Part shown: one piece after another, positions 1 to 64,000 of the stretch | How the letters are laid out: every line of letters starts with the position of its first letter | How positions within the stretch are numbered: position 1 is the stretch's first letter | Assembly: GCA_048881705.1 (NCBI GenBank) | Contig: JBHLSH010000001.1 | Location: forward strand, 64,001-128,000 | DNA from: Candidatus Heimdallarchaeota archaeon | GTDB taxonomy: Archaea > Asgardarchaeota > Heimdallarchaeia > Hodarchaeales > Hodarchaeaceae | Direction of reading: 5' to 3' | DNA length: 64,000 nucleotides | Notes under the pieces: generated by a model | What the model was told of the DNA's origin: nothing | Database searches by the model: none | Seen by the model: the letters and a program-made list of their open reading frames with translations, nothing else | Translations under genes and position numbers: made by a program

Positions 1-208
1 GGCGAACCAGCGGTCGAGTAGGAGTCAAAATAAGTACTTGATTTGAAGGACTTTTATTTAGGTGATAAGCCGTTAGATACGCCATGATCACCGTTTTTCC
101 GAGTCCAGTAGGTAAAACGACCAATGTATTCCCAGGATTGGAAACAACCTCAGAGAATATGATTTGTTGATAAATGCGAGGTTCTACATCCAACAAGTTA
201 TCGGCCAT
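1..208 (-). CDS. hef: Hef/FANCM-like ERCC4-family helicase, N-terminal part (runs off window start)
   Basis: Manual translation from ATG at 208: MADNLLDVEPRIYQQIIFSEVVSNPGNTLVVLPTGLGKTVIMAYL...VLILTPTRPLV. This has the Q-motif (PRxYQ), Walker A (LPTGLGKT) and motif Ia (PTRPLV) of Hef/Mph1 helicases. Missing from the ORF track. Confidence 0.88.
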   Translation of the reverse strand, partial: MADNLLDVEPRIYQQIIFSEVVSNPGNTLVVLPTGLGKTVIMAYLTAYHLNKSPSNQVLILTPTRPLVR

Positions 209-574
209 TTATCAATCACCTTTTACAACGTAATCGTGTAAATCTGTTTCATCCTAGGAGAATTTATCGTGTGTCCGCATCAATATTCTCTCTATATTGA
301 TCATCGCGGTCGAACTTTAGAGCTTTTCATTGATTAACCTTTGTATCGAACAGGATTAAGTTTCTTGATAACAAATGATAAAGTGTGATGTATCTGGTTT
401 TACGACCAGAGTATCCAAAGTATCCAGAATCAATCCATAGATCCTTCCGAATAGGTTAAAATCGTTCCTGGTTCGAGTTGTTTTGAATGGATTATAACAC
501 CACGATTATTATAGTCTGAGCTAAGCTTAAAAGGGAAGAAGACACCTATCTCTCTTAGAACCACAGATCTCAGT

Positions 575-1420
575 GTGAGAACGATGACTGAACAAGAAAA
601 AGTTGCTGAAGGATTGAAACCCTCTCCACCTATTAAAACACGAAAAGTAATAGTAGACCTATGGAAAACAAAACTTCACGATGAAATCATTGGTATTAAA
701 CAACATGAAGAGCATATGGCAAAATCCCGGCAGTTTACACGAGATATGAAACTTTTCGGAGAGGTTAAGGAGGCTAAAAAAGATGACAGCGATGAGGAGA
801 CCATTGGATACCTGGGTTATCGAGAAGGATTATGGGATGACGAAGAACAACTCAATCAAAGGCTTGTTATTAAATTATTTTCCAAAAGCATGTATTATCA
901 AGGGACGTTGGAGGAAATAATAGGACAGGAATTCACACGCTCCATCTCATCACAAAAGGAATTCCCCGCATTTAACCTGTTGCTCGACGGTCATGAATAT
1001 TTGGTCTCTCTGAATAAAATCCGTGGCGGATGGTGGATATTCGTTCCCGAATGGTTTGTGTTCCGCCTGAACACCCCAGATGGCTTTATTCCCGTTATCT
1101 TAAAACACAAGATGGGACTTGGAATCGATTATCGCGTCGTCAACGGACTGGGAAATACCGAATTCGGTTTCATTAACGGGAAAAAGTTTGATATCGGTGG
1201 CCGATACGATATTACACTCTCAGGATCTGACAAACGACTCATTGACAATGTGATGACCCGAATTTTGATCTTATTTGCAGCCTCGCTTAAATTCCACAAT
1301 GATATCTTAAAGAAGATTAAGAAAGGGACTAAACTAATGAAGAGAGGCGAATGGACACCGGATCTTTCAAATGAGGAATTGTTACTAAAACGGAACCCGC
1401 GGGCGATCTTAAGGCAATAG
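575..1420 (+). CDS. Conserved hypothetical protein (beta-rich, possibly LURP/scramblase-like)
   Basis: 281-aa ORF with protein-like composition; repeated beta-strand patterns (GKKFDIGGRYDITL) loosely resemble Tubby/LURP folds. Real start may be the ATG at 584. Confidence 0.7.
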   Translation: MRTMTEQEKVAEGLKPSPPIKTRKVIVDLWKTKLHDEIIGIKQHEEHMAKSRQFTRDMKLFGEVKEAKKDDSDEETIGYLGYREGLWDDEEQLNQRLVIKLFSKSMYYQGTLEEIIGQEFTRSISSQKEFPAFNLLLDGHEYLVSLNKIRGGWWIFVPEWFVFRLNTPDGFIPVILKHKMGLGIDYRVVNGLGNTEFGFINGKKFDIGGRYDITLSGSDKRLIDNVMTRILILFAASLKFHNDILKKIKKGTKLMKRGEWTPDLSNEELLLKRNPRAILRQ

Positions 1421-2390
1421 TCTGCTTTAAGTAACTGGAACATAGATTGGAATAAGGCCTGAAGAAAGCATTCTATGATCCTGTTCTAGTATAATATAAA
1501 TTAGTCTTTCTCTAGGAATTGATCCAGAAACCATACATGCAGAATTTCATTAATTACTCCATAGATGTATTGTTTTCCATATTTTACAACAAAGTTGATA
1601 ATTTCTGAGGAAAATGGAATCACATTGTGCATCAGGCTCGCCCGAAAAATGAATGAAACCATCCCTTTCTAAAGAAGTGTTAATACTGGGGTAATATATT
1701 GCCCATATTGTGAATCCGAAGTCATAATCTGTAGATCATCCATTCAAAAGTCTAAGAATTGCGATAGGTTGAATGAGCGGATACGAAATTTGATGAATAG
1801 GTCGAATCCAGAAACATCAGAAAGACCCCCTCATATTACTAGCTCCGGCGAATATCGCCTACCATATTATGGTATGACCTGGGTAGCACGTCTGTGTGTT
1901 ACAAGGGTATGACTACTGATTTTTCGGACAGGGTCTATGAAGATAATGAAGCTGATTATATAATACTAGGAAATCCTAGATTAGATTTGGCCGGTTAACG
2001 TATTCTTTGCCAGGAGTCCATTTTTGAGTAAAATTGTAGCGTTTCTGTTAAATATAACAGGTTGTGAGTCAACTCCGAATTATAACGGATTGAATAGTGG
2101 CGGACAAGATACTACTGATCCTTTCATAGACAGATATTCCCGTTTTTTTGATGGTTATTGGAATCTTGACAAAGAATCTCCCCAATTATAAATCTTTTTT
2201 GCAATATCCGAGCAAATACCTCTCGAATTCTGTTATATGGAAAACTTAAAATATGTTTAATTTTTCAAATGTTTGAATAGTTCGGTCATATTCGGCCACA
2301 TGGATTTGGCGGGATATCATCTACTGTGTCGCCCTGTCCGGGTACAATCATCATTGTTGATATCGCGAGTACGTTGGCTTAATTAGTTTA

Positions 2391-3740
2391 ATGGTATCAA
2401 ACATGGCGAATCTTGCGGACAAAATCAAAAAGGCCTTAGAGGATGGAAGATCAGGCCAATATGTTAAGAAAAGCCCGTATGAGCGTTTTGGGTTAAAGTA
2501 CAATCCATTTCGACAAAACATTCAAGATATGGAACCCCTGACCGCAGATCTACACATAGTCCGTGAAGATGTTTCGGTAGACTTCGCTGTGAAGTTGGGT
2601 AATGCCATTCGTCTTTTCGAGCAGGATCAAAGTTCCCGTTTTCGTCATTTCTTGGTCCACGGACTAAGAGGTGGAGGCAAGTCGTGTCTAGCACGGCAAT
2701 TCCATCGTGACTGGGCCAATTTCGGTTTTAACGAATTTAAGACCTTATATTCATGCTTATCGGATTGGAGTGATCCTACAGAACTAACTGGTCCATACGA
2801 TGCTTCAAAATCGACTTTAGCAACATACGAGGAATTTCTCGACCAGATTCGAAGGATGGATAAAGCCCTAATCGTGTTTTTGGATGACATTGACTTTATG
2901 ATAACTGGAAATCCTGCAATTCCACGTTTAAACCAATTCATGCAGGAAATTGAGGCCGCCGCTCCGCACGGGGTCATTCTGATCGGATTCTTAGGGAGTT
3001 TAACTTTGGCTGTTCTTCTGGAATTGGATCAACAAAGCGCTGCCAGGGATTTCTATGGATGCTTCAGTCCAGATCACTTTTTTTACCCCGTTTTTTCCAC
3101 GAACGAGATCCGACGAATGATTCAACAACGATTGCAAGTTGTGCGGCGGCCCACTGATCTATTCTCTTCGCGGGCAATTGATCACATCGCTAGCCATAGT
3201 TTAGGCCTACCTGCGGTAGCTTTACGTTTGGCAACAGCATGCCTCGACGAGCTAATCATTCAAGATCAGGAAAAGGTGACTGCTGCGGTGTCGAATTTTG
3301 CTATCAAACAACTGGGATATGAAGCAGCTGTAAGGCTAGTGGAAGTCCTGGATACCCCAGCGGATGAGGAGGTCACTAGCGTATTAAGCCTGAAGCGACG
3401 GGAGATTATTGCAAGTATTTTGGATCATCAAACACGTGAACGTTTTTTCTTTCCTCCCACCGAAGTTGATGGCTTACGAAGCTCTGATCTGGCTGACCAA
3501 TTTGCAGTCAATCTTTCTACAATGAATTACCATCTCAAACCATTGACCTCATCAATCCCTATTCCAATTCTAAGAGCAAAAGATGATGCTCATGATGGGC
3601 GGTCAAAAATATATTATGTAGATTGGCAATCTCCTGTAACGGCCGCTGCAGAAATAATTACGGTCTTCCATCGATTGACCCAAGAACGTTTTCATATCGC
3701 CCCAGAGGCATTGCTAATTACACGGAGGGAAGTTCAATGA
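2391..3740 (+). CDS. AAA+ ATPase with C-terminal ArsR-like winged helix (Cdc6/Orc- or ExeA-like architecture)
   Basis: N-terminal YERFGLKYNPF, Walker A GLRGGGKS, Walker B VFLDDID, lid helix FSTNEIRRMIQQRL, wHTH LRSSDLADQFAVNLSTMNYHLKPL...DGRSKIYYV. Confidence 0.85.
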   Translation: MVSNMANLADKIKKALEDGRSGQYVKKSPYERFGLKYNPFRQNIQDMEPLTADLHIVREDVSVDFAVKLGNAIRLFEQDQSSRFRHFLVHGLRGGGKSCLARQFHRDWANFGFNEFKTLYSCLSDWSDPTELTGPYDASKSTLATYEEFLDQIRRMDKALIVFLDDIDFMITGNPAIPRLNQFMQEIEAAAPHGVILIGFLGSLTLAVLLELDQQSAARDFYGCFSPDHFFYPVFSTNEIRRMIQQRLQVVRRPTDLFSSRAIDHIASHSLGLPAVALRLATACLDELIIQDQEKVTAAVSNFAIKQLGYEAAVRLVEVLDTPADEEVTSVLSLKRREIIASILDHQTRERFFFPPTEVDGLRSSDLADQFAVNLSTMNYHLKPLTSSIPIPILRAKDDAHDGRSKIYYVDWQSPVTAAAEIITVFHRLTQERFHIAPEALLITRREVQ

Positions 3741-4885
3741 ACCCATCGGAATACGATTCCGGGCTTAGTGAATTGTTTACAAAAGCCGCACGTCTTGCTG
3801 AAGAGGAGCTAATTAGGAAATCTAAGGGGTTGGAATGCGATCCTTGTGATCCTCTACTCCCTCTTAAGCATGGGGCGGCGTTTTTTGGCCGAGAAGCAAA
3901 TCAAAACTTCGAACTTCTAGTAGCGGAAGTTTTTCGATTTCTTAAAGATCCCGCTATTCACTATCGTTTCCTCATCGGGCCGCAAGGAAGCGGGAAAACC
4001 ATATTTTCTCTGATATGTGCAAAGTATTTTCGCCAAAAAGGTTATAAAGCGAAATATCAGGATCTAAAAACTCTATTCGGAGATCTTCCACTTAATCAGG
4101 GAGGAAAAACGCCACCTCTTGAAGAAACAGAAGAAAAACATGATGTGATATTCTTTGACAATGCATTTGTCATCTACCAAAGCCTTCCCGACTTACTCTC
4201 CATGGAGGTAGCAGGAAAACCACAACGTACAAAAATATGCTTATTAATGAACTTGGCGGAGTGGGAAGCTTACAGGCGGCATTGTATAGTTAAATCGGGA
4301 AACCGTACTTACCAGTGCTTTACGCTTATGCCTAGTTTAGCCAGTCCTGATATTAAGGATCTCATCAAGAGCCGTTTGCAAGTGTGTAGTAGTAATGAAG
4401 ATCTTTCAATGGAATTCAGGCAGCTCTTAGAAATAATCCCTCCACTAGCCCACGGGAACCCAGGATTGGCCTTGAGGCTTTTGGAAGAAGCCATTAAGTT
4501 TTCTTCCACCAAAGATGACCTTCGAATTAGTCTCTCTGTGGATTTAGAAACGCTAACCGAATTGTCAGGAACCAAGATTCCCCTTGTTCGTGAAATTCTT
4601 GTTCGTGAGGCCCAGAATGAGAGTTGGACAGTAAAAGAAAGAACTTATCTTCAAAATAGGGATCTTGTGGATCTACTCCAGAAAAGTAAAGGTACGATTA
4701 GCCACCATCTTCGTCAACTGGTGCAGCAAAATCTTATCTATGAACAACCAATGAAAGATGGCCGAGAGAAGGCCTATCGTCCGAATAATACGTTATTTGG
4801 TCTCTTGGAACAATATACGTTCCAACCACCCCATGATTTGGGGAATTTGTCACACTCCCTCGAAGGGATCTCTCATGAAGAATGA
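3737..4885 (+). CDS. Second AAA+ ATPase with C-terminal winged helix (degenerate Walker B)
   Basis: ATG at 3737 overlaps the upstream TGA (ATGA) with GGAGGGA upstream, so I prefer it to the ORF-track start 3623. Walker A IGPQGSGKT, Walker B IFFDNA, wHTH LQNRDLVDLLQKSKGTISHHLRQLVQQNLI...DGREKAYR. Confidence 0.85.
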   Translation: MNPSEYDSGLSELFTKAARLAEEELIRKSKGLECDPCDPLLPLKHGAAFFGREANQNFELLVAEVFRFLKDPAIHYRFLIGPQGSGKTIFSLICAKYFRQKGYKAKYQDLKTLFGDLPLNQGGKTPPLEETEEKHDVIFFDNAFVIYQSLPDLLSMEVAGKPQRTKICLLMNLAEWEAYRRHCIVKSGNRTYQCFTLMPSLASPDIKDLIKSRLQVCSSNEDLSMEFRQLLEIIPPLAHGNPGLALRLLEEAIKFSSTKDDLRISLSVDLETLTELSGTKIPLVREILVREAQNESWTVKERTYLQNRDLVDLLQKSKGTISHHLRQLVQQNLIYEQPMKDGREKAYRPNNTLFGLLEQYTFQPPHDLGNLSHSLEGISHEE

Positions 4886-5294
4886 TAATTTAGAACTACT
4901 TGAATTAAAAGCTTTGATGCTCGAATATTGTCGTCAACGAGGATTCCTCGTCAACCAAAATCCACGTCGCCAAGGAATCGGGACTCCAATAGCTATGCTG
5001 ATACAAAATGGTGATATTAGGGAGACGATTGGCGTCATGATTAAAGACTGGAAACGTTCCGTTGGAATAGATGTTATTCTCAGAGCGGAAGATCTCTTAA
5101 AGATGACTCCTACCATTACTAAAGTTTTGATTGTGTCAAATCTATTTTCGGAGCCTGCACAGTCACTAGCCAAAAGAGTAGGGATACTCCTATTGACTCG
5201 TCTAGATTTGATTCGTATTCTAACAAGCGATACTGAAGTCTCTAAAGGTGTACACAGCCCTACAGACGATGGCCAAGATGTAGTCCTGTATTAA
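4875..5294 (+). CDS. Mrr-like restriction-endonuclease-fold protein, catalytic residues apparently lost
   Basis: ATG at 4875 overlaps the previous gene by 11 nt. Pattern YCRQRGFLV...VMIKDWKRSVGIDVI...KVLIVSNLFSEPAQSLAKRVGILLLTRLDL matches the Mrr_cat layout. Confidence 0.65.
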   Translation: MKNDNLELLELKALMLEYCRQRGFLVNQNPRRQGIGTPIAMLIQNGDIRETIGVMIKDWKRSVGIDVILRAEDLLKMTPTITKVLIVSNLFSEPAQSLAKRVGILLLTRLDLIRILTSDTEVSKGVHSPTDDGQDVVLY

Positions 5295-5372
5295 ACTATT
5301 TCTGATCTTCCAATTGATCTCCACAACACCCGATTCACAATAAGTGGAGTGAATCCCGAGGATGTTAACTCC

Positions 5373-6080
5373 TCACCGTCTGCGACGAAATTTAACAGGT
5401 TCCTTATCTGGCGGCTTTTCTTGTGGGTCTGAAATAGTCTCTGTCAATTCCCGTAGTTCCTGAAGTTGAGATCGCTCTTTCTTAAGGACAATATCCTGTT
5501 TTTTCGCCCTAAGAGGTCTATCGCTCATAACCGATTCCATTTTTTGTGATGTTCGGTACCCTCGTAGAAGAAGTCCCCCTACTAGAATGGAGAGCCCCAC
5601 TCCTGCGGCGATTAGAAAACCAAAATCCGGTGTCTGGCTTGGATTCTCGTTCGCCGTCGTAGAGGTGATTTCAGATGAATCATAAACTATCGCCAATAGT
5701 TTGACGACATAATAAAGGTCCTTACCTTCTAGTTCTGCTCCATAATTGTGATCTGTATGATTAACTACAAAGCTCTTCTCCTCATTCACCTCCATTCCAA
5801 TGATAGCGGCTGTGAATTGATCCAGATATCTGTTTTCTGCGCCGGGATACGTGTCTACGATTCTAGGAGGGGGAGACCCACCTCCACTTAGGTAAACGTT
5901 GAAGAGATTTTCATTAACATTGTTGGGAAATCCTTCCTCATGGGCCGCATCCAGATAAAGCGAATAGTTGACATTAACGACGTCTCCCCAATCTGCAGTG
6001 AGAGCAGCGTCGATTAGCGATGCAGAAATCGAAAGACCGCAAATAATAATGATTATCTCAATGGATCTGTATCGGAGCAC
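5373..6080 (-). CDS. Membrane-anchored extracytoplasmic FKBP-type peptidyl-prolyl isomerase-like protein
   Basis: N-terminal signal-like hydrophobic segment; FKBP motifs GDVVNVNYSLYLD, FTAAIIGMEVNEEKSFVV, LEGKDLYYVVKLLAI; S/T linker; TM helix FLIAAGVGLSILVGGLLL; charged tail. Confidence 0.7.
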   Translation of the reverse strand: MLRYRSIEIIIIICGLSISASLIDAALTADWGDVVNVNYSLYLDAAHEEGFPNNVNENLFNVYLSGGGSPPPRIVDTYPGAENRYLDQFTAAIIGMEVNEEKSFVVNHTDHNYGAELEGKDLYYVVKLLAIVYDSSEITSTTANENPSQTPDFGFLIAAGVGLSILVGGLLLRGYRTSQKMESVMSDRPLRAKKQDIVLKKERSQLQELRELTETISDPQEKPPDKEPVKFRRRR

Positions 6081-6465
6081 TCTTTATCCGCCTATCCTGG
6101 CTACTTAGAGGCATAGTAAGGGATTTCTTTAAGTTTTTATCGAGCTTTCATTACTGATCATTGGATGAAGAAGCTTGCAACCTTGATATCGAACCTTTTC
6201 TAAGGGTATTCCCAGAGTTGGTGACCCATTGGATAAATATCTTGAATATAAAGGGTATTGGGGTTTTTAACAAGCTCAAAACCGCTTATAGCTAAGTTCA
6301 GGGAGAGCACCTGTTATCTAAGTAATTAAATAATATATAATATCGCGAGACGCACGAAAGACCAATTATCTGTCTTGAGCGATTTTATAAAGGAAACTTC
6401 ACCTATTAATCGCTGTAATTTTTTCCCTGTGCTTTTAACTGATTTTTTCTATTAAAATCACGAAG

Positions 6466-7743
6466 TCAGAGGGAAGACGTAAATCCCACCTCAAAGATAA
6501 CTTCGTAAAATTGGAGGCAAATGATACCGTTCCTAAGGTCAAGATTGATCTCCCTGGTCTGAGTCCAGATGATTAGCATTTCTACCACTTTTTCAGGAAT
6601 TATCGTGATTCGAATGCCTATCTGTGCTAAGGAAAGACGAGGAACCAAAATGGTTTCACTGAAATTCCCCCTTCCCACTATTTGAGACCCAAGTGTCTCA
6701 TTTAGTAGCTGATGGTAAAAATCAAAAGTGATACAGGTAAGATTATATCCCCAAAGAGGTTGCCCTTCAAATCCTAGGTTAACATCAAAGTAACCCCCGC
6801 TGATATTAATATTGTTTATCCCTAAAATGTGCAAGCTAGGAGTAAAATCATCCCAAAAAAACTTTGGACCATCCTGTACGGAAATATTGATGTTTTCGTG
6901 AGCGAATAAGAATTCCCCTTGAAACTTTCTAATACTTGCCTGTATTGTGCCATTGTTAAGTATTCGTTCTGTCAGCCAGGTTAACTCTGAGGCATTCGAA
7001 TGTAATAACAAAGAAACATTTGAACGTCCTGGGGGAATTGAAGTATTTTCAAAGTATGCAGTGCCAAAAGAACCAAACTCAGGAGAGGTCAATTGAAAAG
7101 AAGCAGAAGAGATATTCAACGTAACACCGTGAAAATTCCGAGCATGAACTAAAACGTGTAAGATATTGCCTGGGTATATCGGATAGATCTCTAGTATCGA
7201 TATAGATGGAAAGAAATCAACATCAATCCCAGATAACTCAATTTTATAAGGTGAGGTCAGTCCCCATTCCAAATGAATTTGACCTTGGATAATGATTGCT
7301 TCATCGCTGATTAAAACCCTCAGTAAAGACTCCAGATCGGGTACATCAAACATAAACGACAAATTTTCGACCTTAATACTCCCTTTGGGGAATATCAAGG
7401 ATTCTATGGTCGACCCCGTGGCAAGAATCTGAGCGACATTTCCTTCAGTTGAATCAGTTTGAATTGTACATGTTATCTTGTTTGCCCGAACAGAATAATC
7501 GAGTTCTTCTAGGAGCGTGAAAGATAAATCTGTGTAGACTGTATGATTCTCAATTCTTACAATCCTAAAATTCTCAAGGACAAATTTCGGAAACATACCG
7601 ACGGTTATGATCGTACTAAGAATACCGATCGCTATTATGGAGAATAAAACCAAGAAAATTCCCAAAGAAGCGGATAGAACGCGATGTTGACGCAAAACAG
7701 TGAGAATTCGTTTGCGTTTCCCCTCAAGATCAATCCTACTCAT
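6466..7743 (-). CDS. Single-TM protein with about three LEA_2-like beta-sandwich domains
   Basis: N-terminal TM anchor, then repeated LEA_2-like patterns (VHARNFHGVTLNISSASFQL...FGTAYFENTSIPPGRSNVSLLL; YNLTCITFDFY...VGRGNFSETILVP). Confidence 0.6.
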   Translation of the reverse strand: MSRIDLEGKRKRILTVLRQHRVLSASLGIFLVLFSIIAIGILSTIITVGMFPKFVLENFRIVRIENHTVYTDLSFTLLEELDYSVRANKITCTIQTDSTEGNVAQILATGSTIESLIFPKGSIKVENLSFMFDVPDLESLLRVLISDEAIIIQGQIHLEWGLTSPYKIELSGIDVDFFPSISILEIYPIYPGNILHVLVHARNFHGVTLNISSASFQLTSPEFGSFGTAYFENTSIPPGRSNVSLLLHSNASELTWLTERILNNGTIQASIRKFQGEFLFAHENINISVQDGPKFFWDDFTPSLHILGINNINISGGYFDVNLGFEGQPLWGYNLTCITFDFYHQLLNETLGSQIVGRGNFSETILVPRLSLAQIGIRITIIPEKVVEMLIIWTQTREINLDLRNGIICLQFYEVIFEVGFTSSL

Positions 7744-7966
7744 GGTTTAGCCAGCCTATACCTCAGTATTCTTGGTATTATGTCAATATTTGGCATTGGA
7801 TCCTATTTAAAATACAGAGCCATGTGGTTTGAATACTTTTGTTATCGTTTCCTTTCTATCAGGCGCAAAAGAGGAATTTATAAGCGAGTCTGTCTTTCCA
7901 CTTCCCCGCATCTAGACCCCCTTAGGTGTCTTTGGACTTACCCATGTTACGATGTGAGGATATAAG

Positions 7967-8764
7967 ATGAATAATGATTCGTCTAAACTTGTACTGAGGC
8001 ATCGTTCGGAAAAAAAACATGATCCAGATGCCACCATTTGCGAGTGTGTCGCTGATTTTCAGCCTGAATGGGTTGCAGTCGGCTTTCCGGGTCATGGATT
8101 GGTCGGTAATATAGCTGCAAAGCATATGATCCAAGAGCTGAACCTTGAGTGGATTGGTTCGATCAGGTCACCCCACATCCCTCCAGTAAGTGTGTTTATC
8201 GATGGAATCCTGACATATCCATATCGGATCTATGGCGATAAAGATCAGAAACTTATGGTAATGATCGGTGAAGCTCCATGCCCACCCCAAGCATATTACT
8301 TTCTTGCCCACGCACTCCTAGAATGGGCAATCGAAATAGGAACTAGACAGGTTATCTGTATGGATGGGTTTATTGATACACAAGGAAAGACCAGCACAGA
8401 TTCCGTTTATCTAGTGGCTGAACCCCAATTTTACAAGGAAGATCCCGAACTCATAGCTCATGAATTCCCCAAACCCCATACCGGCTTCATTTCGGGCCTT
8501 TCGGGAGCAATCATGAATGAAGCGCTATTAACTTCGATTTTAGGATATACATTTCTCATACCAGTAGCAGGTTCCTATCCTGATCCTGGTGGCGCTGCAA
8601 AATTGGTTCAGGCGATTGGCAAAGTCAAAAATATTGAGATTGATGTATCACGGCTTCTGAAAGATGCAGAGCAGATTCAGAAGTCGCTTATGGAGTTGGC
8701 AGACCGTAATCGTCAAATCACTCAAAGTGAGGGCCTAATCCCAAGTAAAGGATTATATGTCTAA
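7967..8764 (+). CDS. PAC2-family proteasome assembly chaperone (PbaA/B-like)
   Basis: VGFPGHGLVGNIAAKHMI, YPYRIY, GFISGLSGAIM, YPDPGGAAKLV, IDVSRLLKDAEQI are typical PAC2 motifs. Confidence 0.88.
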   Translation: MNNDSSKLVLRHRSEKKHDPDATICECVADFQPEWVAVGFPGHGLVGNIAAKHMIQELNLEWIGSIRSPHIPPVSVFIDGILTYPYRIYGDKDQKLMVMIGEAPCPPQAYYFLAHALLEWAIEIGTRQVICMDGFIDTQGKTSTDSVYLVAEPQFYKEDPELIAHEFPKPHTGFISGLSGAIMNEALLTSILGYTFLIPVAGSYPDPGGAAKLVQAIGKVKNIEIDVSRLLKDAEQIQKSLMELADRNRQITQSEGLIPSKGLYV

Positions 8765-8845
8765 AACCTGCATTGTGGTGCTTGGTCTCTAATCCAGCAA
8801 CACAGGGAATTGATGATATGTTGAATAATCTACTCAGATGATTCG

Positions 8846-9382
8846 CTATTCTTCTGTCCATTCTTTCCAGTTCTGAAATTCCTTCCAAACATCCAGAAAT
8901 TGACGGAGCGATCTGGCTAACGGAGTTTTGAATGAAATCTTCTTTTTCTTATCCAGAACGCCAAATTTATTCACATCGCTCGCAGGCAAAGACATGACCC
9001 AATGGTCATCCTCAATAGGGACCCCGTGTTTTTCAGTAATTTCCAGAAATTTCTGTAATTTTAACACCAGATAATGCTTGTCAACTGTCTGCTCTGTCTC
9101 TTCCTCTATCAAGCGAAAAGTGAACAGTACAAAACTATCTTCAGTCAGACAAAAAGAAAGGGGAAGTTTCCAAACTGTTTTCTCATCATCGGACTTTCCC
9201 GTACAAACCTTTACATCTGCATATCGTACCAGGTCCCCATTATCTGTTCGTATTATCATGTCGACCTTGCTTTGGTTGGCATAAGGGGTAAAAGATTCAA
9301 TTCCCAGCTGGAATAACTTCAATTGAGCCTCTAATTCATCAAGGCCTGCAAATTTGAAGTCATCTCGTTCTTTAATTCCCAT
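8846..9382 (-). CDS. PD-(D/E)xK-superfamily nuclease-like protein
   Basis: GLDELEAQLKLFQLGIESFTP...KVDMIIRT...RYADVKV gives the E...PD...DxK arrangement; SD-like GAGGTGA upstream. Confidence 0.55.
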   Translation of the reverse strand: MGIKERDDFKFAGLDELEAQLKLFQLGIESFTPYANQSKVDMIIRTDNGDLVRYADVKVCTGKSDDEKTVWKLPLSFCLTEDSFVLFTFRLIEEETEQTVDKHYLVLKLQKFLEITEKHGVPIEDDHWVMSLPASDVNKFGVLDKKKKISFKTPLARSLRQFLDVWKEFQNWKEWTEE

Positions 9383-9589
9383 TCACCTCACAAAGAGGGC
9401 GTGTAGATTTTTTACCTTACGGGAGATTGGGCGGCACCCGTTAAGGGAGGTGGGTGATTCCTGTAGTTATAAGTAATCTCATAGTATGGTATGAAAAAAT
9501 GTCACAAAACGGTGTTTGAAAAGGTTTTCATATTGAATCCTTGTCAAAGTTTCTCTGATATTGGATGAAAAAATGTTTTTTGCCCAGCT

Positions 9590-10567
9590 TCATAAAACAA
9601 GTCGTTCATGACACATAGGGCACTGATTAAAGACCTTAAGCCACTCTAATAGATGTGCTCTATGGAACTGGTTCAAACACATAGGACAAGATGTACTGGC
9701 CTCTTCTACGAGGATAACGGCCCGACATATGACACAAAATTGAGTTTCTGATTGATTTTCTTCTTCAAATGTCCAGGTAAGGCGAATCGAATCTGTGTTC
9801 GCAAATTCGTGTCCCAGACGGTCAACAGTTAAAACCTGTTCTCCTCCTTCGGAAATTCTTACTTGACCCTGAATTTCACCTCCATCAAGTACAGATTCTA
9901 GGATACGCGTGAGTAAGACCTCATCGATATCATGATCTGAGATAGCTTTTCTTGTCTTAAACAAGAGATAATCTGCTTCAATTTCATTTTTGGGTTTTGA
10001 AAGATGTTTTCGAACGGTATCCAGCATGATCTTCCTGGTTCTAGCTAGGAACAGCAAATTTTCGCGTTTTTTTTCAATTTCTCTCATGGAATCTCTTGCC
10101 ATCCCCAAGAGGAGGTCCAATTCTTCGTGAATATCCTGTTTTTTTATCAAGTTTTTACTAGATTTGATTTCTTCAGTCGTCTTTTGGTGAATGTCAGATA
10201 TTTCGCTGTGTAAGGCATCGATCTCTTTTAACGTGGAGTTTAATGTTCCCAAGGGTTGAAGCGAACCGATCTGATCGATTTGAAGCGCGATTTGCTGAGT
10301 ATCCAGACGACGATCATGCAACTCGGAAAAATAACCTGAAATAGTGTGAAAAAATGGACGACGAAGTATTCTATCGGTAACAAAGGCAAAAGCAAGACAT
10401 ATAAAGCCGATACTCAAGAGAATAAATTCGTTGTTCTCATTCGGGATGGTTGGGTCAAACGACGTTGCAAGCAAGACGATATAGAAACCCAAGGCTAAAA
10501 AAATTAGGAAATTTCCTGTTGTTTTCATCCGTGAGAGGCGAGGTAGCCTGGTAACACTTGTGGCCAT
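9590..10567 (-). CDS. Membrane-anchored RING-variant protein (putative E3 ubiquitin ligase)
   Basis: Two N-terminal TM helices, a coiled coil, a wHTH-like segment, and C-terminal CVIC-x12-CPMC-x3-FHRAH-LLEWL-x5-CPMC. Confidence 0.8.
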   Translation of the reverse strand: MATSVTRLPRLSRMKTTGNFLIFLALGFYIVLLATSFDPTIPNENNEFILLSIGFICLAFAFVTDRILRRPFFHTISGYFSELHDRRLDTQQIALQIDQIGSLQPLGTLNSTLKEIDALHSEISDIHQKTTEEIKSSKNLIKKQDIHEELDLLLGMARDSMREIEKKRENLLFLARTRKIMLDTVRKHLSKPKNEIEADYLLFKTRKAISDHDIDEVLLTRILESVLDGGEIQGQVRISEGGEQVLTVDRLGHEFANTDSIRLTWTFEEENQSETQFCVICRAVILVEEASTSCPMCLNQFHRAHLLEWLKVFNQCPMCHERLVL

Positions 10568-10664
10568 TTTGGTTTCAATATCCAGGAGTTTGTGACTACG
10601 AAGATGCGTCTAATCTAACCTAATAAATTCCCATAAAATAAGATTTCCAAACCAGACTTCACAT

Positions 10665-11630
10665 CTAGAGAAATCTTTCGGAGATCTGAGTCTGTGAGAA
10701 TTGTTGATAGAAATCTCTCAAGACCAAAGCATTTTTGTGATCTCGCTGTAATACTGAGTTTGATAAGATTACACTATCAAGAATCTGGTGACATCCTTCT
10801 TGAATAACCACATGATCCCCAATCACCGATCTGTTGATTATAACTTCACCTGACATAGATACAGCTTTTCCAATCAAAGCACCAGTAGGATCTCTTGGCT
10901 TTATGGTTCTCAGAAATTGAAGGTTGTACCACCATAGGTCAAAAGGAGTAGTAATATGGCAAATCCTATCTGTCTCAACACCCCCAACAGGATGAGCGCC
11001 ATGGATGATCTCATTTATTACTGATGTAAGTTCGTATTCATTACGTTTGGATTTTCGGGCACGTTTCAAATATGGGAAAATCGATTGAGAAAAAGCGTAG
11101 CATGCAGCAGAGTTCAGATCACTGAGTGTCTCATCGATGGTTTGAGGCTTTTCACGTACTCCCCAAACACGTCCATCACGATAATCTACTGTCGAGGAGT
11201 GCCTCATAAGTTCAAAATTCATTTTTTCAAGGGAAAGCGTTATCCAGTTTTGGTCATCCAAATGCACTTTACTTAAAGCGCGTAAGAAGGAGACGGAGAA
11301 AAGGGAATCTCCGGCAATTACAATGAAATTCTCGTCTCTTAGGTGCTTTTCAATTTGGATAACCGCATTTGCTGTACCTAGTGGGATCTTTTGAACTATC
11401 CACGTGACATCAAGATCAGGAAAGGTTCCTTGAACTTGTGATATGATCTGGGTGCTTTCATTAGGAATTATAATACCTATATTGATGATTCCGGCTTTTA
11501 TAAGCCTTTCAATAGAATGAACTATGATCGGTCGATTCAGAAGTGGGAGTAGCGATTTCGGATATACCCTAGAAAACGGGTACAATCGAGTCCCCTTGCC
11601 AGCAGCAAGGATGTAAGCCGTGGTTATCAT
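10665..11630 (-). CDS. Sugar-phosphate nucleotidyltransferase (glucose-1-P thymidylyltransferase/GlmU-like)
   Basis: ILAAGKGTRLYP, PKSLLP, QKIPLGTANAV, IAGD, REKP, short left-handed beta-helix C-terminus. Confidence 0.9.
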   Translation of the reverse strand: MITTAYILAAGKGTRLYPFSRVYPKSLLPLLNRPIIVHSIERLIKAGIINIGIIIPNESTQIISQVQGTFPDLDVTWIVQKIPLGTANAVIQIEKHLRDENFIVIAGDSLFSVSFLRALSKVHLDDQNWITLSLEKMNFELMRHSSTVDYRDGRVWGVREKPQTIDETLSDLNSAACYAFSQSIFPYLKRARKSKRNEYELTSVINEIIHGAHPVGGVETDRICHITTPFDLWWYNLQFLRTIKPRDPTGALIGKAVSMSGEVIINRSVIGDHVVIQEGCHQILDSVILSNSVLQRDHKNALVLRDFYQQFSQTQISERFL

Positions 11631-11699
11631 TAGAATCGCGTGAATGGCAATTTTTAATAAGCTGAAGATACTTCTCCAAACTAAATCAAGCTTTCATTC

Positions 11700-12461
11700 A
11701 TGAGCTGTGTTCAGATGGTACGCCTTAATGCTTTCTACTTAATCACAGATGAGGGGTTCACTATCTACAATCAGTCCTTTGGCGCAACTGAACAGGATCA
11801 AGATATGGTGGGATCGCTAATCATGGCATTAACTACGTTTGGGAAGGAAGTAATGTCAGAGTCGTCACTAAAGGGTATTGAATTCGGTGAAAAGGATGCA
11901 GAAGGGGCGGAAATGGTTTTGGAGGAAGGTGTGAGGATCAAGGCCATAGCAATTGTTGTCTTCGATAAAGACAACAAGGAACGTGATGAATTAAAGATAC
12001 GTTATGACCTGAGAGTATTTGTTCGTGAAATCGAAGAGATCTATGCAGAAGAACTTTCCGATCCTATCTTCCGTAAGGGAGCCTTCTCTGGTATAGGGGC
12101 CCTAATCTCGGCTTGGTTTTTCCGTGATAAAATGAGTCGAATTCTACATGATCAATTTGATCCTCTAAACGTATACCTCAAATACCCAACAACGCTACTC
12201 TTTGAAATAACCCCCTTTGCGGGAAAATTGTATTCCTTTTATCGAGATTTTCCACCATTCCAAGAACGATTATCCGATATCGCCCCTGAGGAGTTTGACC
12301 ACCTGATCGAAGCTATGTCGGATAAAAATAGTATGATTTCCTTCAAAGATTGCTTGGAGCGGTTCGGGGAAGATCGAGGCGGCCAAATTTTGACTGTTTT
12401 TAGGTATCTAACCCAGAAAGGTATGTTCGATGCCTATAACTTCGAGCGAATAATGATCTAA
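11700..12461 (+). CDS. Longin-like domain protein with C-terminal winged-helix-like domain
   Basis: FYLITDEGFTIYNQSFG...DMVGSLIMALTTFGKEVM...LKGIEFG...DLRVFVREIEEIY is the Asgard longin pattern; C-terminal ILTVFRYLTQKGMF is wHTH-like. Confidence 0.65.
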   Translation: MSCVQMVRLNAFYLITDEGFTIYNQSFGATEQDQDMVGSLIMALTTFGKEVMSESSLKGIEFGEKDAEGAEMVLEEGVRIKAIAIVVFDKDNKERDELKIRYDLRVFVREIEEIYAEELSDPIFRKGAFSGIGALISAWFFRDKMSRILHDQFDPLNVYLKYPTTLLFEITPFAGKLYSFYRDFPPFQERLSDIAPEEFDHLIEAMSDKNSMISFKDCLERFGEDRGGQILTVFRYLTQKGMFDAYNFERIMI

Positions 12462-12495
12462 CAGATCTACCAACCAGATTGAATTCTCGTTTTGC

Positions 12496-13254
12496 TTAGG
12501 ATTCTTTGTCACGTTGAGTTTTTATTATAAAGGCCGTCATTTTCCTGACATCGTTTTTCATTGAGGCAAGTTCTGCAACAACTTTTTCCTCTACCGCATT
12601 GTTAATTGCCTGGCTTAATAAATCAGGGAGAGCTGCAATTGTTTGGGTCAATTGGGTTATAATATTAGTCAATCTGTTCAACGATTCATCTTGCATTGCC
12701 AGCCGCTCTGTCACTGAAGTTTTTAATTCGTTTACACTCGCTTCCAGATAGATAGTAATGCGATCTTTTAAGGCAACCAACTCGACCTGAATAATAGCAT
12801 GTACACGATCCCGAAGATCTGCAACAGCAGCCAGCTGATCAGTTTGGTTTTCGATTAATGCGTTTAATCGTCCCTCAATGATTTCGAGCTTGTCCGAAAT
12901 TGGAACAAAATTGCTCACACTCACTTCGTAAAGATTCTTAATCTGCCCGGTTGAGCCGGAAACTGTAGCTTCGATCTCTTGAGCGAGTTTACGGATTGGT
13001 CCGACCACATCTTCAAGGTAGCTCACCTTGATAAACTTGAGATCTTTTTTTGTCTCTTCCGTAGCACCCGTGAATGTATTTTGAAATTCATCCAAGGAAC
13101 TTTGAAGAGTTCTTAGAAGAATAGGGAGTTGTTCCACACTCTGGATCGTTTCAATACTAAGATTCTGCGGGGATGTATGTTGGATTTGCCGAATAGCGTC
13201 TATAATCTCAACAGCCATTTCTTCTATTGATTTAATACCTGCTTCGATTCCCAT
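12496..13254 (-). CDS. All-helical coiled-coil protein (apolipoprotein/MCP-like heptads)
   Basis: 252 aa of continuous heptad pattern rich in E/Q/L/I/A; no catalytic motif. Confidence 0.75.
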   Translation of the reverse strand: MGIEAGIKSIEEMAVEIIDAIRQIQHTSPQNLSIETIQSVEQLPILLRTLQSSLDEFQNTFTGATEETKKDLKFIKVSYLEDVVGPIRKLAQEIEATVSGSTGQIKNLYEVSVSNFVPISDKLEIIEGRLNALIENQTDQLAAVADLRDRVHAIIQVELVALKDRITIYLEASVNELKTSVTERLAMQDESLNRLTNIITQLTQTIAALPDLLSQAINNAVEEKVVAELASMKNDVRKMTAFIIKTQRDKES

Positions 13255-13556
13255 GACCGAACCTCACGGCATAAATGTTGCTTTGAAGTCTGGAATTCAT
13301 TATCCTTTACAATCCTAAAAGAACCTTTCGGATTTACTCCTAGTGCGGAAGGTTTACATCTGTAGAGAAAATCGTCTGTAACCGTCAAGAAATGGTTTTT
13401 GCCCAGGTTCTTAGTAATTTTAACATCAGGGATCTAATATAAGAAATCTACCCCACAAATATTATTTTGCATTCTGCTATTATAAACAAGCCTCTTTCTC
13501 CTAAATTGACCGATCATAAACTGAGCGTAAAGGATTATTCAGTTTTAAAATGACAT

Positions 13557-14633
13557 TTATTTAAGTCGTCGAAGTAACTCAACGTAGCGCTTGTTATGAA
13601 GAAGAGATTCGTTCAATCTACTAATCATCACTAAAGTCTCAGAAAGAATGTATTGCTTTAAATCATTCCCAGTTGCCCGTTCGATGTCAGCATAAATATC
13701 CTTAGCGACACTAAACGATACATTCGGAATACGTGATTCAAGATCACCTCCTCCAAGATTATAATTCTGAAGAAGAATTCGTGAGGCACGTTGGGAATCT
13801 TGCAAGCTTCGTTCCTCTATTAAAAACTGCGAAATGCCAATATAATAGCGCGAAATAATATCACGAATCTGTTCCAAATCAGTCGGTTCAACTTCAGATT
13901 CCTGGAGGTCAGGAAACATTTTTTTTAGATTCTGAAGCAGTCGAGCAGAGGGAGCTTCACGCAGCAGTTTACTGATTATTGTTCGTAGGTGTGCCGTGGG
14001 AATCTGTAAGATTTCCGAATCGTGCGAATGAGAGTATTGGGGTTGAATCTCATAGGACAGAAGATCTTTGCAGGCCGCAAGATAATAGTTCGGAAAGCCC
14101 AGATGTGATAAAGCGGAATAAGAGCTGATTAGTGATTCAATCGACTCAATGATACCCCATTTGTCTATTGTTTGGGATTTCCTGAGAAAAATCCCGGCCT
14201 CAGTACTACCAGCTGGGGGGATAGCTTCTGTGTAGGCAGTTGCTTTTGTTGTGTTTTCGGCCATCGTCTCCTGGAGTCTTTTTAGCTCAGCTTCAAGTCC
14301 TTCTATCTTTTCGAGTAGTTTAAGCCCCGAAACAGGTTGTATTAACAATTGGTGAATATAATTTTCAACCAGTTTGATCTCACTACGTAATGATTTAGGA
14401 ATTGTACTGGGTTCTCCAATGTACTGAATAATTGTCGTAACCAGTTGGAGAAGTACAAGAACTAACCCCGTAATGATGTTGATTTTTTCGCCAATGTTTC
14501 CACGGGAATTCCAAAACTCAGGGTATCGCATCAATTGTTGAGATTTAAAATCGGAGGTTGATGGATTTATGGAGGAGGATGTAGATTCATCTTTTCCTCG
14601 TTGATGATTTTCGTCCACAGTATAGGCATCCAC
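13557..14633 (-). CDS. Putative membrane-anchored coiled-coil/helical protein, downstream partner of the tubulin-like gene
   Basis: GTG start directly abuts the TAA of the tubulin-like gene. Hydrophobic segment IITGLVLVLLQLVTTIIQYIG, then coiled coil LLEKIEGLEAELKRLQETMAE. Confidence 0.75.
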   Translation of the reverse strand: MDAYTVDENHQRGKDESTSSSINPSTSDFKSQQLMRYPEFWNSRGNIGEKINIITGLVLVLLQLVTTIIQYIGEPSTIPKSLRSEIKLVENYIHQLLIQPVSGLKLLEKIEGLEAELKRLQETMAENTTKATAYTEAIPPAGSTEAGIFLRKSQTIDKWGIIESIESLISSYSALSHLGFPNYYLAACKDLLSYEIQPQYSHSHDSEILQIPTAHLRTIISKLLREAPSARLLQNLKKMFPDLQESEVEPTDLEQIRDIISRYYIGISQFLIEERSLQDSQRASRILLQNYNLGGGDLESRIPNVSFSVAKDIYADIERATGNDLKQYILSETLVMISRLNESLLHNKRYVELLRRLK

Positions 14634-16031
14634 TTACTCATTCGAGGTTTTTTGATCAGGTGTAATATAATATCCGAAAAGTTTCTCTAGATCATCGACC
14701 GCAGAAACCAGCGCACCTCTGGTTGTACCTTTAGATCTTTGAAACCAATGTTGTTTAAGTTCAGAGCTGCCGCTATGGAGATCGATGAGTGCTTTGGCTT
14801 CCTGCAAAATATCATAAAGCTCTGGGATTCGGGGGAGCCCAAAAAGTAAGAGTAAGGATGCTCTCGCATCATCATCATCATATGCGCAATATGTGGGAGA
14901 AATGCTAGCCCCTTTAGCAAGAAAAGGTGATAGCGCCTTTTTAAGTAAGGGATCAAATTCCACACGAGCAATCTCACGTGGTCCAGAGAGTACGGAAAAT
15001 ACCGATGATGCTGATGGATTGGTACCCATTTCTGTTAAGCTTCCATGACCCGCAGTGTATTCAACTGCAGTAGATAGTTGTGATCCGACTCCACCAACTT
15101 CAGGAAAGATCGCCAGATCATCAAACATGGCAGGGACAACCACACTATCAAGTTTTAATGCAAAGTCTCCAATATCCGTGGTTGGAAGTACCTCTTTACC
15201 TACTTCAGGTACCCCAGGTGACAGCATCTCCGCAATAGACTCCAAGGCCAAGGGATTTACCAACTCGACAAAAGCTTCTTCCATGTGAGGTATTTGAGTT
15301 GAATTTACACCTCCCAAAACCCCTCCCAAAGGGGAGGCGGTCTGCATGGGACCAGAAGTTTTAGATGTAGATAGATTTGATAGATCTTCTCCGGTCTGTC
15401 GACTTAATAGATCCACAGCTTCACCCCTTTGCATACTTAGAACACGTTCGAGCATTGTTCGATTAGAAAGCAAGAGGATGAGATCGGGCCCCATATTATC
15501 CTCCTCTAATTGAAGGCGTAATAGCTTGGATAATGCCCAAACACTATTCACGGCTTCTGATGACTGATTCAGAAAAGGTAGAACTCCAAAGACGTAAATA
15601 AATATTTTTCGTTTCTCTTGTTCTGCAAATCGTTTTCGAAGTAGTCGAATTAAAGCAGGAGTTCCCCCACAGCCAGTACCCCCTCCAAACGATGTTAAAA
15701 GGATGAATCCAGAAATACCCTCATAACCAAGCGATTGGAGTTGGTTGAGAACGATATCTTCCGAATTTAGCACTGCATCGTAACCAGCTGCGAATTTTCC
15801 GCCAACACCAATCTCGGCATCAGAATAGAGAAGAGTTCTTTTTGAGGAAATTGAATACTTCTTACGTGCTTTTAATAGGTCTCCACGATCTGTATTCATA
15901 ATCAAATATTCCCGTATCCGATGTGGAAGCTCCCCTCGGTTCGAACGAGCCAAATAGCTTCCAAGCAGGTTACTACCACATTCACCAATTCCTATTGCAA
16001 ATATTTCAGATTCTATTCCTTCCAATGCCAT
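14634..16031 (-). CDS. Divergent tubulin/FtsZ-superfamily GTPase (CetZ-like core, tubulin-like C-terminus)
   Basis: T1 GIGECGSNL, T2 MNTDRGDL, T3 GVGGKFAAG, T4 signature SFGGGTGCGG, T5 GVLPF, EAVNSVWAL, T7 TTDIGDF. ATG at 16031 (ORF track uses the GTG at 16034). Confidence 0.9.
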   Translation of the reverse strand: MALEGIESEIFAIGIGECGSNLLGSYLARSNRGELPHRIREYLIMNTDRGDLLKARKKYSISSKRTLLYSDAEIGVGGKFAAGYDAVLNSEDIVLNQLQSLGYEGISGFILLTSFGGGTGCGGTPALIRLLRKRFAEQEKRKIFIYVFGVLPFLNQSSEAVNSVWALSKLLRLQLEEDNMGPDLILLLSNRTMLERVLSMQRGEAVDLLSRQTGEDLSNLSTSKTSGPMQTASPLGGVLGGVNSTQIPHMEEAFVELVNPLALESIAEMLSPGVPEVGKEVLPTTDIGDFALKLDSVVVPAMFDDLAIFPEVGGVGSQLSTAVEYTAGHGSLTEMGTNPSASSVFSVLSGPREIARVEFDPLLKKALSPFLAKGASISPTYCAYDDDDARASLLLLFGLPRIPELYDILQEAKALIDLHSGSSELKQHWFQRSKGTTRGALVSAVDDLEKLFGYYITPDQKTSNE

Positions 16032-16056
16032 CACAATTCACATACCTTGACAAAAT

Positions 16057-19000
16057 TCAGTCTAAATTAACGCTAGTTTTATTTTCAATAAAAAGCCTCA
16101 TAACAAGGGATAAATAGGCTTGAATCACGTTGTTTTGGGGATACGTCTCCTTGATTTTCTTTTTGATGTCTTTGTACTGCCTAAGATTCTCCTCTGGGTT
16201 TTCAGTAGGAGTATATCGAGGACGAAACATCCTAATGGCCCGATGCCAACGATTCAATTGGTTTGATACCTTAACCCATTCTACACGTTTTTGGTCAATA
16301 AAAGGGAGAAGCTCTAGAATGCGTTTCAAACTTTGAGAATGCGTGAGCTCCTCTCTTGCCTTGATGAGCTCAGAAAGAGGGTAAATTGAGTCTGAAGCTT
16401 CCTCAGAAAATCGAGAAAAGACTTCTTGAATACTAGAGTAGTATTTCAACTGCCCTAGTTCAGCCTGCAGAGCAATCGAGCGGTCTGCTTCCACGACCTT
16501 AATAGTATCGCTCACCTGTCTTGAAACTTGATTCAAACGAATTAAAGCCTCCGTCAGATGTCCCACATGAGTAACAGATGATAATTTCTGAAACACACCT
16601 ATCGCGGAAAAATCCAACCGATTATCTTGGCTTAAGTTTCGATTATGATATTGAGCTAGATAGTTAATCGCGGCGTTGATACTCTGTATGATTTGATCGC
16701 CCATGGACCGAATCTCTCTACACGCTGCTGAATCGGTTTGGAGGCTGTCAATCTCTGTAAAAACCTCAGTAATCTCCTTTATGTTAACATCTTCCTGATT
16801 TTTAACAAGTACTTGGGAGAAACGTTCAATGTAGCCTCCTACATGGCTGATGATAGATATTCCCATGTCTTTCAAATCATTGACATTTTTGAGAATCTTC
16901 TTCGATTCAACAACCGCTTGCGCCAGAAGAATAGCCACTATTTCGGTATCATACAAAAAGATCAGTTGTCTAAGTTTATTTGCCAGGCGTTCATGTGAGA
17001 CATCTTCGACCTCGAAATCTGCTATTTTTGTTTCTGCCGCGAAAACAGCTGCATCGACAGGTACAATCTCGTTTATTCTTGGAAGACTAACCCGTAGCCA
17101 ATTGTGGAGATTCTGATGCAGCTTTGCTAGGGAATTCTTAGCTAATTGTAATGATTCTAATGAATAACTCTCATAGATGTTAACCAACTGCACTATGTCC
17201 TTATGAGTCTTGATTTCTTCCATTCTCTCTCGCATAAGGGAAATAGGTTCCTCAAAGAATTCAGCATACTGAGGGGGCAGCTTGGAATAATCTTGAATGT
17301 GACTATGAATCTCCCGTTCCATCTGTTCTGTTAAGGCGGCCACACGCCGTTCTATATAAGCATTTAATTGCCAATACTCTGTTAAGGCTTCAGAGTAATC
17401 GAGAACATCAAATTCTCTTTCCGTGGAAAACGTAGGAGAGGTTCGACGTGATTTCAACAACCGATATAAGCGTTTATCTACCTCCTCCAAATTCTCAATC
17501 TGTTTTTTTAATTCTACCAATATCTCATTCTTATATTCTTCAATAGTTCTTAGAAATCCAATATATTCTTGGATCATGGCCTCCATGTTTCCGTCTTCTG
17601 ACAACTGATCGATATTACCAATAATCTCATTCCGCTTTTCACGAAGATCGAAACGTGTCTCAATAGGAATCAAAGGGAAGGGGATCGCTTTGAGATTCTC
17701 ACGAACTCGAGTTGCTATTTTGTATTTCCAGACAGGTATCTTTTCATATTCATCCAAGAGCTGGGGAAGCCCCTCTTCAGCTGCAATGGCGATACCATCT
17801 CGGAAGGCCTTCAAATCGTCTAGTGCTAAGACGGGAACATGAGCTTTTAATTTTGGAGGTATGGTTTCTAGGATTGTGAGTTGGCTGTATATTGGATTTA
17901 TCTCCGCATCAATCGCAGATAAGATCTCCGTGCGGATGGTTGATTTGAGACGAGTCAGGATGTCTATCTCTCTAACGAGTTCTCGTATTTCTTTGTCCTC
18001 CACACTCTTTTGTTTCCGCTGTGTCTCAATTTGTTGTGTTGTTGGTTCCGATAACAGCTTTTGGAGGCTTTCTCGAGAGTCTAACAAATTGAGAAGGTTT
18101 TGTCGCAGACTTTGCTGAGCTGGCTTGGAAAAAAACGCGACCAATCGGGTTTCCCAGTCCTTAATCTCGCGGGCTTTCGCAACCAATTCACTAGGAGCGA
18201 AATCCTTAAGGTCACGGATGATAGGAATTTGAGGTCCCTCACTAACGTTAATGGCTTCTTGAATGTATGGGTTCTCCAAAAGCCGATAGAAATACTGTTG
18301 ACAAGCATCAGCTAACATCGCTAGGAGATCGAAGTATCGTTGAACCAAGGCCATCCAGGTTGACATATTCTGAGCGTTTTTTGCATCTTTATCAATTATA
18401 CGGAGTTCTTTAGTAAATTCTTCTGGAATAGGTATCTTCATGGCTTTGATTGTCTTTCCTGCGTTCATGAGAGCGGCGGTGCTGATTAAATCCCTAGTTG
18501 CCAAGACTTGGTTTTGCTGCCATGTTCGGAGCTTTTCGATATCTCGGATAATTTCAGAAAGATCTGTTGTTGAAACATTTATTTCTGGAGCAGAAGCTAG
18601 GGAAGATTCTAGACCCAGTTTGCCCGAGATTTGGAGAATTCGGCCTATTCTTTCTTCAGTTTCAGCCTTTAAAGAGATTTCATATGTTCTAAGAGAGTTT
18701 AGGAATTCCGAGTTGAGTTCATTAAGTCCCTTTTCCCATAATATTAAGGATTCAACTGAGCTACTGTCTTCGGCATTGCTTTTAATTTCCTGAACTTGAT
18801 CCTTGAGAAGATTGATCTTGTCACCCAGCTCACTAGCCAAACTAATAGAGGTGACAGTGTCGAGATGTTGTTGAAGTTCGGAAGACATCTGGATGATCGC
18901 GACCTGAATCTTACCTTCGGTGCCTTTTCGGCGTTGTTTCAAATAGGCGCTTTCGGTCTCGAGATGATTATAGAGCTCAAGTAGATCAGAGACACCCATG

Positions 19001-19569
19001 ACGTGTACCGCATTTTTTGTTGTTCTCCTGGTTACCTGGATTTTTTCCTCATCAAAATCCACGAACTTGGTGTAAAGATCCAAGATCTCCCTATTATGAA
19101 CCAAAATTGCGATATTTTTTCCCCGTAAAATCTCCGAAATCTGGCTATGGGTCTTCAGGACGTTGGTACTGAAATTCAGAATCTGTTGAGGATCAAAACT
19201 AGGAATTTGAAGAGCCCGAATATTGTCAGTCTCTTGCGGGATAAATTTAGCGATTTCTTTGATGTTGTTAGCCAAATCAAAGTAAATCTTTCGATACCCA
19301 GTTAATAAGCTCTCTGTCAAATTCTCAGTAAGTTCGCGATATTTTCCTTCTTTTTGCGCCAAACTTTTCTTGAGACCACGCTTTTTGAAAAAACCTGCGT
19401 CAGGAAGGTCTTTTTTTATCCTTTCTATTTCAGTTACCAGCTTTTGTGCTTCGTTAAGCGGAGAGATAATTTGCACCATAGGATCTAATGACCTTAGTTC
19501 TGTAGCTAATCCACCAATCTCGTGCAGTTGTTCCTTTGAGACGTGACTCATGCGTGTATCTGATGACAT
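16057..19569 (-). CDS. Giant alpha-helical repeat protein (~1170 aa), first gene of the tubulin-like operon
   Basis: Long uninterrupted ORF, all-helical composition, recurrent ~65-70-aa motif. Probable ATG at 19569 (ORF track 19614). Ends 25 nt before the tubulin-like ATG. Confidence 0.85.
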   Translation of the reverse strand: MSSDTRMSHVSKEQLHEIGGLATELRSLDPMVQIISPLNEAQKLVTEIERIKKDLPDAGFFKKRGLKKSLAQKEGKYRELTENLTESLLTGYRKIYFDLANNIKEIAKFIPQETDNIRALQIPSFDPQQILNFSTNVLKTHSQISEILRGKNIAILVHNREILDLYTKFVDFDEEKIQVTRRTTKNAVHVMGVSDLLELYNHLETESAYLKQRRKGTEGKIQVAIIQMSSELQQHLDTVTSISLASELGDKINLLKDQVQEIKSNAEDSSSVESLILWEKGLNELNSEFLNSLRTYEISLKAETEERIGRILQISGKLGLESSLASAPEINVSTTDLSEIIRDIEKLRTWQQNQVLATRDLISTAALMNAGKTIKAMKIPIPEEFTKELRIIDKDAKNAQNMSTWMALVQRYFDLLAMLADACQQYFYRLLENPYIQEAINVSEGPQIPIIRDLKDFAPSELVAKAREIKDWETRLVAFFSKPAQQSLRQNLLNLLDSRESLQKLLSEPTTQQIETQRKQKSVEDKEIRELVREIDILTRLKSTIRTEILSAIDAEINPIYSQLTILETIPPKLKAHVPVLALDDLKAFRDGIAIAAEEGLPQLLDEYEKIPVWKYKIATRVRENLKAIPFPLIPIETRFDLREKRNEIIGNIDQLSEDGNMEAMIQEYIGFLRTIEEYKNEILVELKKQIENLEEVDKRLYRLLKSRRTSPTFSTEREFDVLDYSEALTEYWQLNAYIERRVAALTEQMEREIHSHIQDYSKLPPQYAEFFEEPISLMRERMEEIKTHKDIVQLVNIYESYSLESLQLAKNSLAKLHQNLHNWLRVSLPRINEIVPVDAAVFAAETKIADFEVEDVSHERLANKLRQLIFLYDTEIVAILLAQAVVESKKILKNVNDLKDMGISIISHVGGYIERFSQVLVKNQEDVNIKEITEVFTEIDSLQTDSAACREIRSMGDQIIQSINAAINYLAQYHNRNLSQDNRLDFSAIGVFQKLSSVTHVGHLTEALIRLNQVSRQVSDTIKVVEADRSIALQAELGQLKYYSSIQEVFSRFSEEASDSIYPLSELIKAREELTHSQSLKRILELLPFIDQKRVEWVKVSNQLNRWHRAIRMFRPRYTPTENPEENLRQYKDIKKKIKETYPQNNVIQAYLSLVMRLFIENKTSVNLD

Positions 19570-19730
19570 AACCACCAATTCCACTAAATTCGAATTAAAG
19601 CTTATTAAGGGCATTTAATATTGAATCTAGATCAATGAAATTATAGTTCCTTTTAAATTCTTATCATTTGGAAGTCCTGATTACGGTTGAAAACTGTATG
19701 TGACATCATGTATGAGAGATTCAATATGCT

Positions 19731-21356
19731 GTGGTGATAGAAATCGAAATTTTTGATCTGATTATTCGTAATGGAGCCATATTCGATGGTAGTGGAAACC
19801 CCCCTTTCCGTGGAGATATAGCCATCAATGATGATCGTATCAGAGCAATAGGATCATTAGAAAGAGAACACGCAAAGCAAGAAATCGATGCAAATAATCT
19901 GGCTATAGCCCCAGGATTCATTAATATGCTCAGCTGGGCGTGTGATTCATTAATTGAGGATGGTAGGTCATTAAGTGATATAAAACAGGGAATCACTCTG
20001 GAGATTTTCGGCGAGGGATGGTCAATGGGACCACTAAATGATCAGATGAAAGAGGAATCACTCAAAAGGCAGGGAGATATCAAATATGATATCTCTTGGA
20101 CGACTCTATCAGAATACCTGGAATACTTAGAAAAAAAAGGAGTTGCCCCGAATATTGCATCTTTTGTGGGTGCAACGACCGTCAGAATTCATGCGCTTGG
20201 ATATGAAGATCGAAACCCAACTGAGGATGAAATGTATGAGATGACAGAATTGGTTGATCAAGCAATGCGAGAGGGCGCTCTCGGGGTTGCTTCTGCATTA
20301 ATATATCCACCTGCGTTTTATGCGGAGACGGAAGAGTTAATAGAACTTTGTAAGGTAGCAGCCAGATATGATGGCATGTATATAACTCATCTCAGGAGTG
20401 AAGGAGCGAAATTCCATGAAGCAATTGATGAATTAATCAGTATTGCAAAGGCAGCAAATATTCGGGCCGAAATTTATCATTTGAAGGCGGCTGGCAAAAA
20501 TAATTGGTATAAACTGGATTCAGCAATACAAAAAATCAATGATGCAAGAAAACATGGGATTCAGATTACGACTGATTGTTACACTTATACTGCAGGAGCT
20601 ACGGGATTATCATCATCTTTTCCTCCTTGGACTTATGAAGGAGGGCATGATGAATTCATTAAAAGGCTAAAAGATCCAGACCTAAGAAAAAGGATAATGA
20701 CAGAGGCGCAAGAACAAACTGATGACTGGGAAAATCTTTTTTTGGAATCTGGCCCTGAAAATATGCTTTTAGTCTCCTTTAAATCCGATGACCTTAAGGT
20801 TTTAACGGGAAAAACATTAGCACAAGTAGCAAAAGATAGAGGAACTTCCCCTCTCACTACAGCAATGGACTTGATTATTGAAGATGACAGTAGAGTCGGA
20901 ACGGTGTATTTTATGATGTCGGAAGACAATGTGGCAAAGAAGATCCAACTTCCCTACATGTCTTTTGGATCCGATGCCGCTAGTGTTGCCTCGGAGGGTG
21001 TTTTTTTAAAATCAAATCCGCACCCAAGAGCTTATGGGAACGTCGCCAAATTACTGGGACATTATTGTCGTGAGGAAAAGCTACTCCCACTGGAGGAAGC
21101 AATAAGAAAACTCTCCTCACTTCCAGCTAGTAACCTGAGAATTCAGGATAGAGGAGCTCTAAAAGAGGGATTTTTTGCCGATATCGCCGTTTTTGATCCA
21201 AATAAAATAATCGATAATGCCACCTACGAGAATCCACATCATTATGCCTCAGGTATGATTCATGTATTTGTTAATGGAACTCAGGTGTTAAAAGACGGAA
21301 AACCCACCAATAAAACTCCAGGACGGGTAGTTAGAGGGCCCGGCTGGAATTATTGA
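19731..21356 (+). CDS. N-acyl-D-amino-acid deacylase (D-aminoacylase, amidohydrolase_3)
   Basis: DLIIRNGAIFDGSG, APGFINMLS, HLRSEG, GSDA, HPRAYG, GFFADIAVFD, VFVNG, PGRVVRG. Confidence 0.92.
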   Translation: MVIEIEIFDLIIRNGAIFDGSGNPPFRGDIAINDDRIRAIGSLEREHAKQEIDANNLAIAPGFINMLSWACDSLIEDGRSLSDIKQGITLEIFGEGWSMGPLNDQMKEESLKRQGDIKYDISWTTLSEYLEYLEKKGVAPNIASFVGATTVRIHALGYEDRNPTEDEMYEMTELVDQAMREGALGVASALIYPPAFYAETEELIELCKVAARYDGMYITHLRSEGAKFHEAIDELISIAKAANIRAEIYHLKAAGKNNWYKLDSAIQKINDARKHGIQITTDCYTYTAGATGLSSSFPPWTYEGGHDEFIKRLKDPDLRKRIMTEAQEQTDDWENLFLESGPENMLLVSFKSDDLKVLTGKTLAQVAKDRGTSPLTTAMDLIIEDDSRVGTVYFMMSEDNVAKKIQLPYMSFGSDAASVASEGVFLKSNPHPRAYGNVAKLLGHYCREEKLLPLEEAIRKLSSLPASNLRIQDRGALKEGFFADIAVFDPNKIIDNATYENPHHYASGMIHVFVNGTQVLKDGKPTNKTPGRVVRGPGWNY

Positions 21357-21487
21357 TTTTCTAACTCCATCTCTTATTCCAAGAGGTGCAGGATATATGG
21401 CAAATCTGAAACCAATCCAGGACGGATATCCCTTAAGTCATAAAGCTTTCTGTCTGAGCCCGAGATGTATCAAGGCATAGACGTTTA

Positions 21488-22297
21488 ATGGTCAATCTGA
21501 TGAATTCAGTCACTTGTTTACTCTTAAGTATTGGCAATGAACTGGTGCTAGGAAAGACAATTAATTCTAATGCATCGTTTCTAGCAGATCAATTAACAAG
21601 AATCGGTACCGTCGTTACAAAAATTGTAACAATACCTGATGACGAAAAAATGGTTGTAAAAGAGATAAACCAGGCCTTAAAAGAAAATTATCGAATAATA
21701 ATAGTTACTGGGGGCTTGGGCCCAACTTGGGATGATTCGACGGCTGCTTTCCTAGCCAAGGCATTAAATGTCAGGATGGTCTTAGATTCAAAGGCTTTGG
21801 AAATGGTTACCAAACGCTACCAAGAGTTATATGACTTAGACCTGGTTAAAACAGCGGAGATAACGGAGGCCCGAAGAAAAATGGCATTTCTACCAGAAGG
21901 AACCAAACCTGTTGAAAATTCAATAGGAACCGCGCCAGGAATCTTTTATGAGCACCATACTTTCAATACTTGTATTTATTGTCTACCTGGCGTTCCACGG
22001 GAGATGGAGGTGATGTATACGATCATAGAACCGCATATCATTACATTAATCAAAGCCCAAGATGCCCACTACTTCGAAATCAATTATACGACCTCTTTTA
22101 CGGATGAATCCCTATTGGCGCCGTTTTTGGAAAAGGTAAGAGAGAAATATGATGTATGGATAAAATCGTTCCCCACTTCTGGTGCAATCAAGCTTATAAT
22201 TTCCAAATCAGGCCAAGAAAGTGTTAGAAAAGAGGTTGAGGACGCAAAACTGTACCTAGATAATTTGATTGATGACAAAAATAGAACTGCTCACTAG
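21488..22297 (+). CDS. CinA-like molybdopterin-binding-domain protein (NMN deamidase-related N-terminal domain)
   Basis: IGNELVLGKTINSNASFLA, IPDDE, TGGLGPTWDDST, GTAPG, LPGVPREM. Confidence 0.9.
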   Translation: MVNLMNSVTCLLLSIGNELVLGKTINSNASFLADQLTRIGTVVTKIVTIPDDEKMVVKEINQALKENYRIIIVTGGLGPTWDDSTAAFLAKALNVRMVLDSKALEMVTKRYQELYDLDLVKTAEITEARRKMAFLPEGTKPVENSIGTAPGIFYEHHTFNTCIYCLPGVPREMEVMYTIIEPHIITLIKAQDAHYFEINYTTSFTDESLLAPFLEKVREKYDVWIKSFPTSGAIKLIISKSGQESVRKEVEDAKLYLDNLIDDKNRTAH

Positions 22298-22490
22298 ATA
22301 ATGATGAGATTTCCAATCAAGGAAATATGTCTTTAAGGGAAGTACTCGTATCAGGAATCTCTTTAATGCTAGTTCTCAGTCGGAGTACCAAAAGGCATAA
22401 AATATGATTGGAAGTGTATTAGGTCATAAATGGCCTGGCCATTTAAAAGATAAATTATAGCAATCTTAATAGAAAGATCTACTATCACTT

Positions 22491-24812
22491 ATGGATAGTG
22501 AGGAACATTTGTCAACTAATGGTAAATTACTCCTATTAAAGGTCGCCGAGGCAAATCAGAGTGATGTTGGTCGAGGATTAGTTCGGATTGACTATAAGAT
22601 CATGAGAGAATCCAATCTTGAGACTGGTGATATAGTAGAGATTAGTAAAGATCCAGGTAATGGGCGGAAAACGGGTGCCCTAGTAATTCCTGGACGCCAA
22701 GAAGATCGGGGAAAGCGTATTATTCGCATGGATGGCCTGATTCGCGGGAATGTAGGAACGTCTCTGGGAGAAACGGTTCGCGTTAGACCAATCAAAAAAC
22801 GTATTGCACGGCGAATTGTAATTGCTCCTGCTGAGGAACGCATACGATTATTAGTAAAACCTGAAATCATCCAAGAACGTCTTCAGAATCACCCGTTATC
22901 GCGTGGTGATCTACTGGTCATTATGGGGCAAATTCGGAAGATTCCCCCCTCAGGCGGACCGGGTACAGGTACTGGGATGGACGACTTTATTTCAAGGTTT
23001 TTTGGTGCTTCCCGCCCCGTAAGTCTCGGGGAAATAAAGGTGGTAGTCGTATCTACAGACCCTGATGGCATTGTGACGGTAGGGGAATCCACAATCGTAG
23101 AGATCATTGAAGAGGCTCCAAAGGATCTTCGAATGTTACCACGTGTAACCTATGAGGACATTGGAGGTCTCTCAGAAGAGATTAAGCGAGTACGGGAGAT
23201 GATTGAGTTACCGATGAAACACCCCGAACTGTTCGAGCGGCTGGGTATTGATCCGCCAAAAGGGGTGTTGTTGCACGGGCCCCCAGGGACAGGAAAAACT
23301 TTGTTGGCTAAAGCGGTGGCCAATGAATCTGGAGTTAATTTTGTCTCCATTGCAGGCCCCGAAATAATGAGCAAATTTTATGGAGAGAGCGAACAACGTA
23401 TTCGGGAGATCTTCAAACAATCCGAAAAAGATGCCCCCAGCATCATTTTTATTGATGAACTTGACTCGATAGCGGCCAAACGCGAAGAAGTGACTGGAGA
23501 AGTCGAACGCCGAGTCGTTGCACAACTTCTCGCACTAATGGATGGATTGAAAAGCCGAGGTAAAGTAATTGTGATTGGGGCAACTAATCGGCCTAATGCG
23601 CTTGATCCTGCCCTCCGAAGGCCTGGGCGCTTTGATAGGGAGATAGAAATTGGGGTACCCGACCAAAATGGACGGTACGAGGTTCTTCTTGTCCATACAC
23701 GAGGTATGCCGTTGGCTGAAGATGTTGACCTAAGAGAATACGCAGCTAAGACGCATGGATTTGTTGGAGCTGATCTTGCTGCGCTAATCAAAGAGGCTGC
23801 TATGCATACTCTTCGTAAAATCCTCCCTAAGATCGATTTTGATAAACCTCTAACCCCAGAAATATTGTCAAAGTTAATAGTGTCCAATGAAAACTTTGAT
23901 GAGGCATTAAAAATAACTGAACCCTCAGCCATGCGAGAAGTATTACTTGAAATACCGAATATCAGATGGGAGGATATAGGAGGCCTTGAGGATGTTAAAC
24001 AACAGCTGAAAGAAGCGGTGGAATGGCCAATCACATATCCTCAAATCTTTAAAAAACATGGGGTCACCCCACCGCATGGAATTCTGTTATATGGCCCCCC
24101 TGGGACCGGAAAAACCTTGTTAGCTAAGGCAGTAGCCACTGAAAGCCAAGCGAATTTCATCGCAATTCGCGGCCCAGAGCTTCTTTCGAAATGGGTGGGT
24201 GAGAGTGAAAAGGCTATAAGAGATGTGTTCCGTAAGGCCAAACAAGCTAGCCCTTCGATTATATTTCTAGATGAACTAGATGCCATTGCTCCACGTCGAG
24301 GGGTTTTTAGCGGCGGAAGTCATGTAATGGAAAGCGTGGTAAATCAAATCCTGTCATTGATAGATGGTCTTGAGAATCTGAGAGATGTTGTAGTGCTAGC
24401 AGCCTCAAATCGACCAGATATGATTGATCCAGCCCTTCTAAGACCAGGCAGGTTTGATCGGCTGCTTTTGGTTAAATCCCCAGATGTTTCTTCACGTGAA
24501 AAAATCTTACGAATCCACACACGGAAAATGCGGTTAGGAAAAGACGTTAATCTGGTTCAGTTGGCAGATGATCTTGAAAGTTATGTTGGTGCCGATATTG
24601 AAGCTATATGCCGGGAAGCAGTGATGATTGCACTACGAGACGATCTAAATATTGAAACAATTGAAATGAGGCATTTTGAAGCTGCAAAAAAGATTGTTCA
24701 TGCCAGTTCTGGACCAGAAATTGAGCAACGATTCCAAGAACTAGAACGAAAACTCCTTGGCAAGTCAGAAATCGGGAGAAAAGACGTCCTTGGCTTGAAG
24801 GATTATCTATGA
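22491..24812 (+). CDS. cdc48: Cdc48/VCP AAA ATPase
   Basis: N-domain [10 protein letters not shown]; two AAA cassettes ([18 protein letters not shown] / [18 protein letters not shown]; FIDELD / FLDELD; ALRRPGRFD / ALLRPGRFD). Confidence 0.97.
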
Positions 24813-24838
24813 TTTACCAAAACCGTCTTCATTTTCGA

Positions 24839-25777
24839 TCAGGAAGATCTCTTTTTATAGAGATCCAATGGCCATTGTTTTTCAAACATCCGTCGTAATA
24901 CAGCCGACGAGAATTGTTCAATTTCGATGGGTTGGGCGGCTGACTTCATTATCCGCTCTGAAATCAGCTTTGCTCGTACTACCGAATCCGAATATCCAAT
25001 GATGAGCCCTACCACCAAGGGATAGTTTTTCACGATGACCAACTGCAAATCCGATGCTGTTACTACCTCCATTCCAACTGGATTTTCATCCAATCTTGAT
25101 ACCGTTTCGGAGAGTCCAGCATTTATCGCATCTAGAATCTCAGGATTAACCGATACAAACTTGGTGGTATAAATTTTGTGGGATTCAAGGTCGATAAGGA
25201 TAACCTGACGAACTTTGCACTTAAATGTTGATTCTTTTCCCGCGATAACGTCGGCGAGCCAGTCGAAGGCATCATAGAAGTTTTCTCCTGTTTTTGCTGA
25301 TACACGAAATAGACCCACGGGTCTATTTGTAGAACGAGTGGCCCGTGTTAAATCCAAATCCTGGACAATTAGTTCAAAGGCACGTGCTCCAGGTAGGTCT
25401 ATTTTATTCGCGATGAATAACACAGGTGCTTTTTCGTTGCGTTTAATAGAATCCCAAAAAGCATCTGAAGCTTCAGAGATACGAATATCAGCGCTATCTA
25501 GGACGAATACAATTGCATTAGCTTTATCTAGGGAGGCATCCCAGAGTAAATTTCTGTAAATTTGTTGCCCACCAAGATCCACGAGATTAAACTCTATTTG
25601 TCGGTATTTTACTGTACGATAATTAACCCCTAATGTTCTAGTTGTAGGAATGAACTCTGAACGAAGTAAGCGGTTCACAATCGTAGTCTTACCAGCTCCA
25701 TCTAATCCGATAATGACGATTTGACTTGTTTCTGTTTTTGGCTTTCCTTTAAAGAACCTTCTAAGGATACTCGACAT
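24839..25777 (-). CDS. Arf-family small GTPase fused to a C-terminal longin/roadblock-like domain
   Basis: N-terminal amphipathic helix MSSILRRFFKGK; G1 GLDGAGKTT, G3 DLGGQ, G4 NKID, G5 SAK; extra ~130-aa alpha/beta C-terminal domain. Confidence 0.88.
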   Translation of the reverse strand: MSSILRRFFKGKPKTETSQIVIIGLDGAGKTTIVNRLLRSEFIPTTRTLGVNYRTVKYRQIEFNLVDLGGQQIYRNLLWDASLDKANAIVFVLDSADIRISEASDAFWDSIKRNEKAPVLFIANKIDLPGARAFELIVQDLDLTRATRSTNRPVGLFRVSAKTGENFYDAFDWLADVIAGKESTFKCKVRQVILIDLESHKIYTTKFVSVNPEILDAINAGLSETVSRLDENPVGMEVVTASDLQLVIVKNYPLVVGLIIGYSDSVVRAKLISERIMKSAAQPIEIEQFSSAVLRRMFEKQWPLDLYKKRSS

Positions 25778-25997
25778 GATTCAGAACCTTGTTAATCTAG
25801 GCTTACTCATCATTAGAAAAAGGTCAATTATGGTCTTGTGCAATCATGAAATTACTGGAGGAGGTTTTGAAAATAAGATTATTTAAATGATCCAAATAAA
25901 ACGCTCTCTTGATCTGAACTAAAGGCATTGATATCACTCAAAATCCTTATTTGACATGTAGTTCGGGATCTAAAAAACGGTATGGAACGAATTCAAC

Positions 25998-26957
25998 GTG
26001 AAAAGCTCTTTTCCAGAAACAGAAGAATTTAAGGCCCTTAAAGACACGATGGCGCGGATCAAGAACCTAACCATTCAGGGGGCCACGAATGTTGCGATTT
26101 ATGGGGTACAAGCATTTGCTCGGCATGCAAGTACGGTTCCTCTGGATGGAAAAGAACTTTTTGATCATTTGGAATCAGTTATACAACACCTTGGCAGTGT
26201 AAGAGTGACCGAACCTGGACTGAAAAATGGATTAAGGTATGTTATGACGGGAGTTTATACCGATGGCAAGGATGAGGCCATTCAATATGGAGAACATTAT
26301 ATTGGGCTAATTGAGTCTGCCAAGCAAAAGATATTCAAATTTGGGGCCGAGCGAATTCGTGATAACTCCGTTGTTTTCACCCACTGCCATAGTTCTATTA
26401 CTGTTGGGATTTTTTTGGAAGCGGCAAAGCAAGGGAAGGACTTCGAAGTCATTACCACCGAAACTCGGCCACTATATCAAGGCCGAAAAACTGCGCGAAT
26501 ACTCCTTCAAAACAACATCCACGTTACCCACATCGTTGATTCAGCAATGCGATGGGCCATGAACCGATATAATCCCCACATGGTTTTTCTTGGGGCAGAT
26601 GCAATCACAGTGGAAGGAGTGGCCCTAAACAAGATTGGTTCACGTCTTTGCTCATTGGCTGCAAGAGAAGAACATATCCCTCTCTATATTTGTACTTCGC
26701 TGTTAAAATATGACCAAACTACTAGCATCGGGCGTTTGAGCGAAATTGAGATGAGATCTCCCTTCGAAATATGGAAAGAAGATGCACCGGCTGGAATTAA
26801 GATTAAAAATCCTGCTTTTGAGACCATAGACCGTGGCCACATCGCAGCCTATATGACAGAGGTAGGATTGATACCTCCACAAACAGTTTCTCTCTTCTTT
26901 GACCGGATCTACGGGGATAAGATCAAAGATTATGAGCATTTAATACATCCGAATTAG
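25998..26957 (+). CDS. e2b2: Ribose-1,5-bisphosphate isomerase (eIF2B alpha/beta/delta-like family)
   Basis: IQGATNVA, FTHCHSS (catalytic Cys), TETRPLYQG, GADAI, NKIGS, NPAFE. Confidence 0.85.
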   Translation: MKSSFPETEEFKALKDTMARIKNLTIQGATNVAIYGVQAFARHASTVPLDGKELFDHLESVIQHLGSVRVTEPGLKNGLRYVMTGVYTDGKDEAIQYGEHYIGLIESAKQKIFKFGAERIRDNSVVFTHCHSSITVGIFLEAAKQGKDFEVITTETRPLYQGRKTARILLQNNIHVTHIVDSAMRWAMNRYNPHMVFLGADAITVEGVALNKIGSRLCSLAAREEHIPLYICTSLLKYDQTTSIGRLSEIEMRSPFEIWKEDAPAGIKIKNPAFETIDRGHIAAYMTEVGLIPPQTVSLFFDRIYGDKIKDYEHLIHPN

Positions 26958-26980
26958 ATTCCATTTCTTCTAGATGTGGG

Positions 26981-27343
26981 TCATCTAATGTCGGGGCCGT
27001 CCCCAATATAATAAGCATCATCCTCAATAAATCCAACCTTTTCGAGCTCCTCCCGTACAGTACCCAAGATGAGAACAATCTCGGAATCGTCATCTTTGAA
27101 GGGCCAAATCGTAAATCCAATAATTATCTCTGCAAAATGACTTTCCTCATCAAATTGCTCCAGCTCTACCACGAATGCTCTTGCAGTTCCCGCAAATTCT
27201 TGCGTAGAGTTTTGTGCAACTTCAATAAGGTTAGCGTCAACTTCCTCAAAAGTTAAATCCTCGTCTCCCTCTCGAAATAGCCCAGAAAACACGTAATAGC
27301 GTGTCACAGCCGCTGTTACTGATGGTCGGTAAACCATTTGCAT
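26981..27343 (-). CDS. Acidic hypothetical protein
   Basis: 120-aa ORF with protein-like composition at the end of a minus-strand gene run. Confidence 0.65.
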   Translation of the reverse strand: MQMVYRPSVTAAVTRYYVFSGLFREGDEDLTFEEVDANLIEVAQNSTQEFAGTARAFVVELEQFDEESHFAEIIIGFTIWPFKDDDSEIVLILGTVREELEKVGFIEDDAYYIGDGPDIR

Positions 27344-27420
27344 CTGCCTTATGTCTGCTACGTTTTCAGATCATCTTAAAATTTGTTACAACTTGGAACG
27401 TAAAAGACCTTGATGATAGT

Positions 27421-28689
27421 TTATTGGAACTTGGAAGAGTTGAAGAAGTCCGTCAGACGTTTTTGACGTAACAATGGACTTTGACGCGCATAACGATGCA
27501 TAGGAATTGTCAAATGGCTCTCAATGTACCGCAAAGCCGCTCTCAAACCTTCAAAACGATCAGGCACATTTTTTAATGCTGTTCTCATATTCTCTCGAAC
27601 CTGCCAAACGCCTAAAGGGATTGCATATCCAGATCCAACTTCTCGAAAAACTATCACTGACGCAATACGCCGTATTTGCCTTAATTTTTCCAAAACCGCT
27701 AGACGTGCTGCATAGTACCCTCCTACTGTATTAATAGCGTATGTTGTGCGTCCCTTGGGTCCTTCGGTATCAGATAGAATTTGAGGCATCGATCCAGTTA
27801 AATTCCATGCACTTTTCTGTTTCCATGTCTCATGGTAGTCAAAAAACCAAGCATCACGCGGTATGAAAAGAACCCAAAAATCGTTATCCAAATATGTATT
27901 ATGATAGACCAAATAGTCTTGAACTGGGGGATGGTCTTTGATTTGTTTCCTCAGATCATTACCAACCATATCGTCAACAGCTGTAATGCTCCAACGTGTC
28001 GGTACTAGACGTCTTTGCCTATTTAGTCCAAGAAGGCCTGCAGAAAGAATACGTGTAATCTGGGTAACAGTAGTTTGTGCTTTATATAGTTCATTGACGG
28101 CAGAAAATGCTATTAGGTCTGAATCCTGGACAATACGATCTACCTTGTGTTCAATCTTTGGGGTTGACGCCAATTGCAAAGTGTCTATCTGAACACGGGC
28201 ACCCATAGGTTGGATATTTCTAGTGAAGGTTAAATCTATCTTTGGTTTTTTCATAAATTTAATTTCTAAATCCACTGGGGACGAAGCTTGTACTTGTTCT
28301 TGAGTTAACTCCAACAATTTTGGGGGAGAGGTGACATCAGTAACTTTGTGAGGTTCTGTTCCCATAAAACGTAATAATTTTGCTCGAAAGTTCAGAACCT
28401 CCGCCATTGTAACACTAGTTCCCCATTGGTCAGGTTCATCAATGATCTGAATGTTATCGTGATCCAACGCCGCCATTGGCCCGACAAATACTTTAGGATA
28501 ACCAAATCGTCCGACAAATAAACTAGGAGGACTAGGGCCATAATATTCATTTTTCATCTCAGGTAACATTTTTTTTACTGGCGATAGGGCCTTAATCTTT
28601 AAGACAATGGGACAATAAGTTAATCCGCATAGTAATTTCCCTCCCTTACAACGTAAACATTCCTGGTCACTTGCAGGTACTGCAACCAT
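27421..28689 (-). CDS. nreA: Nre-family PCNA-interacting DNA repair protein
   Basis: CLRCKGGKLLCGLTYCPI, SPPSLFVGRFGYPKV, RRLVPTRWSITAVD, IPLGVWQVRE, C-terminal PIP box QKRLTDFF. Confidence 0.93.
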   Translation of the reverse strand: MVAVPASDQECLRCKGGKLLCGLTYCPIVLKIKALSPVKKMLPEMKNEYYGPSPPSLFVGRFGYPKVFVGPMAALDHDNIQIIDEPDQWGTSVTMAEVLNFRAKLLRFMGTEPHKVTDVTSPPKLLELTQEQVQASSPVDLEIKFMKKPKIDLTFTRNIQPMGARVQIDTLQLASTPKIEHKVDRIVQDSDLIAFSAVNELYKAQTTVTQITRILSAGLLGLNRQRRLVPTRWSITAVDDMVGNDLRKQIKDHPPVQDYLVYHNTYLDNDFWVLFIPRDAWFFDYHETWKQKSAWNLTGSMPQILSDTEGPKGRTTYAINTVGGYYAARLAVLEKLRQIRRIASVIVFREVGSGYAIPLGVWQVRENMRTALKNVPDRFEGLRAALRYIESHLTIPMHRYARQSPLLRQKRLTDFFNSSKFQ

Positions 28690-28707
28690 GTTATTCGCCT
28701 ATATCCT

Positions 28708-30099
28708 CTAGTGCGGCAACGTGGATTGTAGGGGATTGGAAGAATTGACTACGTTGACATCGCGATAATTGCCTTTATTACCAATTTGGAGAGTACCATA
28801 GACTCCATCAAAACCATATGGAACGAATGTAAAATTTCCTCTTTTTACCTCAAGAATCGCATCCAGTAGAGATGATGAGATCTGATTTTCTATGTTTTTT
28901 AGTAGTCCCTGAACTTCCGCAGTAGCAAGAGTCCAAAGATTACGCTCAGGTCCAATATGGTCGACGATTTTACGATATATCTCAATAATCGATTTGGCTG
29001 TTTTTGTTTTCAAACCGAGGACATGTGCAATAATCTCAACAAGTGGCACCATTCGAATGAACTTCTGGGTAGGAATTACGCTAGTTAAATCCCTTTCTTC
29101 ACCCTGAACTTTGCCTATTTCAGTGCACCTTTGATAAACTCCGATGGTGAGCGCCTTATGGCATATCGGACAAATATCGTTTTGGGGCGCATATTGGGGG
29201 GAAAAACAGCACCATTCATCCTTTCCGTGAAAGCCAGGCTTCTTTCTTCCGCTCCGGTGACCAGTCAAGAAAAATCTCCCTTCTTCGGGAGGAAATTCTG
29301 CCGTGTAAATGATGTTTTTATTGCGCAATGAATGGATTAAATGTCTGTAATCTTTTTTTCCCGAGGATACGATGGTATATTCACGACCCATTCGATGCAG
29401 GGCTCCAGAATGGGCATCAGAGCTCGAAATGAAAACACGATCATCAAGCTCGGGAATTAATCCCAGAAAGTTTGGATCCGCTGACAGGCCAGTTTCAAAT
29501 ATCTGTAAGCGCGACGTAACCGAGCCAAAGAAATCAGATAAATGGTTAACACGAATATTTGAACCGAAAATCCCTTGAGGGGTCATAATGTGTGCTGGAA
29601 TAGCTTCCACTAATGGATTTATGTCTAGAATGGCATGTATTCGCGTTGCTACATCCCGAATCGATCCGCACTTGATGAACGGACGGGCCATCTTCTGGTA
29701 TTTAACCCCCCATTCTTTAAGAAATTGATTTAAGACTTCAACACAAGAAAAATCGGGAAACAGAAAAACCATATGGACTATTTTGGATCTACGCCCAATT
29801 GGGGCGGTAAAAATGAGCTCAGTTTGGAGTATAAAGCGAGTTTTATCATTCTCATTGAGGTAGAAAAAACCTGGTTGATCTTCTGTCATCGCCTTCTTAA
29901 GGATCTCATTCCAAAAAGAAAACTGACAATCTCCTGTTCCGATTATATCGATCCCTTTGAGCGGCATGGTTTGCGTAATATTCTTTAGCTGGGAAAGAGC
30001 CTTTTTTTTATTAGTTTGAATTCTTTCTGGAGTAAGTTTCAATGAATGTGTACCCCCTGCAAAAATCGAGTGCGCATGAAGATCGACAGCTAGATCCAA
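28708..30099 (-). CDS. endoQ: Endonuclease Q family (PHP-domain, TIGR00375-like)
   Basis: DLHAHS, GTGD, IPAHIMTP, ETGLSAD, SSDAHS, GRE, CPIC...GVYQR, GFDGVYG. Confidence 0.85.
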   Translation of the reverse strand: MDLAVDLHAHSIFAGGTHSLKLTPERIQTNKKKALSQLKNITQTMPLKGIDIIGTGDCQFSFWNEILKKAMTEDQPGFFYLNENDKTRFILQTELIFTAPIGRRSKIVHMVFLFPDFSCVEVLNQFLKEWGVKYQKMARPFIKCGSIRDVATRIHAILDINPLVEAIPAHIMTPQGIFGSNIRVNHLSDFFGSVTSRLQIFETGLSADPNFLGLIPELDDRVFISSSDAHSGALHRMGREYTIVSSGKKDYRHLIHSLRNKNIIYTAEFPPEEGRFFLTGHRSGRKKPGFHGKDEWCCFSPQYAPQNDICPICHKALTIGVYQRCTEIGKVQGEERDLTSVIPTQKFIRMVPLVEIIAHVLGLKTKTAKSIIEIYRKIVDHIGPERNLWTLATAEVQGLLKNIENQISSSLLDAILEVKRGNFTFVPYGFDGVYGTLQIGNKGNYRDVNVVNSSNPLQSTLPH

Positions 30100-30136
30100 G
30101 AAAATTCCTCAGTTTATCATCCGTTTATCGAGAGTA

Positions 30137-31429
30137 TTAGCTTTCTGAAGTTATTTTCGTTTCAAGGAGCTGTTCACTTACCAACTTCAGCAGTCCCACT
30201 CCACGAGAGGAGTCACCCACAAGAAAAAGACTAGTACTCTTTTCACTATTTTGGGCCACACGCAATACGAGGCTATTCATGATATGTTGTGATAGAACCA
30301 GTTGTCTTAGAGCATCCTTGGATAGTATTCGAGCTACATTATGTATTAGGGAAAACATTTGGCAAACTAAAGCATGTCTATGAGCGCCGTTAGGAGTAGT
30401 TGTCCGCAGCATATCTAATGTTCGGCGTTCGCAGGCACATCTTATTAAAGACACTTCCGTAATGATAGGATGAAAACTTTTTAGAACCTCAACAGCCTTA
30501 TCCAAGAATGGGTCATTGGGAAACAGTTCGGAAGCATCTCGAAACTGGATCCGAAAACGTGGGAAAATGGTGCTTGGAACCATGGAACTTTGGAGGTTTA
30601 AATCCCAGATTATTTCCCGAAAGACGCGGAAAAGACTCCCGAGTCGACCCTTACCTGAACTAAACGCTAAAATAAAGGTATTTTCGACTGCCAGTAAGTA
30701 AAACTGTTGCTGATTTAAAGTATTAGCATGAATTTCGAGGGGGATTGTATCGAAAAACGTTCCAGAAGTCTTTATCTCCTCACCCCAATCACGTAGAAGT
30801 GAAGAAATTTGACTGACCAAGGATATGATCTCAGGAGATAGTGAAACATTGTGAAATGCTCGGATAGTCCCATTTGATACAATAACAGTTTTTTCTTTCT
30901 CTGTCAATACCTCGGAAATCCGATCTTGTGTGATATTATCTATTTGTGTTAGAATAACCTTTTTTATATTATTGAACACCTTTTCTAAAGGGTATGCGGT
31001 TTTATTACCGTTTTCGTGTGTCTTAATATCCCGAATCGCTTCTTGAAGGATATTTGAAAACGATAGTGAGTGTTGAAGGAGCTTATCTTGATGAATTCGA
31101 GGAACAAACAACATAAGACTTTCAATTCGATTTTTTCCACGTACGCTGGGATCAGGTAATGAAAATGAGTGAATCAAAACCCTTCCTTGGATTCCAGTCA
31201 CGTTAATCGGGATTATTGCCGTGTCAGGCTCACCAGTAGGCTCTCCAACGCCTATTGCCATTGTAAACAATGTGGTGGTGACTCCTTGCAGAATAATGCG
31301 GGGAATTTCGAGACGATGAGCAAGATATGACTTTAAACTAGGTCCCGCTTCTTCATCAAAAACAATGTGTGCAAGGAAGAATTCTGTTTCTTCTGTTTTT
31401 TCAGGTTCGGCGTTTAATCTGATCCCCAA
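30137..31429 (-). CDS. uDENN/longin-like plus roadblock-like multidomain protein
   Basis: N-terminal FFLAHIVFDEEAGPSLKSY is the uDENN-type start (Npr2/Afi1/FLCN-like); followed by two alpha/beta roadblock-like segments. Confidence 0.6.
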   Translation of the reverse strand: MGIRLNAEPEKTEETEFFLAHIVFDEEAGPSLKSYLAHRLEIPRIILQGVTTTLFTMAIGVGEPTGEPDTAIIPINVTGIQGRVLIHSFSLPDPSVRGKNRIESLMLFVPRIHQDKLLQHSLSFSNILQEAIRDIKTHENGNKTAYPLEKVFNNIKKVILTQIDNITQDRISEVLTEKEKTVIVSNGTIRAFHNVSLSPEIISLVSQISSLLRDWGEEIKTSGTFFDTIPLEIHANTLNQQQFYLLAVENTFILAFSSGKGRLGSLFRVFREIIWDLNLQSSMVPSTIFPRFRIQFRDASELFPNDPFLDKAVEVLKSFHPIITEVSLIRCACERRTLDMLRTTTPNGAHRHALVCQMFSLIHNVARILSKDALRQLVLSQHIMNSLVLRVAQNSEKSTSLFLVGDSSRGVGLLKLVSEQLLETKITSES

Positions 31430-31536
31430 ATGAATAACCCGGGTTGATATTATAATGCAATCTAATATCTATGAAAAGAACTCTTCACAGCCCCGTTCAT
31501 AAATTTGACGAAACAGGGGGAGTCCAAGTATTTGCA

Positions 31537-31842
31537 CTAGGACTCTGGGTCTATCAACTTTATTTTTTCAATTAACTCCTCCCACTCTTTTTCCTTCTTG
31601 GTTTTTTTTGAAGAAACTAATTTGTCCTTTATACCTAAGACATCTAAGGCCCACTGCCGTTCTTTCTCACGTTTCTGTTTCCCCTTTTTTTGACGATGTT
31701 CCGCCGCCTCTATCCACGTAGGAAGGGCGTCTTCCTGGACTCCGCAGCTTGTGCAGACATAGATCGTCTCCTCCTTATTCCAATGGAGGGTGCCATCCTT
31801 ACATTCCCGACAAGGAATTCGTGAATCACGCATGATTTTCAC
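31537..31842 (-). CDS. Small zinc-ribbon protein with a basic helical tail
   Basis: CRECKDG...YVCTSCG; K/E-rich C-terminus. Confidence 0.75.
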   Translation of the reverse strand: MKIMRDSRIPCRECKDGTLHWNKEETIYVCTSCGVQEDALPTWIEAAEHRQKKGKQKREKERQWALDVLGIKDKLVSSKKTKKEKEWEELIEKIKLIDPES

Positions 31843-31846
31843 TTTC

Positions 31847-32338
31847 CTATGACATTTCGAGAATCTTATCGATCTTATCCTGAGAGATATGGAGAGATGA
31901 TAGTGAAAACAAGGGCCGACTTTTCGGGTACTGGTGCTCTTCCAAGATCTGGAGTATTAAGTTCACGCCTGGACCGATAACCAGTTTTAGTAATTCCATA
32001 TCTACATAAGGGTCCGTCAAAACACCGAGAAAAGCAATACTCCCCACTGCTCGAATGAAGAATTTAAAATTCTCGCTCTCGGAAGTGAGTGAAACCCAAG
32101 GTGAAGACCCTATTTCCCGACCAATCGTTACCATATTGGCGTTTATTCCCGCTACCAAGGAACAGAGAATTAAACTGCTTTCTTTCCCCAAAGTTCCTTC
32201 TAAATTTATTTCCTCGATTAATAGTCCATCTGTATCAATGATGGTTACGGCATGAATCCCATTTAGCGAATTTACGATATCCTGAAGAACATCCTGGAGA
32301 TTTTTGGTAAAACCTGCATTATTATTGGAGAGAGGCAC
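31847..32338 (-). CDS. Roadblock/LC7 domain protein
   Basis: LQDVLQDIVNSLNGIHAVTIIDTDGLLI...FFIRAVGSIAFLGVLT. Confidence 0.85.
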   Translation of the reverse strand: MPLSNNNAGFTKNLQDVLQDIVNSLNGIHAVTIIDTDGLLIEEINLEGTLGKESSLILCSLVAGINANMVTIGREIGSSPWVSLTSESENFKFFIRAVGSIAFLGVLTDPYVDMELLKLVIGPGVNLILQILEEHQYPKSRPLFSLSSLHISQDKIDKILEMS

Positions 32339-32373
32339 GGCCTTTCAACCTGTCAAAGAAAGGGTTTATTAGT

Positions 32374-32675
32374 GGAACAGACCAGATCTCGAGACATCCA
32401 CGAATGATTGGCTGAACTTGGGTTTGTTCACGACCCGAGTCCGAACAGCGTAAACCCGCGATCTTAGAGCTGTTGCCTTCCGGCCCTGACCCAGTTTAAT
32501 CTACCCTTCTTGCTCTTCTCTCCAGAAGAGCCTCGGGAAGAGCCCACCTGTCCGGGGAGCCGATCATTACAAATTCCAAGGAACCTCACACTGATTCAAT
32601 CCCTCAATCTGGGATTCCGCTCGTCTTATAGCCTTCCGATATAGCCAGGAGGCTACCCTGGCCGCCTACTGTTCC
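32374..32675 (-). ncRNA. ffs: Archaeal SRP (7S) RNA
   Basis: Minus strand has the helix-8 motif GGUCAGGGCC-GGAA-GGCAACAGC, helix 6 GCUCUUCU-GGAG-AGAAGAGC, an Alu domain with GCCAGG/CCUGGC stem and complementary loops UAGCCU/AGGCUA, terminal pairing GGAACAG/CUGUUCC. Length ~302 nt. Confidence 0.92.
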
Positions 32676-32862
32676 GTAATGTTCGTAAATCGAGCGCGTT
32701 TAACACCTTTTTGGAAGTGGTTTTATAATATAACTATAATATGGTCAATGGCCACCCCATCTTTGGGGGAGATAACTTTTTTAAGTGTTGTTGTTGTTGG
32801 TCGTCACGACCAACACACGAGAATTTATCCACATGTTATTGTGTTTTGGGTGAAAATTCGAT

Positions 32863-33141
32863 TTGAATCAAGCCAAATTTGTCGAAAAAAGCATTCAAAC
32901 TGATCTCTGTGGCATGCTAGAGCAGTTGCCTATTCCCCCTAGTGCAAAGAAGGTGTATACAGTTCTTCATAGAGAAGGTCCCCTTACCTCGGGAGATCTT
33001 GAAACACGTTGTTCTTATTCAGATAGAACGATCCGAAACGCTCTGAAACGTTTGATTAACTTGGGAGTCGTACGCAAGGTTGCAAATTTCCAAGATATGC
33101 GCACCTCCCTTTTCCATGTTCTTTCTAATCCAGCTGCTTAG
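32863..33141 (+). CDS. Small winged-helix transcriptional regulator (MarR/TrmB-like archaeal family)
   Basis: LPIPPSAKKVYTVLHREGPLTSGDL...SDRTIRNALKRL...DMRTSLF. Start may be the ATG at 32914. Confidence 0.85.
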   Translation: MNQAKFVEKSIQTDLCGMLEQLPIPPSAKKVYTVLHREGPLTSGDLETRCSYSDRTIRNALKRLINLGVVRKVANFQDMRTSLFHVLSNPAA

Positions 33142-33184
33142 GCACATAAGCTTTCATTAAGTATTTACTTTTTTTATTGGGTCA

Positions 33185-33799
33185 TCAAGTATTAAAAAGT
33201 TTCATTCCGTATAAATCCCAGAGGGTTTTCCAAACCCAATTGATGGGCAGTCCAACCACGTTATAGAAATCTCCGCGAATTGATTTTGCAAGCATTGCTC
33301 CCATACCCTGGATTGCATAGGCGCCCGCTCTGCCTTGCCATTCGTTGGTATCAAGGTAAAGTCTTATCTCTTCACGCGAAAGGTAGCGAAATTCAACTTC
33401 CGTGGATTCCACGGTCTGATAGCGCTTTCCGCCAGGATATACAACTATACATACCCCTGTCAACACATTATGTCGCTTTCCCGAAAGTCGGGCTAGCATT
33501 TGCCTGGCTTCGTCACGGTTCTTCGGTTTTCCAAGCGTTTGGCCTGTTATATCTAGAACGATTGTATCACATCCAATCACAGCAAAGGAAATCTTTCCTG
33601 ATTCCACCGTGAACTGCTGAGCGGCAACATTTTCTGCTTTTTTGCAGGAAAGCTGAAGTAGGTAGGTCCTAGGGTCAATCTCTGGAGAATCTTCTTTTAT
33701 TTGACTCGGAACGACCCGAAACGGTATAGCAAGCTGGGAAAGAAGGGTTTTTCGGGCTGGGGATCTACTGGCCAGAATAAGTACAGGAGTTGAAGTCAA
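33185..33799 (-). CDS. maf: Maf-family nucleoside triphosphate pyrophosphatase
   Basis: LILASRSPARK, IGCDTIV, GKPK, LSGKRHNVLTG, RAGAYAIQG, NVVGLP. Confidence 0.94.
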   Translation of the reverse strand: MTSTPVLILASRSPARKTLLSQLAIPFRVVPSQIKEDSPEIDPRTYLLQLSCKKAENVAAQQFTVESGKISFAVIGCDTIVLDITGQTLGKPKNRDEARQMLARLSGKRHNVLTGVCIVVYPGGKRYQTVESTEVEFRYLSREEIRLYLDTNEWQGRAGAYAIQGMGAMLAKSIRGDFYNVVGLPINWVWKTLWDLYGMKLFNT

Positions 33800-33996
33800 T
33801 ATCTATGGCCCTCTTATGTAATTTAGGCATTTCGCAGAGCTATTATGAAGTAGGTCAGGAAGAAAAAAGATAAGCTATTTGTGATTTCTTACAATTATTA
33901 CCTACAGCATGACCTGTCTTTATAGTACAGTGCCCAAATGGCTAGATACATTTTGTTCGATTAATATAGTATAAAACGGCTAACTTATCGGAATAG

Positions 33997-35214
33997 ATGG
34001 CAAACTGTATGACTGATCAGATCACAGAAAAAAAATCCTTGGATATTAGCCGCATTGCCAATCGCATGTCCCAGATACGACCATCGGGATTGCGAAAGCT
34101 CTTTGATTTAGAAAGAGAGATTTCGCCTTCAATAAAACGTAAAGTTCTATCTTTTGGTCTCGGTAATTTGAATATTCCAGTCCACGATGCCATAATTAGG
34201 CAATTGAAGGCGGTTTTGGATGATCCCGTTTCCCATCGTTATAGCAGTAATGCTGGAATATGGGAACTTCGAGAACAGCTTGTAAAGAAATATGACGATA
34301 TTTACGGCATTACTTATGCTGCCGATCAATTTGTGGTTACCGCTGGAGCCTTGGAAGCATTAATGGATACTTTTCTCGCCTTGATCAATCCTGGAGATGA
34401 GGTACTAATTCCAATCCCGGCATTCGGGTACTTCGCTAATCACATCCGATTAGCTGGTGGAAAAACCCGTACCATTGAAACAAACAGTAAATTTGAACTG
34501 GATCCCGATGTGGTCAACGAAGCTATTACCCCACGGACGAAAGCTTTGGTACTTAACTTCCCAAATAATCCTACGGGAAGTGTTATGGATAGTAGCCAAA
34601 TTCGAGCAATAGTAGAAACAGCAGCAGATAAAGGCATCCTTGTAATCTCTGATGAATCCTACGAATACATTACTTATGAAGGGCATAAACATACATGCGC
34701 TTCGGAATTTTCTCTCGAAAATGTGCTCGTAGTCTCATCTTTCTCCAAAACCTATGCAATGACTGGGTTCCGAGTTGGATATGTTGTTGGGCCAAGGACG
34801 TTAATTCCCCATATTTTGCTTCTCCATCAACACAACACAGCGTGTACGACCACGGTTTCCCAGTATGCTGCCAAAATAGCCTTGGAATCTCCCCCGTCCA
34901 TTCGTGAAACTTTGGTTCAAGAGCTGGCCGCACGAAGATTAGCCACCATTGATGCGTTTACATCGATAGATGGAATCGAGCTGAACTATGCTCCAAAGGG
35001 AGCTTTCTACATATTTCCTGATGTCAGCGGTACAGGAATGGATGGAACAGAGTTTTCTGAATATCTTCTTAAACATGCACAAGTTGTGGTTGTTCCAGGC
35101 GAGGAATTTGGCGTCATTGGAAAAAACCACGTACGAGTGGCCTATGGATTTCTTGAAGTATCTGAAATCAATGAGGCAGGAAAACGCATCCATGATGTGT
35201 TTGCCAATGGTTGA
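33997..35214 (+). CDS. PLP-dependent aminotransferase class I/II (aspartate aminotransferase-like)
   Basis: YSSNAGIWELR, NFPNNPTG, SDESY, SFSKTYAMTGFRVG, VVPGEEFG. Confidence 0.93.
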   Translation: MANCMTDQITEKKSLDISRIANRMSQIRPSGLRKLFDLEREISPSIKRKVLSFGLGNLNIPVHDAIIRQLKAVLDDPVSHRYSSNAGIWELREQLVKKYDDIYGITYAADQFVVTAGALEALMDTFLALINPGDEVLIPIPAFGYFANHIRLAGGKTRTIETNSKFELDPDVVNEAITPRTKALVLNFPNNPTGSVMDSSQIRAIVETAADKGILVISDESYEYITYEGHKHTCASEFSLENVLVVSSFSKTYAMTGFRVGYVVGPRTLIPHILLLHQHNTACTTTVSQYAAKIALESPPSIRETLVQELAARRLATIDAFTSIDGIELNYAPKGAFYIFPDVSGTGMDGTEFSEYLLKHAQVVVVPGEEFGVIGKNHVRVAYGFLEVSEINEAGKRIHDVFANG

Positions 35215-35330
35215 AATCTCCCAAATGGTCTCAATCAAATCCCATCCTCAGCCATTTTAAACAATCGAATTTATACTTACCAGATAAGGAATCAGTATAC
35301 CTTACTGAACAAGAGCAGATAGTGGAAAAT

Positions 35331-36647
35331 ATGAGCAAAAGTAGAGCCTTAATCCTTAAAGCTGACGAATTGCCGACCAAGTGGTATAATGTTGTGCCAG
35401 ACTTACCAGAATCTCTTCCACCACCGAAGGATCCCCCAGAGGGGTATTCAAGAGTTAAAGACCTGCCAAATATGCTTTTAAAGGAATGCCTGAACCAAGA
35501 AATGTCAGATAAGCGGTGGTTTGACATTCCTGATGGAATACGAGAACTCTTCTTGGCAGCTGGTCGACCAAGACCTTTGTACCGGGCAAAGAATCTGGAA
35601 GCAAAACTGGGAACACCAGCCAAGCTCTATTTCAAATCCGAGTTTTTCAGTCCAACAGGAAGCCATAAGGTCAATACCGCCCTGGTGCAAGCCTATTATG
35701 CCAAAAAAGAAGGATTTGAAAGACTTACAACTGAAACAGGGGCAGGACAATGGGGAAATGCGCTCGCTTATGCTGCAAGTCTAAATGATTTAGAATGTAC
35801 GGTTTTTTGGGTCCGGGCCGTCTATCGGTGGAAAGAGCAAAGACGCAAGTTTATGCAGTTGTACGGAGCGGATGTATATGCTTCACCCAGTAAAAAAACG
35901 GAATTCGGTAACAAGCTCTATAAGGAAAATCCCAACCACAACGGATCTCTCGGAATTGCCATCTCAGAGGGCCTGGAAGAAGCAAAGAAATCCCCGGATG
36001 CGGTGTATTGTCTTGGTTCAGTTTTGAATCATGTCTTAATGCATCAGACTATAATTGGACTCGAGACTAAGAAGCAGTTTGAGATGGCGGGCGAATATCC
36101 TGACATGGTGATTTCATGTCTTGGTGGAGGTAGTAACTTTGGAGGTATCGCTATTCCTTTTTTGCATGATGTTCTCGCAAAAAAGTCAGAAATAACGTTC
36201 ATTGCTGCTCAAAGCCAAACAGCTCCCAATTTACAAGGAGAATACAAATACGATTTCGCCGACCACGCCGAAATGACCCCTATGCTTAAAATGTATACCT
36301 TGGGTCATCAAGTAACCATGCTACCCATAAAAGGAGACGGTTTACGATATCATGGGTGTGCTCCAATTCTGAGTTTATTAAGGCATCATGGATATATTGA
36401 TACCGTAGCATATCCACCAGAAGAGAAATACGTGTTTGAACGAGCAAAAGAATTCGTTCGAGCCGAAGGCTTCTTACCTGCACCGGAATCTGCGTACAGC
36501 ATTGCTTGTGCCATTGATGAGGCAATAAAATGTAAGAAAGAAAAAGAGGAGAAAACGATTCTTTTTAACGTCAGTGGTCATGGTTTCATGGATATGGACG
36601 GGTATGCAGAGATCCTTGGTTTGAAAGGAAACCCCGAAAAGTCATAG
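35331..36647 (+). CDS. trpB2: TrpB2 tryptophan synthase beta-like PLP enzyme
   Basis: LPTKWYN, GRPRPLYRA, SPTGSHKVNTA, TETGAGQWG, GSVLNHV, GGGSNFGG, LRYHG, PAPES, SGHG. ATG at 35331 preferred over the ORF-track 35211. Confidence 0.95.
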   Translation: MSKSRALILKADELPTKWYNVVPDLPESLPPPKDPPEGYSRVKDLPNMLLKECLNQEMSDKRWFDIPDGIRELFLAAGRPRPLYRAKNLEAKLGTPAKLYFKSEFFSPTGSHKVNTALVQAYYAKKEGFERLTTETGAGQWGNALAYAASLNDLECTVFWVRAVYRWKEQRRKFMQLYGADVYASPSKKTEFGNKLYKENPNHNGSLGIAISEGLEEAKKSPDAVYCLGSVLNHVLMHQTIIGLETKKQFEMAGEYPDMVISCLGGGSNFGGIAIPFLHDVLAKKSEITFIAAQSQTAPNLQGEYKYDFADHAEMTPMLKMYTLGHQVTMLPIKGDGLRYHGCAPILSLLRHHGYIDTVAYPPEEKYVFERAKEFVRAEGFLPAPESAYSIACAIDEAIKCKKEKEEKTILFNVSGHGFMDMDGYAEILGLKGNPEKS

Positions 36648-36835
36648 GATGAGTATGGATTCTATACCATGTGGCGTTCCCGTAGAACAGTCTTTCCTTT
36701 ATCTTTAACATCTACTCCCTTCAGACAAAAAGGGAAGCAGTCACGGAACGCTGCATGGTACTATAGTGCGAGAGAATGTCTCTACCCTCAAGCAATTCCT
36801 CCCCGAAAACCTTGATTAAATCACACTCTAAATGA

Positions 36836-37042
36836 TTAGGAAATCAGCCTGCGAGATATGAAATCAGAAAGTTTTCTCGGAGTTCGGGTCACAAACGCAT
36901 CCATGCCACATTCGCTACACTTGAGGCGTAGAGTATTGTGGTTAACGATGGTCGAAACCGTATGAGTTGTACAGAACGGACAAACTAACTCACGTTCTGC
37001 TTGATGGTGCAGATCCACATTTTCTTCTATTTCAACTGTCAT
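36836..37042 (-). CDS. Small zinc-ribbon protein (possibly Elf1-like)
   Basis: CPFC-x17-CSECG; strong SD GGAGG 7 nt upstream of the ATG. Confidence 0.75.
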   Translation of the reverse strand: MTVEIEENVDLHHQAERELVCPFCTTHTVSTIVNHNTLRLKCSECGMDAFVTRTPRKLSDFISRRLIS

Positions 37043-37185
37043 GGTTTAACCTCCTGTTTTGATGAGGGTGGAAAACCTTCCTTCGAGGAATTTGTTTTCC
37101 GATACAGATATACTGTATCACGCCGACCGTCAGTCGGGAAACCTATGCCGGGTTGGCCGTGTAGGAAAGAACTTCCCACTAGGTA
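37043..37185 (-). promoter_or_regulatory. Structured ~140-nt 5' leader (four consecutive hairpins) of the zinc-ribbon gene
   Basis: Inverted repeats on +: ggaaaac(37070-76)/gttttcc(37094-100) enclosing ttcct-tcg-aggaa; gatacag(37101-07)/ctgtatc(37113-19); ccgac(37123-27)/gtcgg(37133-37); gggaa(37136-40)/ttccc(37173-77) enclosing cctat/gtagg. Confidence 0.55.
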
Positions 37186-37204
37186 ATGATGTAATACATT
37201 ACGA

Positions 37205-37212
37205 TATTTAAA
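37205..37212 (-). promoter_or_regulatory. TATA box for the leader/zinc-ribbon transcript
   Basis: TTTAAATA on the minus strand, ~25 nt upstream of where the hairpin array begins. Confidence 0.5.
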
Positions 37213-37450
37213 TATTTATGGGTAATTAATCCCTGATAATGTAATTTATTACACCAATGACCGAAGAATTGCGCTTTTCAAGAGGAAGTATTATGGTTTA
37301 AATCAAAGATTATGCGATCTTCTTCAAATAACGTGGCTTAAAACATTTTCCATAGCGGTTTCAGGTAAAAATCTTGCCTTAGTAGTGACATTCATGTTTG
37401 GATATCTAGAAGTGGCAATAAGAGCTTTTATTATGGACAGTGGATAAATA

Positions 37451-38167
37451 ATGGCTTCATACAAACCATTGAAGTGGCGCCCGTACGTCATACTTTCAGC
37501 AGCCGCTAGTTTGGACGGCAAACTGGCAACAGACGCGGGAGACACAAACCTCTCGACAAAAAACGATTGGAAAAGGGTTCATCTCCTACGAATGGAATCT
37601 GATGCAATCATGGTTGGTGGTGGGACAATCCGAAAGGATGACTCTAAATTGGTTGTTGATCCAAAAAAATCAGGTTCTCCAATATCACGGCAACCTATTC
37701 GCGTTGTTGTCAGTGCAACAGGGAATATCCCCCTCGATGCTAGGGTGATCACTCATGATCCAATCGTTCCCACGTTAATTGCCGTTACATCAAATTGCTC
37801 TGCTAGACAGGTTAAAAAACTCGAGGATGTTGGATGTCAGGTCATCCATTGTGGCAATGAACGCTCTGTAGATCTGTCTCTGCTCCTGAGCATCTTAAAA
37901 ACTAAGTTTATGGTGAATCGTTTAATGTTGGAAGGTGGAGGAAGACTGAATGGATCTATGCTGTCTTTAAAATTGATAGATGAACTTCAAATAGCATATG
38001 CCCCGGTTATTGCGGGAAACGGTGTTTCATTATTCGAATTTTCCCAATCATTTCAAGATTTCTCTGAATCCCCATTTTTTGAGATAATCACTTCTAGACG
38101 GATCGATGACATGCTCTGGATCCACTTTAAAGTTCATTATACTCCACGGCAGCTTATCTGCTTATAA
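37451..38167 (+). CDS. arfC: 2,5-diamino-6-ribosylamino-4(3H)-pyrimidinone 5'-phosphate reductase (RibD C-terminal/Rib7-like)
   Basis: RPYVILSAAASLDGKLA, DAIMVGGGTIRKDD, PIRVVV, LMLEGGGRLNGSML, DEL, APVIAG. Confidence 0.85.
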   Translation: MASYKPLKWRPYVILSAAASLDGKLATDAGDTNLSTKNDWKRVHLLRMESDAIMVGGGTIRKDDSKLVVDPKKSGSPISRQPIRVVVSATGNIPLDARVITHDPIVPTLIAVTSNCSARQVKKLEDVGCQVIHCGNERSVDLSLLLSILKTKFMVNRLMLEGGGRLNGSMLSLKLIDELQIAYAPVIAGNGVSLFEFSQSFQDFSESPFFEIITSRRIDDMLWIHFKVHYTPRQLICL

Positions 38168-38173
38168 TTTCAA

Positions 38174-39058
38174 TTAAATGAGAAAGAGGTTTAATACGAG
38201 CACCGCTCCAGAATAGATGACCGAGATTATCACGGGCTGATTTCCTTCTGGAACCATTGACTTAACCCCCCAGTACACCATTAAACCTCCCCAAATGAGC
38301 ACACCAATACCGATCCCGAGTAGAATCAATTCAGCGAAGCCCGAAACGGCAGGTATAGCGATTTTTTGGATATCCTCAGAAGTTCTAAGGACTACTGTCA
38401 TTTCTGAGACAAAAAACCAGTTATAACCGATATCAACTATCTGTCCTACGAATTGTGGCACAGATGCCCATCCTGTAATGGTTGCTGCTGTTTTAAAGTT
38501 CCGTCGATGAGAGGAAACTGCAGGGGCTACTACAGCCATAAGCAGGTAGAGAATTACACTATCAACCAGCCATGATATAATAGGGCCAAGTACGGAGAGA
38601 ATGATAAAGGTGAACCGTAGGTAGGACTCAAAATCAAATTCATCATAGAAGCTGGCTGGTAGATCAACTCCGGCTATATTTTGATAGAATTCTGGAAAAA
38701 TAGTCATTCTAAGCTTTGAGAGGAAAACAGCCATCGATACTCCCGCAAGAATTCCTATCAACAAGCTCAAGAAAAAGGGGTGTTTGTAGTTTGGTCTTTC
38801 CACGATTTTCGGCATTTCTTTTTGAGGGGTGATAATCACACCTTGAAAATATTGTAAAAACGGAAGAGGGGGTTCCGTGTGGCTCATTGCTGGCCTGGAG
38901 GTAATGTAATATGGAGATGCTGGAATTTGAGAAAGCGATTGGGGTCCTAACTTTGGTACTGGAGCTCCACAGTGTGCACAGAAAGCGGCACCAGGCAAGA
39001 GTTCTTTTCCACAAGATCCACAGTATTTGGGAGAGGTAGTATCGGAATTCATCGCCAT
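38174..39058 (-). CDS. Zinc-ribbon plus Yip1-domain membrane protein
   Basis: CGSCG...FCAHCG, then GVIITPQKEMPKI and five TM helices with FKTAATITGWASVP, the Yip1 pattern. Confidence 0.8.
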   Translation of the reverse strand: MAMNSDTTSPKYCGSCGKELLPGAAFCAHCGAPVPKLGPQSLSQIPASPYYITSRPAMSHTEPPLPFLQYFQGVIITPQKEMPKIVERPNYKHPFFLSLLIGILAGVSMAVFLSKLRMTIFPEFYQNIAGVDLPASFYDEFDFESYLRFTFIILSVLGPIISWLVDSVILYLLMAVVAPAVSSHRRNFKTAATITGWASVPQFVGQIVDIGYNWFFVSEMTVVLRTSEDIQKIAIPAVSGFAELILLGIGIGVLIWGGLMVYWGVKSMVPEGNQPVIISVIYSGAVLVLNLFLI

Positions 39059-39174
39059 AGTTCCACTTTCAAAGCATGCTGGTAACAACAGTTTGTGTTA
39101 TATCGATAATAATCACAAGGATTCGAACAATCACCTATCGTCCTGCATAGAATCAATTACCAGAGGCGCAGGAA

Positions 39175-39504
39175 CTAAACAGCACGCTCCTTTAAAACCA
39201 CAATAGTAAAGCCAGCTGTCTCATCTGGTGTAATGATGATTTCAGATTGGGGCATTTCGACATAAACGCTTTGTAATTTTCCATGTTCAAGAGCATCAGA
39301 GACACTCCTGACCTTTTTTACCAAAGCTGCTACATGAGCTGAAACCCGTTCTGCATCTGATTGAGGAAGATTAGACTGCAGAGGAAGCCCTTCTTCATCA
39401 CAAACTAGTATTCCCTTAACCCCACGGCGAGCTGCAAGTCGTTTGATAGTATTTTGAAGGATGGTCGGCATGCTATATTTATCTGAAGACATTAGATCAA
39501 TCAC
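39175..39504 (-). CDS. Roadblock/LC7 protein (dynein light chain roadblock-like)
   Basis: LQNTIKRLAARRGVKGILVCDEEGLPLQSNL...EIIITPD...IVVLK. Confidence 0.88.
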   Translation of the reverse strand: MIDLMSSDKYSMPTILQNTIKRLAARRGVKGILVCDEEGLPLQSNLPQSDAERVSAHVAALVKKVRSVSDALEHGKLQSVYVEMPQSEIIITPDETAGFTIVVLKERAV

Positions 39505-39507
39505 ACT

Positions 39508-39915
39508 CTATCTATTGGCTGTCAATGACATTTTGGTGCTATCTCGCTTCACCAAGGCAATTATAATGATCTCAGAATCATAATCAGGTATAATTTCGAC
39601 ATCTCCTGCCTCTAGTTCCAATCTGATGCTTCGTGCAACCTCCTGGGAGATTTCTTGCGAAATATATCGGATCCTACCAACCAAGGACGCCACTTGTGCC
39701 GCTACGTTCTCAGTATCTTCTGGGGGAAGACTACTTTGTAGTGGTAAACCGTCAGTATCGCTTAATACTGCTCCATAGACACCCTTATGTTTACCGACGC
39801 TACTAATTACTCTTTCTAACGCTTGCTGTGACAGGTATCCTGCTTCATGGGACATGATTGAAATCCTTCTTTCAGACGGATATATCACGGGATCAAGGAT
39901 GCAGACTAAAGACAA
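39508..39915 (-). CDS. Roadblock/LC7 protein, tandem paralog
   Basis: LERVISSVGKHKGVYGAVLSDTDGLPLQSSL...EIIPD...IIALVK. Real start probably MSHEAG. Confidence 0.88.
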   Translation of the reverse strand: MSLVCILDPVIYPSERRISIMSHEAGYLSQQALERVISSVGKHKGVYGAVLSDTDGLPLQSSLPPEDTENVAAQVASLVGRIRYISQEISQEVARSIRLELEAGDVEIIPDYDSEIIIIALVKRDSTKMSLTANR

Positions 39916-40729
39916 CCTCGAATATAAGTTAGGTTCAACAGATTACGGAAGAATCTGATTCCTAACAGCCGAAATAATGCCGTCACACTTACTGATTCCC
40001 ATTTTCTCTTATTCCATCTTAAAACCTTTTGCTTTTAAGTAGCAAGAGATACTTCTTTGAAACCTCAATTGGGCCGTAGCGGTTTTAGTTTGTTCGCACA
40101 TCAAGCTAAATCAAGGAAATCACCAGAGATGACTGAAAATCCTAGGGAAGGATATTGAATCAATAATGTATATACAAAAACAATTGGTACAAACCTGAAG
40201 TCATATAGATATTATTTATTCAACAAAAATGGTACGAGAGGCCTCTGTGAAACCATTATATCGGATATTGTTAAAATCCAGATTTTTAATGCTGATTTCT
40301 AATATATCAGTATAAACTGAGCCAAAAAAATCTAATAGACAATTGGCCCTCGTGACATGCTTATTAAGTGCCTCTAGATATAATTAGAATCCAAGAATTT
40401 ATGTAAAAACGAAAACTGACGAAACTGTTCAATCAAAGAAACCAATCGGGTGTTTATAAGTACCTACTCAGCAAAAAGAACTAGTTGCCCGTCACCCCAT
40501 AAAAGCAGGCTTATCGTCATCGAAAATGATGACCACAGTTAGGTTAAAACGTAGTCAAACATTATTTTCACCGTTTGAATAATTTCATGCCATTTCTCAC
40601 ATTTTAACCAAGAATTGGATATACTCTCAATCAGAATACAACATATGAATATCGAGTGCGATCTTCCGGAATAGGTGAGTATTTAAGGAACAAGAAAATA
40701 AACGTAAATGCCTCAAGGAGGAAATTTGA

Positions 40730-41188
40730 GTGTCGAGTGACGATGAAAATCCCGAGGGCGAAAAGGTTCAAAGGACCTTAGAGCAGATACTGACTATTGT
40801 GAAAGCCCTTAAGGATGATCTAAATTTATTAGAGCATAGGATATCAAGTATAGAAGAACAAATCCTACCAGATCCATCAAAAAAACTAACCTATCAAGTT
40901 GTGGAGATACCTGGACTTTCTTCAAGTCAAAGCCAAAAAAATCCAGGAGACCTCATATTGAATTTTGAAGGACTTGAAGAACATTTAAAAGAAACTTATC
41001 AGACACTAGTCGACTCTAATCAGGCAATGACGGCCAATCAGTTGGCGAATCTACGGGGGAGAAAGCGGAGTACAATCAGTGATCATTTAAACCAGTTATT
41101 TAAGAGAGACTTGGTCGAAAAATCTCGGCAGGCTAAGGAAGTTCTCTATACTCCAAAAGAATTGAAAGATCTTTACAAGCATGAATGA
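40730..41188 (+). CDS. Coiled-coil plus winged-helix transcriptional regulator
   Basis: N-terminal leucine zipper; TYQTLV...MTANQLANLRGRKRSTISDHLNQLFKRDLVEK...GKEVLY-like wing. Confidence 0.85.
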   Translation: MSSDDENPEGEKVQRTLEQILTIVKALKDDLNLLEHRISSIEEQILPDPSKKLTYQVVEIPGLSSSQSQKNPGDLILNFEGLEEHLKETYQTLVDSNQAMTANQLANLRGRKRSTISDHLNQLFKRDLVEKSRQAKEVLYTPKELKDLYKHE

Positions 41189-41251
41189 TTCTAACTAAAT
41201 CAATTATTTTTGTTGGAATAGAGGGAAGAAGAGGAATGATGTGTCGAACGT

Positions 41252-41791
41252 TTATTCGGAAGTATACTTCAATATGGCCTTTCCCAATTCTTCAAAGGCC
41301 GCCTGAACACCCTCTCCCGACTTTGCGGAAGTTTCGATCAAAGGAACATCTAAACGATCCGCAAAGGCTTGACCTTCCTCAGTGGATGTAGCTTCTGCAC
41401 CCTCTTCATCACGGAGATCGATCTTATTCCCGAGGAGAACCACGGGGACTTTTCGCTCACGTCCAGAATTCGTCCAGAGGTCATTCAACCAGTTTTCGCT
41501 ATTCTTGAACGTGTGACGTCTGGTAACATCGTAAACTAAAACTCCTCCGAAAATCTTGGTATAATAGGCCTTCACGACATCAGCAAAGACCGGTTGACCT
41601 GCTAGGTCCCAAATTTGCCAACGAATTTCTGTAGCCCCGACTGTCGTATCATAGAGCGCAAAATCGGCGCCCATCGTCGAGAGGTAATCGGATTCGAAGC
41701 CTTCTCCTAAATAGCGTTTTCGGAGTGAGGTTTTACCAACTGCTCCGTCTCCTACAAGCACTATTTTCCATAATCGTCTATCATCGCTCAT
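41252..41791 (-). CDS. Rab-like small GTPase
   Basis: GDGAVGKTSL, YLSTMGADF, WQIWDLAGQ, VYDVT, GNKIDL, ETSAK; no CAAX tail. Confidence 0.93.
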   Translation of the reverse strand: MSDDRRLWKIVLVGDGAVGKTSLRKRYLGEGFESDYLSTMGADFALYDTTVGATEIRWQIWDLAGQPVFADVVKAYYTKIFGGVLVYDVTRRHTFKNSENWLNDLWTNSGRERKVPVVLLGNKIDLRDEEGAEATSTEEGQAFADRLDVPLIETSAKSGEGVQAAFEELGKAILKYTSE

Positions 41792-42113
41792 TTCTTTATA
41801 CCTGCCTATTTATTCTTTTAATTGTCATACCGATACTCAGGAACGAATCCTAGGGAAAATTGACAAGGCGTCACCAAAAGTACGTTCCACTTAACTGCAC
41901 ACCGTATATCAAAGAGGGGTGACTTTCAGGAGTTTTTTTCTTCGTAAATGACGGAAAGTCCAAGTAGAGGTTGTTTTCCTTTCATTTTGGGCTTTATAGC
42001 AAATTATCTAGTAGATTTATAATATTTTGCAGATTGGGTGTAAATTCTTAGAATTGAGGCCTAGGGACGGAATGCATGGCTCTTTGGCTTTGGCTGATCA
42101 TATTTCTAGCTTT

Positions 42114-43829
42114 TTAAGACTGAGTTGGCGAGATTCGTTTCACGTACCCAAGTTTTCGTAACGCTTCTAAAGATTGATGTTCAAATTCTTGTTCTCTCTT
42201 CGTTATTTTAGCTGCAGTCTCTGGAGAAAGAACATCGGAAATGAAAAGCGCTCGGGCAGTAGGTCGCAATTCCTCAGGAAGATCGAGTATCCCCAATGCA
42301 TCAAATCGCTGGATTTGAACATAACGAGGGGGGAGTGTACAATCACACAAAGATTTGCCGGTTTCTTCTTCCAATTTTTTTGCCAAAGAACGGGGATTGA
42401 TGTTTAGATCTAAGAGAAATTTATGACGAGAATTGTGGGGGGTAGTGAACTCGTATAATAGGAGTTCCTTTGTTTTAGGATCAGAAATGTTCTCTTGTGC
42501 ATATTGACGAAAAATTTCCTCTGGATTTTCGTTTAATCGATTTGTCTCCGTGGCGTATGCTAACAATATTTGGCGTAAATCGTCTCTTACCGTATCTATA
42601 TCGAAAATGTATGGTTTAAAGACCTTTTTCACCAGTTCTTTTGCCAGAGCAAACCCTCCAATTCGGCCCGTCTTAGAGAAGTCGTTTATTGCACTTTCAA
42701 ATTGATCCTCAAACTGGTAAACAAATTGGCTTAGGAGATTACTTAAAGTCTCTGTTTCAACTGGACTGTAAAGGATTCCGACCACGCGATTTCCTTTCCT
42801 CAAAATAATCTTGGTACTGCCATTATCGATGCTTCGTAAATCCCATTCACCACGACGCCCCGCAGTTTCTGATACCATAAGTGCAATGCTATTCAAGGCG
42901 GCCGTAATTAGTGCAGGTTGCTTCATTTCATCTGCAGGTTTTCCAAAGAAGTAATAAAACATAGATTCTCCTGATCTGCGATCTGTAACAAATATTGCGT
43001 TGGGAGGTGCTTCTGTTTGATCTTCCAAGGAGACCGGCTCAAATCGTTCAGTTTCAGCAAAATTATGGAACAGCCTAGCAAAGTCATGAAAAATGGAATT
43101 AATGGGGGAGTGGGGGTTTTCAATGCTAAAAATCCCATCATCCGAGAATAGATTGAGATCGGGTAGCCAAGGAATATAATAAAATATAGGATGTCGAAGT
43201 TTTCCCCTCAATTCCTCTATCTTCTGCTCATACTGTCCTAAAACAACGGGAGGTTTGGCCATATTTACAATAAGGAAAGTAGGGACCGTCAAAAACGCTA
43301 AAAAGTTCTGAATGGTTGATCGGGTCATTTTCAGTGTAGGACTTTTTTCTGTAGAGATAATCCACACCACATCACTCTGAAGAATGGTGGCCATGGTGAT
43401 ACTGCTTTCTTCCAGGTCTACTGGGACAATAAATACAAGTATATCGATTGTATCTTTGAAAAACAAAGCGTTGATCCGGTATTTCACCTGTTCAAGAAGT
43501 GATTTTGATGGAGGTGGGCATCCGGAAGATGGAAGAACACGGACGAAAGTATCCCTGTCGGGATCTTCACTTACAACGAGGGCCTCTCTTACCAAGGTAT
43601 CTTCTGGGATCTCAGAAAGAAAATCACTGCTAGTAAATGGTGATTTCCCATAACTCTGTAGACTATATTGAAGTTCCTCCGTAGTAGAAAAATCGACAAT
43701 AAGAACCCTAAGACCGGGTTTCAGCTTAGCATAAGCCAAGAATGTGTTTATGGCGATTGTTTTTTTCCCAGACCTGGGAGTTCGGGAATAAACCGTGATT
43801 ACTCGTGGAGGAGACATTTTCTTATCCAT
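42114..43829 (-). CDS. Degenerate MinD/ParA-like domain fused to longin and winged-helix domains
   Basis: VITVYSRTPRSGKKTIAIN...RVLIVDFS (ParA-like); AIFVTDRRSGESMF...PALITAALNSI...FVYQFEDQF (longin); C-terminal SLEALRKLGYVKRI (wHTH). Start likely 43829 or 43817. Confidence 0.72.
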   Translation of the reverse strand: MDKKMSPPRVITVYSRTPRSGKKTIAINTFLAYAKLKPGLRVLIVDFSTTEELQYSLQSYGKSPFTSSDFLSEIPEDTLVREALVVSEDPDRDTFVRVLPSSGCPPPSKSLLEQVKYRINALFFKDTIDILVFIVPVDLEESSITMATILQSDVVWIISTEKSPTLKMTRSTIQNFLAFLTVPTFLIVNMAKPPVVLGQYEQKIEELRGKLRHPIFYYIPWLPDLNLFSDDGIFSIENPHSPINSIFHDFARLFHNFAETERFEPVSLEDQTEAPPNAIFVTDRRSGESMFYYFFGKPADEMKQPALITAALNSIALMVSETAGRRGEWDLRSIDNGSTKIILRKGNRVVGILYSPVETETLSNLLSQFVYQFEDQFESAINDFSKTGRIGGFALAKELVKKVFKPYIFDIDTVRDDLRQILLAYATETNRLNENPEEIFRQYAQENISDPKTKELLLYEFTTPHNSRHKFLLDLNINPRSLAKKLEEETGKSLCDCTLPPRYVQIQRFDALGILDLPEELRPTARALFISDVLSPETAAKITKREQEFEHQSLEALRKLGYVKRISPTQS

Positions 43830-44335
43830 TGATCTGATTATATTCCGATTGAAGGATTGTCTTTGGATTTCAAAGAAACCTTCTATTTGAATTGCGGATA
43901 AATATTGCATCGTCCCGTTTAACTTCTAAGAATAATGCAAAAGGCATTCAGATTTTGTTCAGAAGCTCATCGGGTGCAATTCGATTTGACCTAAACCATA
44001 TGCCGAATAGGAATCGAGGTTGGGCGAGGTTCTAGCCTATCTTTTTTGTTTAGGAATTGGTTGAATTCATAAATGTATTGAAACTCCCTCTAAATAATGT
44101 CACCTAATTGGGCAAAGTTCTTTCACAATTATTCCAGATTCTATTACAACTAGCAGATTACAATATTTAATGGGTAGACTCCATAATTTAGGCGTCAATA
44201 GGCAAGGCTATATTCTTTCTTCCTAATATCGGATATGGCCTTTTCGAGTAGGTTCACTAAATAAGATCCGCTGACAACCTTATAGCTGCCCCTTTATGGG
44301 ACTTAAGGCGATTATCACGCAATGGTCGGATTCAA

Positions 44336-45139
44336 ATGACGGAGACTCAAGATCAACTCCCTGCTATCCAACTGTCCTTAGACGAGGTAGGAATCACCGA
44401 TTTTCAGACACAAATCTCGATTACGAGGGGAACCAAAGTGTATCACTACACTGTCACTGCCAGTGTGGTCATTGATCTTCCCCCTCACCGTAAGGGTGCG
44501 CATATGTCACGCATTGTCGAAAGCATCTCTGAAATTTTAGCGAGTGAGACTCAAACATACTATTCTTTGGAAAAAATGTCTGTACAAGTACTTGAAAGAT
44601 TAAACAAACGACATCCGTTTGAAAATGGATCAGTCCGTCTTGAATTTGTTTTCTTCTCCACTCGTATAACACCCGTTTCAAAACTAGAATCCATTGAGCA
44701 TTATAACGCTACTTTGACAACTTGGTGGGATCAGGGTAATATATGGCATGAATTGACCCTTGGAACCTATGGAAGTACTCTCTGTCCACATGCTTTATCC
44801 CAGAGTACAACCCACCACACGCATATTCAACGGGCGTATGCTGAAGTTCAACTACGAGGTAAGACAAGTGATATTCCAGATATGGAAGATCTATCAAAAC
44901 TATTGGACCAAAGCTTTTCAGCACCCACCTTTTCCCTCCTTAAGGCAGAAGATGAACAATGGGTGGTGAATAAGATGTGGAAAAACCCCCTTTTTGTCGA
45001 GGATGTTACTCGTAACCTGTTGGAACTTGTTTCTACCCAATTTGCAGATAGAGCCCTAGAAATTAGAGCAAAAACCATCTCACAGGAATCAATTCATAAA
45101 CATAACGTTCTATCAAAAGGCAGCTGTAAAACCAAGTAG
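44336..45139 (+). CDS. mptA: GTP cyclohydrolase FolE2/MptA family
   Basis: TQDQLP, VGIT, KGAHMSR, TLCPHA, HIQR, PLFVEDVTR, SQESIHKHN. Confidence 0.88.
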   Translation: MTETQDQLPAIQLSLDEVGITDFQTQISITRGTKVYHYTVTASVVIDLPPHRKGAHMSRIVESISEILASETQTYYSLEKMSVQVLERLNKRHPFENGSVRLEFVFFSTRITPVSKLESIEHYNATLTTWWDQGNIWHELTLGTYGSTLCPHALSQSTTHHTHIQRAYAEVQLRGKTSDIPDMEDLSKLLDQSFSAPTFSLLKAEDEQWVVNKMWKNPLFVEDVTRNLLELVSTQFADRALEIRAKTISQESIHKHNVLSKGSCKTK

Positions 45140-45166
45140 TGCCCGAGGATGTTCATTCCTATGGAA

Positions 45167-46525
45167 TTAACGGCCTGAGTCTTTCTTCCTGCCAAATACG
45201 GTATCACGAAATTTCCTAGCAGCAGATAGTAACCCAATTTCCTCGACTGCCTTCCTTCCCACACTTACAGCTATATCTGTTTTAGAGATCTCTCCTGACT
45301 TGACTTTCTCCATGTAGCTCACAAGATCCTCGTAGGGTGGTAAAAAGTCAAAACGATAAATTTCGGCTTCCCAATAACCTTTTCCACGTTGGACCTTGTA
45401 GATAAGAATCACGATAACGAGGATAAATACCATGCTAGCCATTGTTAGGTCGTGATAGATTTCAGAAAAGCTAGCGAGACCTCCGAAAAGTTGGGTCCAT
45501 GCAGTTGCCATTCCACTCAAAACCTGAAGCTGGACAAGTTGAAATCCGAGGGCTAATCCCAAATAGATTAAGACGACACCTTCACCCCCTACGAATCCAA
45601 TGAAACGCCCAATACGGAATGGATCCTCGGTTTTCGGATCCGTTGTCTCACTCCCTTTCATTTTGATTCGTCTAGATATATTCTGGGCACTATAAACCAA
45701 GGAAAAAATTACCATGAAATAATCGAAACTGGTTACAATGTTTTCTGATCCACTAACGGAGGTAAGAAAGATCATGATTTGATTAGGTAAGTTCACCAGG
45801 AAAAAGAATCCGAGGGATGTATTAAAAACATCGTCCCCAGTAATAAATCCTCGGACGACCAGGATAACTAAAACTGCTAATCCAGCTCCAATAATTCCCA
45901 AACCGATGTAACTAAGCCGCGCTTGCTCAATACCAATCCCTATCATAATTATATTCCAAAAGATAGAAAAAACCGCCACAAGAGTCATTATTCCAGAAAA
46001 AATGGATTTACGATCTGAACTTGGTTTACCAAGGAATAGGATGCTGCCAGTAACTTTATTGGCAAATAAGCCCTTCGCAAATGCAAAGGATGCCAATGGA
46101 ATTAGAAGGGTCCAACTGAAAAAGGTTATCAACGGAATGAATTGTAGGAATGCATCTGAAATTGGCTGCAGCTCATTCATCTGTTCTGTCAAGAAAAAAA
46201 GGGCCTGCACAATAATTACGACGATGATTAACATACCGAATCTGATAGAGGTACTAAGTTTCTTTGAGAACAATCCTGCCAGAAGAAACCCGATAACGAT
46301 ACTAATCTGAAAAGAAACAATGAATTCTAGCACTTCAGGGGTTAAAATTGTCGAAGCTTGGTCTTGGAACACAATAACTCCCGTGGTAATCAGGGAAGTG
46401 ATGAACAGTACAATTGAAAATAAAATTAGCCTACGTGATAGGAGAATGCGGATTCCACCGAAGATTGTTGATTTTAAATAGTCCCAAAAGGCTTTTTCTA
46501 CATAGCTCACACTTTTTGCCTCCAA
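45167..46525 (-). CDS. Polytopic integral membrane protein of unknown function
   Basis: About 11-12 hydrophobic segments over 452 aa. Confidence 0.8.
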   Translation of the reverse strand: MEAKSVSYVEKAFWDYLKSTIFGGIRILLSRRLILFSIVLFITSLITTGVIVFQDQASTILTPEVLEFIVSFQISIVIGFLLAGLFSKKLSTSIRFGMLIIVVIIVQALFFLTEQMNELQPISDAFLQFIPLITFFSWTLLIPLASFAFAKGLFANKVTGSILFLGKPSSDRKSIFSGIMTLVAVFSIFWNIIMIGIGIEQARLSYIGLGIIGAGLAVLVILVVRGFITGDDVFNTSLGFFFLVNLPNQIMIFLTSVSGSENIVTSFDYFMVIFSLVYSAQNISRRIKMKGSETTDPKTEDPFRIGRFIGFVGGEGVVLIYLGLALGFQLVQLQVLSGMATAWTQLFGGLASFSEIYHDLTMASMVFILVIVILIYKVQRGKGYWEAEIYRFDFLPPYEDLVSYMEKVKSGEISKTDIAVSVGRKAVEEIGLLSAARKFRDTVFGRKKDSGR

Positions 46526-46663
46526 TTGAACAGGATTGTTGTACCTATCGTGATGGCATTATCATTTCGGAATGCCCATAAACGTTTAGGCGGGGAGTTT
46601 TTAAGCATTAAAAACATCTTGGAGGAGGAAGAAGAACAGATGAATATGTAAAAGAGGAGAACA

Positions 46664-46990
46664 ATGCAGCTGAAAGAGTTATCTGAGCTAGTAAATCAGT
46701 TCATTATGCGTCAAGGAGGCTATTGGAATCTTCCATGGATGTTGGCAGCCCTAACTGAAGAATTAGGTGAACTTTCGCGAGCCGCTCAAGTTTACGGAGA
46801 CCTGCGAGTACCTCCCGACCCCCGTGCATATCAAAAAAAGCGGCATACAAAGGACGCTCTCCTGGAAATGGCAGAAGAATGTGGAGACCTTTTATTTGCA
46901 CTATTGTGTCTCACGAATTCACTTGGGATTAATTTGGAGGCCGAGCTCCTTAAATCGCTAGAAAAATATTCCACCCGTGCTGATTCATAA
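46664..46990 (+). CDS. MazG-like nucleotide pyrophosphohydrolase
   Basis: GGYW...LAALTEELGELSRA...EECGDLLFALLCLTNSLGINLE. Confidence 0.9.
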   Translation: MQLKELSELVNQFIMRQGGYWNLPWMLAALTEELGELSRAAQVYGDLRVPPDPRAYQKKRHTKDALLEMAEECGDLLFALLCLTNSLGINLEAELLKSLEKYSTRADS

Positions 46991-47122
46991 GATACTAAAA
47001 AGCCGTACAATTACCTTCAACAGAAAAGGGAACCCGTGGTCAGGAGAGAAGATCTGCCGAAATCTTTATTATTTTATACAAGAACTCAGAGTCTATCATC
47101 GACAACTTGGAAGGATGAAAAA

Positions 47123-48550
47123 ATGGCAAGCGCAATCAAAATAGTTGCTGGACTATTCATATTGATCATTGGCCTCCCGATCGTTCTTGCGGGAAGTGCA
47201 ATCCTATTAATTGTCCCCATCTTTACTGATAGTCAAGGTTACTTTATGACTTCATCAATAAACGTTGGTCCATTTGACGGATATGCCGCTGTTCGTTACG
47301 ATATACCGTTAGATGATATTCAAATAGGAGTTGGTGTTGATCCATCAAACTTTATCACACTAAAAATGAATGCTCGTGATGCCAGTGGTAATGATGTCTT
47401 GGCTGGAATACTGCTCGCATCTGAAGCTGATGAGCTACTGGCAAGCGTAAATTACATTCAAATTACGAATCTAAGATTTCTTGAAGATTTTGAGTTTGGC
47501 TCGAGACCGACCACCACAATAGAGATGAATACAGTATCTAATGCTACTACTTGGGCTGCTCCTGACCCCAATTCAGTTAATTGGTTATTACGAGATACAG
47601 ATCAGACTTTTGAGTGGGCTCCCACGCTGGAAGCTCTTTCAGGCGGTTCACTTGCAGTAGTTCTTATGCACGCCAATTATAATACCTTCGATAGCCAATT
47701 AGCTAGTCATGTGCAGATTTCGTTCAGTGTTGGCGCCAGAGTACCTATTGTTGGAGCCATAGGATGGATCTTGGTGATAGTAGGTGGGCTATTCACATTA
47801 CTTGCGGTCATAGTTCTATGGAGTGGAATCCGCAGCAAGAAAGCTCACCCTCAACGGGTTCGCTACTACTACGGAGCCCCTACACAGAGGGTAGACCCGA
47901 TAGCTAGGACGGAACCAAAGTATCAACTTCAATGTAGCAATTGTGGATCGCTAAACGAGCCTGATAGTGCCTTTTGTTCCCAATGCGGTGAAATTTTACT
48001 CTCAGAGGATCGGACAACTGTAGACAAAATGGTCACAGAAAAGAAACTTGAAGTATTTGAACCTACGGGTGAGAAGCTCGTTGTAGCCGATGGATGGTCT
48101 CGATTTTGGTCCTGGCTAATCGATCTCTTGATAGTTGGTGCGATCGCAAATACCTTGACCTTTCTTTTCTTCTTCGGAATTAGGGATTGGTCCTTATGGT
48201 CTTCTGGTCCCCTTTTCGTCTCTTTTACCCCAACATCAGTATTCATGTTTCTGTATTTTTTGTTTATGGAAACTTACTACGGTCAGACCCTCGGTAAAAT
48301 GATACTAAAATTAGAAGTGGTTGCTGAAGAAACAGGTCAACGGCCGACTCCTGGTCAAATCGCTTTATCTGCGTTAGGAAAAGCCTTCTTTTTGCCCATA
48401 GATGTTATTCTGGGTTGGTTTGTCAAGGATAAGGATCAAATTCCGGATCTTGAGCAAAGAGCCACTCAAAAGTGGGCACGTGTGGTAGTAGTTCGTCAAC
48501 AACAGCAAAAGGATGCAAAAGTTCGATTTATCTCCAGTAGAGTCGGGTAA
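47123..48550 (+). CDS. Membrane protein: TM - extracellular domain - TM - zinc ribbon - RDD domain
   Basis: N-terminal TM, DSQGYF-type extracellular domain, second TM, CSNCG...FCSQCG, RDD motifs RFWSWLID...GQTLGKMILKLEVV...QRATQKWARVVVV. ATG at 47123 preferred. Confidence 0.8.
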   Translation: MASAIKIVAGLFILIIGLPIVLAGSAILLIVPIFTDSQGYFMTSSINVGPFDGYAAVRYDIPLDDIQIGVGVDPSNFITLKMNARDASGNDVLAGILLASEADELLASVNYIQITNLRFLEDFEFGSRPTTTIEMNTVSNATTWAAPDPNSVNWLLRDTDQTFEWAPTLEALSGGSLAVVLMHANYNTFDSQLASHVQISFSVGARVPIVGAIGWILVIVGGLFTLLAVIVLWSGIRSKKAHPQRVRYYYGAPTQRVDPIARTEPKYQLQCSNCGSLNEPDSAFCSQCGEILLSEDRTTVDKMVTEKKLEVFEPTGEKLVVADGWSRFWSWLIDLLIVGAIANTLTFLFFFGIRDWSLWSSGPLFVSFTPTSVFMFLYFLFMETYYGQTLGKMILKLEVVAEETGQRPTPGQIALSALGKAFFLPIDVILGWFVKDKDQIPDLEQRATQKWARVVVVRQQQQKDAKVRFISSRVG

Positions 48551-48578
48551 CCTGATTCTACTTCCCTTTTTCCTTTTT

Positions 48579-49067
48579 TTAACGGCTTTTGGGCTGGGAA
48601 TCTTTTAGGTGCTTTTTTTGGTTCATAAGAAATTCATGAGACTCGTTTAGGACACGCAAGTACCCATCAAACTTCAGCAGGGCTTGGGCCTCGTCATAGG
48701 TTGCCCAGTGTAAATCTGAATGTTCCGCAGAGAGTACAACTTTTTTAGAACTGAAGTGGACAAGAAAAAAGACCACTTTCTTAACGATAGTCTTCTTTCC
48801 ACGTTGAGGAAAGTAAATGGAATCACTGATGAGCCGTTTGACAATTTGGAATTGCGATTGTCCAGTCTCTTCCCGAATTTCCCGGATTGCTGTCTGTTCG
48901 TAAGATTCCCCTTCGATTTGGCGTCCTTTAGGGAAAGCCCAATAGGGATATGGACCATTATGTAAAACCAATAAGTATAACGGTTCTTCATCCTTTTTAA
49001 GATAAAAAGGAACCCCTCCACAAGAAATTTCATCAAACGCAGACGAGGAATCCGCTATGGTAGTCAT
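48579..49067 (-). CDS. Nudix hydrolase (Ap4A hydrolase-like)
   Basis: SCGGV, WAFPKGRQIEGESYEQTAIREIREETG (Nudix box), SAEHSDLHW. Confidence 0.92.
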   Translation of the reverse strand: MTTIADSSSAFDEISCGGVPFYLKKDEEPLYLLVLHNGPYPYWAFPKGRQIEGESYEQTAIREIREETGQSQFQIVKRLISDSIYFPQRGKKTIVKKVVFFLVHFSSKKVVLSAEHSDLHWATYDEAQALLKFDGYLRVLNESHEFLMNQKKHLKDSQPKSR

Positions 49068-49078
49068 ATTAAACCCAA

Positions 49079-50038
49079 GTGTTTAGGATCCGAGTATATT
49101 TAAAAAGCGAACCAAGTAACACGGACTTACAAGGAGGTCTTATTGTGGAGACAAGCGATCCCAAAAGATACCGAATTATCGTGAAAAAGGAAAATCCGGA
49201 CACTGATATATATAATGAGGAAGGGATGTTATACTTCCAGAAGAAGGATCTGTTATTTAGTCCTAGTTCTATGGATCCCTTGAAAGAACGTGTGTATCAA
49301 TTTGGGGACTTGATCGATGTTCAAATTGGTTCCGTTCGTGACGGACTGAGACGAAAGAAGGTTGCTGTGCTTCAATTCGCCAAGAAAAGTGCAAGGGTAG
49401 CCGTATATCTTGAACCAATTGATATAACACCCGAATACCTCCTCCAAGAAATAAAACAGCATCAGGACGATATTAGTAAAGGTTCTTTACCGGGGATTGT
49501 AGGTACACTAATAGAAAAAATAGGAAAGGAAGGCCAAAAGATTGTACGAGAAGTAGGGGCCGTACTAGAATCAACGTCTCGGGAACTAACGCAACTTACC
49601 CAGGCAACGGCGCAATTCATCAAGGAGTCAACTCAAGCGGCAAATCTTTTGGATAGTGAATCGGAATGGAGCGGTACAGATACCAGTAACCTTGATCTTT
49701 CGGAAATTGATGAGATTCTAAAACGATCTTTATCATCGGGCAAACTTGATGCCATAATATCGGGGCTCATGGCCAAGGCATTACTATCCGCCAAAGATCA
49801 GCGGTATAAAGAGGCTCGAGATGCCCTTAAGATTGCACGGGACGCCGCCGAGAGCGCTAAATTAAATGAATACACAGAGCTAGTCGAGGAGAACTTGAAA
49901 GAGGTCGACTCAGCTGAAGCCACTGAGAAGTTTAATCCGCATTTGGATAAAAAAGCTCTGAAATACGCTAGTGAGGCTCGTGAAATTGTGGCAGATTGGG
50001 AATCAACAGCGGAAAAGACTGAAAAAGATCCCATATAG
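49079..50038 (+). CDS. Hypothetical protein (beta-rich N-terminus, helical C-terminus)
   Basis: 319-aa ORF with protein-like composition; C-terminal TPR/MIT-like helical hairpin. Confidence 0.75.
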   Translation: MFRIRVYLKSEPSNTDLQGGLIVETSDPKRYRIIVKKENPDTDIYNEEGMLYFQKKDLLFSPSSMDPLKERVYQFGDLIDVQIGSVRDGLRRKKVAVLQFAKKSARVAVYLEPIDITPEYLLQEIKQHQDDISKGSLPGIVGTLIEKIGKEGQKIVREVGAVLESTSRELTQLTQATAQFIKESTQAANLLDSESEWSGTDTSNLDLSEIDEILKRSLSSGKLDAIISGLMAKALLSAKDQRYKEARDALKIARDAAESAKLNEYTELVEENLKEVDSAEATEKFNPHLDKKALKYASEAREIVADWESTAEKTEKDPI

Positions 50039-51113
50039 TGCAATTCTTGTCATTTGCATTGTGGGTGCGTTGACTGTTCAATTAAGAGCGAATGGTCTTA
50101 TAAATCCCAATAAGCCTAAAATACAGCATATCTTTTCCGATGATTTCAAGTTTAATCAATCCAAGGCATTTGAACTTGTCAAAAAACAAGTAGATTTGGG
50201 ACCTCGTTATCCCGGGTCAACAGGGATTGAGAGGGTTCGACGACTAATTCGGACTGAATTCCTCAATCAACAGGACTGGAGCGTGAATTACCAAAATTTT
50301 TCGAAAATTTGGATTGATAATCGAAATATTACAATCGTTAATGTGATATGCACTCCAAAGGATTTCAATGATTCTGGGGAGCCTTTCATCTTATTGGCTC
50401 ATTATGACACGAGATTATGGGCTGATGCCGATCCTGATCCTCAAAAACGTACACTACCCGTTCCTGGAGCTAATGATGGGGCCTCTGGCGTAGCTGTAGG
50501 CTTGGAGATAGGCCGTGTCCTCGTTAAGTACAACATCACTAATTTTATGCTATTGTTCGTTGATGCGGAAGACCAGGGTAACATTGGAGGATGGGATTGG
50601 ATACTAGGAAGCACCCACTTCGTGGAATCGGAGGAATTCAGTCGATTTGATTTCTCGTTTGGTATCCTCCTTGACATGGTAGGAGCGAAAGGAGCGACAT
50701 TCCTACGAGAAAGAAACTCTGATACACATTCAAAAGACTTGGTTGATACAGTGTGGAGCACCGCGCATGTTTTGGGATATTCCGATTATTTTCTTAATGT
50801 CACGGGACGATCAATTAAGGATGATCACATTCCATTTTTGAACAAGGGAATTCCCGTAATAGATATTATCGATGATTTTTCAATCCGTTATAAATCGTGG
50901 CACACGACATCGGATGATCTGTCTCAAATAAGCCCTGTGACTCTTGGCGTTGTTGGTCAGACCTTGGAAGCGGTGTTAGTCCAAAATCTTAATGCAACAA
51001 GGTTTACTTACCAATCCCCCTTTCTAACGTTCGGTAGTGATATTCTGTTGGGAATGTCCATATTGATTACCCTGTTCAGCCTTAAAAAAGGAAGGAAATC
51101 TGATGAAAAATAA
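49971..51113 (+). CDS. Exported M28-family zinc peptidase/glutaminyl cyclase-like protein with C-terminal membrane anchor
   Basis: LAHYDTR, GANDGASG, DAED, LLDMVG, DDHIPF, WHTTSDD; hydrophobic segments at both termini. Start uncertain. Confidence 0.88.
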   Translation: MRLVKLWQIGNQQRKRLKKIPYSAILVICIVGALTVQLRANGLINPNKPKIQHIFSDDFKFNQSKAFELVKKQVDLGPRYPGSTGIERVRRLIRTEFLNQQDWSVNYQNFSKIWIDNRNITIVNVICTPKDFNDSGEPFILLAHYDTRLWADADPDPQKRTLPVPGANDGASGVAVGLEIGRVLVKYNITNFMLLFVDAEDQGNIGGWDWILGSTHFVESEEFSRFDFSFGILLDMVGAKGATFLRERNSDTHSKDLVDTVWSTAHVLGYSDYFLNVTGRSIKDDHIPFLNKGIPVIDIIDDFSIRYKSWHTTSDDLSQISPVTLGVVGQTLEAVLVQNLNATRFTYQSPFLTFGSDILLGMSILITLFSLKKGRKSDEK

Positions 51114-51316
51114 CCTCTAAAAGATTCTTCTTCCCTATTATAACTCCCATTGGTACCAAAAAGTTTATTTTGATAATAAAAATAAAATGAGGTCTTAATG
51201 TTCATGAAAAAATTCCTTATTCCCTTTTTAAAAGAAGAAAACGCAAAAAAATACCCTTGAGGAAGATTTCCATAAATTTGGAGTTTAAAAGTGAATTATT
51301 CAAATAATACTAGACA

Positions 51317-51958
51317 ATGAAAATCATGAAATCCCGACTGGGCACCTTTCTGCAAAAGAAGAATGAGGAACCCCAGATCAAAGAGCAACAATTGCCAGGT
51401 GACGAGACGTGGAAGAATGACCTAATCTCATTGTATTGCATCCGTAACCACGATGGGCTGTGTCTCTTTGCTCATCATTTTCAGGTTGCCCGAATTGCAC
51501 AGTTGCATGAACCACAGCTAATCGGTATGGGATTCACTGCAATAACCAGAATGCTTTGTGAGGTGGTTGATAGCAAAGGCCACCTAAGATATATTGACTT
51601 CATCACAAAAAAGGTTTTGGTTGAAGAAAACCAGCATCAGCAATTTCTGACCGTCCTTATCACAACGAGGGATACTCCAATCGTTAGGAAAAAACTCCGG
51701 AAGTTTACCGAGTGTTTTGCTCAAATATTCCAGCTTCAGCACCAAATAAATCTCAGGAAAAACTATATCTCAAAGGAGGATTATGCCCTAGCGTCTGAAT
51801 TCGTCGCCATTATATTTTCAAACAAATCAAATCGCGTTCTGAACCTTTTTCCATTGATTTTCGATTCCATACGAACGGAACAGCCAATTGGTGGGGAAGA
51901 AACCAAAATAGTGACATCATCTAATACGACGCCCGTGAATATCAAAAAGAATATTTAA
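51317..51958 (+). CDS. Longin-like domain protein
   Basis: LYCIRNHDGLCLFAHHF...PQLIGMGFTAITRMLCEV...VRKKLRKFTECFAQIF. Confidence 0.65.
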   Translation: MKIMKSRLGTFLQKKNEEPQIKEQQLPGDETWKNDLISLYCIRNHDGLCLFAHHFQVARIAQLHEPQLIGMGFTAITRMLCEVVDSKGHLRYIDFITKKVLVEENQHQQFLTVLITTRDTPIVRKKLRKFTECFAQIFQLQHQINLRKNYISKEDYALASEFVAIIFSNKSNRVLNLFPLIFDSIRTEQPIGGEETKIVTSSNTTPVNIKKNI

Positions 51959-52209
51959 ATGGGGAGAAAGGTGTGGCCCAACTGTACAAAAAGGATGAGA
52001 ACCTTTTCTAGTGCAAAAAGAATAGATGTCATTTTCGACACTAGTTAAATAGATAATAGCCATTAAGTATTTATCAGAAACCCTATTTTTCCTGCATTAA
52101 AGAAGAACAGTGGAAATGGTGACATTTCCCCTAAAACACAGATGAAAAGCAGTATAATCTCTGATAAACAATGTAGCGTGCTAGGTATTCACTTGATGAA
52201 GGTTAAAAC

Positions 52210-52671
52210 ATGAATGCATCAAAGGAAAAAAATGATGGTATCACATTTCGTCCTCTAACCACAGCAGATATTGATGCCATGATCAAGGTTGATGAAAAAA
52301 TCGTCCAAAGAGCGCGATCGTCACTCTTTCGAGAAAAGTTGGAGGAACAGATTTCTAAGTACGGTGATGAATCAATGGGAGCGTTCAAGGGTAATCTGCT
52401 CATTGGTTACATTCTGGCGGAAACAAAGGTATATATCTATGGATCTGACGATCTTAGTGCTTGGATCACTCTTTTAGGGGTAGATCCCGACTACCAAGAC
52501 CGTGGAATAGGAACGGCTTTAACCCGAAGGATGATAGAATATTTTATTCAGAAAGGAGTCAAACAGATCAGAACAATCGCATATTGGAGCTGGGGAGATC
52601 TGGTGGAATTCTTTAATTCTGTTGGATTTAAGCTATCAGATTATCTTACCTTAGAGCTGAACATTGGATAA
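52210..52671 (+). CDS. GNAT-family N-acetyltransferase
   Basis: FRPLTTADIDAM, AWITLLGVDPDYQDRGIGTAL (acetyl-CoA motif A), FFNSVGF. Confidence 0.9.
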   Translation: MNASKEKNDGITFRPLTTADIDAMIKVDEKIVQRARSSLFREKLEEQISKYGDESMGAFKGNLLIGYILAETKVYIYGSDDLSAWITLLGVDPDYQDRGIGTALTRRMIEYFIQKGVKQIRTIAYWSWGDLVEFFNSVGFKLSDYLTLELNIG

Positions 52672-52873
52672 ACTAGCTAGGATAGAAACGAACATGGAAG
52701 AATTTAATCCACGACAGAGCAAATTTGAAGTATTCGGGGAAGAAATGCTGGAAAAAGTAGTAAAAAAGAGCGGAAATAGTGGCCGTGTTTATCTACCTCC
52801 CCATTGGATTGGGTGCCGTGTAAAAATAATTAGAATGGATCCGATTACTAGACAACGCGGATCAGAAGATTGA
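52664..52873 (+). CDS. DUF2080-like small AbrB/SpoVT-type protein
   Basis: FEVFGEEMLEKVVKKSGNSGRVYLPPHWIGCRVKII; overlaps or abuts the GNAT stop (alternative ATG 52694). Confidence 0.75.
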   Translation: MDKLARIETNMEEFNPRQSKFEVFGEEMLEKVVKKSGNSGRVYLPPHWIGCRVKIIRMDPITRQRGSED

Positions 52874-52904
52874 AATCTTGCTATTGAGATGAATTAGTGT
52901 CTGA

Positions 52905-54164
52905 TTAGGATTTTTCTGAGTCAGGTGGCTGCGGCTTCAGTTTGATTTTTTTCTTTTGAAGCAAGGCGGTTGCGTTGTCCCGTAGTTCTGAAACCATGAT
53001 TCCTGCTTCACGATATAGAACATTGATATCTTCCAGATCGAAAAACAGATCATCAGCGAGCCATTTATGTTTTCGGAATTCGTATAACGAAATACTGGCA
53101 ATTTGGGACTCAACTGATGGGATCTGCCGCTGTATTGTTTCAGAAAGTTTCTTCTTGGAGATCGATCGCAGCTGTTGAAAAGTCTCCTCGATAAATACTT
53201 TACACGCGAGGAGATTCATCCTGATTTTGGCCAATTCCTCCTTGCAGTTAGCAAGAATAGGCGCCTTAATCTCCATCACCTTCTTTGCTATGAGTTCATT
53301 ATCTACATTGAACAAATAATCTTGGAGATACTGGATTAGTAAAGGCCTGTCATCTTTCGCTGCGCTCTCCACCTCAGACAGGATAAGGTTGACAGGCAAT
53401 TTTACCAGTGCAGCAATAACCTTGCTTTGGACATCTACATCACTATCCTTAGATGCACTCAGAAGAGGGAGAACGCTGTCACCATCTTGTATTTTACCAA
53501 GGGCTTCTGCGGCATTAGCACGAGTCTCTTTGTCTGGGTCTCGCAGTCTTGAAATTAATACTGGAGTGGCCTGAGAGTTTTTAAGCTCTCCAAGGCTCCA
53601 AACCATGGCACGCTTTGCGTATTCATCCTTTTCGTTGTTTAATGCGCTTATAAGGGGATCTACCGATTGTTTCAATTGAAGAATGCCTAAAGTTCGGGCA
53701 GCATTCTCACGAATTTCTGATGTTTCTTGATCTTGTAGTACATTTATCAAATCTGGCCCCGCTTCAGAGGCGGCAGCACCCATTACTCCCAGCTGCTTTG
53801 CAACCATGGCACGAAAGTCAGGATCTTGATCACTTCTTAGGTAATTGACTAATGGTCTAACCGAACTAGGATTAGCAATTTCGCCAAGGGCTTCGACCGC
53901 GCCAAATCTCACTGTCCAAAAATCTATCGAAGGATCGAGCGCGTTGAGGATTTTAGGGATAGCCATTTGTGGATTGTTCTTTCCAAGAATTATGAGTTGA
54001 TGTATCGCAGATGACCGTATTAAGAGTTGTTGACTCTCCAATGCTCTAAGCATCACATCACAAAGTGCATCATCTGGCAATTCCTGATCATCCGGGATCT
54101 GCATTATTCTACGCAAGGCAGGATCCATTGTACCTTTGTCATCTGGATTCATTATCCTAACCAC
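52905..54164 (-). CDS. HEAT-repeat (PBS lyase-like) protein
   Basis: Repeats of the form VRFGAVEALGEI, FRAMVAKQLGVM, IRENAARTLGIL, AKRAMVWSLGEL, TRANAAEALGKI. Confidence 0.9.
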   Translation of the reverse strand: MVRIMNPDDKGTMDPALRRIMQIPDDQELPDDALCDVMLRALESQQLLIRSSAIHQLIILGKNNPQMAIPKILNALDPSIDFWTVRFGAVEALGEIANPSSVRPLVNYLRSDQDPDFRAMVAKQLGVMGAAASEAGPDLINVLQDQETSEIRENAARTLGILQLKQSVDPLISALNNEKDEYAKRAMVWSLGELKNSQATPVLISRLRDPDKETRANAAEALGKIQDGDSVLPLLSASKDSDVDVQSKVIAALVKLPVNLILSEVESAAKDDRPLLIQYLQDYLFNVDNELIAKKVMEIKAPILANCKEELAKIRMNLLACKVFIEETFQQLRSISKKKLSETIQRQIPSVESQIASISLYEFRKHKWLADDLFFDLEDINVLYREAGIMVSELRDNATALLQKKKIKLKPQPPDSEKS

Positions 54165-54290
54165 ATAGCTCTGTTCTGTTTCGTAATCTGAGGAAATTTT
54201 ATCTAATTAGATAAGATACGTTCATCCTTGCCTTAACGTAAAATCAGGCCAAAAAACCAGCGAAACTACTTCATAAGTTAAACTCCATAA

Positions 54291-54782
54291 TTACCCAATA
54301 CGGATCTCTACTGTCTGTTGTTTTGTACGGATTCTAGAAGAGAGAAACCGACCTTCCGCAGAGGATAGTTCCAGCATCAGCGGATTATTGGACCAGGAAC
54401 AACGAATGGAGGCTCCCTCAAAGGAACGGTCTGAAAATTCGGGGTTACCCCTCATAGTTTGGGGATTCTGAAATTCAAGTGAACCGCCTTCCCCTTTTTT
54501 GATTTTGAGATGAAAAACTGATAATGCGATTCCCCTACGCATCATAGAAGAAACATTCTCCTCAATTTCAATCGATTTATTATCGGAATGCCACGAAATT
54601 CGAGCCCGAATCCGACGTGGCTCAGGCTGTTCTATACTGATGAATTTCATCCCCGTGATAAAGAAACCAGTCCGATCTCGTCCACCATCATCATCTTTGA
54701 GGCCCTTCACATTCAGATGACTTTCATTTGGTTCTATGATTGGATAAATTTCGATTTTCTTTACTTCATCGATTTGAGTCAT
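54291..54782 (-). CDS. Hypothetical beta-rich protein
   Basis: 163-aa ORF directly downstream of the aminotransferase on the same strand, SD-like GGAGG upstream. Confidence 0.65.
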   Translation of the reverse strand: MTQIDEVKKIEIYPIIEPNESHLNVKGLKDDDGGRDRTGFFITGMKFISIEQPEPRRIRARISWHSDNKSIEIEENVSSMMRRGIALSVFHLKIKKGEGGSLEFQNPQTMRGNPEFSDRSFEGASIRCSWSNNPLMLELSSAEGRFLSSRIRTKQQTVEIRIG

Positions 54783-54797
54783 TTAAGACCTCCACTA

Positions 54798-55979
54798 TCA
54801 TTTAATTTTCTGAACAAAGGCTTCAACATGATCCAACGCTTCTTCCATTATTTCAATACGAGGGAGTACGACTGATCGGAAATGCTTTACACCCAATTCT
54901 CCGAAACCACTCCCAAAGACGAAAAGAACCCCAGTAGAACGAAGAAGTTCCAGGACAAACTTTTGATCATTAATATCTTTTTCAATTCTCGGAAATGCAT
55001 AAAATGCACCTTTAGGGGGAGATACAGAAAGGCCGTCGATGTCATTAATCCTTTTTGTGAAATAATCTGATCTTTGTTTAATTTTCTCTATAAAGCCAGG
55101 AATATGGCTCATTTCCCGATTTAGAACCTTACTAACCGCTACTTGCATCGGTGTGCTCGCACAAAGCCTAATTCTCGATTGTTTTGCCAGCAATTCCCAA
55201 AATTCCTCGAATTGAGCTTGATCATCCCGTAGGGTCATCCAACCCAGCCGCCATCCGGGTGATAGAAGGGTTTTTGAAATACCATTCAATTCAAGGACGG
55301 GAATCTCGGTCAAAGACGCTACAGAGCGAAACGAGTTGTCAAATGTGAGAAGATCATAAATCTCATCTGATAAAATTAATAAATTGTGTTCTCCAGCTAA
55401 ATCGGCCATCTGTTTAATGACCTTAGAGGAATAGACCGCGCCCGTAGGGTTATTTGGATTGATAATAAGAATAGCTTGAGTTTTTTCATTTATTTTCTTA
55501 GCAATATCATCCACATCGGGTTGCCATCCTTCAATTTCTCGTGTATAGTATTGGATTGGCACAACATTGTAGAAACGAAAATAGGATAAGTACGAGGGAT
55601 ACAGAGGGGAGGGGACCAATACTTCTGTTCCAGGTGCCAAACTGGCAGCAACAAATGAAATCGCTTCAGACACTCCTGTGGTCACTAGCACGTGGTCGGT
55701 GTCTAATGACGTCCCCCAGAGTCGTTTTTGTCGCAAGACGATTTCCTGTCTCAATCTAGGATCTCCCGCAGAGTCACTATAGTAATTTGCATTATCTTCC
55801 TGAACTGCGCGAACTAGAGCCTCTTTCAAGAAATCAGGGGTATCAAAGTCAAATTTGTTCGGATCGCCAATATTGAAATAGTATAACTTTATGCCTGATT
55901 GTCTCTCAACCTGTTTAGCAGAAATCACAATATCCCGAATCGCATACTTAATATTGGAAGCATTAGGTGAGAGTTTCAA
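54798..55979 (-). CDS. PLP-dependent aminotransferase class I (alanine aminotransferase AlaA-like)
   Basis: YAIRDIV, FNIGDP, TTGVSEA, INPNNPTGAVY, SDEIYD, NGISKTLLSPGWRLG. Confidence 0.9.
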   Translation of the reverse strand: MKLSPNASNIKYAIRDIVISAKQVERQSGIKLYYFNIGDPNKFDFDTPDFLKEALVRAVQEDNANYYSDSAGDPRLRQEIVLRQKRLWGTSLDTDHVLVTTGVSEAISFVAASLAPGTEVLVPSPLYPSYLSYFRFYNVVPIQYYTREIEGWQPDVDDIAKKINEKTQAILIINPNNPTGAVYSSKVIKQMADLAGEHNLLILSDEIYDLLTFDNSFRSVASLTEIPVLELNGISKTLLSPGWRLGWMTLRDDQAQFEEFWELLAKQSRIRLCASTPMQVAVSKVLNREMSHIPGFIEKIKQRSDYFTKRINDIDGLSVSPPKGAFYAFPRIEKDINDQKFVLELLRSTGVLFVFGSGFGELGVKHFRSVVLPRIEIMEEALDHVEAFVQKIK

Positions 55980-56189
55980 GAAAAGATCTTCCTGAATTGG
56001 TTATTAGAGAAAGAATACGTCGTACGTTCTCGTTCTGAAAATTTAGGCTTCTTTCTTAAAAATTTAGTCTAAATAGATAAAACAACTTTGACAGCATTGC
56101 CGGTTTTTTTAGCCATAAATACAAAACAATTTTTAGGAGAGCCTCAGAAATCATAGAAATGTCTATTCTTATTGAAAAAGGTGTAAAGT

Positions 56190-56882
56190 TTGGCAGCAAC
56201 AGATGTCGCATCTTTATCTGTTCTCATCTCCTCTCTAGTTGACCTCGGCGCAAAAATTTGCGTTCTTTCGGATATAAACGGATTACCAATCGTTACCCGC
56301 TCACGTATTGAGACCGAAGATGCGGAAATCGCTCTCAGCGCGTTGAGCAGCCTCGTGGTCTCAACAGGGGATACTATTGCTCGAGAATTGGATGGGAGTT
56401 TTGTCAATATGACTGTAAGAACATCTGGTGGTCTTTTGCTATCTAGCGTTATCGATGCAGACCCAAAAGTTATGTTGACGGCCATAGTCGATGAGAATCT
56501 TGAGACCACAATTATTCACGAGATGCAGCGCCTTCATCCAATTATCTCCAATGCCATTGAAGGAATTGCCATCGAAATCAAGGAGAGGGAAAAGTTGCAA
56601 CGTCCTGATGAGAGAAAGATTAATGCTTTTTTCGAATCTTTTACTGATAAGATCGAACAGGCGAACCAACCAGCCATTCTAGCAGGCATCATTCGGGCTC
56701 AGAAGGAAAACTTGTTCACATTGGTGAATTCGGGGACAATCTCTTATGAAATGAATAGATTCGCCCTAAAATTAGAAAAATTGGTTCGTAACAAACAAAT
56801 TGATCCCGAAAGTGTCTTAAATATCAAGCAGGCTATTAAAATGGCTATTAATGATTGGAAAAAACGACTAATGCCTGAATGA
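56190..56882 (+). CDS. Roadblock/LC7 domain protein with C-terminal helical domain
   Basis: GAKICVLSDINGLPIV...ALSALSSLVVSTGDTIARELDG...; four-helix C-terminus. Confidence 0.8.
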   Translation: MAATDVASLSVLISSLVDLGAKICVLSDINGLPIVTRSRIETEDAEIALSALSSLVVSTGDTIARELDGSFVNMTVRTSGGLLLSSVIDADPKVMLTAIVDENLETTIIHEMQRLHPIISNAIEGIAIEIKEREKLQRPDERKINAFFESFTDKIEQANQPAILAGIIRAQKENLFTLVNSGTISYEMNRFALKLEKLVRNKQIDPESVLNIKQAIKMAINDWKKRLMPE

Positions 56883-57564
56883 TCTTCAAGATCATGTAAA
56901 AGAAAAAAAAAGCGTAAAAATCTGTGAATCACACGATTTTTGTTATGAGCCCTGAGTATTGAAAGCCACTTTTTGATTCACTTCTAGACCATTCGAATGT
57001 CTGGGGAAGTCAACTATTTACATATCAAGGTACGCAACACTTCATCAACTCGTCTCAACCAAGCTAGCGCGGTGAAACGTAAGTGGGAAGTCGATGAACA
57101 GAACAGTATGTACGGCTCTATTTTCGCAAAAAACCGGATGTTTTATATCTAAAAGCTTATATAATTCTGGTGAATAAAACTATACACGGAAAGGAAAGGC
57201 TTAATGCCTGGAATCTAGTATGATTACTGCACCAGCCTTTTCTTTCACCTTTTCTCCATTTTTCATCGGAAAAGGGGACGAGTGAGGCGGTATAGGCCAA
57301 TAAGAAGTGAAAGGATTTAATATCACCATTTACATTCAGATAGCTTTCGCTCCCGAAGTTTACGGATGGCCTATAACGGGCCATTGAATATAGGAACACC
57401 GCTAGAATTAGATCTAGAACATAGAACATATTCTTGTCTAAAAACCTAAACTGAACCTTTCTGCTCTCCCCTGGACATTAACCTCCCATAAAGGTATGAA
57501 GATATTATAGATTGCCCAATTAAAACAGAATATGGAAATATATGCAGTTTATTCTTTTTTATCA

Positions 57565-58281
57565 TTATTTTGCGGAAAATCCTTGGACAAAGTTCATTAT
57601 CGTATCTGCATTACCTGGTGGTTCAATCTGGGTGGCGCAATTTGGACAAATTGAGTAATCCAAACTTGTTGATTTACCCCAATAAGAGATTTTGTAGGAA
57701 CCCTGCCAATAGGTACCCCCGCAATCACATTCTAAATCCGAATTTTCTGTAAAACTTGTTTCCATCTGTCGTATTTGGCTAATGGCCTTCCTCATGTAAA
57801 TCGTGGGGTTTCCAATGCGATGTAGTGGTTCAGCCTCAAATCTAGTCTCTAAAAAGGTTATTTTTGTTACTTCAGGGTATTTGGGCTCAAAATTTTCCTG
57901 GAGTAAAGTTGGAGCTAAAATTCCAGTTGAAACAAAAATGAAATGGATATTTTTTAGTCCTGCAGCCTGAATTCCATCCAAACCTTCCTTTAAAGACATG
58001 TCTCCAGGAAAATGGGCAATTAGTTCATCGGATTCCACCGATTTTACTAGGGTCACCCTGCTTTCGGAATCTAAGGTAAGAATATCAGCTACTACTCCAT
58101 CGATAAGTGGCAATAACGATTTTATATCGCTCCGCCCAGCTAAAGGCCCAGAAGTCCGCGATAACACATGGTGTGCTATCCTATGGCCATTGGATTTCAA
58201 CCAATCAATAATAATGCGTAGATACAAGAATCGCTTGTGATCCTCGGGCGAAATTCGGGAACCATTCATCCTCTTTGTCAC
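57565..58281 (-). CDS. Hypothetical protein with C-terminal zinc ribbon
   Basis: CDCGG...CPNCA near the C-terminus. Confidence 0.7.
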   Translation of the reverse strand: MTKRMNGSRISPEDHKRFLYLRIIIDWLKSNGHRIAHHVLSRTSGPLAGRSDIKSLLPLIDGVVADILTLDSESRVTLVKSVESDELIAHFPGDMSLKEGLDGIQAAGLKNIHFIFVSTGILAPTLLQENFEPKYPEVTKITFLETRFEAEPLHRIGNPTIYMRKAISQIRQMETSFTENSDLECDCGGTYWQGSYKISYWGKSTSLDYSICPNCATQIEPPGNADTIMNFVQGFSAK

Positions 58282-58359
58282 CTTCTGTACCTTTAAAGAA
58301 CGTTAAGAAGATTAATGGGATCCATATTAATATTGGTTTGTGTTTCAAATTGAAACCGG

Positions 58360-59538
58360 GTGAAAAATGTGACCAGCCGAAAACGTGTCTTATGTGTAGG
58401 CCGTGAAGTTGGCCCGTTAGGACACCTTCTGAAAGAAACCGTTCCCAACCTCCAAATAGGTGCAATAGATGTCTTAGGTAACATAGACACACGACAATAT
58501 GTTGATTGGGCTTTTTCGGTAGAAAAACAGGTGGCTGATCAATCCATATATCGACCCAAACGCCGAAGTCTCGAGGAACTCCTCTTTGAACTTACTCAGG
58601 TAATGTTGGAAGAAATATCCTTTGATTTAGTTATTCCGTCTTCCCCCTTCCAAACCAAACTGGATTATTTGAAGAAAATTTCGGAGCAAACAGAAGTTTC
58701 AATGCCTGAGGTATCTACACTAGAAAAGGTAACGACTGCCTTCCATTTCGTCACCAATCTTGAAGATTGTTGCCCTTCGTTTCTTCGTGCCTTGAAGAAT
58801 AAGATTTTGATCTCCGAAATAGTAAATGATGATCTCCCTGGCATATTAATTACAGAGAAGGGGAATTTCGTTCTGAAGACTCCATCATATTTGAATACCA
58901 TCAGTTCTCAAAAGTTAGAAGGATTCTATGCACGTACCTCAAACATTCATGTCGCATTCTTTTTGGACTCAGGCCATCAAAGCCAGTTCTGGGGGGTACA
59001 AACCGTTGCTCCCCCATATCATCACCCGATTTTTCCAAATTTCCTAGAGCGAAACAGCCTTATTCCCTATTCAGCTTCAGAAACATCCCCTATATTAGAA
59101 GTCAAACAGTTTGGTCAGGAACTAATTAACAACCTAGATCTCTCAGGTATGATCACACTTTACTTCTGTAAAACCGATCAGCAACTCGTACCCCTCTCTT
59201 GTAGTTTACTCCCAGATGAGAATCTAAGGTTGTGGGGCCGAAATCACCCCAATCTAGTTGTTAAATTTTTGATGACGCCTTCACGTGAATCCAATCCAAT
59301 CTCCCCTCCTAATGATTTTGTTTATCGAATTCCAATTTATTCAAGGTTCCCGCTAAAAGTTCCCTCTTTTCCTGAAGGTGCCTGCAGTCAGAAAAACCTT
59401 GCAAATAGCCTTTCTCACCACGAATACCCCATCTGCGTAATAACAGGGACTGGCGAAACAAAAAATAGCGCAGAAGAACGCCAAATGAAAGAACTCACTG
59501 AGATAACTCGATATTTTGAACTATATGGCCAAGAATAA
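58360..59538 (+). CDS. Degenerate ATP-grasp protein (COG2232-like)
   Basis: N-terminal RVLCVGREV...AIDVLGNID and KVTTAFHF resemble the COG2232 carboligase N-terminus; nucleotide-binding motifs are eroded. Confidence 0.5.
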   Translation: MKNVTSRKRVLCVGREVGPLGHLLKETVPNLQIGAIDVLGNIDTRQYVDWAFSVEKQVADQSIYRPKRRSLEELLFELTQVMLEEISFDLVIPSSPFQTKLDYLKKISEQTEVSMPEVSTLEKVTTAFHFVTNLEDCCPSFLRALKNKILISEIVNDDLPGILITEKGNFVLKTPSYLNTISSQKLEGFYARTSNIHVAFFLDSGHQSQFWGVQTVAPPYHHPIFPNFLERNSLIPYSASETSPILEVKQFGQELINNLDLSGMITLYFCKTDQQLVPLSCSLLPDENLRLWGRNHPNLVVKFLMTPSRESNPISPPNDFVYRIPIYSRFPLKVPSFPEGACSQKNLANSLSHHEYPICVITGTGETKNSAEERQMKELTEITRYFELYGQE

Positions 59539-59753
59539 AAATCCCGACCCTTAAGCGATATCATCATTCCTCCGATATTCAGGTCCGAATTTTATTTTAA
59601 AGCATTAAGACAGACTTTAAGAGTGTGTTTTCAAGTTAAAGCCTAGCTAATGTCTCGATGCGTTCGATAGTTCTGATATTAGTATATATTACTCGCCCAA
59701 AATCATCACATAAAAGAAAACCTTTAAGAGAAAGTCCTTAACATAGGCTTTTA

Positions 59754-60176
59754 GTGATTCTAGTGTCGAGTACGGGTGAAATGGCTCAAACGATCGCTCA
59801 AGATGCATTCAGAAAATGCCCTGCCTCCTTAGTGTTCAAAATTCGTGGAGGTAAAGGGAGTGTACTTGCCACGGTCTCAAATCTTTCTGAATTAATATCT
59901 ACATTACACGAAATCCCTCCCACGATTGTACATTTCCATGTCTTCCGGGAAACAATGTCGGGCCTGTTTGATGAACAATTAAATGGCCCTGTTGTAAGGT
60001 CAGACATCGCATTGTGGATAAACTACGTTCTGGGAGATGACGAGCTGTCACGAAGAGTGTGGGAAATTGGAAAACGTGAAAAAAACCCACGAGAATTAAA
60101 GAAAAAAGTGATTGAAACACTTAAGGAGCGCGAAAAAGAGCTTAGGATGGTATTGGAGAGATCTGTACGAAGATGA
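59754..60176 (+). CDS. DUF5752-like protein
   Basis: VSNLSELISTLHEIP...FHV...SDIALWINYVLGDDELS resembles the DUF5752 consensus as I recall it. Confidence 0.45.
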   Translation: MILVSSTGEMAQTIAQDAFRKCPASLVFKIRGGKGSVLATVSNLSELISTLHEIPPTIVHFHVFRETMSGLFDEQLNGPVVRSDIALWINYVLGDDELSRRVWEIGKREKNPRELKKKVIETLKEREKELRMVLERSVRR

Positions 60177-60227
60177 GGGGATGGATGTTAAGAATCTTGG
60201 TTATCAAGCGACTCTAACATCATTTAT

Positions 60228-61496
60228 TTGACAGAAGATGATCCGATGTACCTTATTCGTCGCATATTTCGTGTTGATCCACGTATTGAGCTGAAAAAAG
60301 GACAAAAAGCCTTTGACCAGCGAAATTTCAAATCAGCTCTCAAATCATTTGAAAAGGCCTTCAAACGGCTAAGTAACGTTGATATGCAGATAATGGCACT
60401 GGATAACGCTGCGCTTTGTGCAGAAAAGGCTTCCCTGTTTGAGAAGGCCACAGAACTATATTATCAATTAATTCTTCTAAAATTATCCCATAAAACTACA
60501 AAGCCATCTAGATTGGTTATGTCGGACATTAACCGTGCCATGGCGGTAGCCAGATTAAGTCCAAAACCCATCATTCCCATTTCCAAGTTTTTGTTGATGA
60601 AATTCTTGATATTCCTGGGCGAGAACGACCTTGATAAGCTAATCCCGTTTTATGAAAAGCTGAATCACGAGGTAAACGATGAATATAAGGCGGCTATTGA
60701 CACCACTTGGGAACTAATTCACACACAAGATACGTATGTACAGAAAAAACCCCTGCCTGAAATAGATTTGCCTAGGGAGTTTTTATCTGTGAGGCAGGAA
60801 GCAGAGCATTTTATGCAACGCCTTTCCCTGTGCCAGGTAACGTCCCTTACGCTTGATAACTCAAAATCTCTTGAAAAAGGCACGCCTTTCTCAATTTCCG
60901 GATCTTTTACCGTACACGCTGAACTAGCAATCGTATCCATTAGCCTGAGAATTGGCTCACACGGAAGAATAGTATCGTCAAACTTACCACAACTACCCAT
61001 TACCATGACAGAAGGCGCAAGCCAAATGGTACATTATTCATTGATTCCTAATTTACCGGGCAAATGGACCATAGGCCCATTAACTGTCGTTTACAGAATC
61101 CCCGCTGACCATAATACGAGCCAGGAGTATTCTGTGGTCTCAAAAACCCTAATCGCCTCCATCAAGGAAGCACCCCCTGCATTACAACTCTCGATGGTCT
61201 ATGAAACCATGGAAGAAGATCATGAATACACGATTACTATTAGTGCGGAAAACATAGGTAAAACTAGTTTACAGGATCTTAAAATTATTTTGGAAATTCC
61301 AGATGGAGTTGAATTGGGAACCGGTACAGAGCAGAAAACCATTGGTATCTTAGGCCAAGGAGAAGTCTTTTCTTATGAATTAAAGGTACAGTTCTCAATG
61401 GACCGAACGCATTTCGAAGGACATATCCTTAAAGCTGCAGGATATATCCAGAATAAACGCTTAGCTAAATGCTCTCTTAAGATTGGCGGTAGTTGA
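60228..61496 (+). CDS. TPR/alpha-solenoid plus two Ig-like (BatD/CARDB-like) domains
   Basis: TPR-like GQKAFDQRNFKSALKSFEKAF; Ig-like PGKWTIGPLTVVY and ISAENIGKTSLQDLKI...LGQGEVFSY. Confidence 0.75.
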   Translation: MTEDDPMYLIRRIFRVDPRIELKKGQKAFDQRNFKSALKSFEKAFKRLSNVDMQIMALDNAALCAEKASLFEKATELYYQLILLKLSHKTTKPSRLVMSDINRAMAVARLSPKPIIPISKFLLMKFLIFLGENDLDKLIPFYEKLNHEVNDEYKAAIDTTWELIHTQDTYVQKKPLPEIDLPREFLSVRQEAEHFMQRLSLCQVTSLTLDNSKSLEKGTPFSISGSFTVHAELAIVSISLRIGSHGRIVSSNLPQLPITMTEGASQMVHYSLIPNLPGKWTIGPLTVVYRIPADHNTSQEYSVVSKTLIASIKEAPPALQLSMVYETMEEDHEYTITISAENIGKTSLQDLKIILEIPDGVELGTGTEQKTIGILGQGEVFSYELKVQFSMDRTHFEGHILKAAGYIQNKRLAKCSLKIGGS

Positions 61497-61544
61497 TGGT
61501 AGAACCTTTTTCATTCATTCAGAGAACAGAAAAGGCAGGATATG

Positions 61545-61829
61545 TTACTTAAGCCGCGTTATAACCATTAATTCCCCCTTCAACTGCTCTATCGTAGCCC
61601 TCGGAAGGTGGGGTGTGACAGAATAGAGCGTTTGTCTCATATCATTTAAACAGGGATATTTTCTGACATATTCCTGATCAAGTAGCAATTTTAACGCATA
61701 CCTGACAGACCGCGTCGAGCACGAGACTTTTTTGACGATTTCTTTTGAGCTCAAAGGACCTTCGTTAATGATGATACTGTAGACTTCTTTGGCCGATCGT
61801 GGTAAATTGGCTAAAACCGTCTCCGACAC
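61545..61829 (-). CDS. Small winged-helix regulator, paralog of 32863-33141
   Basis: LPRSAKEVYSIIINEGPLSSKEI...STRSVRYALKLL...DMRQTLY. Confidence 0.85.
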   Translation of the reverse strand: MSETVLANLPRSAKEVYSIIINEGPLSSKEIVKKVSCSTRSVRYALKLLLDQEYVRKYPCLNDMRQTLYSVTPHLPRATIEQLKGELMVITRLK

Positions 61830-61957
61830 TAGATAACCATCCTAGAGCTTCAATGGCTTCTTTAACTGTCAAATGCTCATTCTTTTAAATAAAGTTGTCT
61901 TTTAGTGCAATCGTAGAGAATGGGAACTCGAGTGCGGATGGATTAAAAAATCGACTT

Positions 61958-64000
61958 CTAAGTTGGTCGCAATCCAAGTCGCGTAATAAATGTGCTGTAA
62001 TACGCGTAGCAATCAATCGACTCTTTCTCTCCTAGTGTCACAGAAGAATGCACAATACGGTTCCTTATGTTTCGGTAATGTATAATCTTTTTGCTACTAG
62101 GTAGATCATATCCATGCGTTCTGAGTTCTTCAACCTGCATTGTAAAATCTGGCTTAGATAGGAGGTTCAGCGAGACAATCTGCTGGTAACGGACAAAAAG
62201 GAGGTTTTTGACCGCTGTGTCAGCTTTTATTACAAAAAGCTCGTAGTTTTTTTCCTTAAAGGCCCGCTTGGCTTGATTCCATAATACCCGGACATAATTG
62301 ATATTCTTGATTATTTGATCAAGATCTAATTGCTGAACAGGTTCTATTCCAGAATCGGAAGCTCGCTGGTAGTTTTGTATAACATAAGAGAGGCGATTAT
62401 TGAGCTGATTATATGCAAAAATTGGAGACACATTCACGAATAGCACAGGAATTACCAGAATGGTCAGGGGGAGAATCAGAACAAGCAGAAGATTTGTAAT
62501 TCCGTCTATATAGAAGGGGAGGAAATTCTGAGAGAGAAACAGATAGCTTAGAAGATTTAGACTCGTATAAAGGATCGCGCCTATAAAAAAATAGATTAGC
62601 CACTCCACTTTGCGGCGTAACCGTCTGGAAAATACCAAGGTTTCTTCTTCAGTTGATTCAACACAACTAATCAGAGCATAGGTGGATACAGGAATACTCG
62701 CGACTCTGACTAGGATAGAATCTTCCGGAACTTCGTCTAGTTTATATATTCCTCTAAAACTATCTTTGAGCAGTTTATAGGTTTCCTTTCGGTGTGCTGG
62801 AACGGACCATTGGTTGACCCGAAACCATTTTCCTTTAATATCCAGGTAGATCAGGTAGCCCGGGAGTGCTACTAGGGTACTGATTATCAAGAGAAGTCCA
62901 GAGACATCCCAAACGAAAGGACGGGGTGGTTGAATCTCTAAATGAATATAAAACACTCCTATGGCATTATCTTGGGGAGATACAACAAGATAATAGGTTC
63001 CTATATCGAGTAACAGTGTGTTTGTTATATTTATTTCGCCATCACGATCCTGCTGTTCTTCAGCTGCCCTAAATATCGGATTTTGCCCCCCTTCAGCAAA
63101 AATTTCGACAATTGCCAAATCAAGAACTTCTGATGTGGTACGATTATCTTCAAATAGCCAAATAAATATCCCCGTCCGACTATGATTCACCTGAAACGCA
63201 AAATAGTATTCCTTGGCGGTCCACTCCTGATTAATTCTCACAGGTGTTGTATGGTTATCCTGTAGCTTCCCTGCCGTTTGAAAGCTATATAAAGCCGGCG
63301 CCGCGTTAAAAGAAATATTGTACAATCCTATCTGGGAGGTCTCTTGGTTATGTTCGATTTCAATGATGTAAGTGGCTTGAGTTCCAGCATTCCAAGAAAA
63401 GTTATACCCCCCACGAATTTCCGTAAACGGGAGAACAGGGTTTTGGAGAAAATTTTCTCTATATATTCCCAATCGCGCCTTAAAAAGCACACTTGAGTCA
63501 ACTTCCTTTAAAACTAGGGTTCCATTCTGGTTTTTATTAAGAAAGATTTTCCAATAATGAATTTCATGGGGAATCGTGAAATTAGCCATCCATGGGATTG
63601 GTTCCACTTCAAGGGCCTTATCCTCACTATACGAAACCATTGGAATGGAGACCAAGATTTCGTAGGTCGCATTCATGTCTCTAACAATTCGTGTATCATT
63701 AACTTGGAGGATCCAATCCCCTGAGATTGGGGTAGTGAATGATCCCAAATAGGGAGAAAATCCACTGGAGTCGCTACGGATATGATTGAAGGATACCCCG
63801 TCAGAGGTGTAAAGCCCTACCGTGAATTCAGATTTCGAATATGGAGCTTTTGGATCCACAGAAAAATAGATTACCTGTTCTATAGGGATGTTTTCAATTC
63901 TCCAGTTATGTGACATTGAAATATTCGAAAACACTCCGATTTGAGGAATTCCGTGTGTCAAAATGACTTGATTGGGAAAATCATTCGATTCTTCTTCAGC
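61958..64000 (-). CDS. Receptor-like membrane protein: extracellular PPC-like beta repeats, three TM helices, C-terminal HEPN domain (5' end outside window)
   Basis: Frame stays open to base 64000 (AEEESNDFPNQVILTHG...). About three beta-sandwich repeats (GDWILQV, ATYIIEI, GTYYLVV); TMs; HEPN helices with RNIRNRIVH. Confidence 0.8.
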   Translation of the reverse strand, partial: AEEESNDFPNQVILTHGIPQIGVFSNISMSHNWRIENIPIEQVIYFSVDPKAPYSKSEFTVGLYTSDGVSFNHIRSDSSGFSPYLGSFTTPISGDWILQVNDTRIVRDMNATYEILVSIPMVSYSEDKALEVEPIPWMANFTIPHEIHYWKIFLNKNQNGTLVLKEVDSSVLFKARLGIYRENFLQNPVLPFTEIRGGYNFSWNAGTQATYIIEIEHNQETSQIGLYNISFNAAPALYSFQTAGKLQDNHTTPVRINQEWTAKEYYFAFQVNHSRTGIFIWLFEDNRTTSEVLDLAIVEIFAEGGQNPIFRAAEEQQDRDGEINITNTLLLDIGTYYLVVSPQDNAIGVFYIHLEIQPPRPFVWDVSGLLLIISTLVALPGYLIYLDIKGKWFRVNQWSVPAHRKETYKLLKDSFRGIYKLDEVPEDSILVRVASIPVSTYALISCVESTEEETLVFSRRLRRKVEWLIYFFIGAILYTSLNLLSYLFLSQNFLPFYIDGITNLLLVLILPLTILVIPVLFVNVSPIFAYNQLNNRLSYVIQNYQRASDSGIEPVQQLDLDQIIKNINYVRVLWNQAKRAFKEKNYELFVIKADTAVKNLLFVRYQQIVSLNLLSKPDFTMQVEELRTHGYDLPSSKKIIHYRNIRNRIVHSSVTLGEKESIDCYAYYSTFITRLGLRPT

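Follow-up and report, generated by a model that had tools for sequence, protein, structure and literature searches.

A conserved three-gene module around a divergent tubulin-superfamily GTPase in Asgard archaea

The locus described here raises the question of which cellular system is encoded by three closely spaced genes, designated A, B and C (Table 1), the middle one of which codes for a relative of tubulin and FtsZ. The window, that is, the whole stretch of DNA analysed, comprised 64,000 nucleotides of contig JBHLSH010000001.1 of Candidatus Heimdallarchaeota archaeon (assembly GCA_048881705.1, positions 64,001 to 128,000 of the forward strand). A first-pass annotation had read the three genes as an undescribed cytoskeletal or membrane-remodelling module composed of a filament, a long spacer or cross-linker and a membrane anchor. 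Comparison across Asgard genomes indicated that A, B and C travel together as a self-contained unit, inherited vertically within Asgard archaea, with a divergent GTPase of the tubulin superfamily at its centre; the assignment of this GTPase, the nature of its partners and their possible mode of action are considered below.

Table 1. Features of the locus (positions are those of the window)
Feature	Position	Strand	Description	Basis
Gene A	16057..19614	(-)	1185-aa all-helical tandem-repeat protein, no known family	ORF
Gene B	14634..16034	(-)	466-aa tubulin/FtsZ-superfamily GTPase, placed in the Asg.Tub group	ORF + PF00091
Gene C	13557..14633	(-)	358-aa helical protein, no family	ORF
Gene D	12496..13254	(-)	Coiled-coil gene (fourth gene of the first-pass annotation), 302 nt downstream	ORF
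Intergenic region 5' of A	19615..19730	(-)	Putative promoter of the A-B-C unit	Read from sequence

The open reading frames of the three tightly packed genes were found as first described, including the junction of B and C, at which the TAA stop codon of B (14634-14636) abuts the GTG start of C at 14633 in this genome. The length of A is counted from the first ATG; the start chosen by gene callers lies 15 codons later and gives 1170 residues, which, together with the all-helical prediction, agrees with the helical protein of about 1170 residues reported earlier. The gene ends with TGA at 16057-16059. Two start codons are candidates for B, GTG 16034 and ATG 16031, leaving 22 or 25 nucleotides, respectively, between A and B; the ATG is the likelier one since the homologues open with MA. 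The alternative GTG start of C at 14618 agrees with the MDENHQ opening of its homologues. A TATA-like element (TTTAAAA, 19651-19657) is located 37-43 nucleotides ahead of the ATG of A at 19614, and the intergenic region may serve as the promoter of the whole unit. The Pfam-matched neighbours within about 5 kb on each side code for an amidohydrolase, a MoCF-biosynthesis protein, Cdc48, a nucleotidyl transferase, a RING-like protein and PAC2; neither SepF nor Cdv is represented there, as had been remarked for the cell-division context (SepF, CdvA). Neither iterons nor tandem or direct repeats were found in or around the operon, and searches of A, B and C against PADLOC, PHROGs and Rfam gave no matches, including none to defence or phage families.

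The comparison of neighbourhoods in related genomes covered 18 complete loci from nine Asgard families, and all 18 retain the order A-B-C, the genes being separated by short gaps or overlapping. A is directly upstream of B in all 21 loci, and C directly downstream of B in each of the 18 complete non-paralogue loci. Since the arrangement recurs in every complete locus examined from these families, it is not due to chance. A, B and C were detected in 118, 115 and 113 of 301 sampled Asgard genomes, respectively, that is, in about one third, and all are confined to the same nine of 30 sampled families (f1, f2, f10, f11, f13, f17, f19, f20 and f28); among 90 high-quality genomes, each of the three is present in 32. 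The common phyletic pattern and the constant order indicate co-inheritance and bear out the proposal of a dedicated module. As a rule it is present on the chromosome in a single copy and throughout a lineage, and its tree groups by taxon. No further conserved neighbours were found across lineages, the genes around A-B-C differing from one lineage to another. Gene D is present as annotated; as a part of the module, however, it was rejected, because its homologues adjoin A-B-C within the genus only. Moreover, a paralogous A'-B' pair without C occurs in congeners, and in one MAG B and C stand together with no A next to them. Modules lacking one partner therefore exist, and the trio is not obligatory. 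Between Hodarchaeales and Thorarchaeia the identity is 52-55% for B, 17-20% for A and 20-25% for C; the far better conservation of B is a pattern typical of a polymer subunit and its adaptors.

B matched PF00091 over residues 10-172 with 57.3 bits (cut-off 33; 59.8 bits in the genome scan). In the family alignment, the mean column identity of which is 55%, the motifs G-x-G-E-C-G-x-N, NTD, G-V-G-G, GGGTGCG, L-P-F...Q..E..N and S-N-R are invariant in 27 sequences, which confirms that the T1-T6 nucleotide loops of tubulin/FtsZ proteins are present, GGGTGCG corresponding to the glycine-rich T4 signature GGGTG(S/T)G. Both acidic residues of T-T-D287-x-x-D290-F, the putative T7 loop, are likewise invariant in 27 sequences, and the element aligns with N-x-D-x-x-E of OdinTubulin-type proteins. 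In one hhalign run the T7 loop came to lie at D217 instead, a register in which the second acidic residue lacks conservation; it was judged less likely, since 26 residues past the T6 Asn are too few for both H6 and H7. For the N-terminal domain, the FtsZ and the OdinTubulin-type profiles matched to the same degree (95.7% and 95.9%, respectively). In the C-terminal half the profile comparison reached E 0.18 for FtsZ and 0.037 for tubulin, neither of them significant, the latter value belonging to a pairwise alignment of OdinTubulin-type H11-H12 with the tubulin-like motif H-W-F...G...A..D...L-F..Y near the C-terminal end of B.

The assignment of B to FtsZ was rejected, as the protein scored 25.2 bits against a cut-off of 295.2 for TIGR00065, gave no FtsZ_C match and fell into a separate clade. 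The real FtsZ of this genome is encoded on contig C37 and has both the Tubulin and the FtsZ_C domain, and the third PF00091 match of the genome (contig C126, 22 bits) is NadA, a false positive. A eukaryote-type tubulin (OdinTubulin/Atub) was rejected as well, there being no match to PF03953 (Tubulin_C). In the tree, which compared B with Asgard FtsZ and OdinTubulin-type proteins and held no CetZ sequences, the B clade was separated from both with an SH-aLRT of 99 and a stem of 2.55 substitutions per site. The true tubulins of Asgard archaea (OdinTubulin, AtubA/B) share with B the superfamily and the phylum, but B differs from them by its separate clade, the long stems (2.55 and 3.93 substitutions per site) and the FtsZ/CetZ-type T2 and putative T7 motifs; the OdinTubulin-bearing family (f8) and the B-positive families do not overlap in the sample. 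Thus, the earlier statement that B is neither FtsZ nor of the OdinTubulin type stands. All B matches with a source name are labelled as Asgard groups.

The best PDB profile matches of B were 4b46, 3zid and 4b45 (E 1.5e-13 to 5e-8, GTPase domain), which we take to be the CetZ entries of Duggin et al. 2015, the depositors' names reading FtsZ/tubulin; beta-tubulin, gamma-tubulin and OdinTubulin came next. CetZ also shares with B the G-x-G-Q/E-C/A-G T1 loop, the FtsZ-like NTD T2 motif and, weakly, a P-R/K-I-x-E-L helix in the C-terminal part. In contrast, the PDB profile search gave nothing significant between the C-terminal half of B and the CetZ chains (i-E-values of the second stretch, 1.7e3 and 1.6e4). 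Its sequence places B in Asg.Tub, the "CetZ-like group in Asgardarchaeota" (Santana-Molina, del Saz-Navarro and Devos 2023, Front Microbiol 13:1100249, PMC9871819), which was defined as a phylogenetic group from four sequences, OLS26264.1, PWI48967.1, KXH77455.1 and OLS30664.1. The C-terminal sequences of these founders (supplementary file 35 of that paper) match the B family alignment block for block, and P0061, the LC_3 protein, is among the B homologues at 54% identity. In the published tree (Fig. 6, PMC9871819) Asg.Tub lies outside the CetZ clade as the sister of Halo.Tub (support 62), on a stem of 2.0 substitutions per site, so that the exclusion of CetZ made in the first-pass annotation also holds. 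The only remark on the neighbours of Asg.Tub in that paper concerns unknown coiled-coil genes; A and C as conserved families, their strict co-occurrence with B, the paralogous pair and the repeat architecture do not appear in it. The system can therefore be called undescribed only in part: the GTPase clade has carried a name since 2023 and its coiled-coil neighbours had been remarked upon, but in the literature searched no functional study of Asg.Tub was found, nor the name in any other paper.

Neither A nor C has a Pfam or NCBIfam family. The AlphaFold2 model of A (pLDDT 83, pTM 0.41) is helical throughout, long helices recurring about every 66 residues, and the profile self-alignment gave off-diagonal matches at shifts of about 140-160 (E 7e-14), 290, 356, 484 and 67 residues; the last 130 residues of A are conserved. 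C, likewise predicted to be all-helical, begins with a three-helix part that varies between orthologues and continues through an equally variable linker into a conserved C-terminal domain, the AlphaFold2 model having a pLDDT above 90 for residues 145-358 and of 55-72 for residues 44-129; only 54 representatives at E<=1e-3 were found among 1.84 billion proteins. No significant fold match in the PDB was obtained by Foldseek and VIA-align for A, searched as the whole 1185-residue model, and none for the entire model of C, in the PDB or in the ESM Atlas; the hits of both proteins were generic helical bundles (Z up to 11, for three-helix bundles; Foldseek E of at least 7e-3). The profiles of A and C retrieved only weak apolipoprotein, GGA and designed-helix matches from the PDB sequences, and the ESM Atlas feature search gave nothing above 0.8, the cluster nearest to A being its own Thorarchaeota orthologues. 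A gamma-tubulin-complex protein (GRIP1/GRIP2) was considered for A because the Thor versions are all-helical proteins of about 900 residues. No support for this identity was found, since A has no Pfam match of this kind and the Foldseek and VIA-align matches listed for the whole model include no such chain.

The invariable A-B-C setting of Asg.Tub points to a filament system not yet studied. It is probable that B is a GTP-dependent filament former and that A and C are its dedicated accessory proteins; we infer GTP binding and polymerisation, as well as contacts of B with A and with C and every role set out below. B would bind GTP via its intact T1-T6 loops and polymerise head to tail, in such a way that the GTPase site of each subunit is completed by the acidic T7 loop (T-T-D287-x-x-D290) of its neighbour. 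A, with about 16 helical-repeat units, would attach to the polymer and scaffold, stabilise or bundle it (the role of "spacer or cross-linker" given to it earlier is purely inferential), and C may tie the polymer to something else by means of its conserved C-terminal domain, the variable linker and the N-terminal helical unit. On this reading, the A-B-C unit would be a third cytoskeletal system of the tubulin type in archaea. BtubA/B-BtubC of Prosthecobacter and TubZ-TubR(-TubY) are likewise small operons of a tubulin-superfamily polymer with dedicated helical accessory proteins, which stabilise or couple the filament, and they were taken as the working analogy for A and C. However, neither A nor C shows sequence or fold similarity to BtubC (TPR), TubR or TubY; B lies outside the BtubA/B and TubZ clades, and the module is found on the chromosome, in Asgard archaea only.

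Other explanations have to be weighed against a filament with accessory proteins. B might form no filaments and instead work as a GTPase switch or as an assembly factor within a discrete complex of A, B and C for which A provides the scaffold, in the manner of the non-polymerising tubulin relatives that work inside scaffolds, gamma-tubulin in its ring complex and Misato. The giant, scaffold-like helical A that always adjoins B, the C-terminal half of B that resembles neither FtsZ nor tubulin in sequence, the variable insertion of 33-45 residues between T6 and the presumed H7, and gamma-tubulin among the better PDB sequence matches fit such a complex, but the invariance of the acidic T7-like motif speaks for a polymer interface that activates itself, the very high conservation of B fits a polymer, and the many gamma-tubulin-complex structures in the PDB left no trace among the matches listed for A; we regard this alternative as rather unlikely. 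Segregation of DNA by a TubZ/PhuZ-like machine, belonging to the chromosome or an integrated element and with either C or A serving as adaptor to the DNA, appears extremely improbable. TubZ-type tubulin relatives do occur in small operons with dedicated adaptor proteins, and the cassette is found in different neighbourhoods in different lineages. Its mostly single-copy, chromosomal and lineage-wide occurrence with a phylogeny by taxon speaks against a segregation machine, as do the lack of PHROG or plasmid-like genes alongside, the repeat-free surroundings of the operon and the absence of a DNA-binding fold among the matches of the C and A models.

A tethered or membrane-remodelling filament, with C as a single-pass anchor in the role of SepF or ZipA, was the reading of the first-pass annotation. 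The hydrophobic stretch read there as a transmembrane helix is real in this species (residues 51-69, Kyte-Doolittle 2.35, within a strongly hydrophobic helix of 19-23 residues), C is translationally coupled to B, and other divergent FtsZ-like families have been tied to membrane remodelling (Makarova and Koonin 2010, as cited in PMC9871819). The strongly hydrophobic helix is, however, peculiar to this species and its nearest relative: other C orthologues have N, S, T, Q, H or E at the same position and values of 1.1-1.8, those of the congeners, with N and Q, being 1.7-1.8 and those of the Thor, Loki-labelled and other orthologues 1.1-1.6. AlphaFold2 packs the segment inside the three-helix unit, a conserved amphipathic tail was not seen on B in the family alignment, and no membrane-targeting element is conserved in the module. 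The proposed anchor is not supported, and a membrane-tethered filament is considered very unlikely. Complex prediction for B with C scored 0.18 against a mark of 0.32, which is evidence neither way.

Returning to the filament-forming B with its accessory proteins A and C, it is tempting to speculate that Asg.Tub forms a filament of an unseen kind, the lattice of which is read by the repeats of about 70 residues in A, so that A runs along the polymer and sets its length or bundling while C acts as an adaptor to a cargo or site; in this specific form the proposal is unlikely. As the GTPase clade has already been published, the advance lies in the module and the partners and not in the GTPase. 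Besides FtsZ1/2 and the true tubulins, OdinTubulin and AtubA/B, Asg.Tub represents a third lineage of the tubulin superfamily; it is widely distributed among Hodarchaeales and Thorarchaeia, and its conservation is unusually high. No dedicated operon partners are known to us for CetZ, whereas B has two of them and thus offers a complete, clonable three-protein system. If B forms filaments, a new cytoskeleton, equipped with accessory proteins of its own, would be added to those of archaea; otherwise B would be a new use of the tubulin fold. Should A read the lattice of a filament, it would be an Asgard-specific analogue of the eukaryotic structural microtubule-associated proteins, one that arose next to the lineage ancestral to eukaryotes.

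The co-directional minus-strand genes A (giant helical-repeat protein), B (tubulin/FtsZ-superfamily GTPase) and C (smaller helical protein) form a compact module in the window (see table). The stop codon of A is TGA and the start of B lies 22 nt on (GTG) or 25 nt on (ATG at 16031), the ATG being the more likely start. The TAA of B is directly abutted by the GTG start of C; an alternative GTG, 15 nt further on, agrees with the start used in the homologues. A TATA-like TTTAAAA is located 37-43 nt before the ATG of A. The flanking genes matched in Pfam encode an amidohydrolase, a MoCF-biosynthesis protein, Cdc48, a nucleotidyl transferase, a RING-like protein and PAC2, and no SepF or Cdv gene was found among the genes flanking the module. 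The first-pass annotation was accurate as to coordinates, packing and flanks. Synteny of the Cdc48 and MoCF genes with the module was limited to Hodarchaeales.

Features of the module and its surroundings in the window
Feature	Position	Strand	Description
Gene A	16057-19614	-	ORF, 1185 aa
Central segment of A, residues about 360-610	about 17785-18535		about 250 residues; in Hodarchaeales, absent from Thor-type A
Gene B	14634-16034	-	ORF, 466 aa
Gene C	13557-14633	-	ORF, 358 aa
Gene D	12496-13254	-	ORF, 252 aa, 302 nt downstream of C
Cdc48-type double AAA ATPase	22491-24812	+	near module
PAC2 proteasome-assembly-chaperone homologue	7967-8764	+	near module
Protein with weak C-terminal RING-finger match	9590-10567	-	near module

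Homologues of B were found in 115 of the 301 sampled Asgard genomes and in only nine of the 30 families (f1, 19/20; f11, 66/76; f17, 15/19; f14, 0/68; f3, 0/29). The profiles of C (113/301) and A (118/301) recovered exactly these nine families, and each of the three genes is present in 32 of 90 high-quality genomes. The gene order, whose conservation the first-pass annotation had proposed to check, was retained in the 20 fetched loci and the window: A stands directly upstream of B in 21/21 loci and C directly downstream in 18/18 complete non-paralogue loci, and no further gene cluster common to the lineages was found around the module in this sample. Between Hodarchaeales and Thorarchaeia the identity is 52-55% for B versus 17-20% for A and 20-25% for C.

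The cassette is interrupted in a few genomes, with C 8 kb from B in G037 (contig C69) and A 4-10 kb from B in G119 (contig C96) and G184 (contig C230), distances which suggest insertions. An f2-type locus carries a longer A (1311 aa) and C (602 aa), and a MAG labelled Odinarchaeota (GCA_048885365.1) encodes a 475-aa B (57% identical) together with a 374-aa C, with a peptidyl-prolyl isomerase gene in place of A upstream of B. Three congeneric loci (L038, L040, L004) contain a second pair, in which A' has about 1140 and B' about 441 residues and with which C was not detected; this pair was not found in the assembly of the window's genome. B' is deep-branching, sister to all remaining members of the B family with FtsZ/OdinTubulin as outgroup. 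In L004 the pair stands among Arf-family GTPase genes with a faint Roadblock/LC7 match. Gene D, helical and with weak apolipoprotein-like and tape-measure-like matches, had been noted as a further coiled-coil gene following the three; its homologues adjoin the module solely within the genus, and it does not belong to the conserved cassette.

B matched the Pfam Tubulin family (PF00091) with 57.3 bits (cut-off 33) and fell far short of the FtsZ equivalog model (25 versus 295 bits). The family (n=27 aligned members) has 55% mean column identity, with invariant T1 (G-x-G-E-C-G-x-N), T2 (NTD), T3 (G-V-G-G), T4 (GGGTGCG), T5 (L-P-F..Q..E..N), T6 (S-N-R) and T-T-D287-x-x-D290-F; T6 and the presumed helix H7 are separated by a variable insertion of 33-45 residues. 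In a profile search of PDB sequences, whose alignments cover only the N-terminal domain, the top matches were 4b46, 3zid and 4b45 (E 1.5e-13 to 5e-8), deposited under FtsZ/tubulin names and which we take to be CetZ structures, followed by beta- and gamma-tubulin, OdinTubulin, BtubA/B and AtubA. Profile-profile comparison of this domain gave equal scores against Asgard FtsZ (95.7%) and OdinTubulin-type proteins (95.9%); the C-terminal half alone had no significant match to either (E 0.18 and 0.037). In that same non-significant comparison, tubulin sets N-x-D-x-x-E against T-T-D-x-x-D, and H11-H12 pairs with the terminal H-W-F...G...A..D..L-F..Y. One full-length hhalign run placed T7 at D217, a register that we think wrong because 26 residues are too few to hold both H6 and H7.

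In a tree of 47 B-family members, 31 Asgard FtsZ and five OdinTubulin-type proteins, the B family was a single clade on a stem of 2.55 (SH-aLRT 99), short-branched internally and separate from both groups as had been anticipated. A PF00091 scan of the window's genome gave one canonical FtsZ and B as the complement; a third match (contig C126, L003 1435-2466, 22 bits) is a false positive, the gene there encoding the quinolinate synthase NadA. Weak matches of 32-37 bits were seen in f3/f4 Heimdallarchaeia genomes (L097-L100).

By sequence, B belongs to the already named Asg.Tub, the "novel CetZ-like group in Asgardarchaeota" of Santana-Molina et al. 2023 (PMC9871819): the conserved blocks of the B family recur in the supplementary alignment of that study, which covers the four founders of the group (from LC-3, B3-JM-08 and two Thorarchaeales). 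In the Fig. 6 tree file of that study Asg.Tub has support 100 and a stem of 2.0 substitutions per site, with Halo.Tub as sister (support 62), and lies outside the artubulin-tubulin clade and outside CetZ, in line with the earlier exclusion of CetZ; its placement between CetZ and tubulins was described as unstable and its neighbours as "unknown genes", mostly with coiled-coil regions (PMC9871819). The name was not found in other papers of the searchable literature, and no functional study was found among recent papers on the Asgard cytoskeleton. Since the GTPase clade is published, the module is not strictly the undescribed system first proposed. In the searchable literature we found neither A and C defined as two new families that are inherited together, nor the repeat nature of A, the A'-B' pair or the rejection of C as anchor.

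Neither A nor C matched a family in Pfam, NCBIfam, PADLOC or PHROG. The AlphaFold2 model of A (pLDDT 83, pTM 0.41) is all-helical, with long helices of about 40 residues recurring about every 66 residues, and fold searches with it gave nothing beyond generic three-helix bundles. Profile self-alignment gave off-diagonal shifts of about 140-160 (E 7e-14 and 5e-13), 290 (1e-9), 356 (2e-6), 484 (2e-5) and 67 (3e-4) residues, which fit multiples of about 70; on these alignments A is a cryptic tandem-repeat protein with a unit of about 70 residues, although helical composition may inflate the scores. Thor versions (about 900 aa) lack the central segment, which has the lowest model confidence.

The profile of C retrieved only 54 matches at E<=1e-3 among 1.84 billion representative proteins. 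In its AlphaFold2 model, residues 44-129 form a three-helix unit towards the N-terminus (pLDDT 55-72), from which a variable linker leads to a C-terminal helical domain (145-358, pLDDT above 90) that holds all invariant residues (D157, P181, P228, L232, G294, E299, R301 and the terminal K); fold searches gave no match. The predicted transmembrane helix is hydrophobic solely in the window species and its closest relative (Kyte-Doolittle 2.35); orthologues have polar residues at these positions (1.1-1.8), so that a membrane anchor is not characteristic of the family, and a membrane-tethered module with C as anchor is improbable. Still less credible is a TubZ-like segregation system, since the module is chromosomal, iterons were absent from the operon and its surroundings, and a DNA-binding fold was not found in A or C.

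The intact nucleotide loops, the invariant T7-like acidic motif, the polymer-like conservation of B relative to the fast-evolving A and C, strict co-inheritance and translational coupling argue for a filament of B with A and C as its accessory proteins; a scaffolded GTPase that does not polymerise is rather unlikely, if the least so of these alternatives. We infer, as the probable arrangement, that B would polymerise in a GTP-dependent manner, that A would serve this polymer as repeat scaffold or stabiliser, and that C would act as adaptor.

Follow-up and report, generated by a model that had tools for sequence, protein, structure and literature searches.

The window analyzed here is a stretch of 64,000 nucleotides (contig positions 64001 to 128000). 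Near its end lies an open reading frame (ORF) on the minus strand whose stop codon occupies window positions 61958 to 61960 and which stays open to the window end. Read in the whole contig, the gene, which the preliminary description had seen only in part and left to be recovered, extends 138 nt beyond the window and encodes a membrane protein of 726 to 730 amino acids (aa), depending on the start codon. The farthest start is a GTG at window-equivalent position 64150 (730 aa; P0002); the ATG at 64138 is more likely the start and gives 726 aa, the same as the database version, P0003. Residue numbering throughout follows P0002. Residues 1 to 50 alone fall outside the window, and these comprise a basic stretch, a hydrophobic signal peptide or anchor, and ISA/EEE. 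Base composition at the locus was unremarkable.

The full-length AlphaFold2 model (mean pLDDT 84.5) consisted of ~350 aa of beta-sandwich domains, TM1, an alpha/beta domain, TM2, TM3, and a five-helix C-terminal domain. Every element previously read from the partial sequence (beta-sandwich repeats, TM1, an alpha/beta loop, a TM2-TM3 hairpin, and a helical C terminus) was thus present. Features of the gene and of its downstream neighbor are as follows.

61958 to 64000, continuing to ~64138 (ATG) or 64150 (GTG), minus strand: receptor-like HEPN membrane protein gene, ORF in contig
61545 to 61829, minus strand: MarR/TrmB-like winged-helix gene, 128 bp downstream of the HEPN gene on the same strand
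Residues 59 to 407, minus strand: beta-sandwich ectodomains, all three (AlphaFold2 model)
63641 to 63976, minus strand: ectodomain D1 (residues 59 to 170), beta-sandwich; nearest folds the DeCLIC N-terminal domain (Z 12.0) and PliG (Z 10.6)
63296 to 63604, minus strand: ectodomain D2 (residues 183 to 285), GOLD-like beta-sandwich; p24 GOLD, Z 11.4, rmsd 2.2, 91 aligned
62930 to 63295, minus strand: ectodomain D3 (residues 286 to 407), PPC/collagen-binding-like; ColG CBD, Z 14.3, rmsd 1.9, 105 aligned, 18% identity
62837 to 62905, minus strand: TM1 (residues 416 to 438), followed on the cytoplasmic side by a K/R-rich stretch
62618 to 62815, minus strand: cytoplasmic juxtamembrane alpha/beta domain, beta-alpha-beta4, 66 aa (residues 446 to 511; AlphaFold2 model)
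62534 to 62611, minus strand: TM2 (residues 514 to 539), with a nearly invariant polar N532
62357 to 62500, minus strand: TM3 and cytoplasmic helical extension (residues 551 to 598; AlphaFold2 model)
61976 to 62323, minus strand: HEPN domain (residues 610 to 725), with helices H1 (610 to 632), H2 (636 to 659), H3 (686 to 702), and H4 (708 to 725)
62207 to 62221, minus strand: D644-x3-K648 in helix 2, counterpart of the HEPN Ex3[KR] acidic motif
62048 to 62065, minus strand: RNxxxH motif (R696 N697 R I V H701), at the C-terminal end of core helix 3

One relative also showed a sub-threshold Pfam PPC match for D3. An 11-residue outer loop (residues 540 to 550), in which FLP is conserved, precedes TM3. 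KA1-like structural matches (Chk1 KA1, Z 11.6, 91 aligned) cover model residues 444 to 599, a range that takes in TM2, TM3, and the helix following TM3. The TM1-alpha/beta-TM2-TM3 module was found in no other gene of the class, and outside the orthologues it gave marginal partial matches (E 9e-4 to 0.01).

In the reference protein, the ectodomain carries 11 N-glycosylation sequons (3.1 per 100 aa, threefold the composition-based expectation), 7 of them at conserved positions, and the 231 predicted cytoplasmic residues carry none. The conserved sequons are N151, N190, N250, N278, N299, N322, and N374. The outer portion has a net charge of −19, compared with +4 and +7.6 for the two inner ones. 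The sequon asymmetry and the charge bias argue for placing the HEPN domain in the cytoplasm and support the orientation that the preliminary description had derived from three TM helices, with nothing in either measure pointing to placement outside the cell. The three beta-sandwich ectodomains are probably N-glycosylated.

A separate model of the C-terminal domain (pLDDT 84.7) was compared with known structures. The best 32 matches (Z 11.5 to 8.3) were all HEPN-superfamily proteins, including AF0298, Csm6, the sacsin HEPN, AbiA, HepT toxins, and AbiV; a search against all structure representatives returned the same leading matches (2hsb, Z 11.5, rmsd 2.8, 118 aligned), and so did the domain taken within the full-length model (best Z 12.2), although for helical bundles a Z below ~13 may reflect a common arrangement. 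HEPN proteins likewise topped the Foldseek list (best E 0.06, none reaching E 0.001). According to PMC3710099, an HEPN domain carries an Rx4-6H motif where helix 3 ends, its R followed directly by a polar residue (N/D/H); helix 2 contributes an acidic residue, usually within Ex3[KR], and an insert separates H2 from H3. The motif positions and helix layout found here agree with that definition, the insert bearing a short helix (669 to 678). The sequence RNRIVH had been placed exactly at its coordinates and corresponds to residues 696 to 701, and the conservation expected of it was borne out: R696, N697, and H701 are invariant in 32 of 32 full-length homologues, and R693 and N694, directly upstream, are invariant in the 19 close ones. 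D644, a D in place of the usual E, does not vary across 32 sequences, and conservation of K648 reaches at least 90%.

Profile evidence was weaker. Pfam and NCBIfam scans of the full protein and of the C-terminal 131 aa gave no family match; V-set (E 0.06) and PDZ_6 (E 0.19), which came up in the family scans, were rejected as chance. Among the 32 family members, sub-threshold Pfam matches, all within the HEPN superfamily (clan CL0291), were to HEPN_RiboL-PSP (22 members), DUF4145 (7, best E 6.6e-5), HEPN_Cthe2314 (6), and HEPN (3). The DUF4145 gathering threshold (PF13643, 23.1 bits) was not reached: the best relative, P0051, scored 21.8 bits, and the window protein had no match. Alignment by hhalign with three DUF4145 proteins superimposed the motifs (E 1.7e-4, probability 49.5%); with five Asgard RiboL-PSP-HEPN proteins the motif was again aligned, at a probability of 2% (E 0.025) that gives no support. 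An hmmsearch of the family profiles against PDB sequences returned chance matches alone (SAP30, desaturase, TA1238; E ≥ 0.1). In no family member did a Pfam match reach its curated threshold. Taken together, fold, motif position, and weak profile signal support the original assignment of the helical C-terminal domain as HEPN. Homodimer predictions for the HEPN domain scored 0.37, 0.56, and 0.33 (mark 0.42; controls 0.00) and are taken as evidence neither for nor against pairing.

The whole layout was kept in all full-length homologues, 19 at 47 to 76% identity and a further 13 at 24 to 37%. Since these 32 share both layout and motif, the architecture is not a product of chance. The domain profile matched just 32 proteins among 1.84 billion representatives. 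The gene was found in 22 of 23 other Hodarchaeales genomes searched, with order assigned from the names on homologue records (20 of 21 genomes in the genus and 2 of 2 in the sister family), and in none from the remaining families of the class. It is single-copy, no second copy of the ectodomain or of the HEPN domain being present in its own genome. Mean pairwise identity was 60% in the HEPN domain versus 22 to 36% in every other part. Because the gene is single-copy and near-universal in one order, and because conservation of the protein peaks in the HEPN domain, a lineage-specific core function fits better than mobile defense.

We favor, as rather probable, the reading that this is a core membrane protein of Hodarchaeales in which a glycosylated ectodomain and a three-TM module are joined to an intact cytoplasmic HEPN domain acting as a pairing-controlled RNase. 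The signal peptide would set the three probably N-glycosylated domains outside the cell, and TM1 would lead into the small cytoplasmic alpha/beta domain. The TM2-TM3 hairpin would then bring the chain back to the cytoplasm, where TM3, prolonged as a helix, and a flexible linker of ~10 residues would carry a canonical HEPN domain with its predicted catalytic set (D644, R696-N697-x3-H701) intact. By analogy with other HEPN enzymes that bear the motif, the domain would be a metal-independent endoribonuclease, active only as two adjacent copies. A ligand, cell contact, or envelope or glycoprotein stress, acting through the state of the ectodomain or membrane module, may determine how the tails pair, and pairing would start RNA cleavage close to the membrane. 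RNase activity, activation by dimerization, gating from outside, and the substrate are in this scheme what we infer. As a surface protein with an intact inner HEPN domain, it could therefore connect the cell surface to RNA cleavage.

The KEN domain of Ire1 and RNase L is an HEPN derivative, and the preliminary description had proposed an Ire1-like logic for this protein. That logic holds as a parallel: a sensor on one side, a cytoplasmic HEPN-type RNase, and activation that would proceed by self-association, in a chain that, as in Ire1, crosses the membrane. The resemblance does not extend to the kinase or to the helix order. In Ire1 and RNase L a kinase or pseudokinase lies just N-terminal to the RNase, whereas no kinase family matched here (E up to 10), and between ectodomain and HEPN the AlphaFold2 model contains only the 66-aa domain and TM helices. 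KEN has a circularly permuted core, with the equivalent of helix 1 at the C-terminal end; here the order is canonical, with the acidic residue on helix 2 and the motif on the penultimate helix. No sequence relation beyond the superfamily was detectable, and neither KEN, Ire1, nor RNase L structures were among the structural neighbors listed. Because a kinase is absent, the comparison with Ire1 is one of analogy only. We consider unlikely a stronger version in which Hodarchaeales run a single-protein pathway from surface to RNA. In it, the glycosylated ectodomain would sense stress on the envelope or on secretory glycoproteins, or contact with a partner cell, and would switch on the membrane-tethered HEPN RNase, as a kinase-free archaeal functional counterpart of Ire1-dependent RNA decay that arose independently. 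The RNAs cut might be, for example, mRNAs on membrane-bound ribosomes.

Other HEPN proteins differ in architecture or setting. ERMARD/C6orf70 (DUF4209) of eukaryotes is, according to PMC3710099, a predicted catalytically active HEPN protein tethered to the membrane, but that account gives it one TM, no beta-sandwich ectodomain, and another domain order; neither the window protein nor its family matched Pfam DUF4209 at E up to 10. DUF4145 is listed in Table 1 of PMC3710099 as fused to a zinc ribbon, TM, and SH3 in Firmicutes, and the DUF4145 and RiboL-PSP-HEPN architectures listed in the consulted parts of that paper do not include a fusion of a three-domain glycosylated ectodomain with a three-TM module. 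The best structural neighbors, the HEPN domains of HepT/MNT, Csm6/Csx1, AbiV, and AbiA (Z 8.3 to 10.5), all share the Rx4-6H chemistry. They are soluble and belong to toxin-antitoxin, CRISPR, or Abi systems with partner genes and a patchy distribution, whereas the present protein is integral to the membrane, is encoded by a single-copy gene across the order, and has no conserved partner. None of the papers listed in full-text searches on HEPN in Asgard archaea, Heimdallarchaeia, or Hodarchaeales appeared, from their titles and term counts, to describe this protein.

Alternatively, the protein may be a virus- or contact-triggered abortive-infection effector, its ectodomain sensing a virion or foreign cell and its HEPN tail cutting RNA to shut down the host, as the preliminary description had also suggested. 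HEPN RNases are typical defense effectors in the account of PMC3710099, and the subfamily also occurs in fusions with LRR repeats (P0049), zinc ribbons (P0047), or a TM anchor alone (P0051), in the modular manner of sensor-effector proteins; gene contexts of the distant domain relatives P0051 and P0054 showed no informative pattern. In PADLOC-DB 2.0, a few relatives matched weakly (E 6e-5 to 0.04), mostly to HEPN-bearing defense models, but no match was significant and the window's own domain had none. Moreover, nearly the whole order has the gene as a single copy. Among close relatives it occupies a syntenic site (with a C1orf109-like gene, a 467-aa gene, ArcS, and DnaJ), an arrangement that the sister family retains in part or not at all. 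Rather than evolving fast, the HEPN domain is more conserved than any other part of the protein; no defense genes adjoined the gene at the loci checked, and no compositional island surrounds it. We therefore regard defense as quite unlikely, and less likely than that description implied.

Equally unlikely in our estimate is that the HEPN domain is not a nuclease and serves as a nucleotide-, RNA-, or protein-binding adaptor, anchoring something to the membrane or reporting the state of a surface or adhesion protein. Noncatalytic HEPN domains exist (sacsin and nucleotidyltransferase substrate-binding domains are examples; PMC3710099), and the ectodomain resembles binding modules (collagen-binding PPC domain, GOLD). 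Distant relatives from another Asgard family survive with a degraded R/N/H motif (P0053) or with the H replaced (P0047), and the domain can thus persist without catalysis. Against an adaptor stands the invariance of all four putative catalytic residues across homologues down to 24% overall identity, and domains that keep the motif are expected to be RNases (PMC3710099).

Of the 12 distinct other orthologous loci checked, 6 have the winged-helix gene in this position, which makes it an optional partner at most; neither a partner gene nor a target that is conserved could be seen at the orthologous loci examined. A membrane-tethered toxin paired with a small DNA-binding antitoxin or regulator (MarR-like, or CopG RHH) is very improbable: the downstream gene is close by on the same strand, with a product 65% identical at one orthologous locus whose HEPN protein is 51% identical, and a CopG RHH gene follows the orthologue in the sister-family genome G078, but the former is missing from about half of the loci, the latter lies on the opposite strand, and the MNT nucleotidyltransferase that accompanies known HEPN toxins is absent nearby.

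HEPN RNases are known mainly as soluble defense or toxin modules, and in eukaryotes Ire1 and RNase L also use one as their output. In the probable surface glycoprotein described here, single-copy and present across its order, no part is better conserved than the intact HEPN domain; the order is among the closest archaeal relatives of eukaryotes and is the lineage most discussed as their sister. If active and controlled from outside, the protein would link the cell surface to RNA across the membrane in a minimal way, with neither kinase nor second messenger, and would offer a concrete archaeal case for studying how membrane-coupled RNA decay originated. Cultures of Hodarchaeales now exist, with glycoproteomic data (10.1101/2025.02.26.640444), and the topology and activity claims are therefore directly testable.

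The HEPN receptor gene lies on the minus strand, with its stop codon at window positions 61958 to 61960 and a frame that stays open up to the window end. The window covers positions 64001 to 128000 of its contig. In L002, the contig stretch reaching past that end, the frame runs on for another 150 nt up to a GTG, yielding a 730-aa product (P0002, whose numbering is used throughout). The protein database version (P0003; 726 aa) starts at an ATG four codons after this GTG. The 50 residues of P0002 beyond the window comprise a basic stretch, a hydrophobic segment, and then ISA/EEE, and are a predicted signal peptide or signal anchor. GC content in the region around the gene is uniform (0.39 to 0.43).

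We modeled full-length P0002 with AlphaFold2 on 32 sequences (mean pLDDT 84.5) and assigned its parts by structure searches:

Parts of P0002 (minus-strand gene; residue numbers)
59-170: D1, beta-sandwich; nearest fold, DeCLIC N-terminal domain (Z 12.0)
183-285: D2, GOLD-like (Z 11.4)
286-407: D3, PPC/ColG collagen-binding domain (Z 14.3, rmsd 1.9, 105 aligned, 18% identity)
416-438: TM1
446-511: beta-alpha-beta4 domain; KA1 domains (Z 11.6 over model range 444-599)
514-539: TM2
540-550: outer loop with conserved FLP
551-598: TM3, prolonged as a cytoplasmic helix
599-609: low-confidence linker
610-725: five-helix domain; HEPN AF0298 (Z 12.2)

Taken together, D1 and D2 also give a loose superposition with the paired ectodomains of the SID-1 family (Z 10.6; rmsd 5.3), a likeness that we took as generic to tandem jelly-rolls. 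For the cytoplasmic beta-alpha-beta4 domain (window 62357 to 62815, minus strand; residues 446 to 598), KA1-like matches included Chk1, MARK, the AMPK alpha C-terminal domain, and the METTL16 VCR (Z 9 to 11.6); the matched range of 444 to 599 takes in both helices of the TM hairpin and the helix after TM3, and helix-grip folds score almost as high. The KA1 likeness might reflect binding of lipid or RNA.

Direct family scans gave no informative match for the C-terminal domain, and profile searches against PDB sequences returned chance matches only. When a domain-only model (pLDDT 84.7) was aligned against 48,161 representative chains, the top match was AF0298 (Z 11.5; rmsd 2.8; 118/126 aligned), and the other top rows were all HEPN (4nqf, sacsin HEPN, AbiA, TT1696, Csm6, HI0074, and HepT). 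In a second-look alignment, rows 1 to 32 (Z from 11.5 down to 8.3) were HEPN-superfamily proteins throughout; since helical bundles easily attain such Z values, the weight rests on the uniformity of the list and on the motif. As set out in the superfamily paper (PMC3710099), Rx4-6H ends helix 3 of the superfamily with a polar residue after R, helix 2 holds a conserved acidic residue, typically as Ex3[KR], and inserts between these helices are frequent. In P0002, R696-N697-x3-H701 stands at the end of helix 686-702, D644-x3-K648 lies within helix 636-659, and the two helices are separated by an insert of 26 residues that contains a short helix. All 32 full-length homologues, including those with only 24% overall identity, keep R696, N697, H701, and D644 without exception.

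Scanned singly, family members gave sub-threshold matches to HEPN_RiboL-PSP (22/32), DUF4145 (7/32; best E of 6.6e-5), HEPN_Cthe2314 (6/32), and HEPN (3/32), with a few to Ymh, Apea, or HepT. Profile-profile comparison with three Asgard-genome DUF4145 proteins placed the motifs in register (E of 1.7e-4; probability 49.5%); that with RiboL-PSP-HEPN proteins was weak. The modeled fold and motif geometry are specific, in line with the HEPN identity that the preliminary description had proposed from an R/H motif now found conserved and canonically placed; all profile matches fall below curated thresholds. We concluded that the domain is a divergent family of its own inside the HEPN superfamily and outside every curated family.

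Membrane topology was judged over the 32-sequence alignment by two independent indicators, sequons and charge. Per 100 aa, N-x-S/T sequons number 3.1 in the ectodomain, and 0.8 and 0.35 in the two parts predicted to be cytoplasmic. The reference ectodomain carries 11, about three times the number predicted from its composition, and the reference's 231 predicted cytoplasmic residues carry none; seven ectodomain sites recur in 60% or more of the sequences. The ectodomain has a net charge of -19, the loop domain one of +4, and the C-terminal part one of +7.6, and the short loop between TM2 and TM3 is nearly neutral (about 0). Given also that hydrophobic stretch 479-497 is modeled as beta strands of the loop domain rather than as a membrane helix, these data indicate the order signal peptide-outside-TM1-inside-TM2-outside-TM3-inside, in agreement with the cytoplasmic placement of the C-terminal domain suggested earlier.

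A word-indexed search returned 20 relatives, 17 of them with 674 to 726 aa and 48 to 75% identity and three shorter, all annotated as hypothetical proteins from Hodarchaeales, Heimdallarchaeota, or Asgard MAGs. An exhaustive profile search of 1.84 billion representatives matched the C-terminal domain in only 32 proteins, most of 680 to 775 aa with the domain at the extreme C terminus. By whole-genome search, 20 of the 21 other genomes in this genus-level group carry the domain (the exception is 80% complete), as do both genomes of the order's sister family; it is absent from the remaining families of the class. Elsewhere in the phylum it occurs in 4/5 genomes of a single distant family, whose proteins have ~340 aa. 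Ectodomain and HEPN domain are each single copy in the window's genome, and the middle TM module was found in no other gene of the class. Mean pairwise identity is by far highest in the HEPN domain (60%), which has many invariant arginines (R621, R654, R677, R696, R724, and R728); the individual ectodomains, the TM segments, and the loop domain range from 27 to 36%, and the linker stands at 22%.

Several relatives differ in layout. P0022 and P0023 (429 to 430 aa; short metagenome contigs; 40 to 43% identity) share the three-domain ectodomain and terminate after a single TM helix and short basic tail, without loop domain, hairpin, or HEPN, so that the ectodomain exists also as a plain anchored surface protein. 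P0049 (419 aa; ENA metagenome contig of 2188 nt) joins LRR_8 (E of 6e-30) to the same HEPN subfamily with RNxxxH intact, a soluble sensor-plus-HEPN layout. A distant family, the 333-aa P0053/P0060 cluster (labelled Lokiarchaeota; G304 to G308), also has this C-terminal domain, together with a zinc ribbon and several TM helices, and its RNxxxH is degraded to R..E....K; it is probably a non-catalytic membrane version.

The features of P0002 fit a HEPN RNase that is tethered to the membrane, faces the cytoplasm, and bears a large glycosylated module for sensing or binding on the outside. By analogy with characterized HEPN enzymes, activity would need two HEPN tails side by side; altered pairing of the ectodomains or of the TM/juxtamembrane module could switch it, and substrate and signal are likewise putative. 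That the same subfamily sits behind LRR, zinc-ribbon, and bare TM-anchor front ends shows that it serves as an output module. Relatives from a distant Asgard family have lost the motif, so the HEPN-type fold as such may have a non-catalytic role. Inheritance as a single copy throughout the order, together with the very slow evolution of the HEPN domain, speaks for a core cellular role of the receptor, for instance in contact signaling or in envelope or secretory stress, and counts against a mobile abortive-infection gene, the defense option raised previously. The Ire1-like logic of the preliminary description holds in outline only: the receptor lacks a kinase, its HEPN core is not permuted, unlike that of KEN, and no kinship closer than the shared superfamily can be detected. 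HEPN proteins linked to membranes were predicted earlier in PMC3710099, namely Firmicutes DUF4145 with TM and eukaryotic C6orf70/ERMARD; the receptor's domain combination and phyletic pattern were not found in the literature searched.

No defense genes lie near the receptor gene, and PADLOC gave no significant match. Close relatives share an upstream neighborhood of DnaJ, a 365-aa radical-SAM-like gene, an archaeosine-synthase-like gene, a 467-aa gene, and a divergent C1orf109-like gene, and farther downstream they share DUF5752; in the sister family this synteny is replaced partly (G079) or wholly (G078). We took it as collinearity, not an operon.

Neighboring genes
Window 59754-60176, plus strand: DUF5752 protein (E of 1e-10), kept near orthologues in close relatives
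Window 60228-61496, plus strand: 422-aa protein, weak BatD/NEW3-like beta-sandwich matches in its C-terminal half; conserved close to orthologues in close relatives
Window 61545-61829, minus strand: 94-aa MarR/TrmB-like winged-helix gene, 128 bp downstream of the receptor, same strand
L002:3378-4010, plus strand (377-1009 nt past the window end): divergent upstream neighbor, 210 aa
L002:5679-7598, plus strand: archaeosine-synthase-like gene (DUF5591, TGT_C2, PUA), by position
L002:7600-8706, plus strand: adjoining radical-SAM-like gene, by position

The winged-helix gene follows the receptor orthologue in 6 of 12 distinct other loci checked, with 65% protein identity in one. Family matches for the archaeosine-synthase/radical-SAM pair come from counterpart loci (L003:1475-3409 and L027:3542-5539), by which the L002 ORFs were placed; even one genome of the sister family keeps the pair close to the receptor gene. 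The 210-aa neighbor matches Pfam CA109-like (ribosome biogenesis protein C1orf109-like; 34.8 bits against a curated threshold of 27; E of 1.9e-8), a family to which its counterparts in two closed genomes of the Heimdall group are also assigned. It would thereby be related, as an archaeal protein, to a eukaryotic cofactor of 60S maturation.
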